DNA of 45,614 nt from Candidatus Bathyarchaeota archaeon (lineage in GTDB: Archaea > Thermoproteota > Bathyarchaeia > Bathyarchaeales > Bathyarchaeaceae), in contig CAVOMX010000020.1 of assembly GCA_963697165.1 (NCBI GenBank), forward strand, positions 1 to 45,614, written 5' to 3'. A program made the translations under genes and the position numbers. Positions 1 to 45,614 of this stretch are shown in pieces (the stretch's first letter is position 1; the number at the start of each line of letters is the position of its first letter). A model generated the notes under the pieces. That model saw nothing but the letters and a program-made list of their open reading frames with translations, did no database searches and was not told the origin of the DNA.

Positions 1-20
1 AAAGTTGAGGGAGAAAAGAC

Positions 21-1953
21 ACGGAAACTCAATTAACGATTCCTTCTGCAGAGCTAGTAGATGTAGAAAAGATATTTGTTGATGGAAATAATCCAAATGT
101 GCAATCTAAACGGCAGTTTAAAGCTTTGAAGGAAAGTATCACGCGTTATGGTTTTGTTGTTCCGATTATCACTAACAAGGATTTGCTTGTTGCTGATGGA
201 GAACATAGACTAAAGGCTGCAAAAGAGTTGGGCATGAATCAGGTTAGTGTTGTTAGGTTACCTGTAGATGATGTTGATCGTCGGTTGATTCGTCAGGTTA
301 TGAATAAGATTCGTGGCGAACATGACTTGTTCTTAGATGCAGAAGAATATTACAGGCTAGTTTCTGAGGGTTCTCGAGATTTGCTTAAGGGGTTGTTAAA
401 TGAAAGTGATTTAAGAATTGATAATCTTTTGAGTTTAAGGCAGCCTTTTGAATATAGTGACGTAGAGCTTAATCGAATTGCAGAAAGGTTTCAGACCAGA
501 GTTGAAAGCAACAAACTTGATGCTAGTTGGGAACAGAAGCACCCTAAAGAGCCTCTGTCTTTGAATTGCCATGTGAAATTCTCTACAAAAGCAGAAGTTA
601 CAGAGCGAACTTTAGCTGTTTGTGAAGCTTTCGGTTTAGGTGTTGATGAGTCTAGGCTTTTTGTTGTTTTTGACGATTTCTCTCTTGATTTTAATCGTGG
701 AGACCTAATTTGTATAACTGGAGATTCTGGAGGAGGAAAATCTCTGCTTCTAAATGCGTTTAAGAACTATTTTGGTGAAGAAGCGGTTTGTTTAGATGAG
801 TTAGAGGTAGATCCTGAAGAAACTCTAGTTGAAGGCGTGGGAAATGATGTTACTGAAGCGGTTAAGATTCTTAGTTATTGTGGGTTAAATGATGCTTTTC
901 TTTTTCTTCGCAAATACAAAGAACTAAGTGAGGGACAGAAATATCGGTATAAACTGGCAAAACTGATTGAACAGAAGTGATAAGCGGGTTTGGATTGTTG
1001 ATGAGTTTTGTGCAACCCTTGATAGGGTTATGGCTAAGGTAATTGCTTTTTTGCTTCAAAAAGTTGCTAGAAAGCATGGAAAAACTGTTGTTGTAGCTTC
1101 TACACATACTGATTTTTTGTCTGATTTTCAGCCGGATATTGTTGTTAGGAAGGGCTATGAAAGAGATGTCGAGGTTACTGAATTTAGTAAACGACTTAAA
1201 AAATGTACAATCTACGATAACATTCAGATCAAGAAAGGTGGTATTGAGGATTATCGTAAGCTTAGCAGATTTCATTACAGAACAAAAAATCATGAAGACC
1301 CTGAAGGTCTTCGAGCAAGAGACTGTTTCAAGCTTCTCTTTAACAATGAATTGATTGGGGTGATTGTGTATTCGCATTCTTATCTTAATCTTAAGCCTCG
1401 GAACATGATTTTTGGGAAAAGATATGTTTTTACTCCCGGAGACATTCACACAGCCAATTTAATAAATGAAGAGATTGCTAGAATAAGCAGAGTTGTTATT
1501 CACCCAAAATTTAGGGGCATAGGGTTAGGAGCGTTTTTAGTAAAAGAGACCATGCCAAAAGTAGATGTCAAGGTAATTGAAGCTTTAGCGGTAATGGCAA
1601 GATATAATCCATTTTTTGAGAAAGCTGGAATGGTTAAAGTTGATTACAAGACAAATAGTTACTCAAAAGAAAATGAAATAAAGAATTTTTTAGAATCCCA
1701 CAATTTTGACTTTGACTTTCTGAAATCAAAAAACTATTGTAATAATTTCTTTTTGAGTCTAAATAGTAAAGATAAAAAGAAGTTTGTTGAATATCTCACA
1801 GATTTTGCCCATCAACCCTTCATTAAAACAAAAAAAATAACACCTGATTTACTTACCAAAATGTTCAGTTCAGAACTTACATATCTATATTGGATTAATC
1901 GCTCTCTTTTATATAGTGATACCAAGTTTTTTACTTCAAGTGTAAGTGATTAG
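21..1953 (+). CDS. ParB/Srx-domain + ABC ATPase + GNAT acetyltransferase fusion (COG2401-like), split by one +1 frameshift near 965-970
   Basis: ParB motifs (NPN, PIIT, VADGEHRLKAAKELG); Walker A GDSGGGKS and signature LSEGQKYR in ORF 99-980; Walker B VWIVDEF and H-loop VASTH in ORF 967-1953; GNAT motif A RVVIHPKFRGIGLG. Frame stays open upstream of 99 to position 9; true start uncertain. Confidence 0.85.
1774..1900 (+). repeat. Copy 1 of direct repeat (3' part of the GNAT gene)
   Basis: Aligns without gaps to 3238-3364 and partly to 4063-4104. Confidence 0.95.
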
Positions 1954-2002
1954 GTAAACTTTTAAGATTCTTTAATTGTTGTTCATTTTGGATGGTAATG
2001 TT

Positions 2003-2386
2003 ATGGTAAAAGTTGCGGTTCTAAAACTTGATGACCCCAATAATAGGAACCGTTGGGTTATTGGCACTCCTGAAGCTGTACCAATAGATTCACCCTTCTT
2101 TTCTGAACAGCTTGAACTTAATCATATAACGAACCCTGACAGAAAAATTTACTTAGAAAATGAGAAAAAACATTATCATAAACTGCCTATAGAAGAATTC
2201 TATTTTGTTCTAAAGGGAATCTTGAAAGTTGAAATAGAAGATACTATAAAAGTCGTGAAGAAAAGAGAAATACTTACTGTTCCCTCTGAGAAATGTCATA
2301 AGGTTAAATGGTTTTCTAAAAAAGTTGAATTCATTGTTTTTCGTTCACCAAGCTCTAGTGATCAAGACAAGGTTATATGCGAATAG
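2003..2386 (+). CDS. Cupin-domain protein
   Basis: HYH-x4-EE(F)YFVLKG and PSEKCH metal-binding cupin motifs; ATG at 2003 preferred over TTG at 1976. Confidence 0.8.
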   Translation: MVKVAVLKLDDPNNRNRWVIGTPEAVPIDSPFFSEQLELNHITNPDRKIYLENEKKHYHKLPIEEFYFVLKGILKVEIEDTIKVVKKREILTVPSEKCHKVKWFSKKVEFIVFRSPSSSDQDKVICE

Positions 2387-2479
2387 TAAAATTTAGAGAG
2401 ACAACTATTAAATTTCAAAACATATTTTTCTAAATATTTTATAGTTAAGCTTTTTAGCATTCAACAATAAGTCAAGTGT

Positions 2480-3238
2480 ATGTCAGTTGAATCACTTCAT
2501 GAAGCTTTTAACCAAAACTGGGAACATCTTCGACATCAAGAAATCCAGCGACAACATCAACTATACGTGTATATCTTACTTTTTTCTGCTGCTTTAACTT
2601 TTATGCTTAGCGATTATGTTGCGTTGCATTTGACGTTACAGCAGTTTTGGCCTGTTTTTTTGTTTTTGTCTATTTATTCTTTTATTGTGAGTTCAAGTGT
2701 TGCGAAATGGAACCTAGAATTTAAAAATTTCTTAAAAAATATTCAATGGATCTCAGAAAAACTCGAATTAATTTGGACTATTTCAACCAAAAGAGTTGAT
2801 GAAGTCAACAACCCGAATCTAATTTGTGATAACAAAGAATTATTACTCGATGATTCAATGGCCCAAGGTTATGTAGGTTTAGCATTACCTCTACAAAAAA
2901 GGGTTAATCGAAATTTTGAGAATATCCTTGATGTAATTCTATTAGGAACAACGGCTGCTTTTGTTTCTGGATTAATTATCTACGTTAGCAGTTCAATATT
3001 TTCATTAAATACTATAGCCGTTTCAGGGTTTACTTTCCCATTTCGGTTATTATCATATCCTGTAGGATTATGCATTTCTGCTGTTGTAACTTTTATGAAC
3101 AGAAAAACTAGAAGTAATATGAGAGACAACACTGATAAACTGCTTGATGTTCGAGAACCTGACGAAATTACTTTAAGATATAGAAATATCCAACCATTCT
3201 ATCAAGATGCTAAAAAAGAACACAAGTATCATAAGTAA
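2480..3238 (+). CDS. Hypothetical membrane protein with about 4 TM helices
   Basis: 252-aa ORF with two pairs of hydrophobic segments after an N-terminal helix (NWEHLRHQEIQRQH). Confidence 0.75.
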   Translation: MSVESLHEAFNQNWEHLRHQEIQRQHQLYVYILLFSAALTFMLSDYVALHLTLQQFWPVFLFLSIYSFIVSSSVAKWNLEFKNFLKNIQWISEKLELIWTISTKRVDEVNNPNLICDNKELLLDDSMAQGYVGLALPLQKRVNRNFENILDVILLGTTAAFVSGLIIYVSSSIFSLNTIAVSGFTFPFRLLSYPVGLCISAVVTFMNRKTRSNMRDNTDKLLDVREPDEITLRYRNIQPFYQDAKKEHKYHK

Positions 3239-3378
3239 AAAAGAAGTTTGTTGAATATCTCACTGATTTTGCTCATCAACCCTTCATCAAAACGAAGAAA
3301 GTAGCACCTGATTTGCTTACCAAAATGTTTAGCACAAAGGGAAAATACCGTTACTGGATCAATCCCAGTTGCTGCTAA
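3238..3378 (+). pseudogene. Orphan 3' end of a GNAT-gene allele (repeat copy 2)
   Basis: Translates KKKFVEYLTDFAHQPFIKTKKVAPDLLTKMFSTKGKYRYWINPSCC*; no start codon at the 5' end; 10 differences in the first 96 nt versus 1774-1869, 8 of them synonymous. Confidence 0.92.
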
Positions 3379-3444
3379 TTATTCACCTAATTGTCTATGC
3401 TATATGCTATTTTATTGCCTTTTGAAGATGTTTTTTTGATTGTT

Positions 3445-3921
3445 TTAAGCTACCAGATAAGCCCAAACACTGACTTTTCGTGCAACAGCGGCTCGATTAT
3501 AGATAAAAACTTGGACAAAAGGACCCATAATTGGTAACCTTGCTAGGTAAGTACTAATTTTCCATTGTTGTCCATGCCATGTACCACTTCCATTTACTTC
3601 GATAAAATTTGTCGCTTGTGGGGCTTGAACATTGTGCTCGAGGTTGACATATCGTCTAGTTCCCATAGTACCATTCTTGTCGAAAGCAAAGACTACACCT
3701 AAATCAACTGGTGGTTCATCCGCAGTTTTTTGCGTGAAACGGACAAAAATGTTGATGTGTTTATAGCCGTCAATATTAGTGTATGGTGGCAGACTTATTC
3801 CCATGTTTGGATCTACTTGTTTGTCGGTCATGAATTTAATAGTCTTAGTGCAGGGTTTAACACAGGGTAGCTGTCTAACATTAGGCAAAACTAATTCTTT
3901 GGTCTTAATGCTCTTTTCCAT
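3445..3921 (-). CDS. Hypothetical protein (158 aa, probably beta-rich)
   Basis: Clean ATG-initiated ORF; no family recognised. Confidence 0.7.
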   Translation of the reverse strand: MEKSIKTKELVLPNVRQLPCVKPCTKTIKFMTDKQVDPNMGISLPPYTNIDGYKHINIFVRFTQKTADEPPVDLGVVFAFDKNGTMGTRRYVNLEHNVQAPQATNFIEVNGSGTWHGQQWKISTYLARLPIMGPFVQVFIYNRAAVARKVSVWAYLVA

Positions 3922-4062
3922 AAGAAAATCTCAAAGTAACTTCTATTAGCCAGACTTAATAATTTTTGTGTAACTTGATTTTTAGATGTATAGAAAGGGA
4001 TGCTGAAATAGTGTTGTTATGGTTTTTGAAATTAAAATTTAATGAAGAAGTACACTATGTAA

Positions 4063-4110
4063 AAAAAGTTCAGTTCAGAACCAGCATACCTTTTTTCTGT
4101 TAAGAGTTAA
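4063..4110 (+). repeat. Short third remnant of the GNAT-gene 3' end (repeat copy 3)
   Basis: aaaaagttcagttcagaaccagcatacctt.. = KKFSSEPAYLFSVKS* versus KMFSSELTYLYWIN at 1858-1899; exact core gttcagttcagaac. Confidence 0.7.
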
Positions 4111-4257
4111 ATTTTAGACCCCAAACCCAACAGCACTCTCCTGCACGTTAACTCTCTCTTCTTCCTACTCTCCCCTACTCTCCATCTAACCCTCTCTCTA
4201 AAAACAAGAGATAAAAACTCCACCAAGCAAGAAGGAACATGCGAATAGGGACCTAAA

Positions 4258-5115
4258 TTACCAATCAACCATGGATTTAGAGACGTGAAGTTTCATCTTT
4301 TTGAGAGTCATGTTTTCAGTGGAATGGGTTGGAAACATTGTAAGACTGTTCAAAAAGTGCTGAGGAACAGTAACAGGTTCCGTTAGCTCAAGGTTTTCAA
4401 TTTGAATACTACGATCGACTTATTTCACGAAATAGCTCTGAAAAGTTGTGAGTAATGATGTTCAACAAAATCTCTTGTCGACCAGAAATTCTTTGAATTA
4501 ATTTTAAGCTTTTTTTGTTCTTCACCATTTAAAGAGATAGTTCGAGGAATGGTAGGTATTCCAACCTCACTTTTTCCATGAACAGAGAGTGATTCAATTG
4601 CTTTGATATGAATCCATTCATCTCTTATCCCTTGAACTCTACAAACCAAGTTTCAAGTTTCTTGATTTTGTGTTTAAGATACACATCTTTTTGAGATACC
4701 GACTGCCTGAATCCAAGTTTCTTAAAATCTCTGTCTCCACCTTTCTGTTCTAAACCAAGCAAATCAGTCAGAAAAACTGCCATTGAATCTAATGCAGATT
4801 TTGTGTGAATTAGACAATCGGTTACACACAACGAATGCGCAGTTTGCCTCAGTGGGTCAAGCACAAAACTATTAGGCTCGACTGCCTTTACTAATTCATC
4901 CTCCAAATGGATAGCTTTAAGTCCCATCAACTTAACCCACTGAATCTTACGAAGACTAAACCTTAATGACTCATACATCTTAGCCTTCCCTTTTTTTCAA
5001 CAATCAGCCCTAGCATAGCAAGTTTAAACGGCTTGTATTTAGGAAGGAACTGGGGCAATATTTCTCTAAAGAACAGACCACCTTCCATCTTTTCGGGAAA
5101 ATTTGGAAGACTCAT
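4258..5115 (-). pseudogene. HEPN-type (Cthe_2314-like) putative ribonuclease, interrupted by about 4 indels
   Basis: ATG at 5115 with GGTGA RBS; joined frames give ~285 aa MSLPNFPEK...KSALDSMAVFL...IRDEWIH...KSMVDW*; R-x4-H motif RDEWIH. Confidence 0.6.
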
Positions 5116-5181
5116 GACTCACCATTGAAATTTGATTATGTTTTTAGTAATTAAAGCATTTTGTAGTCGTTCACAAGGCTA

Positions 5182-5517
5182 TTACGTAATTCCGATTCTA
5201 GGTCTCCATTCTTTTTTCTTTTCGTTTCTGAGATATTTAGCGAATATCCGAGAGCTTCTTCGTTAATCAATGCTTGACTTGTTTGCTCTTTTTCCATGTT
5301 TTATCCTTGGGATCTCAACTTCTTTTTCGAAAAAGGTTTCTAATGCAATCATTAGTTTGCTAGTCAGAAGATTGTTAAGATATTCTCTTTTTCCTTTCTG
5401 GTTCTAGTTCTGTTCTCGGTTTTTACAATGAAATCCCTTAAGCTTAGATTTCTACAATATTCTATCAGAAAATCATCAATTAGACTAACGATATAGTTCC
5501 ATGAAATCACAAACCAT
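5182..5517 (-). pseudogene. cas1: 3' fragment of a cas1-family gene (solo/casposase-like), frameshifted
   Basis: Joined frames read MVCDFMELYRxLIDDFLIEYCRNLSLRDFIVKTENRTR-QKGKREYLNNLLTSKLMIALETFFEKEVEIPRIKHGKR-QTSQALINEEAL-IFAKYLRNEKKKEWRPRIGIT*, matching the Cas1 D-x2-E-x2-R-x2-(I/V)D motif and C-terminal helices. Confidence 0.75.
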
Positions 5518-6146
5518 CCACAAATTCCAAGAATAATATGATGTTTTTTACACGTGTTTGATCTGATTCCCCGAAGGGTTCATTTGAAATTCAATAATGT
5601 AACTATCTTGATTATTCTTCATTTCATTACAAAATTGAAATCCTTTAGGGTATAGATTTCTGACAACTCCAATCTTGTTTTCCTTCTACTTGTATTGTTG
5701 GCTGTCATTCCCATTCAACTTCATTCTTATGCCATGAAAGACTTGCCTGAACATTTATGCTGAAAAGTAACATATTGTGAGGGTTTATTCAGTTTTGGTG
5801 TCCTGCGTTCGGAATCATTATTGAGTTGAATGCAGTTTTAAATGTGGTAAAATCATCATTTATAGTCTCGTTTGGTTCATAAAATGCTGTCCACTTATTT
5901 TCAGGTACAGACATTAATACAATGCTCAATGTATTTTGATCTGTTTTCAGGAATTGAGAGAATACTGTATGCATATTCGTTAACAGTTATATGATTCTAT
6001 GATGACCGCCCTGTTCTTTCGGTGTACCCGTCTTCTTGCTCATCCATGACATTGCTGATTCGGAGATCGTCACTATTTTTATGTGTATAATTTCTTTATA
6101 GGCGAAAGTATCTATTGAATTTTTTTGACAAAAAAATGTGAAAAAA

Positions 6147-6497
6147 ATGGAAAACCAAATTAATTTTGATTAACTTTCGGAAAACGTTCTTATAAAAAGA
6201 TACAAAATCAGATCCACAGGAAACCAAACTGCAAGCATCGAAACTACAATACCCAAAGAAGTTTTTGAACGAGAAGCTGGTCGTTATGATATGACAGTCG
6301 AAGAAGCACTCTCTAAATTAGAGGCAGTATGGCGGTTCAATAGCTTTCAAGGTCTCCATTTATCATTCGAGAATAGTAAAAAGTATTCAGAAATACAAAA
6401 TCAAGGACAACATTGTGTTAAACTGAAGCCAATTCACATTAGTTCTGAAATTCAAAATCTTAAACCTAAAGAGGGAAATTTACATGCCTCAGAGTGA
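6147..6497 (+). CDS. AbrB/SpoVT-like small DNA-binding protein (in-frame TAA at 6171-6173; start uncertain)
   Basis: In frame upstream of ORF 6291: KRYKIRSTGNQTASIETTIPKEVFEREA, a swapped-hairpin-like pattern. Confidence 0.5.
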
Positions 6498-6732
6498 AAG
6501 AGCCAACACCCTAAAAGAGATAGTAAAATGGTTGATTAATCAAGAAAACGGAGCTACAGTGCAGGCAATTTTGCAACACACAAAATGGGAAATCACAGAA
6601 GGGGGAGCTACTGACGCTACAATAAAAAAATACATCGAAGACCTAAAAAAAGCTGCAATCATCGAATATAACCATCCTTTTTGGAAAGTTACAAACTACG
6701 GAAAAACCTGGTTGGAACGACACCTCTTATGA
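6484..6732 (+). CDS. Small winged-helix protein
   Basis: 82 aa; helix-turn-helix followed by wing (TIKKYIEDLKKAAIIEYNHPFWKVTNYGKTWL); GAGGG RBS. Confidence 0.65.
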   Translation: MPQSERANTLKEIVKWLINQENGATVQAILQHTKWEITEGGATDATIKKYIEDLKKAAIIEYNHPFWKVTNYGKTWLERHLL

Positions 6733-6865
6733 TTTTGATCTATACCTCAATAAACATAGACTGGTACACAAAAATTGGTTATAGAAATCACCCTCTTTAT
6801 CTAAACATACAGAAAGAAACTGGCAAACTGAAGAATTCAGACACAAACATACACACAATTCATTA

Positions 6866-7093
6866 TTGAAGGGGACATATGAAATACTAAAAGCTCTGGT
6901 AATAACCCCAAACGAAAACACTCAAGAACTTGGCTGTTTGTTGGCTGTGGCTAGGGCTGAAGCTCGAAGACGAGAGAAATCAAAAGAGAATCCGTCTATT
7001 CGTGCTTTTAGGTTTTTTCCAGAGTTAAATGTCTATGTGGCTATTTACGAAGTTCAACGCACTTTAGACTTGACACTTAGGAAAATCAGGTGA
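6866..7093 (+). CDS. Small hypothetical protein upstream of integrase
   Basis: 75-aa TTG ORF co-oriented and closely spaced with the integrase. Confidence 0.5.
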   Translation: MKGTYEILKALVITPNENTQELGCLLAVARAEARRREKSKENPSIRAFRFFPELNVYVAIYEVQRTLDLTLRKIR

Positions 7094-7103
7094 TTATCCA
7101 AAA

Positions 7104-8258
7104 TTGGTTCAATGTTCTCAATGTAGTTCGCAGAAAACATGGAAGGATGGTATTCGTAAGACAAGTTTTGGCAATATTCAAAGGTATTTGTGTCGTGAAT
7201 GTGGCTTCCGGTTTTCCGTTAATAGTGGCTCCAAATCATTTTATATGGAATCGAGCAAAGGTTCTAGTTACCAAATCGGCGCTATTCCCAAAGCCCATGG
7301 GCAAGTGATAAATTTGGTAGCGATAGAACCGCTTAGAGAAGGGCCAGCGGGAGCCACAACTAAAACATTAGCACCTGAAATAAAGTCAGAACTAGTCAAC
7401 TTCACGTGGTGGATGAAAAAGAACGGCTATGCAAAAACAACAATACACCTAAACACCACAATCCTAAGAATATTAACCGAAAGAGGAGCCCAACTATTCA
7501 ACCACGACAGCATCAAAGAAACCATAGCCAACCAAAACTGGAGCAACACACGAAAACACTCAGCCATAGCCACATACACACTATTCCTAAAAACGCACAA
7601 ACAAACATGGGAACCACCCCTATGCAAAGTCACTAGAAAACTACCCTTCATCCCAAACGAAAAAGAAATAGACAACCTAATCGCTGGATGCGGACCCAAA
7701 CTGGGAACCTTCCTATTACTACTCAAAGAAACCGCAATGAGAAAAGGCGAAGCATTCCGTCTACTATGGAAAGACATCGACCTCGAAAGACGAACAATAA
7801 CCTTAAACGACCCAGAAAAAGGCGGCACACCAAGAATCTTCAAAGCAAGCAACAAACTAATAGCTAGAATAAACACCCTACCACGCAAAAACAAAAGAGT
7901 ATTCGGCAGCACCACCAACAAACAAACCTCATTCTATGACTCCAGAAAACGAATAGCCAGAAAACTACAAAACCCCAGACTACAACAAATCAGCTTCCAC
8001 ACATTCCGCCACTGGAAAGCCACAATGCTCTACCACCAAACCAAAGACATACTATACGTCAAAGAATACCTAGGACACAACAAAATCGAAACAACCCTCC
8101 TCTACATACAAATAGCAAAAACTATCTTCAAAAACCTAGACGACGAATACACCGTAAAAATAGCATCTAACAAAGAAGAAATCAAAGCATTGCTTGAAGT
8201 AGGCTTCGAATACATCTGCGAAAAAGATGAACTTTATTACTTCCGAAAACGCAAGTAA
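7104..8258 (+). CDS. Tyrosine recombinase/integrase with N-terminal zinc ribbon
   Basis: CxxC...QRYLCxxC ribbon; catalytic R (AMRKGE), K (EKGG), HTFRH, LGH, Y (TLLY); GGTGA RBS. Confidence 0.95.
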   Translation: MVQCSQCSSQKTWKDGIRKTSFGNIQRYLCRECGFRFSVNSGSKSFYMESSKGSSYQIGAIPKAHGQVINLVAIEPLREGPAGATTKTLAPEIKSELVNFTWWMKKNGYAKTTIHLNTTILRILTERGAQLFNHDSIKETIANQNWSNTRKHSAIATYTLFLKTHKQTWEPPLCKVTRKLPFIPNEKEIDNLIAGCGPKLGTFLLLLKETAMRKGEAFRLLWKDIDLERRTITLNDPEKGGTPRIFKASNKLIARINTLPRKNKRVFGSTTNKQTSFYDSRKRIARKLQNPRLQQISFHTFRHWKATMLYHQTKDILYVKEYLGHNKIETTLLYIQIAKTIFKNLDDEYTVKIASNKEEIKALLEVGFEYICEKDELYYFRKRK

Positions 8259-8292
8259 CTATACAAACCGAGTGAAAACTGGTGATTATAGA

Positions 8293-9075
8293 GTGAAAAT
8301 TGCGGTTTCTGGAAAAGGCGGAGTTGGTAAAACCCTTGTTTCTGGTACTCTTGCGGGATACTTCGCAAAAAAAGGATTCAAAGTCATGGCTATTGACGCT
8401 GACCCGTCACCTAACCTAGCCTTAACATTGGGAATACCAATTGAGGAGGCAAACAAGATAGTTCCAATTTCCGAAAATGCTGAACTGCTAAACTCGAAGA
8501 CCCGCACAGATTATCCCGGAGTATTCAAACTCCATTTTACGGTGGATGATATAATTGAAGAGAATGGAATGAAATCGCCATATGGCGTAAACTTGCTTGT
8601 TATGGGAACAATCAAATCTGCTGGAGGAGGATGCGCATGCGGAGCTAATGCGGTTATCAGAGAGCTTCTTCGTCACATGATTGTTGAACGGGACGAGATT
8701 GTGGTTGTGGACATGGAAGCTGGCGTGGAACATATGGGAAGGGGAACAGCCAGCCAAGTAGACATTATGCTTATAGTTGTTGATTCTAGCCGAAAGTCTT
8801 TGGAGATTGCCAAAAAACTTTCTGGTTTTGCCCACGAAGCAGGAATCAAGAATGTCTTAATTGTTGGAAATAGGGTTAGAGATCCAGAAGAAAAAGAATT
8901 GATTACCGATTTTACCACAAAGAATGGGCTACAGCTACTTGCTTTGATTCCATACGATGACACGGTAGTAAAGGCAGACAGAGTAGGAGAGGCTCCTCTA
9001 AAGTATGCAGAAACTTCAGAGGGCGTAAAGGCTATTCAGAGCATCGGAGAGCAACTTCTCCAAAATAATACATAA
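8293..9075 (+). CDS. cooC: CooC/AcsF-type nickel-insertion ATPase (CODH/ACS maturation)
   Basis: KIAVSGKGGVGKT, DADP, GGGCAC, DMEAGVEHMGRG; GTG start at 8293 after GGTGA. Confidence 0.88.
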   Translation: MKIAVSGKGGVGKTLVSGTLAGYFAKKGFKVMAIDADPSPNLALTLGIPIEEANKIVPISENAELLNSKTRTDYPGVFKLHFTVDDIIEENGMKSPYGVNLLVMGTIKSAGGGCACGANAVIRELLRHMIVERDEIVVVDMEAGVEHMGRGTASQVDIMLIVVDSSRKSLEIAKKLSGFAHEAGIKNVLIVGNRVRDPEEKELITDFTTKNGLQLLALIPYDDTVVKADRVGEAPLKYAETSEGVKAIQSIGEQLLQNNT

Positions 9076-9098
9076 CTTTCTTGTAGGTTCTGCAAGGC

Positions 9099-9525
9099 TT
9101 GAGCCAAGACGAAATCAAATCTATTCTAGAAAGCTACAGAACCGTAGCAGTTATTGGGTTTCTAGATACCCAAACAAAGCCAGTTACCGCGTAGCACGGT
9201 ATTTGCAGTCTGTTGGTTACCGTATTATTACAATCAATCCATTTATTTATGAAGTTCTAGGCGAAACATCTTACTAGAACCTCCTTGATGTACCCGAAAC
9301 CAATAGACATGGTGGACATCTTGAGACCATCCGAGGCTGTGCCAGAAATCACAAAGGAAGCAATCAAACTAAAGAATGGTCAGAAACCCCTAAAGTCATC
9401 TGGATGCAGTTGAGAATCGTAAACGAAGATGCGGCAGGGCGAGCGAAAGAGAGGCTGGTTTCACGGTTGTTATGGACAGTGCATAAGGCAAGAACACAAG
9501 CGCATCAGCAGGGAAGGAGCTCTGA
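9099..9525 (+). pseudogene. CoA-binding protein (YccU/COG1832 family), degraded
   Basis: Fragments ILESYRTVAVIG, KASYRVARYLQSVGYRII, IDMVDILRPSE, KVIWMQL, AGFTVVMD, with a stop and several frameshifts. Confidence 0.8.
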
Positions 9526-9563
9526 ATAATTAAACGAAAAAATATTTTAAATATTCTGAGTAA

Positions 9564-10601
9564 CTAGTTTTTACGTGATGCCCAGAGACCTACCAGCTGG
9601 GAAGCTTCATTTAAGGGATTTTTCAGGAGCATTGAAACTCCGACAGTGCATTCAAGCCAGCATCCCCTACACGCAGAGACTTTATGCCATCCCTCACAGT
9701 CACGCTTTTTCAAAACCTCATAAACAGAGTCGGTTAACGTATTCCCAAGCAATAGGTCAGATCGAGCAGGACAAGCCAAAAGCTTTCCCTCTGGATTAAT
9801 TGCAACATACAGTTCTCCAGCGTGACATATCTTCGGTGCTTCACCCTTGAAGAACTGCTCAAAGCCCTTGATGAAGTTTGTTGGCACAACTAAGAAACCC
9901 GGATCAGAACGCTTAAGATTCATCAGATAGTCAAGCAACTGGGAAACTTGTTGTTCACTGGGAACGTTTTCTGGGGAAGGGGGATATGGATGCATAGGCT
10001 GAACCTGAGCGAAGTCAGCTAGGCTGCGAAGTTCCTCGATGAATTGTGGCAGAATGTCGATGTTCCATGGGGTAGCGACACTGTTTACTCCAGTTCTGAC
10101 TCCATTTGCCTTCAGCAGACGTATGGCTTCAACTGCCTTATCGTATGTTCCTGTTACTCCCCTTATCTTGTCATGAACGTCTTTTGGTCCGTCAAGCGAT
10201 ACGACAACTGTGTCAAAGACGTCCGCTATCTTAGAAACTCTGTCTTCGTTCAGGAGGGTCCCATTGGTGTTCATGCTAACTAAGCAGCCGTGCGATGCAA
10301 CCCTCTTGGCCAGAACAATCAAGTCTTTGCGTAGGAGTGGTTCGCCTCCGCTGAGGTCAAAAAAGGGAACCCCCAAGTTGCAAACAGAGTCTATGGCGAC
10401 CAGTGCCTTCTTTGTTGGCAGTTCGGGGATGTCATTTTTCCACCATTCACAGAAAACGCATTTCATGTTGCATCTGCCCGTCACGTTGTATGATGCAAAG
10501 AGAGGTCTGGGTCGTCCTGTCTTGAACTTGAGGAATCCAGCGAGTACCTTGGTGGCTAATTGAGCTTTTTTCATCGTTTCCAATCCCAAATTTTTGGCCA
10601 A
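9564..10601 (-). CDS. Radical SAM protein with SPASM/twitch-type C-terminus
   Basis: CNMKCVFC, SGGEPLL, TNGTLL, VSLDG; C-terminal CHAG...ACP...CRGCWLEC. Confidence 0.9.
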   Translation of the reverse strand: MAKNLGLETMKKAQLATKVLAGFLKFKTGRPRPLFASYNVTGRCNMKCVFCEWWKNDIPELPTKKALVAIDSVCNLGVPFFDLSGGEPLLRKDLIVLAKRVASHGCLVSMNTNGTLLNEDRVSKIADVFDTVVVSLDGPKDVHDKIRGVTGTYDKAVEAIRLLKANGVRTGVNSVATPWNIDILPQFIEELRSLADFAQVQPMHPYPPSPENVPSEQQVSQLLDYLMNLKRSDPGFLVVPTNFIKGFEQFFKGEAPKICHAGELYVAINPEGKLLACPARSDLLLGNTLTDSVYEVLKKRDCEGWHKVSACRGCWLECTVGVSMLLKNPLNEASQLVGLWASRKN

Positions 10602-10653
10602 GATAAAAGAACAACGGAACTCAGCGAATCTTAGGCAGGAGCTATCTTATAGT

Positions 10654-11238
10654 TTAGTTTTTTTGTTTCATTCGATCATACATTTTTTCTAATGTCCAGC
10701 GGATAGACGATTTTAGTTCCCGTAACCTTTCGGGTCTAAGGTTTCTGATGGTTATCTCCTTGAGCATGTTTTCGTCTTGTTTAATGTCAAAAGACACGAT
10801 CTTTTCTGGATCTAGTTCGCCTTTGCTTGCGTCTTCTTTGTCTTTCTCTTGCATCTTCGCCAAAACTCGTTCCACGAAAAAGGATGTAAAGGGTGGAATA
10901 TTTATGTCAAAGTTTTTGTCTTCTGCTAATGTGATTTGTATAAGGTCTTTTTCGGTGTATATTTGGGCTAAGAGGTCTCCAGTCACCGTCTTTAGTGGAA
11001 TGCCTCTTTTCGGTGGTTTAATCGGAAATGGCTGTGGTGTTTCCTGTTTCTGTGGAGTCTGAACTGGCTTAGTGACTTCGGCTCTTTTGAAGCTCTCCTT
11101 AAGCAGGGTTGAGTCTATCAAACTAAGCAACGTTTTTAGTCCATCCAATTCTGTTTCCATATCTTCTACACGTTTTTCTAGAATAGCACGAAGCTTAGCT
11201 ATATTCTTGATTTTTTCTCTTTCTTCTTCAATCATCAT
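10654..11238 (-). CDS. Hypothetical protein with N-terminal coiled coil
   Basis: 194-aa ORF with coding-like composition. Confidence 0.75.
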   Translation of the reverse strand: MMIEEEREKIKNIAKLRAILEKRVEDMETELDGLKTLLSLIDSTLLKESFKRAEVTKPVQTPQKQETPQPFPIKPPKRGIPLKTVTGDLLAQIYTEKDLIQITLAEDKNFDINIPPFTSFFVERVLAKMQEKDKEDASKGELDPEKIVSFDIKQDENMLKEITIRNLRPERLRELKSSIRWTLEKMYDRMKQKN

Positions 11239-11553
11239 TTATTCCCTTCAAGCAAACCATACGTTTCAATCCAAGCATGAACAGACTATTAATCCATAAG
11301 AAATATGGAAGAAGCCCTTTTAAGCTTGGTTTATCCCAGAAAAACATTTGTCAAACAACATTTATGGTCGAGAAGATGGGTTGCTGCCAAAAGTAATTTT
11401 GCACAATTCATTGAGTGAATTATCCTTTTCTAATTTTGAGCCAAAAATGGAAATGTATTATCAGATTGTGGGAAAATACAACGTGATGCCCACTTGATCT
11501 GATCAAAAATTATAACGGTTGATGTCGAATTGAAACATGTGCAACATTGTTGC

Positions 11554-12033
11554 TTACGTTGTAAGGGTGGGTAGTTCGTCGACGGGTTTGAATTCTATGT
11601 TCCATTCTTCTTCCAGAAACTGCTCAAATTCCTTGAAGACCATGCTTTCTGTTTCGTTAAACTTTCGGCAGATATTCTCTCCCGTGTAGACGCGGCTTAG
11701 GTCAAATATGGCTGTTTTCTGCGTTAATTCAGGGTTTTCTTTAATCCATAATATCAGGAATTCTGGCGGTCTTTCCTGGAATAGCCAACCCATATATGAG
11801 ATACCTACCACCTCGTAGGAGTTGCCGCGGCGGATTCCGCATTTGCGGTTTGTTGCGATTCTTTCAAACGTAGATGGGTGGATGGTTTGTGTCCAAAGAA
11901 AATTGTGATAGTCGCCGTCTTCTGTTTTGATCCAGTCTTCGGTTTCGCATGTTTCCCAGCCGCTAAATCGGCACCGCTCCTTAAAACTGTCGATTAAACT
12001 CCAAACTGTGGGAAACTGTAAATTCATTGGCAT
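11554..12033 (-). CDS. Hypothetical protein
   Basis: 159-aa ORF divergent from the Lrp gene. Confidence 0.7.
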   Translation of the reverse strand: MPMNLQFPTVWSLIDSFKERCRFSGWETCETEDWIKTEDGDYHNFLWTQTIHPSTFERIATNRKCGIRRGNSYEVVGISYMGWLFQERPPEFLILWIKENPELTQKTAIFDLSRVYTGENICRKFNETESMVFKEFEQFLEEEWNIEFKPVDELPTLTT

Positions 12034-12304
12034 ACCCTAGTGGCTAACTATAGAATTAATCCATTATCGTAGATTTAAGGTTGTTCGACAAGAATGCCAA
12101 AAAAATGTTGGTTAACATCTTAAAAATTGAACAAATGTAGGCATAACCATTTTTTTATTACATTTTTCTATAATTTGGCGAATTTTCCGTAAACTTGTTT
12201 ATTGAAAATTTTACGAAAAAACGTTTAATAATCTACAGTTTTCCGACAGTAAACGATAAATTAGTAAACCTGAAAGAATATTCAATATATTCAAGGTTTG
12301 GACG

Positions 12305-12784
12305 ATGAAACTGAAAAATCAAGTGTTTTCTCTTGATGCCTTAGACTGGAAAATATTACAGGCTATCCAAGAAAATTCGAAGCAAACTTACTCTGAGGTT
12401 GGTCGCCAATTAGGCGTAGCCCACTCTACAGTCTATGACAGAATAAAAAAGTTAGAGAAAAATGGTGTCATCCAAAAATGGACCGTTGACATTGACATTG
12501 AAAGGCTTGGGTTAAATCACATAACCGCTCGCATGACAGTTTACACTGATCCAAAAGAAAGCGAGAATGTGGCAAAGAAGCTGTCAGAAGCTAAGGAGGT
12601 TTTGGAAGTTTCGTTATCGCTTTCTGAGGAATTGTTGATAATCGCGAAGGTGCATGCTGAAAACCAAGATAGCCTTCATTCATTTATAGCGAAACAGGTT
12701 GCACCTCTTCAGGGAGTGCTAAGAATCCGAACTTCAATAATTACAAAGAAAATCAAAGAAGAAAGGTTCCTGATATCGAAATAA
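12305..12784 (+). CDS. Lrp/AsnC family transcriptional regulator
   Basis: LDALDWKILQAIQENSKQTYSEVGRQLGVAHSTVYDRIKKLEKNGVI HTH plus RAM domain. Confidence 0.93.
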   Translation: MKLKNQVFSLDALDWKILQAIQENSKQTYSEVGRQLGVAHSTVYDRIKKLEKNGVIQKWTVDIDIERLGLNHITARMTVYTDPKESENVAKKLSEAKEVLEVSLSLSEELLIIAKVHAENQDSLHSFIAKQVAPLQGVLRIRTSIITKKIKEERFLISK

Positions 12785-12862
12785 TGAAAACTATAAAAGA
12801 TTTGATGTCTATAGTTAAACTGTAAAAAGCCTCTTTCTCACATTAAAGGAGAGCGTCATGCT

Positions 12863-13192
12863 TTGACACCTTCATCTTCCGCCCGAATTCTTAGAACATT
12901 ATCTAGAAATAACGCTTTCTATTTCTTCACATCTGTCGGTAACTACACAGGCCACAGGGCGATGTCACTAGAAGAGTTTGCAAATAAAATCAGAGAAGTC
13001 GATACTGCATCTCTGGAGTTTCACCTCTATCGGGGAGACTTCGAAAAATGGGCAGATGAAGTTCTTGAAGACCATGAACTAATTGGGAGATTATGCGCAG
13101 TGAAACTTCTAGAACCAATCGGAAACGGACTGAGGGATCAACTGGATTTCACAGTTTCAAAACGTCTTGAGGAACTGAAAAACACTCAATAG
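12863..13192 (+). CDS. DUF5752-like protein
   Basis: AFYFFTSVGNYTG..AMSLEEF...SLEFHLYRGDFEKW pattern. Confidence 0.7.
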   Translation: MTPSSSARILRTLSRNNAFYFFTSVGNYTGHRAMSLEEFANKIREVDTASLEFHLYRGDFEKWADEVLEDHELIGRLCAVKLLEPIGNGLRDQLDFTVSKRLEELKNTQ

Positions 13193-13201
13193 TTTAATGT
13201 T

Positions 13202-14963
13202 TTAGCCATCTATCTTTTTGAGTTGGCTTCGATACATTTCGACAACTTCTTGGGTGGTTGTTGCATCCTCTGCGGATTTGTCTACTCTATATTTCCCTGT
13301 GAAACGTGGAAACCGTATGGCAAGTCCGCTTTCTTTTCTTATGACATTCATTGCGCATGTATGGATGGGGCTAAGTGTTATCTCAGCTCCTCTAATTTCG
13401 ATGACAACTACTGGTTCAAACCAAACATCCACATCAAGGGTTGAGTCAACACGGGGATGTTTATGGCTTATCTTATGTTTGTTCAGTAGTTTTGGAAGCT
13501 TCTCAAGGTCCACGTCGGTGAATCCAGTTCCAACTTTTGTTACCGTCTCGAAAATGTCCATGTCTGGGTTGTATGCTGCTAGAAGATATGCTCCGTATGT
13601 TCCTGCTCGTTTTCCTCTTCCGTGGAAGGCTCCAATCACTACCAAGTCAACGGTGTCAGTTATTTCGCTTCGATAGTCGCGTTTGTATTTTATCCAGAGC
13701 CAGCCTCTTGCTCCTGCCTGATAAACAGAATCCTGATTAATTGATTTGCACATTATTCCCTCGCTTCCGCTTTCCACTGTCTTCTCAAAGAACAGCTCCA
13801 GCCGCTCCGGGTCTTCTGCAATTATATGTTCTGCTACTTTGACATTGTCTGTTTCTTCGATAATGTTCTCGAGATGTTTATGGCGGACAGGGTAGGGTTG
13901 CAGGGTCAGGTCTTTTCCATCAACGTAGAGAACATCAAACAGGAATAGAGCGATTGGATGCTCTTCCATTGCCTCTTTTATTCCGTATTTTCGTCTGCGG
14001 TGCATTAGCTCCTGAAACGGCTTCATTTCACCTGTTTCTGGGTCAATTGCAACGGCTTCTGCCTCCACAATAGCAGTCTCTAGCCTTAACATGCTTCTGA
14101 ATATACTCGACCCCGTCTGGGTACTGGTCAGTGATGTTTTCTAGACGACGCGAAAAAAGAATAACCTCATCATTCTTCTTGTGGGCTTGTATCCGCTCGC
14201 CGTCATACTTGTATTCTGCCATGCATTTTCCTCCAAGCTTCTCAAGAATCTCAGCAGATGAACTCAATCTTTCAGCAAGCATTGGACGAATTGGCTCCCA
14301 CGGCATCACCTCAAACTTTTTGATTCGCTCAATTCCCTCTTCGGCAACAAGCTTCGCAACTCTACCTAAGTCAGATGAGATGTTATAGGCGCGCTCCAGC
14401 TCTTCACGGGTCTCTTTTCCGCCCCCAAAAGCTACAGCCAACGCATCTAACACAGTCATGTCTGCGATTCCCAGTCGTAGACTACCTGTTACTGTTCGAA
14501 CTATGTACTTTGCCTCGCTTGGAGAAGAATCAGACAAAAGACCCGCCAATAGACCCAACTTCTGGTCCACAGAACCTGAACCGGTGGATTTTGCTATCTT
14601 GTCTAATGTTTCGTAGACTCTCTCAACAGTCAAGGGTGATGAAAAGAAGGTTGATTGTGTTTTCTTTTCCATGAATTTTTGGGTTGTTTCTCCAAGGTCC
14701 CCAGTTTTTTGTATGTCTTCTTCTATGTCTTTTTCGCGGTGACCTGCAGACTTTGCAACTGCGCGTATAGCCAGTTTCTCGGCGATGCCTATTTCTATTC
14801 CAACAAAGTCCGGATACAGTTTTCCCTGCGTCAAATACACAACTCTGTCGATGAGGCTCTTTGGAGTCTCTTTCAAGATTTCGACCAGATAATCGGTCAT
14901 TTCGAGCCGTTTTGTTGTTGCCTCAATCTTTTCGTAAGCATCAGCTATACTGGAATACTTCAA
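13202..14963 (-). CDS. lig: ATP-dependent DNA ligase (one +1 frameshift near 14080)
   Basis: EYKYDGER motif I, SEGIMCK, WIKYKRDY, RFPRF; two ORFs joined by removing one base. Confidence 0.95.
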
Positions 14964-15044
14964 CTGGAAACTTCCTCACATCTAGAAAGAAACTTGCGGA
15001 GATATTAAGGTTAAATCTCATTTGCTTCTCGGTGGCGGGCAGAA

Positions 15045-15362
15045 TTACTTTTTTGCTAAAAGTAATAGTCCGCAGATGATGTTTATGGCTCCTACAAGAC
15101 CTAGGATTCCTAAAAAGAGTGGATTCAAGAACATTTTGACGGCAGTTAGGATGCTGTAAGCGGATAGGCTAATAACAAAGATGCCGACGGCAAACATAAC
15201 AAGAGACAGAACTCTGCCCACGGTCTCAGCCACCTTGAAAACATCTAAAGCCTCGGTTCCTGTGGTGTCCTTGAAGACGGGTTCTCTTTTCGGAATGTAA
15301 TCTGGTGCGCGAACAGAAATCTCTTTGGTTTTCTTCCGTTTTTTCGCCAACTTCGCCCACAT
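15045..15362 (-). CDS. Small membrane protein (2 TM)
   Basis: Basic N-terminus and two hydrophobic helices. Confidence 0.65.
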   Translation of the reverse strand: MWAKLAKKRKKTKEISVRAPDYIPKREPVFKDTTGTEALDVFKVAETVGRVLSLVMFAVGIFVISLSAYSILTAVKMFLNPLFLGILGLVGAINIICGLLLLAKK

Positions 15363-15384
15363 CTATAGTCTACGAGAGAATCAG

Positions 15385-16885
15385 CTAATCAATTTTGTGT
15401 GCAGATGTAAGAATATTCAGAACCCCAGCAAGGATGGATACCAATCCAGCAAGAATTGTGATAGCCAGCAGGGAAGGCTGCACAACAAGAAATGACAGCA
15501 GAATCAACGATACTCCTGCACCGAAACAAATTCCTCCAACGGCAACCCGTAAACGATTAAAGTCAACTTCACGCTTCACCATCCTAAGATAATACGTGAC
15601 CAAAACTATAGCCACCATCCCAAGACTGGATAGCAATGCGCTTTCGGCGTTTACGTCCCTTAGAATCACAGGAAATGTAAGCAGCAGAACAGACATTATG
15701 ATTCCAGCAATGGGAGTAAGCGGATAGAGAGGAGCCTTGAAGGGTCTATCTAGCCGCGGTTTCTTTCTTCTGAGTTGAATAAGCGAGAGATTAACCAAAG
15801 CAAAAACCAACAGAGAACCAAAGCTCGCCGCATAACCAAGAAACACCACTGCTCCGCTGACACCAAAGAATATCACAAAAAGCGAGCTAGCAATGATTGC
15901 CACGTAACGTGTTCCAAACCGCTTGTGAGCCTTCTCCAGCACCTTGGGCAAATATCCATCTCTGCTCATTCCTCCAAGAATGCTGGATTGCACAGACATT
16001 GCTGTGCCCACAGACGAGACACTAGCAAACATTCCAGCTAGCGCAAAAAGGATGGCACCAACCGGACCTAGAACCATTGAGGCTGCGAGGTTGAGAAGTG
16101 GAGGGTCTCCAGCAGTTCTCGGCATATCAAAGGGGACAACTCCAACAGCCACGTAAGCAACCGCAAAGTAGACTACAGTCAATAAAATAGTTGTTATCAT
16201 CAAAGCTCTGGGAACATTTTTTCCCGGATTCTTAATCTGCGGAGCCCCAGCCACTAGGGCTCTCATCCCAACAAACATTGGAAAAATATATGCGGTTGTC
16301 GCAAAGAAGACAACTAAACTGTTTGGTGAAGCTTCGGGCACTATATTTTGTGGCGTCAGAGTGTATCCTAGGCTCACGACAAGAAAAATGACGAATATCG
16401 CTAAGAACGCACCCACTATGAGGGTAGTGGCTTCTTCTACTCCTCGAATCGCTAGAAATATGAGAATGACAACTAATCCTACAATCAAAATAGAAACATT
16501 GGCTAAAACAAGATCCTGAATGTGATGGAGCAAAAACCGAAAAGAGCACTCCCAACTGGCTTACGAAAACTACAGCAGCAAGAGCACCACCAAAGACGCT
16601 GGCAAGCCATCTAAGGCATCCAGCCATGAAGGATATGAAGCCTCCGAAGGCAACTTTTGTGTAGGTGTATTCGCCTCCAACTTCTGGGAGGGCTGCGCTG
16701 AGTTCGCTGTAGCTTAACATGGTTACCAGATTTATTATACCACAAAAGAACAGGGCAGATATCATGCTGGGTCCTGCCAAATCAAAGTAAGCATAATTAA
16801 GTAACGCAAAAATCTCGAACCCTATGGCACCGCCTAAACCCATGATTACTGCACTAAAGAGACCAAGTTTTCTTTCAGTAGTCAA
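15385..16885 (-). CDS. APC-family amino acid permease (frameshift near 16520)
   Basis: LGLFSAVIMGLGGAIGFEIF, YSELSAALPEVGGEY, GMSRDGYLP, RPFKAPLYP; many TM helices. Confidence 0.9.
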
Positions 16886-16904
16886 TCAACATATTCCTCC
16901 TAGG

Positions 16905-17132
16905 TTATTTCGGTCCCTCACGGATCAGAAAGAATCCGTTTATGACTGAAAAAATGCTAAACAAGCCAAGAATCAGCAGATAGAGCGGTAGAAGTTCAGG
17001 GGGTGAAGTTAAAACGGTCTGAACTTCGATAATTCTAAGACCAAGCAGGACTGCTATTGCTCCAGATAATATTCCTATGATGCCTTGAGCTGTGCCGATT
17101 ATAGCGTAAAGTATTCTTCTGTTTTCCATCAT
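16905..17132 (-). CDS. Small membrane protein (2 TM)
   Basis: 75-aa hydrophobic ORF in the permease operon; GGTGA RBS. Confidence 0.65.
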   Translation of the reverse strand: MMENRRILYAIIGTAQGIIGILSGAIAVLLGLRIIEVQTVLTSPPELLPLYLLILGLFSIFSVINGFFLIREGPK

Positions 17133-17135
17133 ATT

Positions 17136-17360
17136 TCACCTTCGCCAGAGCATAATTCCAGCCACTAAATCAATCAAACCGATCCCAAGCAAAAGCAACA
17201 AAGAGAGGCTCTGAACCGTTTCACTTTCAAGTATGCTAAAATCTACCACACCCAAGAAGCCAATAACAAAGACGCAGGTAACTATGATTCCCACAAATAT
17301 GAGAAAACCGCCTAAGGCAACCGCAAATCTGCTAAACCACTTCGTAAACCTCAACATCAT
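17136..17360 (-). CDS. Small membrane protein (2 TM)
   Basis: 74-aa hydrophobic ORF; GGTGA RBS. Confidence 0.65.
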   Translation of the reverse strand: MMLRFTKWFSRFAVALGGFLIFVGIIVTCVFVIGFLGVVDFSILESETVQSLSLLLLLGIGLIDLVAGIMLWRR

Positions 17361-17635
17361 TTCACCATCACATCAGATTGTTTTTTTGAATCGCCTCGAC
17401 AATACCACTAACACTTCAAACGGGCTACCAGCATTAATTCGTGTTACAGGTCTCTCTATCTGAACAGCTTTTACTCTTTTTATCTGTTTTTACATTTAAA
17501 ACTTCAGAGAATCCACTTCTGGCAATTCCCATTTTCCCACAAAAGAAGCATTTTCATCTCGACTCCCAGTTATCAACGATTACTGCAACAAAATTTAAGA
17601 ACCACAGACCACGTTGAAAATGTTGGAGCGATAAT

Positions 17636-18649
17636 ATGCCCTGCACGGTATTAGTTTGCGGATTTTTCGGAGACACTGGAAAAGGAAAAATGATTTCATA
17701 CTTGGCAGTGAAAGACAAAACTGCTGTAACGGCAAGAGCTGGAGTTGGCCCCAACGCTGGTCACACTGTAGTTTATGAAGGAAAAACTTACAAGCTCAGA
17801 ATGTTACCCAGTGCCTTCACTTTTCCTGATTGTCGTCTTCTTATTGGACCCGGAGTTTTGGTCAATCCAGATATTTTCTTAGACGAAATACAGGTGACCG
17901 GAACTCAAGGCAGAGTAGGCATAGACCCGCAATGTGCCGTAATTGAGCCTAAACATATGGAAGCAGACAGAAAGGGATATTTGGCACAAAAAATTAAATC
18001 AACGGGTTCAGGGTCAGGTCCCTGCAACGCTGACCGGGTTATGCGAGTCGCCAAATTAGCCCGCGAGTTTCCTAAACTTAAAGAATTTTTGGTGGACGTT
18101 CCTTTAGAAGTAAACACTGCCATCACCGAAGGAAAAAACGTTTTGATTGAAGGCACTCAAGGAACATATCTCTCACTTTTCCATGGAACCTACCCATACT
18201 GCACATCTAAGGACGTGTGTGCAGCTGCTGCCTGTTCAGATGTTGGTGTTGGTCCAACAAACGTTGACGATGTTATCGTAGTATTCAAAGCGTATAATAC
18301 CCGTGTTGGAGGCGGACCACTTGCAGGCGAGCTTTCGTGGGAAGAAGCTGAACGTAGAGGCTGGGCGGAGATCGCCACAAATACTGGAAGAAAACGAAGA
18401 GCTGCGCCTTTCGATTTTGATTTGGCGAAACGTGCGGTTATGTTGAATGGTGCAACCCAAGTTACAGTGACGAAGATTGATGTGCTGTTTCCTGAATGTG
18501 CAGGTGTTACTTCTTATGATGAGGTGTCTAGTGAAGCAAAAGCTTTTGTTGAGACCATTGAAAAGCAGCTTAAAGTTCCTGTTACTATGCTTGGTACTGG
18601 TCCGGGCACGATGGAAGTAGTTGATAGAAGAGAAGAACTAAAAAGCTAG
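17636..18649 (+). CDS. purA: Adenylosuccinate synthetase (short archaeal form)
   Basis: GFFGDTGKGK, GPNAGHT, EGTQG, YPYCTS, TRVGGGP, TGRKRR. Confidence 0.96.
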   Translation: MPCTVLVCGFFGDTGKGKMISYLAVKDKTAVTARAGVGPNAGHTVVYEGKTYKLRMLPSAFTFPDCRLLIGPGVLVNPDIFLDEIQVTGTQGRVGIDPQCAVIEPKHMEADRKGYLAQKIKSTGSGSGPCNADRVMRVAKLAREFPKLKEFLVDVPLEVNTAITEGKNVLIEGTQGTYLSLFHGTYPYCTSKDVCAAAACSDVGVGPTNVDDVIVVFKAYNTRVGGGPLAGELSWEEAERRGWAEIATNTGRKRRAAPFDFDLAKRAVMLNGATQVTVTKIDVLFPECAGVTSYDEVSSEAKAFVETIEKQLKVPVTMLGTGPGTMEVVDRREELKS

Positions 18650-18684
18650 TTCTGTTTTGTTGTGGTTGTGAGGTTAAAATTAAC

Positions 18685-18966
18685 ATGTCAACAGTTGTGG
18701 TAAATGTTTCTGAACTTCGAAGCTTTGATGATGATAGCATAAAAGAGTTGTCGGACTTTCTTGAGGGACACATAGAAGCCACTGTGGTTGTCGCAAAAAA
18801 AGAGGTAACCCTAGAGTTTGAGGAAGGAAAAGCAGCATCAAGATCGCGTCTACGAATGCTTCTTCGAAAATTCTTGCACAAAGCAAACTTGAGAGAAGAT
18901 TTTCGGGTTATTTCTGGCGGAGAAAATAGTTACATAATGAAAGAGAAAAAGGAATACTCTGAATAA
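18685..18966 (+). CDS. rpl22e: Ribosomal protein eL22 (L22e)-like
   Basis: SRSRLRMLLRKFLHKANLREDFRVISGGENSYIMK resembles the eL22 C-terminal signature; 93 aa. Confidence 0.7.
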   Translation: MSTVVVNVSELRSFDDDSIKELSDFLEGHIEATVVVAKKEVTLEFEEGKAASRSRLRMLLRKFLHKANLREDFRVISGGENSYIMKEKKEYSE

Positions 18967-19296
18967 GCTCTGATTGTGAATGTTGATTTTTTCAATAAAA
19001 TTTTGTTTTGTGTCTATTGAGACTCTTCGTAGAGGCATTTTTGCTGTAGTCTGCTCTTTTGGTTAGCTAAATATACATTTACCATTCTTATGATCTTTCA
19101 TAGAACATTTCCTTTTTTGTCAATCAAAAATTATCTTAGGTTTAAAATTCCACCTAAAAATATAGTACAAATAATTATGACTATGATAGTAATTAGAGCA
19201 ATTCATTTTATTGAAGAATTTTTTTGTAGAAAAGTGCAAATTTTTCAAAGATACAAAGGGAAGTATTGAATATGAATTCGGGCGCATACTGAATTG

Positions 19297-19566
19297 TTAT
19301 ACTTCATTAGTCATATCTTCTATTTTTACTGAGAAACTATATTTTTCAAAAAGATTAGTGTAAATTTTAACTTTGTCAATTAATTGTTTTGCTTCTGAAA
19401 CTGAATCTCCACAATATGTAACCCCCAGATAGTATGGTTCTGGGTCAGAACTTGAAATAAGGGTAGGTTCAATTTGTAGATTCGACGCAAAAGTGCAAAT
19501 CGGAAGTAATAGAATAATAAACACAAATACTGTGAAAATTTCGCTGATCCTATTCAAAACATTCAC
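19297..19566 (-). pseudogene. Truncated exported-protein gene (N-terminal part only)
   Basis: Signal-like N-terminus then YLGVTYCGDSVSEAKQLIDKVKIYTNLF; ends abruptly in AT-rich DNA. Confidence 0.45.
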
Positions 19567-19652
19567 TTAACTCGCCTATTTTTGGAATTAATTAAAAGCT
19601 TTTTGCCATATACTTGCGTTGAATACGGAAGAGTCACTATGAGGTTGTGTTG

Positions 19653-20186
19653 TTAGGGAATAATAGTTATCAAAATGTTACGGTTAGTAGAATAATTGGA
19701 TCCAACTGCTGATGCGCTCACGTCAAGAATTACTCTATATTCTCCTAAAGGAGCATCTTTGGCTGAATTTATTGTTATGACTATAGTTTTTGGTTCTTTA
19801 TATTTTAGAATTGGTTGATTAGGGTTAAATGTTATCTCAAGAGGTACTGGTTCGGTCGAAGACCAAGATTGATCTTGATAAGTCTTTAAATACCAAGAAA
19901 AATTCGTTGTTGCATCCGATTCATGGACAAGTGACGTCATATATAGGTTTATGCTAAATGACTCGCCTTGAATGGCTTCAAAATTTTTCAAAGAAAGAGT
20001 AACGTTGTAGGGTTCAGGTTCTGGTCTACGTTCTGGTTCAGTTTCTGGTTCAGATGTAATCGGAATCTCCTCAAAATCAGTAGCAAAATACCAAACAATT
20101 CCAACAAGAGAAGCAAATATCACCAAAAGCAAAAACAAAACGACAAACTTTCGCTGTTTTGGCATCACAACCCCCTGCACTAGCAA
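19653..20186 (-). CDS. Membrane-anchored protein with PE-rich linker and beta-sandwich-like domain
   Basis: N-terminal TM, EPETEPERRPEPEP linker, DAPLGEYRVIL Ig-like ending. Confidence 0.7.
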   Translation of the reverse strand: MLVQGVVMPKQRKFVVLFLLLVIFASLVGIVWYFATDFEEIPITSEPETEPERRPEPEPYNVTLSLKNFEAIQGESFSINLYMTSLVHESDATTNFSWYLKTYQDQSWSSTEPVPLEITFNPNQPILKYKEPKTIVITINSAKDAPLGEYRVILDVSASAVGSNYSTNRNILITIIP

Positions 20187-20437
20187 ATTTGTTTAATACG
20201 ATTTATTTTTTGTGGGAGTAAATTTTAATCCTCATTCAATCCTAAAAAATCTATAAGATATCTCGATATCAATTTAAATTGCATAATGACAAAACAGTAA
20301 AAGTGGAAGTCAAACCTTGGATAGTGGTATTTCGGGAGATTATCGCCACACAATATTGATTTTTGCTTCATAACGCTTATCAGAAATTCTAGTCCATACC
20401 CTTAATCTAACGAGTTAAATTTAGGGTGTGTTTAATT

Positions 20438-20605
20438 TTGAGAATACTGCGGCGAAAGCCCGTGCATAATCGATGTGGGGCTTGCAAAGAAGCAATTATT
20501 TCATCAAGAATCTACTGTGAACGGCTAGGAGAATACGTGAAGGACCTAGTTTACTGTCCATACTTCGAGCCAAAACCCGAGTTTAAACTGCAGGCGATAC
20601 ACTAA
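20438..20605 (+). CDS. Small Cys-containing protein (55 aa), below the ORF-track cutoff
   Basis: MRILRRKPVHNRCGACKEAIISSRIYCERLGEYVKDLVYCPYFEPKPEFKLQAIH*; GGTG RBS upstream; ends flush with the convergent gene. Confidence 0.6.
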   Translation: MRILRRKPVHNRCGACKEAIISSRIYCERLGEYVKDLVYCPYFEPKPEFKLQAIH

Positions 20606-21004
20606 CTAGTGATACAGTTTCCTGTTTTTCCTTCTTTTCTTCTCAAAGAAATCATGAATCCTTAACAGTTGATCTTTGGCAATCCATGTTTTCTTTTGGG
20701 CTTCGTTGAGCTCGTCTGCATCAATATTTCTTGACGCTTCTTTTAGAGAGTCCCGCGTAGAAATCAGTATTGATTCTATTTCTGGCTGTTTTGAGGAAAG
20801 TTTCCTAGATGACTTCCGGTTTTCCTGTGGATATTCAAGTAAAAAAAGAAAGAGGGCATATTCTAGGTCAGAGGATGCTTTCCACGTCTGTTGCATAACT
20901 TTTTCTTCATTACCTTTAGCCTGTAGCTCGATAGCGTCTTCAAGACGCGTCAAAGCAGAATTCAAAGTTTTTACGATTTTTTCTTTCTGCATCTTTGGTC
21001 CCAA
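20606..21004 (-). CDS. Hypothetical helical protein
   Basis: 132-aa ORF with amphipathic helices. Confidence 0.7.
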   Translation of the reverse strand: MGPKMQKEKIVKTLNSALTRLEDAIELQAKGNEEKVMQQTWKASSDLEYALFLFLLEYPQENRKSSRKLSSKQPEIESILISTRDSLKEASRNIDADELNEAQKKTWIAKDQLLRIHDFFEKKRRKNRKLYH

Positions 21005-21139
21005 AAAGATATTCTACAGTATCATTTCTACTCAATAACCAGAAGCTATTCTTTAATTTCTTTCTCTGCAAAGAAACTGTAGTCTCGAAAGTTTTAAGTG
21101 ATGAGAAAGTTAAGCCTTATGTTCGAGGCATGAAACCAG

Positions 21140-21391
21140 TTGAGAAACAGATATTTGGGTGCTCTACTCTTTGCTTTAGCGTTATTTGCGATGGTCGGAT
21201 ATTTCTGGCTGCTTTTTTTGACTCCAGAAGATGCGGTTTTCTTGGGTAAAACCATCAGCGAATGGACGATAATCATTCCAGTTATAATCATAGTCTACGC
21301 GGTTCTTCTTGTGGTTGCATGGATCGGCTGGGCTTTGGCTTCCACAGCTCCACCCCTCCATGTAACTGTGGAATCTTCAGACGATGATTAA
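21140..21391 (+). CDS. Small 2-TM archaeal membrane protein
   Basis: Two TM helices ending AWIGWALASTAPP. Confidence 0.7.
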   Translation: MRNRYLGALLFALALFAMVGYFWLLFLTPEDAVFLGKTISEWTIIIPVIIIVYAVLLVVAWIGWALASTAPPLHVTVESSDDD

Positions 21392-21408
21392 CACGGGCAC
21401 CGGCGATT

Positions 21409-22041
21409 CTATATTTTGCGTCTCAGCAAGATAGCTAAAACAAGAACTATCGCTATTACTATAAGAACAATCGACAACAACGGATCTAGCCCGAATGTTT
21501 GAGGTTGCCAAATGTTCGTTTTTTCTGCTTTTGTAGTCAAAGTGAAGTTTGGATATTGGGATGTAGCTTCGACAAGGAAGCCCGTTGATCTGTCCCAATA
21601 GAACGTGGTGTGTGAAGAGGATGCAGTTACAACAGTTCGTTTTGCGTCTGCATAGGTTTTTTCTTCAACATCGCTGATCGTTAGGGTACCCTCGATTTGT
21701 TCCAAGAATATGTCTCCCTTATCCAAGTTTCCGGGGATAATGAAGCAGTCTCCTATCTGACCTGTCTCAAGATTGAGGGTTGCAGTTACTGTTTCTTCTT
21801 TTCCGTCAGAGTATCTTGATGTAATAACAATTTCGATTTTTTTGTCTTGAATGCTTATTACTTCAATTTTTGCCCAGTTTACGTCATGTTGCGGGGGAAC
21901 GTCTCCGCTGTAGGTTACCTGATATTCTATAAAGTCTCCTTCATTTACGCCCACTGAAACATCAGCTAAAGCAAGCTCCGAAAATATTGCACCAAAGAGA
22001 ATAGCGAAACAAATTATGTATGATGCAATTTTTCTCGTCAT
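21409..22041 (-). CDS. Exported protein with signal peptide and C-terminal membrane anchor
   Basis: Signal peptide, VGVNEGDFIEY, YWDRSTGFLVE, C-terminal TM followed by RRK. Confidence 0.8.
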   Translation of the reverse strand: MTRKIASYIICFAILFGAIFSELALADVSVGVNEGDFIEYQVTYSGDVPPQHDVNWAKIEVISIQDKKIEIVITSRYSDGKEETVTATLNLETGQIGDCFIIPGNLDKGDIFLEQIEGTLTISDVEEKTYADAKRTVVTASSSHTTFYWDRSTGFLVEATSQYPNFTLTTKAEKTNIWQPQTFGLDPLLSIVLIVIAIVLVLAILLRRKI

Positions 22042-22212
22042 ACTTCCCCTATTAATAGGTTATTTCTCCAGTTTTTATGATTTACGGAAAAACAGCAAAA
22101 GAAAACATGACCTTGGATAAACGTTACATGTTATGTTCATGCTCTTTTGGTTTGTTTACTTGTTACGCCTTTAGGTTATTTTTTTCAGTTTTATTCTATA
22201 TCTTGATTTATT

Positions 22213-22500
22213 TCAGTATCTCTGCAAAAATCTTGAGCTTCTCTGCCGTTTAGACATTTTGAGTTTTGTATTATCCTTGGGGTATAACTCAATCTCTGCA
22301 AAATATTGTAGAGCAGAAAGCAACTCGCTAATAATCCTGAAACATTTTATCCCACATGCATAATCAGCCTTGCGACAGTTAGGGGCAGTAACCCGAATAA
22401 TGTAGCTGACGGGAAACGGTTCTTCAAACTTTGCTATTATTGCCAGGCTACCGTTTTCTCCGTTCTTCCTCTTCAATAATATGTTCTCGCATGTAGCCAC
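22213..22500 (-). CDS. Hypothetical protein
   Basis: 95-aa GTG ORF with GGTG-like RBS downstream of rad50. Confidence 0.45.
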   Translation of the reverse strand: MATCENILLKRKNGENGSLAIIAKFEEPFPVSYIIRVTAPNCRKADYACGIKCFRIISELLSALQYFAEIELYPKDNTKLKMSKRQRSSRFLQRY

Positions 22501-22582
22501 GTATCTACCACACCCACAATTTCGTAATAATGTTTCAAAGTTTATTGCTTCGTACGCATATTTAGCAGCACAGTTTGAACTG

Positions 22583-24671
22583 TCATTTCTCTATGTAGAC
22601 TTGGCTTGCTCCCGACTCTTTCTCGATACGTATCACATGTTCTGCTTTTTCTGCGAAGGATTCATTGTGGGTTACAGCAATTATCTGTTCGATAGACTTC
22701 AATCGGCTGACCGCCTCAGCCAACCGCTCTACGGAGCCGTCTTCGCTTCCCAGACTCTCTGTAGGCTCATCCAAAAGAAGCATGTATAGACCATGACCTG
22801 TTCTCGACTGCATGATAAGCTGCCCAAGACCTATACGGTAGGCGAACGCCAGCAGAGTGACGTTCTCCGCCTGAAAGATTCGCAACTTCCCGCTCGTAGC
22901 CCTCCTCACTAGATACAAACGGAGAATAAGCCTCGTCGATTTTGACATTTAGTGCGGGTCCAACGTCTCCGGTTAGACTGTCTAGTACCTGCTGAACAGT
23001 CATTTGCAGATAGGTAACGAATTCTTTTCGAAGTTTAGGCTGGATGCTCCGGTAGGCAACTCTTATACGGTCTATTATTTCAAGAAGCTTGCTGATGCCT
23101 TCTTTTCGTTCACTCTTCTTTTGAACGTTATCCAACCGTTCTTTTAGGTCATCTAATCTCAACGCAAGATCGGCTTTTCTTTGCTCTAAACTATCCACTT
23201 CATGCTTAGAATTGAGACGATCAGCAAAAGCGTCTTTTTGCAGTTTTCGCGCAGACTCCAGTTCAGTAACATCAAATTTTGATATCTCCTCTTGCGTTTC
23301 ACAAAGCTGCACCTGTAGTCTCTTTGCCTCTTGCTTCGCAGCTTCAAGTTGTGCAGAAAACTTGTTCAATGACTCCCGCTTTTCTGAGACCTGTTTCTTG
23401 AGGTCTTCGATTCGAGGAATAAGTTGCTGCAGATTCGAGACCGCAACATCTACTATCCTATGGTGGCTCTTTAGTTCCTCAAGTTTTGTTTCAAGTTCTG
23501 TTAGTCTTTTTTCGTTGTCAGCATTTTCTTTTTGAAGATTTTCTTTGAGGCTTTTCTTGTAATCGCCGGTGAGTTCTTGAAGACAGCGGGGACACTTGTT
23601 TTCTGTTATTATGCTCGAAATCTTGTTTATGGAAGAATTCATCTCTCTTTTGGTGGCTTCTTGCTCGCCGCCACTAGTTCTTAGTTGCTCCTCTACAGCA
23701 AAAAGATGGACTCTTATGTCCTCAAGAGACGTGTCTGTAGCAAATCCAACTTTCTCTAATGAATCTTGATGAAGCTTCTTTTGTGTCTCCAGTTGTTCAA
23801 TGAGCCGTTCTTGCTCATCAAGGCGTCTCTTATTCACTTCATTCTGGTCTACAAGTTCTCTAGACCTGCTTTTTATGTTGTTGAGGTTTGTTTGAAGCTG
23901 AATCTCCATTCTCTGCAGAGCCTCAGTTGTCTTCCGTAGCTCTTCTAAGCCATCAAGACGGGAGGTCGCCTCATTGAGTCTAGATTCTGCGGTGACAAAT
24001 TTTTCTTTTGCATCTTCGATTTGACAAGTAACGGACGAAAAATCTTCAACTGCCTTGCTGTAGTCGCCCTCAAGTTTTGCGACGCGGATTATGTCAATGT
24101 CCCGTTCGAGAGCATTCTTTTCTCCCTCATATGTTCTCTGGAATAGCTGCAGACCGCTCCATGCAGCTTCGTAGTCTGAAAGCCCAAATAGTTCATCCAG
24201 CTTTTTTTGGCGCTGCCGAGGAGTTGTGTCTAGAAGTTCTTTGAGGTGTTCTTGGCGCACCCAAACAACCTCTCGGAAAATGTTTTTGTCTAATCCAGTC
24301 AGAGCTTTCAGTTCCTCTGATACTGCGTCGTTTTTGTTGCTTGCAATAAGGTTGCCGTCTCGATAAAACTTGAGTTGGTCAATGTCTTGGCTGATGCCAT
24401 TTCCGTGCCTATGAAGCGCTCGTTGAATCTTGTATGTTCTGCCGTTCTGAACAAAAACCGCTGTTACTTTTCCCTCTTCTGCATCTTCCCTGAGGAGATA
24501 GTCGTAGCTTCTGCCTAATGGGTCTCCGAAGAGCACAAAATCGAAAGCATAAAGAACCGTGGACTTTCCCTGTCCCAGACCGCCAACCAGACAGTTGAAT
24601 CCCGCACCAAACGGAACCACTGTTTTGACGTGCGACCTGATGTTCTCCAGCTGCAGAGACTCCAGTTTCAA
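22583..24671 (-). CDS. rad50: Rad50/SbcC ATPase (one +1 frameshift near 22860)
   Basis: Walker A GGLGQGKST, coiled coil, zinc hook CPRC, LSGGER, LLLDEPTESL, AVTH; adjacent to mre11. Confidence 0.93.
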
Positions 24672-25867
24672 AGAAATTCCTCCAGCTTCTCTTTCACTTT
24701 CGTTTCCCGCTTCTCCACCAATGGAGCTATCAAATCGACGGCGAACCGAGCAATTTTTTCGCTCTCTTCCCGCGTGTAGTTTTCGGCAAAAATCTCGAAG
24801 AAGTACTCGAAGGCTTTGGCTCTCAGGTCCTTCATGTCTCCGCCGAAGATGGAACGAATTATCTCCTCAGAAATTTCGGTTTCTCGTAGCCGAAGAAGTG
24901 GATGAACAAGAAGAGCCTTTTCGCCAGCATTTCTTATCTTCGCGAGGTCGATTTCACCCCGTCCAGCCTCTGCCGGCAACACTCCCCTAACGACAGGAAC
25001 TATAATGACGTCCGGTTCATCATTCTCTTTAACCAGCTTTACCACTGCCTCGGTTATCTTCGAGGGAATTAAACCCGTGTAGTTCTGCTCCAGAATAATG
25101 AATTTACGTGCAGTCTCCAATTTTACGCGTTCAATTTTTGGTTTACCAATCTTGTTGACTTGAACATGATAGAATCCCTTCTCGGTTTTTGCCTCATCAT
25201 AACTCGCCGTTTCAGTGCCACCACTATAAACCAAAAGGCCCTTCTTGAAACTTGACATGTAAGGCTTGTGTATGTGCCCACCAGCATAATAGTTGAAGCC
25301 TCCGGGAAGACTTTCTGGGCTAGCTTCAGCCTCCATTTTTGGTGGCTTGATTGCAGGAATATCCAAAGCCATATGAAAAACAAAAATATTAAACAGCGAC
25401 GGGTCTGGGACAGGCTTCTTCTTTTCCAGAAACAAAGGCAGTTCCTCTTGAGTTTTTCTGGCGGTTCGAAAGTTGGGTATACCATAAACGTAGCAGCTTT
25501 CGTTTTTCCAGAAGGCGCCCTCATGACGAGGCAAATACCAAATCAAACCTGCACTGTCTAGTGGATTAAGAATCGTACTTGTTATAATGTTGGGTGCAGA
25601 ATCATGGGAACCATCAACGGCGAGGACAGGTATCCCAGCATCTTTTAACCTCCGAAAATTAGCAATAGCAGCCTCGAGGGTAGAGTTCGATGGACGAGCA
25701 TGCTCAAAAATGTCACCCGCAATTACCATAAAATCCGGCGCTAAATCGATTGTTTTGTCCACCAGTTCCCCAAAGACGCTATCAAAGTCTCTGCGCCGCA
25801 CGTCCAGATTGTACTGGGAATACCCCAGATGCAAATCAGCGGCGTGAACAAAACTGAAGGGTTTCAT
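24668..25867 (-). CDS. mre11: Mre11/SbcD nuclease
   Basis: ADLHLG, AGDIFE, GSHD, GGHIH metallophosphoesterase motifs. Confidence 0.94.
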   Translation of the reverse strand: MKPFSFVHAADLHLGYSQYNLDVRRRDFDSVFGELVDKTIDLAPDFMVIAGDIFEHARPSNSTLEAAIANFRRLKDAGIPVLAVDGSHDSAPNIITSTILNPLDSAGLIWYLPRHEGAFWKNESCYVYGIPNFRTARKTQEELPLFLEKKKPVPDPSLFNIFVFHMALDIPAIKPPKMEAEASPESLPGGFNYYAGGHIHKPYMSSFKKGLLVYSGGTETASYDEAKTEKGFYHVQVNKIGKPKIERVKLETARKFIILEQNYTGLIPSKITEAVVKLVKENDEPDVIIVPVVRGVLPAEAGRGEIDLAKIRNAGEKALLVHPLLRLRETEISEEIIRSIFGGDMKDLRAKAFEYFFEIFAENYTREESEKIARFAVDLIAPLVEKRETKVKEKLEEFL

Positions 25868-26010
25868 TGCGAATTTTTTCTCCTCTCTCCAACCCGTTAA
25901 CTCGTGAACAGTTAGTTGCTTCAGTTGCTTTTATAAGTTAAAGCCTAATGCCTTAACAGTTTTTCTTAGCATTTAGAACCATCTGCGAATTCAACATTCA
26001 TATTAAGAGA

Positions 26011-26032
26011 TTAATAACAGGTTAATAACAGG
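26011..26032. repeat. Perfect 11-bp tandem repeat TTAATAACAGG x2
   Basis: Seen directly in the intergenic DNA upstream of mre11. Confidence 0.8.
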
Positions 26033-26063
26033 TGATTGTTGAAAACAGTCTTTTTCTGGAAAT

Positions 26064-26439
26064 CTAATTCTTCGCAATCTTGAAATGCGAACTTCTTCCG
26101 GCACTGATGTACTCTCCACCAAGGTCGCGTACAACAGACGCGATTTTGGCGAAATTGTCAGAACCCAAGAATCTCCGCGGCTTCACTATAATGAATTTTC
26201 CGCTTTCTTCAAAGAGTAACATGCCCGCAAGCTCTGAAGAAAACGCCTGTTTAACATCGTTGAGGTCATGCTTCTTTTCGGAGGGGCGCAACTGAAACTG
26301 CAGCGGCAGTTGCTGATCCACTTATCGCTTTAAGTGACTTGGAAACTTCGGATAGTTCCACCGAGACCGCCTTCAGGACATTAAGAAGCTCATCGACCTT
26401 TTGGGCTAACTCTTGGATGCCTACTTTCTCTTCCCCCAT
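26064..26439 (-). CDS. Hypothetical protein (~124 aa; frameshift near 26283)
   Basis: ORFs 26266-26457 and 26064-26321 join by removing one base; GGAGG RBS before the ATG at 26439. Confidence 0.7.
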
Positions 26440-26558
26440 CAACCGTCGCCTCCACATAACTGGTTTGCAATTAGGTTACTCATTTGTTTTTTCCTATTCC
26501 AGATACCGTTTGAGTATTCATTCTCTTAAAGAACAGAAATAGAGCAACTACCAAAAAG

Positions 26559-26999
26559 CTATTTAACAATCAACACGGGACAGCTGGACTTGTCCACAAC
26601 TCTAGAACTAACACTTCCAAGAGCAGAAACTCTACCACCTAACCCTCTACTTCCCATAACAATCAAGTCAAAACCACCAAGTTCTGCCACCTCAACAATT
26701 TTCTCAGAAGGCTCCCCCTTCTCAAACCTCGTCGAAACTTTAAACGTGCGTTTTCTCTTCCGAACCTCCTCCTGCGCTTTAGACAACACACCCCTAAAAC
26801 TAATCTCTAATTCTTTAGCGCACTCTCCAAGAGCATCTGATTTAAGAACATAAATGGAATATGAGGGCAAAAAAACTGGCGGGACAATCGTTAGCAACTC
26901 AATATTCGCGGAAGTCATCTCTGCTAATCCAAGTGCAAAATTTAATGCATTATTGGATGCTTTGGAACCATCTAGAGCAACTAAAATGTTCTTAACCAA
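26559..26999 (-). CDS. uspA: Universal stress protein
   Basis: KNILVALDGS...DLIVMGSRG...LGSVSSRVV...CPVLIVK. Confidence 0.93.
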   Translation of the reverse strand: MVKNILVALDGSKASNNALNFALGLAEMTSANIELLTIVPPVFLPSYSIYVLKSDALGECAKELEISFRGVLSKAQEEVRKRKRTFKVSTRFEKGEPSEKIVEVAELGGFDLIVMGSRGLGGRVSALGSVSSRVVDKSSCPVLIVK

Positions 27000-27135
27000 T
27001 ATTTTTCCCTCAAGATATGAAACAATCAAATGCCGATAAATATAGGTTGTCTTCATTATTCAACAGTTTTGAAACTATGACATCCAGCAACGCCACTTTC
27101 CAGCCGCCACCCCCTCCTCCAAATTGGCGCACAAA

Positions 27136-27450
27136 TCAAAAGTCAAGTATCGACGTAACTACTCTAAAGTATGCTCTTAATCGTGGTCTATTAGCCTCAA
27201 AATGTTCTTGGTTCAAGAATTCGTTGCAGATACAACCTGAAAGGATTTCCCGTTTATGACGCCAAGTTTCACAGAGCATTTATCAAAATTTTCGCAACAC
27301 AAACAGAACTCTTTTTACATCTCCAGGCCTAACGCATTTCTGATCACAAAGGCAGCCCATGTTGGATGTTGCAAAATGAACTTATTAATCTCTGCAATGG
27401 TCACTTTCGGTTTACACTGGAGTTTTTTTAAATCATCACATGCAACTCAA
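27136..27450 (-). pseudogene. Possible disrupted Cys-rich hypothetical gene
   Basis: Joined frames give ..CDDLKKLQCKPKVTIAEINKFILQHPTWAAFVIRNALGLEM*KEFCLCCENFDKC..GCICNEFLNQEHFEANRPRLRAYFRVVTSILDF*; AGGAG RBS. Confidence 0.4.
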
Positions 27451-27588
27451 AAAACTTTCTCCTAGTATCTAAGGAAATCTAGAAAGAAAAAGTTTGTTGA
27501 TATCCAGAGCATCTGACAGGATACGTATAAGAATGCTCATTATTTAACATTAAATAACTGAGGAAAGCATAATTTCAGTAGAACAGAA

Positions 27589-28624
27589 ATGTTAGAGATT
27601 GACGGCAGCCAAAAAAGCGGCAGCGGAACAATATTACGGCTATCCATCGCTCTCGCAGCCATTAATCAGGAGACATTGCACATTTACAACATCCGCCACA
27701 ACCGCAAACAACCGGGACTGCGCCCCCAGCACCTAGAATCTGTTATTACAGCAGCGAAGCTCTGTAACGCTGAAACAGAAGGGGTAAAGTTTGGTTCTCG
27801 TGAACTATGGTTTAAGCCAAACGGCATCATAAGCGGTGAGGTTAGGGCTGAGATAGGCACTGCGGGAAGCATATCCATGCTGCTTTTGACGGTTCTGCCA
27901 ATCTGCGCATACGCGAAGGGTGACGTTAGAGTTCATGTTGTTAATGGTGGCACTGATGTCCGCTATGCTCCTACGATTAATTATATGAAGTACGTGCTTT
28001 TGCCTACTCTTGAGCGGATGGGATTGAAGGCTTCTTTATCTATCAAAAGGTTTGGGTACTATCCTAAGGGCATGGGAGAAGTCGTCTTGAAAGTTAATTC
28101 TGGCGCTCAGCTCTGCCCATTGTCAATAGAAGAGTTTGGTAATGTAGAAGAGATTGAGGGCGTTTCCGTCTGCACCTTCTTAGAGAAGCAGAGGGTGGCA
28201 GAGCGGCAAGCCGAAGCAGCAATGAATGTTCTTAGAAATCATGGCTACGACACAAAAATTCGCGTCGTAAATGACCAGTCTAACTCTCTTCAGAAGGGCA
28301 GTTCCATAGCATTATGGTCAAAAACAAGCAAAGGTGTCCTATTGGGGGGAGACGCCATAGGAGAAATGGGGAAGTCCAGTGAGGCAGTAGGCAGAGAAGC
28401 AGCAGAAAACCTAATGAAAGAAACTGATGCCCATACAACTGTTGATGTTCATCTTGCGGACATGCTTGTGCCCTACATAGCCTTGGCAAACGGACACCTC
28501 AACTTATCTAACACGCAAAATAACAGACCACCTAGACACAAACATCTGGTTAACCGAGAAGATTTTAGGCACAAAAATTCAAGTCACAAAAGCGGGAAAC
28601 CAGTATAGAATTGAGAAAAAATGA
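27589..28624 (+). CDS. rtcA: RNA 3'-terminal phosphate cyclase (frameshift near 28497)
   Basis: IDGSQKSGSGTILR, PGLRPQHL, GGTDV, GYYPKGMG, VDVHLADML; the +1 frame continues ITDHLDTNIW to TGA at 28624. Confidence 0.93.
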
Positions 28625-28678
28625 AGGAGTAAACATTATAAGCCGCTGTTCTTGCGTAGCATACTTGAGGACAAATTC

Positions 28679-29641
28679 TTGAGTTTATGGAAACTACGTT
28701 TTTCCTTAATAGGAACCCTAGCACTTATCATCGGATTATCAACACTCTTCTTCACAGTTATCCTGTCTCTAGCAGGAGTCAGCATAATGTTTCTACCATT
28801 CATAGTTGTCATCTTCAACATAATCCAGTGGCTAATAGCACCATACCTCATAGACGTCATGTACCGAGTAAAAGAAGTCAAACCCCAAGAAGATCCAGCA
28901 TTACATGGAATGGTGGAACGGCTCAGCCAAAAAAGCAAAATCAAAAAACCCAAACTTATGAAAGCAAAAATGCCAATACCTAACGCCTTCGCTTACAGTT
29001 CCCCACTCACAGGAAGCAGAGTTGCAGTAACAACTGGACTTCTGGAAAACCTTGACACAGAAGAAGTGGAAGCTGTAATCGGACATGAGTTAGGTCACCT
29101 AAAGCACAGAGACGTCCAAGTTATGATGTTTGTCTCCATACTCCCAGCAATCTTCTATTTCATAGGATACTCTATGCTCCTCTCCTCTATGTTCAACCGA
29201 AGAGACACCAGAGACAGCGGAGGAGCAGCTATCATCGGCATCGCAAGCATCCTTCTCTACTGGATACTCACACTCTTCACACTTTACCTAAGCCGAATAC
29301 GAGAATACTACGCAGATAGGCACAGTGCCTCAATCGTAGAAGATGGATCACGAAAACTCTCTGAAGGACTGGCAAAGATAGTTAACTCGACAAACAACAT
29401 GAAAAGAGGTCGCCGCGATAAAGGTGGCTCCAACTCGTTCAAGGCTCTTTTCATCTCAGACCCTGACCGATCAGAGATAGACGCTGCGGCATTAATGCAA
29501 TTAGGAAGCGGCATGGGCGACAGAAATCTTGTTGAAGCGGTTCTGCGAAAAAAAATCACCACTTTCGACAGGGTTATGGAAGTCTTTTCGACCCACCCCA
29601 ACATAGTGAAGCGGTTGAGAGCGCTCCAAGAACTCTCTTAA
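28679..29641 (+). CDS. htpX: HtpX zinc metalloprotease (M48)
   Basis: PNAFA, HELGH, SRIREYYAD, FSTHP; TM helices. Confidence 0.93.
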   Translation: MSLWKLRFSLIGTLALIIGLSTLFFTVILSLAGVSIMFLPFIVVIFNIIQWLIAPYLIDVMYRVKEVKPQEDPALHGMVERLSQKSKIKKPKLMKAKMPIPNAFAYSSPLTGSRVAVTTGLLENLDTEEVEAVIGHELGHLKHRDVQVMMFVSILPAIFYFIGYSMLLSSMFNRRDTRDSGGAAIIGIASILLYWILTLFTLYLSRIREYYADRHSASIVEDGSRKLSEGLAKIVNSTNNMKRGRRDKGGSNSFKALFISDPDRSEIDAAALMQLGSGMGDRNLVEAVLRKKITTFDRVMEVFSTHPNIVKRLRALQELS

Positions 29642-29752
29642 TCGACACTCTACAAGCTCGCTAGATTTACCAAACTTCTATTTTTCAACATAAAATAAGA
29701 GTGCAGAACAAATCAAATCAGCAAACAATATCAAAAACATAAATGGGGTGAA

Positions 29753-30217
29753 TTGAGAATGGGTTTAACGATTCTGAGAAAGAAAATTTATTACGCTTTA
29801 GGATTTGCCCTAGCCGTTCTCGGAGTCATAATGTCGCTTACGGTGGTTTGGAGATGGTGGGCAACGGATGTTTTCTCTGATGCAAACATTTCCAAAGCGT
29901 TAATGGCAAGTTTTGGGAATGCAGATGAACGGTTAGGTTTAGGCGTGGGAATATCTCTTTTCCATAAACAATCCTAGGCATTCTGTCCCTTGTAGTAGGC
30001 TCTGTAATTCTGGTTCTAAGAAGAGAAAAAATTACAGTAACTAGAAGAAGTTACCACACTTCTTGAATGTCCACTATGCAAGCATCAGTAGCAAGAAGCC
30101 ATGTCAAAGTCGCATCTAGAATCTATTGGCTATCAAAACGTGAAAACTCTCGCTAGCCACAGATGTCCCAAATGTGCAAAATTCATCCGCCCAAAAATAG
30201 CGGCAACAAAAAAATAA
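29753..30217 (+). pseudogene. Membrane protein with C-terminal zinc ribbon, disrupted
   Basis: TM ORF continues in other frames to ECPLCKHQ*...RCPKCAKFIRPK. Confidence 0.55.
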
Positions 30218-30230
30218 CAACAGTCAATAA

Positions 30231-30413
30231 CTAGAATGTCTCAAGCATCTTTCTCAGCGATTCGGCTTCTTCTCGAAGCACAGCCACCTCACACTCTAGT
30301 GCGATAGCTTTTCCCTCTGCCTCGTTTCTTAGGTCCTTCACGTTTTCTAGAAGTTGAGCTTTCTCATCTTCCAGCATTTCGATTTTTTCCCTCAGTTCTT
30401 TCAAAGTTAACAT
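30231..30413 (-). CDS. Small coiled-coil protein
   Basis: 60-aa ORF with heptad pattern. Confidence 0.7.
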   Translation of the reverse strand: MLTLKELREKIEMLEDEKAQLLENVKDLRNEAEGKAIALECEVAVLREEAESLRKMLETF

Positions 30414-30624
30414 TTTGTAAGCCTCTACTCTAGAATTCTCTTCTGACTTGATATATCACTTATTACAACCGAGACCATAATTCGAAATCAGACATATCAA
30501 CAGACGAAAAACTGCGAAAACATAAACAGGAATCTCCACGTAAGATACAATTAAATCTTACCCAATAAGCAAAAACAATCCAGCAGACCTTATTAAGAGG
30601 AAAATACCTCTGGAAGAAAAAACG

Positions 30625-31260
30625 ATGAGAAAAATGAGCAAAAGAAACCAAGAATCCAGCCTAGGAAACAATCTGGAGTTCGAAATTCCATCATGGAACC
30701 AAATTTACAGTTTACTCCTAAAACTTTCTGAAAAAATACGAAAGAGCGGGTTTGAACCTGACATAATAGTGGGCGTTTCCAGAGGCGGTTGGATTCCAGC
30801 TCGAATAATGTCTGACCTGCTCGAAAATTCTAAACTAGCTAACGTAACAACAGAGTTTTACGTGGGAGTCGCCAAAACCAAATCTGAACCGACAATTACG
30901 CAGCCAGTCTCTTTTCCAGTTAAGGACAAGAAGGTTCTGGTTGTTGACGATTTGGCGGACACAGGCGAGAGCCTCAAACTTGTAAACTTGCATCTGAAAA
31001 AGCAGGGCGCATCAGAAATCAAGATTGCAACAATCTATTACAAACCGTGGAGCATCATAGTTCCGCATTACTACGAAAAACAAACACGATACTGGATAGT
31101 TTTTCCGTGGGAACAAAAAGAAACAGTTAGAAAAACCGTGGAAAAAACAAGAGGTGAAAACGGACCAATGGAATATGCTAAAGAAAAATTAATCAGTTCA
31201 GGGCTAGACAGAAAAATCGTAGAACAATTCATTAAAGAGATTGCCGAGGAAAAACAATGA
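30625..31260 (+). CDS. Purine phosphoribosyltransferase (HGXPRT type)
   Basis: VGVSRGGW, VLVVDDLADTGESL, WIVFPWE. Confidence 0.9.
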   Translation: MRKMSKRNQESSLGNNLEFEIPSWNQIYSLLLKLSEKIRKSGFEPDIIVGVSRGGWIPARIMSDLLENSKLANVTTEFYVGVAKTKSEPTITQPVSFPVKDKKVLVVDDLADTGESLKLVNLHLKKQGASEIKIATIYYKPWSIIVPHYYEKQTRYWIVFPWEQKETVRKTVEKTRGENGPMEYAKEKLISSGLDRKIVEQFIKEIAEEKQ

Positions 31261-31823
31261 CAAAAAAATTTGAAAAAACTAACGAAAACATCGCCATAGT
31301 CGGCTTCAGCAACGTAAAGATAGAGAATACAAACACATTCCTAGAACACTTCAGGAAAGAAAACAAAGAAGCACCCATCCAGTTCTTTGACGCTAGACAC
31401 GTAGCAGGTCACCAGCACATGTATTTTGCAGCCATAAACGCGTTGAATGCCTTCAAAAAAAAGAGTAACATATCAAACAGCCTCGCCGTTGAAGCACTCC
31501 TTTACGCTTCTGCCCAAAGGCAGATAAAAAAAGCTGTAAAAATGTTGGGAATCAAAAAAAACACTTCAGAAGTAGCAGCACTAATAATGTCAAAAAACAG
31601 CCATGAAAAGGAAAAATACCTATGCTTAGTTACTGAAACAATCCCCGGCGAACGTAATGACAATGTCCTAGAATTAACAGATAAAAAAATTAAAGATATA
31701 AAAAAATTGTTCGACATTTCTGACCTTGAATTCAAGGCTAAACTGAAAAAAGAGGGGCTAGAAAAAGAGACATTAACCGATCTTGTTATTGAACGCATGG
31801 CACTTCTAGTCACCAAGAGCTAA
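31257..31823 (+). CDS. cgi121: KEOPS subunit Cgi121
   Basis: QFFDA, HMYFAAINA, SLAVEALLYASAQRQIKKAV, LVIERMALL. Confidence 0.9.
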   Translation: MTKKFEKTNENIAIVGFSNVKIENTNTFLEHFRKENKEAPIQFFDARHVAGHQHMYFAAINALNAFKKKSNISNSLAVEALLYASAQRQIKKAVKMLGIKKNTSEVAALIMSKNSHEKEKYLCLVTETIPGERNDNVLELTDKKIKDIKKLFDISDLEFKAKLKKEGLEKETLTDLVIERMALLVTKS

Positions 31824-32423
31824 AGCATCTAAAATCATCTTTAGACTTATTGGACCCTCCCGAAGAATTCTTGGCTTATCTGAAGTCAAATCAGCCACAG
31901 TTGACGGCATCCCCTGAACTGCAGGTCCACCGTCAAGAACCACATCTACCATTTGCTTCAATTCATCAGATATTTCATGAACATTTCGCGGAGGCTCTTC
32001 TCCCGTTCTGTTGGCACTTGACCCAATCAGAAGACCGCCAGACAAACGAATCAAACGAAGAGCCACATCATGGTCGGGTATTCTCAAACCAATAGAATCC
32101 GAACCAAAAGTAACAACATCAGGAAAAGTAGGCTTCTTGGAAAAAACAAATGTGAGAGACCCGGGCCAGAACTTTGCAGCTAACCGTTTCCCGTTCTGAG
32201 AGACAAAAGCCACATTCTCAACATCAGTTATGCTTGCCGCCAACACAGGCAGAGGCTTACTTCTATTGGCTTTAACATACAAAAGGTGCTTCACAGCGTC
32301 GACGTTAAAGGGGTCGCATCCTAACCCGTAGACAGTTTCTGTTGGATAAATTACTAAACCGCCATTTCTCACAACCTGAGCGGCAACAATAATATTCTTT
32401 TTCGTTGCTTTCAGAATGGTCAT
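31806..32423 (-). CDS. tsaC: Threonylcarbamoyl-AMP synthase (YrdC/TsaC domain only)
   Basis: YPTETVYGLGCD, FWPG, RIPDH, SSANRTG, PSTV, ILREG; 205 aa. Confidence 0.92.
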   Translation of the reverse strand: MTILKATKKNIIVAAQVVRNGGLVIYPTETVYGLGCDPFNVDAVKHLLYVKANRSKPLPVLAASITDVENVAFVSQNGKRLAAKFWPGSLTFVFSKKPTFPDVVTFGSDSIGLRIPDHDVALRLIRLSGGLLIGSSANRTGEEPPRNVHEISDELKQMVDVVLDGGPAVQGMPSTVADLTSDKPRILREGPISLKMILDALALGD

Positions 32424-32987
32424 GTTGTCTTCAAATCAAATAGTAACAAGCATCTATTAATGTTCTACCCAATCTCTCCGATGCTACAAGATACGTTAAC
32501 AATAATACTTAACAAATAATCGGCTACTTGAGTTCTGGTCGCCTTCAGCAATAATAAAAGTATTGTTAATTGCTAAACTGAAAATTGGTATAGAATTCGA
32601 GGAAACAGTCACTGAAATTGGCGCGTTTTATGTAATGAAAGATGCATGAAATCGTGAATTTACTCTTGCGCGAAGCCTTGTTTGTTGTTTTTGTAGTTTT
32701 TAGTGCTAGAAACGATCATCACTCATCAACGAGTGAAGTATATCAATTGTTCAAAATATAAGGTTTTGCACTTTTCGCTCTTTTTGTCATAAGCATGTAG
32801 AAAGCATAATTCGAGAAATCTGGTTGTTTTTTATTTTGTATTCGCTACAAAAAACTTCATTTAGATGTTGAAAAAAAGAAAAAATCAAAGTAAACTCTCT
32901 AACGATCATTCTCTAATGGATATAGCCATCGCTGAAAGACCATAAGACAAAAAATGGAGAAAAAAATTGGCTGATTATTTTTAGGTT

Positions 32988-33695
32988 CTATCTTGCTCTT
33001 GATTTAACTCTAGGTTCGAGGAGTGTCCAGAGCCAGTCTACGAATTCGCGCAGGTTTTTGGTTTGTATATAAACGTCTCCGGGACCTCTTATTTCCGTAA
33101 CTAGTCCTTCGCCGCCGAGTAGAGTAGATTTTAGTCCTCCGAATTTTTTGACTTTATAGTCGCAACTATCGCTGAATGCAACGAGATGAAAGTTGTCGAC
33201 AATTAATGTTTTGTCTGCGTCTAAGGTGTGTTTGTCGATTGCTCCAAAAGTGTTAATGAACAGTTTTCCTTCTCCTTTGGCTTTTATCATGAAGAGTCCC
33301 TGTCCGAAAAGACCTTTTGTGAATCCTTGCCATTTCATGTCCAAGTCGACGTTTTGGGTGGATGCAATATAGGAAGCAGATTGTATGATGTAGCCTTGGT
33401 TTGGCTTGACTTCCAGTATTTCAATGTCGCCAACGGGAGCAGAAACAAATGCAACTTCCCCGGGGGTGCTTTGTGCCTGGTAATCATTTACAAAGAAGGA
33501 TTGTCGTCCCAAGAGTGAGAGACCCAATGTGCCTAAGAGGCTCTTTTCTCGTTTGCGTGTGTTTACATTTATGTTGGGTTCCATGTAAGTCATGGCGCCG
33601 GCTTCTGCAGTGACAGTTTCGTTTGGTTCCAACTTTACAACAAGCATCGAATAAGAGGGCTTGTACTTAATTTCATAATCCAAGTTTTGATTCAC
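32988..33695 (-). CDS. AIM24/TIGR00266 family protein
   Basis: AEAGAM, SFFVNDY, IVDNFHLVAF, GGEGLV, GPGDVYIQT. Confidence 0.9.
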   Translation of the reverse strand: MNQNLDYEIKYKPSYSMLVVKLEPNETVTAEAGAMTYMEPNINVNTRKREKSLLGTLGLSLLGRQSFFVNDYQAQSTPGEVAFVSAPVGDIEILEVKPNQGYIIQSASYIASTQNVDLDMKWQGFTKGLFGQGLFMIKAKGEGKLFINTFGAIDKHTLDADKTLIVDNFHLVAFSDSCDYKVKKFGGLKSTLLGGEGLVTEIRGPGDVYIQTKNLREFVDWLWTLLEPRVKSRAR

Positions 33696-33897
33696 CGCCT
33701 AATTTCTATTAAAATCTATTTTATACAAATAGATAACTAAATCTGTATGCTATCAAGATTTAAAATTATCTTCAAAACAGATTTTCTTGAGTCGTGAACA
33801 GTAACTTATTTTCGATTAAACATAATATTTATCGAATGTTTTCTGAGCAGCAAATTATTATTCTTCATCTTTTATTTTACGTTACAAAGGGTATTGA

Positions 33898-35694
33898 TTG
33901 AAGATGGTTCGAATAGCGGTTCTCGACGAAGAAAGATGCGAATCCAAACGTTGTGGTAGAGTATGCTATCGCTTCTGTCCGCCAGTAAGAAACAAGATTG
34001 AAGCGATAGTGTTTGAAGGAGACACACCACAAATCGTAGAAAGCCTATGCGTAGGATGTGGCATATGCGTTAGGAAATGCCCATTCAAAGCAATCTCCAT
34101 CGTCAACTTGGCGGACGAACTGGAGGAAGATTGTAGTCACAGGTTTGGACCAAACACATTCAAACTCTTTCGCCTCCCAACACCATCCTCAGGAGTAGTT
34201 CTAGGACTTTTAGGCCAAAATGGTATAGGAAAAACAACTGCACTTCACATTCTTTCCGGAGAAATCAAACCGAACCTAGGACAATATGATGAGCCACCAG
34301 ATTGGACGCAACTGATTCAACATTTTCGAGGCTCAACTCTACAGGAATATTTCCAGAGATTAAGCGAAGGAACCCTGAAGGTTGTACACAAACCCCAGTA
34401 TGTAGACAGGATATCTCGGGTTGTCTCTGGTAAGGTAGGGGAACTTCTTGAAAAAGTCGACGAACGGGACAAGCTGAACCAGCTAGCCGAACAGCTTCAG
34501 CTAAAAACCGTCTGGAACAGAAACCTGAAAGTTTTGAGCGGGGGAGAACTCCAGAGAGTGGCTGTAGCTGCATCTATCTGCCGAGAAGCAGACGTTTACC
34601 TCTTCGATGAGCCTTCCAGCTACTTAGATGTAAAGCAGAGGCTGCAGGTCGCGAAGACTATTCGTTCCCTCAAAGATGAGGACAAAACAGTTATTGTTGC
34701 AGAGCACGACTTGGCGATTCTAGATTATCTGTCTGATCAAATCTGCGTTTTTTATGGCGATCCCGGAGTTTATGGGGTAATCTCTCACGTTCACGGAGTA
34801 CGAGTTGGAATAAACATTTACCTTGAAGGCTATATTCCAGACGAGAACATGCGATTCAGAAAAGAACCCATAATATTTCACGTTAAGCCTCCGGTAGCGG
34901 GGTTGACGGTGGGTGAACCACTGCTTCAGTGGAGCGAAATCAAGAAGTCTTTCGGTGATTTTGAGTTTAAAGCGGCTCCGGGAGAGGTGAAAAGGGGCGA
35001 AGTTGTTGGAATATTTGGACCCAACGGGATTGGAAAAACTACATTCGTTAAGCTAATTGCTGGAATTGAGCAGTCTGATTCTGGAGAAACATCCAAGGTG
35101 GATGACCTGAAAGTAAGCTATAAACCTCAATACATTTCGCCGCAGTATAATGGAACTGTTGAAGAACTGCTGAAAGAGACCGCTGACAAAGATTTTGGAA
35201 CAAGCTTGTATCACAGTCAGATTCTGCAGCCCCTCAAAATGCAGGTTCTCCTTGACCGAGAAATAAATGAGCTTAGCGGAGGGGAACTTCAAAGAGTCGC
35301 CATTGCTGCGTGCCTATCTCGATCAGCAGAGTTGTATCTTCTCGATGAACCAAGCGCATATTTGGACGTTGAAGATAGGCTCTCTGTGGCTCGAACGATT
35401 CGGCGGGTAATAGAAAACAGAAAAGTAACAGCTTTAGTGGTGGAGCATGATGTGGTGGCACAAGATTTCATAGCTGATCGCCTCATGATTTTCGCTGGAG
35501 AACCTGGACTTCGCGGCTTTGCAAATCCACCAACAGATCTTCGTAACGGCATGAACAGCTTTCTCAAGGACATGACTATCACATTCAGGAGAGATCCTCA
35601 AACGAAACGCCCAAGAGTGAACAAGGAAGGCTCTAGGCTAGACCGAGAACAGAAAGAGATGGGCGAATATTACTACATAAGCACTGAGGATTAG
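33898..35694 (+). CDS. rli1: ABCE1/RLI1 ribosome recycling ATPase
   Basis: N-terminal Fe-S cysteines, two ABC domains with LSGGELQR, RPRVNKEGSRLDREQK. Confidence 0.97.
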   Translation: MKMVRIAVLDEERCESKRCGRVCYRFCPPVRNKIEAIVFEGDTPQIVESLCVGCGICVRKCPFKAISIVNLADELEEDCSHRFGPNTFKLFRLPTPSSGVVLGLLGQNGIGKTTALHILSGEIKPNLGQYDEPPDWTQLIQHFRGSTLQEYFQRLSEGTLKVVHKPQYVDRISRVVSGKVGELLEKVDERDKLNQLAEQLQLKTVWNRNLKVLSGGELQRVAVAASICREADVYLFDEPSSYLDVKQRLQVAKTIRSLKDEDKTVIVAEHDLAILDYLSDQICVFYGDPGVYGVISHVHGVRVGINIYLEGYIPDENMRFRKEPIIFHVKPPVAGLTVGEPLLQWSEIKKSFGDFEFKAAPGEVKRGEVVGIFGPNGIGKTTFVKLIAGIEQSDSGETSKVDDLKVSYKPQYISPQYNGTVEELLKETADKDFGTSLYHSQILQPLKMQVLLDREINELSGGELQRVAIAACLSRSAELYLLDEPSAYLDVEDRLSVARTIRRVIENRKVTALVVEHDVVAQDFIADRLMIFAGEPGLRGFANPPTDLRNGMNSFLKDMTITFRRDPQTKRPRVNKEGSRLDREQKEMGEYYYISTED

Positions 35695-35930
35695 CGTGTA
35701 GTTATATAATAAAAAAATGGCGTCAGTAAAACAGCTACTGGAGTGGAAAATCTGCGGATTAACACAGACTTTAGAAATGTAACTTTCCTCTTTCTTGGAG
35801 TACATTGCCAAGAATATTAAAACTTGCTAACAGTTTAGCGAAAAAAAATTTGAATGGATTGACAAGGCGAAACCGTAATATTAGAAAGTTAATGAATTAA
35901 TCAGAAATAGGAAAAGGATGGCTTTCTGTT

Positions 35931-36589
35931 ATGGATACAGAAGGTTTCGAATGTCAAGTCATGGACTGGAACTATTTTTACAAGTTAGCTAGGCAAAGTA
36001 GCAGACAAAATTAACAGTTCAGGCTACAAACCAGACATAATAGTTGGTTTAGCACGGGGAGGTTGGGTGTTAGCTCGAGTTCTATGTGATTTTGTGGGCG
36101 TAAAAGACCTTGTCAGCCTAAAAGTTGAGCACTGGGGCGTAACAGCAACACCAGACGGAACAGCCAAACTGAAACACCCCTTAAATGTTGACTTGACTGG
36201 AAAAAAGGTCTTAGTTGTTGACGACATCACAGATACCGGCGAAAGCATGCGTGTAACAGTTGATTACATTAAATCTTTGAATCCATCAGAAGTCCGAACT
36301 GCTGCTCTACAACATCTAACCTGCGCCAAGTTTAAGGCAGACTACGTTGGCGAAGAGTTACCGTGGCGCTGGGTAATATTCCCGTGGAACTTCATAGAAG
36401 ACATGTGTACCATTGTTCCGAAAGTATGTGCACGATCTAAAAATGAGTCCTGACGGCGACGTTGACGTTACACAAATAAAAAATGAACTAAAACAATTAC
36501 ATACGATTGACATAACTGAAGAAACAGTAGCAGATATTCTGCAAGAGATTAAACGACGAAATCTCATTCAGGACAACACAAAGAAATAA
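35931..36589 (+). CDS. Second phosphoribosyltransferase (frameshifts near 35997 and 36437)
   Basis: IVGLARGGWV, LVVDDITDTGES, WVIFPWN; joined frames. Confidence 0.85.
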
Positions 36590-36625
36590 TTTTGGATTTA
36601 GCACCAAAAACACACAATTCTTCCG

Positions 36626-37424
36626 TTACATCAGGGCATCTTTCAGTGCTGAGCCACAACCACAATCTCTAGTTTTTGGTATTTGTGGAATAGCGTCTAG
36701 AATCAGTTTTTTCAAGTCTTCGTTACTCTTGACGCGCTTTTTCGATTACCTCTTTTGTAGACACTGGACTTTCAGCCCACACATCATAGTCAGTAACTAT
36801 AGAGATTGAGACGTAACACAGTTCTGCTTCCCTAGCCAAAACACACTCGGGATAAATGGTCATTCCCACTACATCCGCTTTCCACATCTGAAAAAGTCTG
36901 GACTCTGCTCTAGTTGAAAACCGTGGACCTTCAATACAAACGTATGTCCCACTTTTTTTAACATCTAATCCAAGCCGCTTAGCAACATCGATGAAAAATG
37001 GTCGAAGCTGTTCACAGAAGGGATCTGCCGCGGATATGTGACAGACTTGTCCTCCCTCATAAAAAGTGTCTAATCGTTTTTTTGTTCGGTCAATAAACTG
37101 GTCTGGAACAACAAAAGTTCCTGGACCATAATCCTCCCGTAGACTTCCTACTGCTGCTGAAGCAATTATTCTTTTTACGCCTAACTGTTTTAGCGCCCAC
37201 ACGTTAGCCCGATAGTTAACTCGATGAGGAGGAATTGTATGGTTTTTACCATGCCGGGGGATAAATGCCACATTAACATTCTTGTAAACGCCAACAGAAA
37301 CGAGGTCTGATGTTTCACCAAAAGGAGTGAAAAACTTAATCTCTTTTATATCTTCAAAATTTTCTTGGTCATAGACGCCTGTTCCGCCTATGATTCCGAT
37401 CTCAGCAGTTTCTGTTATAGCCAT
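36626..37424 (-). CDS. mtnP: 5'-methylthioadenosine phosphorylase (frameshift near 36730)
   Basis: [30 protein letters not shown]; tail [14 protein letters not shown] in the next frame. Confidence 0.92.
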
Positions 37425-37571
37425 AATAACACTTCCCAAATTATCTTAAATGTAATAACATCATGAATTCATTTAAAAAGAACTCCGTCGTTCGAACCGT
37501 TAATTTTGTGTTATGTTATACGTAACAGTTATCTTTCTTTATTCACAGTTACATTATTTGAGGTCCATAAT

Positions 37572-38030
37572 TTGACGAATACACTCAAGCTGCTTATAGT
37601 TTATTACAGCCAAACAGGCAACACCGAGAAGATGGCAAGGGCGATCGAAAATGGAGCAAAGTCTGTTGTGGGAATTGATGTGGAACTGAAATATTTTGTT
37701 AAACCAGAGGAACTTGCAGAGGCTGATGCAATAATTCTTGGGATGCCCACATACTACCATGACATAGGAATAGACATTAAGAATTTACTAGAAGGGGCGT
37801 CTAAGGAAGGGATAAATCTAAAAGGTAAGGTTGGAGCAGCGTTTGGTTCTTATGGTTGGAGCGGAGAAGCGCCTAACATGTTGTTGGAGATAATGAAGAA
37901 CCGATTTCAAATGGATGTCGTGGAACCTGCTTTACGCATAAAATATAACCCAGACAAGAAAGGTTTAGAAGAGTGCCATAAACTGGGAAAAACTGTTGCT
38001 GAAAAAATGTTGAAAACTAGTTTGAATTAA
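37572..38030 (+). CDS. Flavodoxin-domain protein
   Basis: YYSQTGNTEKMA, LGMPTY, AFGSYGWSGEA. Confidence 0.9.
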   Translation: MTNTLKLLIVYYSQTGNTEKMARAIENGAKSVVGIDVELKYFVKPEELAEADAIILGMPTYYHDIGIDIKNLLEGASKEGINLKGKVGAAFGSYGWSGEAPNMLLEIMKNRFQMDVVEPALRIKYNPDKKGLEECHKLGKTVAEKMLKTSLN

Positions 38031-38274
38031 AAGATGTTAACGGCGTCCTACTTTTGAGACATATTGAGATGCAGGTAGCCACGGCATACCAAATTGTGGA
38101 TATATAGATTCAATAGAGATATATATACTATTTTAGAAAAATATTTAGATTTAATTGAGTATGTTTAAATTGTACATAACGTAAAAGGAAGACAAGGTGA
38201 ATTTTTTAGCTTCGTGACACAGCACAAACAACGTATATTTGTGTTTTGTCATAAACGCATATTGGAGGTGAAAA

Positions 38275-39243
38275 ATGAATATGGAAAATGAAAATAGATA
38301 CCAGTTTAATACCTCATTTGGGTTACTTGGATATGTAATAATTATAGTAACAGTATTGATAGCGATTTTTGCAGCAGTCTTCTTCTTAACCATGTGGGTC
38401 AGCGTTCCGGTAGGCAATGCAGTTATAATGGTCGACCCTCTGGGCGGCACAATCAGCGAACCAGTCCTAGGTCCAACTTATGCAACTAAGGCTCCATGGG
38501 TCAATGCCGTCCAGATCACAGTTTCCGTGGACAGCTTGGGAATGTGGGGTGATGGAACCGATCGCACCGCAGACTTTCCAACAGTTAAAAGTTTTTCGAA
38601 AGACCAGCTGGAGATGGAAATCGACGTCACCATAAGGTGGAAGCTTGATACCGCAAAACTTAGTGCCTTGTATGAGAATCTCCCCCAAAAGAACTGGAAA
38701 AAGGATATCATATCGTCTATCACTAGAGAACAGATCAGAATAGTCACGAAAGACTTCAGCACAATTGAGACGATAGACCAGAGAGATTTTGTGGCTCAAA
38801 GCATGCGGGATGCTGTCTGGAACAAAATTAGCACATCACCGACTCTCGCTGGAGCGATAACAAACTTCGAATTTGAGCTTAGAAACATAGGATACCCAGA
38901 CACGTATACAATATCAATCGAAGAAAAACTGGTTGCTGAACAGCAGAAGATTCAGGCAGACTTTGAAAGACAAATAGTAGTAATTGAAGCCACTGCGACT
39001 GCCGAGAAAATAACAATTGAAGCAGCAGCAAACGCAAATGCAACAGTTATTGAAGCGAATGCAACAAGAGAGGCTATAGAGCTTGTTCTTGAGGCTGCAG
39101 GTGCATCAGGTAACGACACTAGGCTGGCAGAACTTTACCTTACGGTGCAGACTCTCAAGCAGATAGCTCCGGACATTGACATACTGATAATGGCTCCTGA
39201 CGGAACGCCTATACTGTTACCATCAACAAATACGGGAGAATAA
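38275..39243 (+). CDS. SPFH/prohibitin family membrane protein
   Basis: N-terminal TM, KAPW, SKDQLEMEIDVTIRW, SIEEKLVAEQ, AEA-type coiled coil; GGAGGTGA RBS. Confidence 0.88.
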   Translation: MNMENENRYQFNTSFGLLGYVIIIVTVLIAIFAAVFFLTMWVSVPVGNAVIMVDPLGGTISEPVLGPTYATKAPWVNAVQITVSVDSLGMWGDGTDRTADFPTVKSFSKDQLEMEIDVTIRWKLDTAKLSALYENLPQKNWKKDIISSITREQIRIVTKDFSTIETIDQRDFVAQSMRDAVWNKISTSPTLAGAITNFEFELRNIGYPDTYTISIEEKLVAEQQKIQADFERQIVVIEATATAEKITIEAAANANATVIEANATREAIELVLEAAGASGNDTRLAELYLTVQTLKQIAPDIDILIMAPDGTPILLPSTNTGE

Positions 39244-39254
39244 GCCACAAACAA

Positions 39255-39278
39255 TCCCCCTTTCTCTATTTTTCTTTA
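39255..39278 (+). terminator. Pyrimidine/T-rich archaeal terminator-like tract
   Basis: tccccctttctctatttttcttt right after the SPFH stop codon. Confidence 0.4.
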
Positions 39279-39321
39279 AAATAACAGTGCCGTTAACAAA
39301 AACAGGCTACACAATAAAAGA

Positions 39322-39771
39322 CTAGCTATTTTTTGCAGATTTTCTCATCAATTGACTCGCGCAGGTCTTCAACTTCCCATAAGCCTCCTCCGAGCTTCCA
39401 GAAGCAATAGCCACTTTTTCGAAGGGGCACACATCATTTTTGCTGCGGTTCAGGATGTTTGAAACTTTCTTGTCAAACAGGCATACAATATTGTTGTCTT
39501 TAAGAACCCTGATTCCCCCCTCACTAACGGTCAACGCAAACACAGAAGATACTCCAGAGTAGACACAGAGCATCGCCGCTGCCAATCCAACAATTTTATC
39601 AGCTACTGAGGCTTCAACCAAATTTCGGTTCAGTGTCTCGATGGCTTGCAGAAAACCACTTACACCTTGATTTCTGGTTTCAAAGACCACTTTTCCATTC
39701 TTCACAATCACTAGACTAAGGTCTTCCTCTATTAGCTTCAGTTTGGCAAGCGCTAAGTCTTGATCTTTCAT
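39322..39771 (-). CDS. DUF1893 (TM1506-like) protein
   Basis: VADKIVGLAAAML, ILNRSKNDVCPFEK. Confidence 0.85.
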   Translation of the reverse strand: MKDQDLALAKLKLIEEDLSLVIVKNGKVVFETRNQGVSGFLQAIETLNRNLVEASVADKIVGLAAAMLCVYSGVSSVFALTVSEGGIRVLKDNNIVCLFDKKVSNILNRSKNDVCPFEKVAIASGSSEEAYGKLKTCASQLMRKSAKNS

Positions 39772-39970
39772 ATTAATCACCAACTAAACAGTGAAAAGCC
39801 CAGAAAAACGTTTACATCCACATTATTGTGAAGTTTCTATTCAGCCACAATTTCACTAATTTTGATGGTATTACAATTACAAATCAGAGGTCTTCTTTTT
39901 GGAGTAACACACATAAATCATGAAATAGACTTTATTCTTCGGGATAAAATCTAACCGGAGATAGAACTCT

Positions 39971-40537
39971 TTGGGCTTCTTCAAAATGTTTAAGAAACCA
40001 CAAACTGCAGTCAAACTTGAGATTGAAAAAAGAACAATAGCGCTGGGAGCAAACACAAGCGGAACAATTACAGTTTCATCCAAAGAAGAATTTGACGCCA
40101 CAGAAATAAGAGCCGAGCTCCGATGCATCGAAAAAAGGAGACGCGAAAGGTGGGTCTACAATGAGCGTCTTCGACGCGATGTGCGACATGTATACTGGGA
40201 TTCAGCGACGCTTCTTTCAGATGATTTGAAGGCAAGCGTTCCAATGCACATTGTACCTGGATTCAAAAAGATATTCCCAATCAAAGTTAATATTCCTGCA
40301 AGTGGACGTGAAACATTAGATGGTATAGATGCGAACGTTTCATGGTTCATCAAGGGAGTGGTGTGTGTAGATGGTCGTCCTGATGCTACTAGCGAAACAA
40401 TCGAACTTCAGGTAATCAGGGCTGCAACGACAGTAATCAAAGAAGAGGTCGAGATGGTGCCCTGTGAATATTGTAAAGCTTTGATGCCTGCTACTTCGAG
40501 TTCTTGTCCTATCTGTGGTGCACCCAGAAAGAGTTGA
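39971..40537 (+). CDS. Arrestin-N/Spo0M-like protein with C-terminal zinc ribbon
   Basis: Beta-sandwich pattern (SGTITV..EIRAELRC..FPIKVNIP..VSWFIKG..GRPD) and CEYC-x9-CPICG. Confidence 0.7.
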   Translation: MGFFKMFKKPQTAVKLEIEKRTIALGANTSGTITVSSKEEFDATEIRAELRCIEKRRRERWVYNERLRRDVRHVYWDSATLLSDDLKASVPMHIVPGFKKIFPIKVNIPASGRETLDGIDANVSWFIKGVVCVDGRPDATSETIELQVIRAATTVIKEEVEMVPCEYCKALMPATSSSCPICGAPRKS

Positions 40538-40638
40538 AGGGAAGAACAGAAAAACGAGAACGAATATTGCAAGTTCAGCAATTCGAGATAGATAAAGGTT
40601 TTATGATTAGTAGGCTAACGGTTTAGTTGGGAGAATAT

Positions 40639-41046
40639 ATGACTAAGATTGTTCGTGTTGGGGTCACTTTTCCGCCAGAACTGCTAAAGGAGTTGGATGA
40701 AACCATTGAAGAGATGGGCTACGAGAGCCGATCGAAGGCTATTCAGGATGCGGTTACGACATTTGTTACTGAGCAGAAGTTACTTCACAAGCAGAAGGGA
40801 AAAAAGGCGGGCGTATTAGTGATGGTTTATGACCATGATGTCAAAGGCTTAGAAGACGAACTTATCGAATCTCAGCACCATCATCGTAATGTTATAAATT
40901 CAGTTCTTCATGTTCACTTAAGCGACAAAGAATGCCTTGAGGCTGTTGCAGTTAAGGGCGACGCAGAAGACATAAGAAAACTTGCACAAGAGCTCGCAAC
41001 CAGAAAAGGAGTAAAACAGGTTAGATCAACCATAGTTAGCCCATAA
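40639..41046 (+). CDS. nikR: Nickel-responsive regulator NikR
   Basis: RHH N-terminus (RVGVTFP...SRSKAIQDA), YDH, HVH, CLE. Confidence 0.93.
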   Translation: MTKIVRVGVTFPPELLKELDETIEEMGYESRSKAIQDAVTTFVTEQKLLHKQKGKKAGVLVMVYDHDVKGLEDELIESQHHHRNVINSVLHVHLSDKECLEAVAVKGDAEDIRKLAQELATRKGVKQVRSTIVSP

Positions 41047-41172
41047 GACAGACACATGCACATGTTTTGTTAACTAGTTTATTTTCTAAACACAATTCTC
41101 TTTAGTTAAGCCACCAAAAACCATTGTATCAGCACATGCCATCCACAATTTAAAACAAAGGTAGTAAACAAA

Positions 41173-41665
41173 ATGGCTGTCAATAACATATCCAGATAAC
41201 AGTTTTAATTGAAGACTCCAAAAAACAGTGATAAACCTAAACTGCAAGCTAAACACGGTCTTTCCTTTTTCATAGCTGGAACAATTGACGACGATAAAGT
41301 TACTGTTATGATGGACACAGGACCATCATCAAACGCAATTCAAAACAATGTTGACACAATGAAAATAAATGTGGATGATGTCGACGTGATTTCACTCAGT
41401 CATGGTCACTACGATCACACAGGAGGCTTGATAGAAGCCCTAAAACAAATGAAAAAATGGGTTCCAGTTATTTGGGCATCCAATGCTTTTCGATCCGAAA
41501 CTCAAGATAATGCCACATCTAAAGCTAATCGGCGCACTTTTCAGGCGCTTTGACGTTGAATATGTTGGCGGCGTATCTCTTCTTGCTACAGGTCCCGTAA
41601 AGATTGCCGACGTATTAGGAGACCGTTGCTGTCCTCTTCACACTGGAGATATAATTGGATTATAA
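41173..41665 (+). pseudogene. MBL-fold metallohydrolase (COG1237-like), frameshifted and internally deleted
   Basis: AKHGLSF, MDTG, LSHGHYDHTGGL, terminal PLHTGDII; middle portion missing. Confidence 0.75.
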
Positions 41666-41685
41666 ATTTACACATACACTAGAAA

Positions 41686-42567
41686 CTATTTGTCTCCGGT
41701 CTTGTCAGGTGACTGACTATCAGTGGTTTCTTTGTTTTGGATGTACATCTTGATTTTTTCCACGATCTCCATGAATGCTTTTGCTGCAGGCGAATCAGGA
41801 TACTCCATAATAAATGGGCGCCCCAAGTCTGAGGCTTCACAGATTCGTGGATCAAGGGGTATACTTCCCAAAAATGGAACAGAAAATTCTTGAGCAACTT
41901 TTTTTCCTCCTCCAGTCTTGAAGATATGAGTCACTTTACCGCAATCCGGGCAGACGAAACCACTCATGTTTTCAATTATCCCAATCACCGGAACATTCAG
42001 TTGTCTGGAGAAGGTGATGGATTTTCCTACCACCGTTTGGGAAACCTCAGAAGGAATAGTTACGATGACAACGCCGTCCATTTCAGGAAGAAGCTTCATG
42101 ACACTCAAGGGTTCATCCCCAGTTCCAGGAGGTAAATCTATAAGAAGAAAATCCAGTTCGCCCCATGCAACCTCGGATAAGAATTGTTGGATGGCTCTCA
42201 TCTTCAATGGTCCTCGCCAAACGACAGGAACTTCTTTGCCTTCAAGCACGAACGCCATAGAAATAACCTTCACGCCCAAAGGACCCACTGCCGGAAATGC
42301 TCCTATCGGTCCCACCCTAAGTTTTTTGTCTTCCATTCCAAGCATCTTCGGAACGCAGGGACCATGAAGGTCAGCGTCCAAAAGACCGACGCGATTTTCG
42401 TGGCCTTGCAGGGCAAAAGCTATGGCTAAGTTTACTGCGGTAACGGTTTTTCCGACGCCTCCCTTGCCACTGATAACAGCTATTTTGTGCTTAATCTTCT
42501 TCATTCTTGTTCTGAGAACAGTCTGTTCATCAAGAGTACTAGTTTGGATATCTTCTGTTTCTTGCAT
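41686..42567 (-). CDS. mrp: Mrp/NBP35 Fe-S cluster carrier ATPase
   Basis: SGKGGVGKT, WRGP, DLPPGTGD, ENMSGFVCPDC. Confidence 0.94.
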   Translation of the reverse strand: MQETEDIQTSTLDEQTVLRTRMKKIKHKIAVISGKGGVGKTVTAVNLAIAFALQGHENRVGLLDADLHGPCVPKMLGMEDKKLRVGPIGAFPAVGPLGVKVISMAFVLEGKEVPVVWRGPLKMRAIQQFLSEVAWGELDFLLIDLPPGTGDEPLSVMKLLPEMDGVVIVTIPSEVSQTVVGKSITFSRQLNVPVIGIIENMSGFVCPDCGKVTHIFKTGGGKKVAQEFSVPFLGSIPLDPRICEASDLGRPFIMEYPDSPAAKAFMEIVEKIKMYIQNKETTDSQSPDKTGDK

Positions 42568-42728
42568 AAAATTACCTTGGAAGCTTTCTCTTATTGTTTT
42601 TTGGTTTATTTTTGCGGTTTAATAACTATTTCCGCGGGATAGAGGTTTCTTGTTCCATCAATATTTGTTTTGTTATAAAAGAACTTAAGGTGCTAAACAT
42701 ATCTAATCGTTTAGAAAGTGGTTAAACA

Positions 42729-43436
42729 TTGGATGTAAAAGGGTTTATTGACATCAGTTTCGTGGATTGGGACGGCAAAATTTCCTCGGTTATTTTCATT
42801 TCATGCTGCAATTTTCGTTGTCCCTTCTGTCATAACGTAAATCTTGTTCTTAATCCTGAAAAGCTTGATACTACCCCTTTTGAATACATAGAAGATCAGC
42901 TTAAGAAGCAGAAAGGATGGACAGATGGAGTGTGTATCACGGGAGGGGAACCGACCCTTCAAAGTAGTCTGCCAGAATTATGCTCCAGAATAAAGAAGAT
43001 GGGTTTTCTAGTTAAATTGGATACAAACGGAACCAACCCCACTCTGCTAAAAGAACTTATGGATAAAAAGCTCGTGGATTACATAGCCATGGACATAAAG
43101 GCGCCACTGACTACCGAAAAGTACTCTAAAGCAACTGGCATCAACGTAGAAAAAATGCTGGAAAACGTTAAAGAAAGCATTCGACTCTTGCTGGAGTCCA
43201 GCATGGATTATGAATTTAGGACCACGGTTGTTCCTACGATACATGATTTAGAGGACATAAAACAGATATGCCGCAGCTTGAAGGGGTGCAGGAAATATGT
43301 TTTGCAGAAGTTTGATGTTAGCATTGGAAAGACGGTTATAGACCCAGACTTAATGACGAAATCCTTAAGCGAAGAGGAAATGCAAAAGTTTCTGACTGCA
43401 GCTCAGGAAGTAATTCCAAATGCAAAACGCAGATGA
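42729..43436 (+). CDS. nrdG: Anaerobic ribonucleotide reductase activating radical SAM protein
   Basis: CNFRCPFCHN, TGGEPT, KLDTNG, AMDIKAP, YEFRTT. Confidence 0.88.
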   Translation: MDVKGFIDISFVDWDGKISSVIFISCCNFRCPFCHNVNLVLNPEKLDTTPFEYIEDQLKKQKGWTDGVCITGGEPTLQSSLPELCSRIKKMGFLVKLDTNGTNPTLLKELMDKKLVDYIAMDIKAPLTTEKYSKATGINVEKMLENVKESIRLLLESSMDYEFRTTVVPTIHDLEDIKQICRSLKGCRKYVLQKFDVSIGKTVIDPDLMTKSLSEEEMQKFLTAAQEVIPNAKRR

Positions 43437-43860
43437 AACGGTGACAGTTAACAAATGAAGGATGACTATGAACAAAACGGGTTAGACCTGATTTGTAAAA
43501 GGGGAAAGGGTACTCTCACCAAAGCCTGTACCACGCCACCCATGGAAGATCAATTTTTGGGTATCTCATTATATGAGATGATACAATTTTTGGGATTTAC
43601 GCTTGCAGAGCAGGTCTTCTTTTCGGTGAGAGCACAACATAACTATGGGTTGCCAACAACTAAAAGTTTGAATACATGAACGATTATATTCGAACAGAAA
43701 ATTGTTTCTAGTTTATACAAGGTTAGTTTTTTCTTCATATAGAAATTAGTTGTTTAATGAAGCTCTAGATATTATGGTGAGACTAGAAATGGATAAAATG
43801 TGTTTAAAAGCAGGCTGAAGATTTTTTGCACCAGAAAAATGAATCAAAATAACAGAAAAA

Positions 43861-43974
43861 TTAGATTATTGGCAGTTTAATTTTGAATGTTGTGCATTTT
43901 TGTTCCTTACTCTCTACTTCGATGCTGCCGCAATTGGCTTCAACAAACTTTTTACATGTAGTAGGATAATTTCC
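43861..43974 (-). pseudogene. 3' remnant of a sensor histidine kinase (HATPase_c end)
   Basis: CKKFVEANCGSIEVESKEQKCTTFKIKLPII* matches the ..ICKxIVEAHGGxIxVESxxGKGTTFxIxLP pattern. Confidence 0.7.
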
Positions 43975-44258
43975 GTGTGAACATGTAATTTAGCTAAGTA
44001 GATCATTTACGGGTTTAGCAGTTGGACGCACACAAAAGAACTCGCGTGCAACATCACGTTATAAATACATTCAATATTACATCTTTAACACAAAATATTC
44101 GTTCATTTATTAGAAATATTTATATGTAAATAGTTAATTATTTTGTTTTCTATTGAAACATTATTGAGAACGGTAATGAAGACGGGGAATTGGAATGAAT
44201 CAAACAAGAAACACATTTTGGCTATGTATTAGTCTCGATATGGAGGACATAAAATAGA

Positions 44259-45239
44259 ATGTCAGCCACCAAACAAGATTATGAAAAAATATTGCCGGAA
44301 TTACGGACCTTAGTTAACAAAGTTGTCCAAAAAAATATGGCTGAAGGAATTTTGTTTTCAGCTGGAACTGACACAAGCATAATAGCATATGAGGCAGTAA
44401 AATTCAACCCAAAGATTAAGGCGATAACTGTCGCATTCAAACAGGGAAAACCCAGAGATACTGAATATGTAAAGAAAATGGTTGAGTTTCTTAACCTTGA
44501 TCATGAATTTGTTGTGTTTGACATCGAAGAGGCAGTAAGTGCAGCAGAACAAGTAGTAAAAGTACTAAAAACTTATGATCCAATGGATGTCAGAAACACG
44601 CTCCCAGCGTACATAGGAATGACTGTTGCAAAAGAACAGGGGATAAACAGTGTTCTCACCGGTGACGCTTTGGATGAACTTTTTGGTTATCCTTGGCAAT
44701 TCCATTTATCCGAAACTGAGTTTGCCAAAGCACTCTCGGTTATGTGGAGTGGAATGTCGTTCTCGTCTGTACCTATGGGCAAATCAATTGGTGTTGCTAT
44801 AAGAGCACCCTATCTTGACCCGTTGTTCATGGATTACGCGAAGAAGCTTCCAGTCAAGTTCAAAGTAAATGTTGAAAACGGCGTAACATATGGCAAATGG
44901 CTAATGCGCAAAGCATATGATGGATTGATTCCAGACGAAGTTGTTTGGCGATCAAAAGCGCCACTAGAACAGGGAACAGGGACATGGGTTTTCCCTGATT
45001 ACTTTGACAAGAAGGTCGCAACTGAAGTTTTTGAAGAGAAAAAGAAACTTTACCTCGAAAAGGATGACGTAATTCTCTCAAGTAAAGAACAACTGATCTA
45101 TTACGAGATGTTCAGAAAACACTTCGGAAAACCCTCTGACGTATACAACGATAAAAGCGGAAAATACTGCCCGAACTGCAAAGGATATGTTAACACACCA
45201 CTTGGCTTCTGTAGAATTTGCGGAAATTACCCCATATAA
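44259..45239 (+). CDS. Asparagine synthase C-terminal (PP-loop) domain protein with zinc ribbon, lacking a glutaminase domain
   Basis: LFSAGTDTS, LTGDALDELFGY, RAPYLD, GKWLMRKAY, WRSKAP; CPNC-x10-CRIC. Confidence 0.85.
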   Translation: MSATKQDYEKILPELRTLVNKVVQKNMAEGILFSAGTDTSIIAYEAVKFNPKIKAITVAFKQGKPRDTEYVKKMVEFLNLDHEFVVFDIEEAVSAAEQVVKVLKTYDPMDVRNTLPAYIGMTVAKEQGINSVLTGDALDELFGYPWQFHLSETEFAKALSVMWSGMSFSSVPMGKSIGVAIRAPYLDPLFMDYAKKLPVKFKVNVENGVTYGKWLMRKAYDGLIPDEVVWRSKAPLEQGTGTWVFPDYFDKKVATEVFEEKKKLYLEKDDVILSSKEQLIYYEMFRKHFGKPSDVYNDKSGKYCPNCKGYVNTPLGFCRICGNYPI

Positions 45240-45336
45240 GAAATTAAAACAAATTCTCCATTTCTTTTAATCTAACAATTACGTGATTCGCTGAATTGCG
45301 TGATCAAAGGCAATATGAAACAAACAGACAAGTTAA

Positions 45337-45591
45337 CACTACTTTAGAACATTAGAAAACAACAATAGAATTCCACAATACCAAAGAAATTTTGCACAGC
45401 AAACAGTTGCTAGATCATAAAGAACTGGAGAACACTGAAATTGACAGGCAAATCATCATTTTGAAAGTGACAAGTGACATGAAGTAAACGCAAAGAACCA
45501 GCCGAGGAAAACAAACTTATAGAAGCTAGCTTTGAATATTTGCGCTAATGCGCCAAAAGACGAAGTGACTATATACATGAAACACAAATGA
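45337..45591 (+). pseudogene. Decayed C-terminal remnant of a tyrosine integrase
   Basis: HYFR-H*KTTIEFHNTKEILHSKQLLDHKELENTEI...EENKLIEASFEYLR..IYMKHK* aligns with HTFRHWKATMLYHQTKDILYVKEYLGH...EEIKALLEVGFEY..YFRKRK of the 7104-8258 integrase. Confidence 0.85.
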
Positions 45592-45614
45592 AAAAAGGCG
45601 TATAGTTCAAGGCT

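Follow-up and report, generated by a model that had tools for sequence, protein, structure and literature searches.

A probable one-ended relic of a small PolB-less casposon nested in a tyrosine-integrase element of a Bathyarchaeota genome

The window analyzed here, a stretch of 45,614 nucleotides that forms the entire contig C20 of a 2-Mb genome (81% complete), contains at positions 4106-5517 what is very probably the right end left over from a small casposon without PolB, of the type proposed as family 5, nested in a tyrosine-integrase element. The relic is inert and represents a thinly described, PolB-less casposon variant, and one-ended casposon leftovers of this kind are common in this archaeal group. 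A preliminary description had interpreted a cas1 remnant in this region as either a casposon relic or a sign that the surrounding integrase-element family carries, or once carried, a stand-alone Cas1. The observation of the remnant is confirmed, and its reading as a casposon relic is borne out by the ends, the target-like motif, and the casposon-type intact relatives; the assignment of Cas1 to the integrase-element family was not supported.

The remnant is the 3′ third of a cas1 pseudogene, for a casposase putatively of the family 5 type, on the minus strand (5517-5182), where the peptide blocks originally joined by hand are indeed present, spread over three frames. It matches a DNA profile of the clade at E 7.7e-52 (model nt 710-1028 of 1038) and two protein profiles at iE 2.2e-22 and 6.6e-21, and tblastn with an intact Cas1 from a same-genus genome (345-aa proteins) recovers it at a best E of 9e-15. 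As had been proposed, only the 3′ end of the gene is left: by the clade profiles the first ~700 nt are missing, and an indel-tolerant DNA profile did not find these 700 nt. PF01867, the model suggested for checking the assignment, missed the remnant and gave a single weak match in its own genome, on another contig; the remnant is detectable by clade-specific profiles and not by Pfam alone. Indels break the frame near 5485, 5405, 5287, and 5253, and an in-frame indel lies near 5213. The C-terminal motifs are retained, among them the D-x2-E-x2-R noted at the outset, which corresponds to D241/E244/R247 of intact Cas1 copies. The catalytic E164 and H229 fall in the missing part, and with the catalytic Glu and His gone the remnant cannot be active. 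In a tree built on the last 345 nt it is a long branch with weak support, not placed beside the elements whose ends are most similar to those of the relic. The last base of its stop codon is at 5182 and the following gene starts at 5115, which agrees with the HEPN-type gene reported 66 bp downstream. An array search of the window and a scan of 50 window ORFs likewise agree with the reported absence of an array, cas2, and PolB; tRNA, Rfam matches, and an excess of promoter or terminator sites were also not found. A decayed ORF in the same direction (~5545-6050, minus strand) ends ~30 nt before the remnant, and relatives of it were found neither in the fetched loci nor in a protein search, the latter being weak evidence. 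Elsewhere, positions 18685-18966 match the ribosomal protein eL22 family (PF01776, E 1.8e-7) in this archaeal genome, and frameshift-split genes, including DNA ligase, amino-acid permease, Rad50-like, and valS genes, occur at 13202-14963, 15385-16885, 22583-24671, and 99-1953, as well as at G000:C11:4360-6813.

The layout of the complete element can be seen in its relatives, for which we used the best 79 of 137 confirmed stretches from a search of species genomes (loci labelled Lnnn). Bathyarchaeia or Bathyarchaeota is the source label of 75 of these best 79 of 137, which hold 60 distinct intact cas1 ORFs. E164, H229, and D241 are retained in 59, 60, and 60 of the 60, respectively, and residue 244 is acidic in 59-60. 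The alignment of intact proteins ends at a W-x-P-R motif, with a tail of roughly 40 aa in two copies. The best solved relative of the clade is 4n06 (E 4.8e-23), and 6opm, which we take to be a casposase structure, matches at E 8e-15. PF01867 matches occur in 22 of 61 related genomes, one class (~140-175 bits) up to three times per genome. Sixteen of the 60 intact loci are bounded by inverted repeats plus a direct repeat, at sizes of 3.9-10 kb; for the other 44 both ends were not called, and only 37 of the 60 had 5 kb on both sides. A target duplication of 13 bp is perfect in 14 of the 16 bounded elements, compared with 12 at 11 bp and 6 at 15 bp, a length control limited to those 16 elements because the end caller imposed 13 bp. 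At asymmetric targets the repeats are direct. The targets are A+T-rich near-palindromes, several of which adjoin the end of an older element.

In the intact layout, cas1 points to the right end with zero to three cargo genes between. The distance from its 3′ end to the right end is 0.07-3.5 kb, with a median near 1 kb, and its 5′ end is 2.5-6.2 kb away from the left end in 15 of 16 elements. PolB was absent from the 62 ORFs of at least 150 aa in the bounded elements (one further ORF was scanned separately) and stands beside cas1 in one of the best 79 of 137 loci. Because the family normally lacks PolB, its absence from the relic is not a sign of decay. At locus L038 (9361-12325), an archaeal-type PolB lies directly behind a clade cas1 among restriction genes, and no casposon ends were found within the 20 kb available. 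A scan of neighbors of the cas1 loci did not find cas2. Two intact elements (L083, 4151-8261; L040, 12857-12944) contain an additional, orphan 3′ end of cas1 together with more cargo, which in L083 consists of a ThaI-type restriction gene and a methylase. Cas1 is the likely mobilizer of these elements.

A primase-like gene of 150-220 aa, in two related subfamilies, accompanies cas1 in 36 of the 45 intact loci with 5 kb upstream, usually near the left end and pointing to it. One member reached E 3.6e-5 against PF24387, below the cut-off. For a structure model of the protein (pLDDT 89), the top row in VIA was HP0184, with a middling Z of 7.4 (rmsd 3.1, 101 aligned), and LigD polymerase (Z 7.0; 3.1, 109) and ASFV PrimPol (Z 7.0; 2.9, 110) were also matched; Foldseek with the same model returned no E below 0.001. 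A DxD motif is nearly invariant in one subfamily, and the other has DxE and no His. The primase-like protein may take the place of PolB.

Between cas1 and the surviving end lies the cargo, a Cthe_2314-like HEPN gene (4258-5115, minus strand) that is complete at 285 codons with three frameshifts and is 68-85% identical to intact 285-aa proteins across all residues. Its HEPN label, given in the preliminary description, is supported by relatives that match PF18730 and by the full length of the gene. Among five relatives tested against PF18730, P0047 scored above the cut-off, P0082 just below it, and three did not match, these three being closer to the window gene. The R-x4-H pair (R165 and H170) is conserved in the window copy and in no fewer than 90% of 120 relatives. 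The one close relative that was fetched (L188, 81% DNA identity) has neither cas1 nor an end nearby, and the HEPN cargo has therefore never been seen inside an intact casposon. In L188 the gene follows a different short orphan ORF, which has no Pfam match and is presumably transposase-like. The HEPN piece was not found in 59 same-family genomes with a single query sequence, and an Atlas search with it gave only a lead at 0.85.

Beyond the cargo, a single inward-facing terminal repeat of the CCCCAAACCC type marks the right end (4119-4217). It aligns best with the ends of L048 (score 49 versus a shuffle maximum of 34), a modest likeness to intact ends in a low-complexity sequence. It is followed by a 13-bp near-palindromic, target-like motif (4106-4118), placed as is the 13-bp duplication of the 16 bounded elements and presumably one copy of the target duplication; the 13-mer deviates from the target consensus. 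This transposon end, spanning 4106-4217, had been overlooked in the preliminary description. A partner for the terminal repeat was found neither in the first 12 kb, nor elsewhere in the window, nor among 59 genome sites. Since the left end and the second target copy were not found in the window, the unit cannot be closed.

The same truncated arrangement recurs across the family. Half-profiles of cas1 run on 60 same-family genomes gave 119 rows at 110 loci for the C-half and 19 rows for the N-half, resolving into 16 loci with both halves adjacent, 94 with the C-half only, and 2 with the N-half only, one of which sits at a contig edge. The 94 come from 38 genomes and include at least one CRISPR-type gene and some loci at contig edges. 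Seventy-seven of them reach the C-terminus and their starts are variable; relic starts span nt 528-971, which rules out breakage at one fixed point inside cas1. On their left side the relics often abut a host gene, with 13 of 53 rows lying no more than 20 nt from the stop of a co-directional gene. Among 43 relics with enough flank, sampled as 40 regions from stronger matches plus those already collected rather than as all 94, an inward-facing end lies within 5 kb downstream in 27 and upstream in 2, against a background of 18 in 400 random 5-kb windows of this genome. The order of cas1 3′ part, cargo, and end is repeated on contigs C11 and C25 of this genome. Two relics (L148 and L165) in which a left end has survived, 30-60 bp ahead of the cas1 3′ part, are non-autonomous, cargo-carrying derivatives. 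The primase-like gene also leaves 3′-anchored pieces, at 15 fragment loci of which 11 reach the C-terminus (36 of 38 rows counted, 2 duplicates dropped), and these represent left-end relics.

A core-plus-arm end motif occurs 59 times in this genome versus 0-2 times in five shuffles, with no paired repeats, and a stricter pattern is found in 31 of 36 same-family genomes (0-49 per genome) versus 2 of 24 others. We read most of these motifs as solo casposon ends. The motif may alternatively have a host role independent of the elements, although, like the cas1 clade, it is restricted to the family. Solo casposon ends left by decay are described for Methanosarcina mazei in the accessible part of PMC4779613, in far smaller number than the 59 motifs of this genome.

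How the window copy lost its left part may be pictured as follows. The Cas1 of an intact casposon would have inserted that casposon into a near-palindrome of 13 bp, rich in A+T and duplicated in the process, inside a tyrosine-integrase element that would itself have integrated at the start of a cooC-like gene. Afterwards the casposon would have lost two thirds of cas1 along with its primase-like gene and left end. We infer the mode of this truncation from the recurrent pattern: most likely, the left part was removed by one-sided deletion after insertion, a process that neighboring host genes would limit and that would spare the end and cargo. One-sided deletion is preferred over a cause specific to Cas1 because orphan 3′ ends are also left by primase-like, integrase, and GNAT genes and because the HEPN gene of L188 follows an orphan ORF other than cas1. 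At L133, the host DNA has seemingly lost ~100 bp on the left side of the target, which counts for deletion; empty-site comparisons (6 cases, across species) were mostly uninformative. Recombination between cassettes is a rather unlikely source of the truncation.

An alternative that we regard as unlikely, but as the best of the remaining accounts, is that the relic was born truncated, Cas1 having joined the right end only while copying or repair, perhaps by the primase-like protein of the element, stopped early and left a 5′-truncated copy like those of LINE retroelements. The imbalance of 94 3′-only to 2 5′-only cas1 loci, with 77 of the former complete to the C-terminus, is what such insertion would produce, although the geometry of the element, with the cas1 3′ end near the right end and the 5′ end far from the left, accounts for part of the bias, and the C-half is better conserved than the N-half (69% versus 59%). 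Three relics (C11, L045, and L046) start at the same position of cas1, after an A/C-rich look-alike sequence. Left ends are retained in only 2 of 43 relics, whereas random internal deletion should often spare them, and it is this near-total loss that keeps one-ended insertion under consideration. On the other hand, left-end relics do exist in the form of primase-like gene fragments, a second target copy was not found at left junctions, and integrase and GNAT genes, which are not moved by Cas1, show the same orphan 3′ pattern. We speculate, with little confidence, that insertion proceeds one end at a time, with the element being copied into the target, so that truncated copies serve as one-way cargo cassettes; each would duplicate the 13-bp palindrome beside the new end, itself a preferred target, giving self-seeding repeat sites that could be a natural intermediate towards CRISPR repeats.

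The element in which the relic is nested is unrelated to the casposon. The tyrosine integrase (7104-8258, plus strand; PF00589, E 1.6e-20) is not part of the casposon and ends just upstream of the cooC-like gene. An 18-bp sequence over the start of that gene (8291-8308, plus strand) forms the right boundary of the integrase element and recurs exactly once, at C18:120900-120917, behind genes that precede cooC in three relatives; it is probably the attachment core of one element whose parts now lie on C18 and C20, contigs that would be joined by it. This element has gone into the opening codons of the cooC-like gene, a long-used integration hotspot: of 19 relatives, most have a stub of an integrase 3′ end, of variable length, ahead of that gene; in genome G012 the stub is accompanied by a different cas1 relic (L146, L180). 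At the start of the window lies a ParB-ABC-GNAT gene in two ORFs (99-1953, plus strand). Its relatives adjoin terminase genes in viral contigs, so the integrase element is probably a decayed provirus; the window GNAT ORF used directly as query matched no viral contig, and its L045 relative did. The GNAT gene has left an orphan copy of its 3′ end at 3233-3444 (plus strand), detected as a sequence repeat, and a second, weaker copy at 4063-4116 that runs into the target motif. Orphan 3′ ends accompanied by cargo, a pattern pointed out in the preliminary description, are thus real and general, and true of integrase and GNAT genes here as well. A further GNAT 3′ stub lies at C25:114881-114972 (G000), and two more proviral regions with terminase and ABC-GNAT genes occur at G000:C8:39480-55000 and C9:2152-13088. 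Proviruses seem to be frequent landing places of these casposons.

It is improbable that the tyrosine-integrase element, or the provirus family, has or once had cas1 among its own genes. Such an origin would fit the cas1 3′ relics found behind the ABC-GNAT gene in this window, L045, and L154, all three of them proviral contexts, and two near-identical IMG/VR contigs (L189 and L190) with an intact clade cas1 after tail genes, and a XerC-like recombinase is encoded by one family 1 casposon in the accessible part of PMC6563490. But among 26 viral loci that share the ABC-GNAT gene none carries cas1 (some of these loci being short), an integrase lies within 8 kb in only 4 of the best 79 of 137 loci, at L085 and L089 it falls outside the unit bounded by casposon ends, and none of the 16 bounded elements has an integrase match among the 62 ORFs of at least 150 aa scanned. 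Three end-like motifs separate the tail genes from cas1 in L189, the relics vary in orientation, start, and cargo between proviruses, and the same relic lies between housekeeping genes elsewhere in this genome. With integrases outside the casposon ends and viral ABC-GNAT loci lacking cas1, we conclude that cas1 is very probably not a gene of the integrase element. In L189 (8300-13173), a conserved 105-aa gene and ParB-like genes lie beside the clade cas1, a larger subtype with no primase-like gene in the available part.

Least credible of all is the view that the remnant comes from an ordinary CRISPR cas1, or that assembly errors alone have broken an intact gene: the intact relatives do pass the general cas1 model TIGR00287, and 65 housekeeping genes show 23 frame breaks in 85 kb (about 0.27 per kb), but four breaks in 325 nt far exceed that rate, sequencing errors cannot account for the missing 700 nt, CRISPR-type cas1 ORFs (L002-L010, L024) do not match here at E 1e-4, and, one coding repeat aside, arrays were absent near the 60 intact copies but present at 4 of 6 control loci. 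An array-like signal in L060 proved to be a 66-bp coding repeat.

The single copy at 4106-5517 has no function, and its importance lies in the family and the relic pattern to which it belongs. Casposons have been regarded as invariably containing PolB (PMC6452270), yet here Cas1-type insertion has occurred recently without it, and for this reason the family matters. The relics show that activity of these elements has been high within one archaeal family, into which they have carried defense-type genes, and the relics also call for caution in annotation, since short cas1 matches in these genomes are not broken CRISPR loci. Because both the end and the 13-bp target are defined, short substrates suffice for testing integration in vitro.

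A search of freely readable papers found none on Bathyarchaeia casposons, their target, or such relics, and the accessible part of PMC13343696 does not treat these elements. CRISPR-associated Cas1 has its fold family and catalytic residues in common with the clade but differs in its setting, since the clade has its own ends and target duplication and stands without array, cas2, or other cas genes; an array search found no CRISPR array in the window or the genome. The inactive Cas1-solo group 1 is ruled out by the conserved catalytic residues of the intact copies. The resemblance to casposons is closer. In the accessible parts of the accounts of families 1-4 (PMC4046053, PMC4779613, PMC6563490), a stand-alone Cas1 is likewise the only recombinase, with terminal inverted repeats, target duplication, tandem target reuse, and defense-type cargo including HEPN, and solo ends from decay and cohabitation with tyrosine-recombinase elements are shared as well (PMC4779613); the ends, target duplication, and tandem reuse are also alike in what is accessible of PMC10359463. 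PolB, however, is part of the definition of families 1-4 in the text available of PMC4046053, whereas the elements here lack it, are smaller, and carry a primase-like gene. They also target an A+T-rich near-palindrome of 13 bp that is used at many intergenic sites, rather than at one to three loci, and their solo ends number dozens in each genome, unlike families 1-4 as far as those sources extend. The nearest counterpart is family 5, proposed from hot-spring metagenomes (Salgado et al. 2022, PMC9755687) and called non-self-replicative by its authors for lack of PolB. The accessible part of that account gives six sequences and no host class, target duplication, primase-like gene, or relics, and the copy here, a dead one-ended piece, differs from the sequences it describes. 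Family 5 and the clade here nevertheless share, within that same text, a Cas1 of ~345 aa without a C-terminal HTH and with catalytic residues retained, the absence of PolB in most elements, and terminal repeats. By eye, the family 5 proteins Cas1_938, 1200, 1219, and 1269, as given there, also share the relic motifs SLVCDF.E.YR and PRIK.G..Q..E.LI.EEA..LAK.LR.E...W.PR, a likeness suggesting that our clade corresponds to the proposed family 5 casposases.
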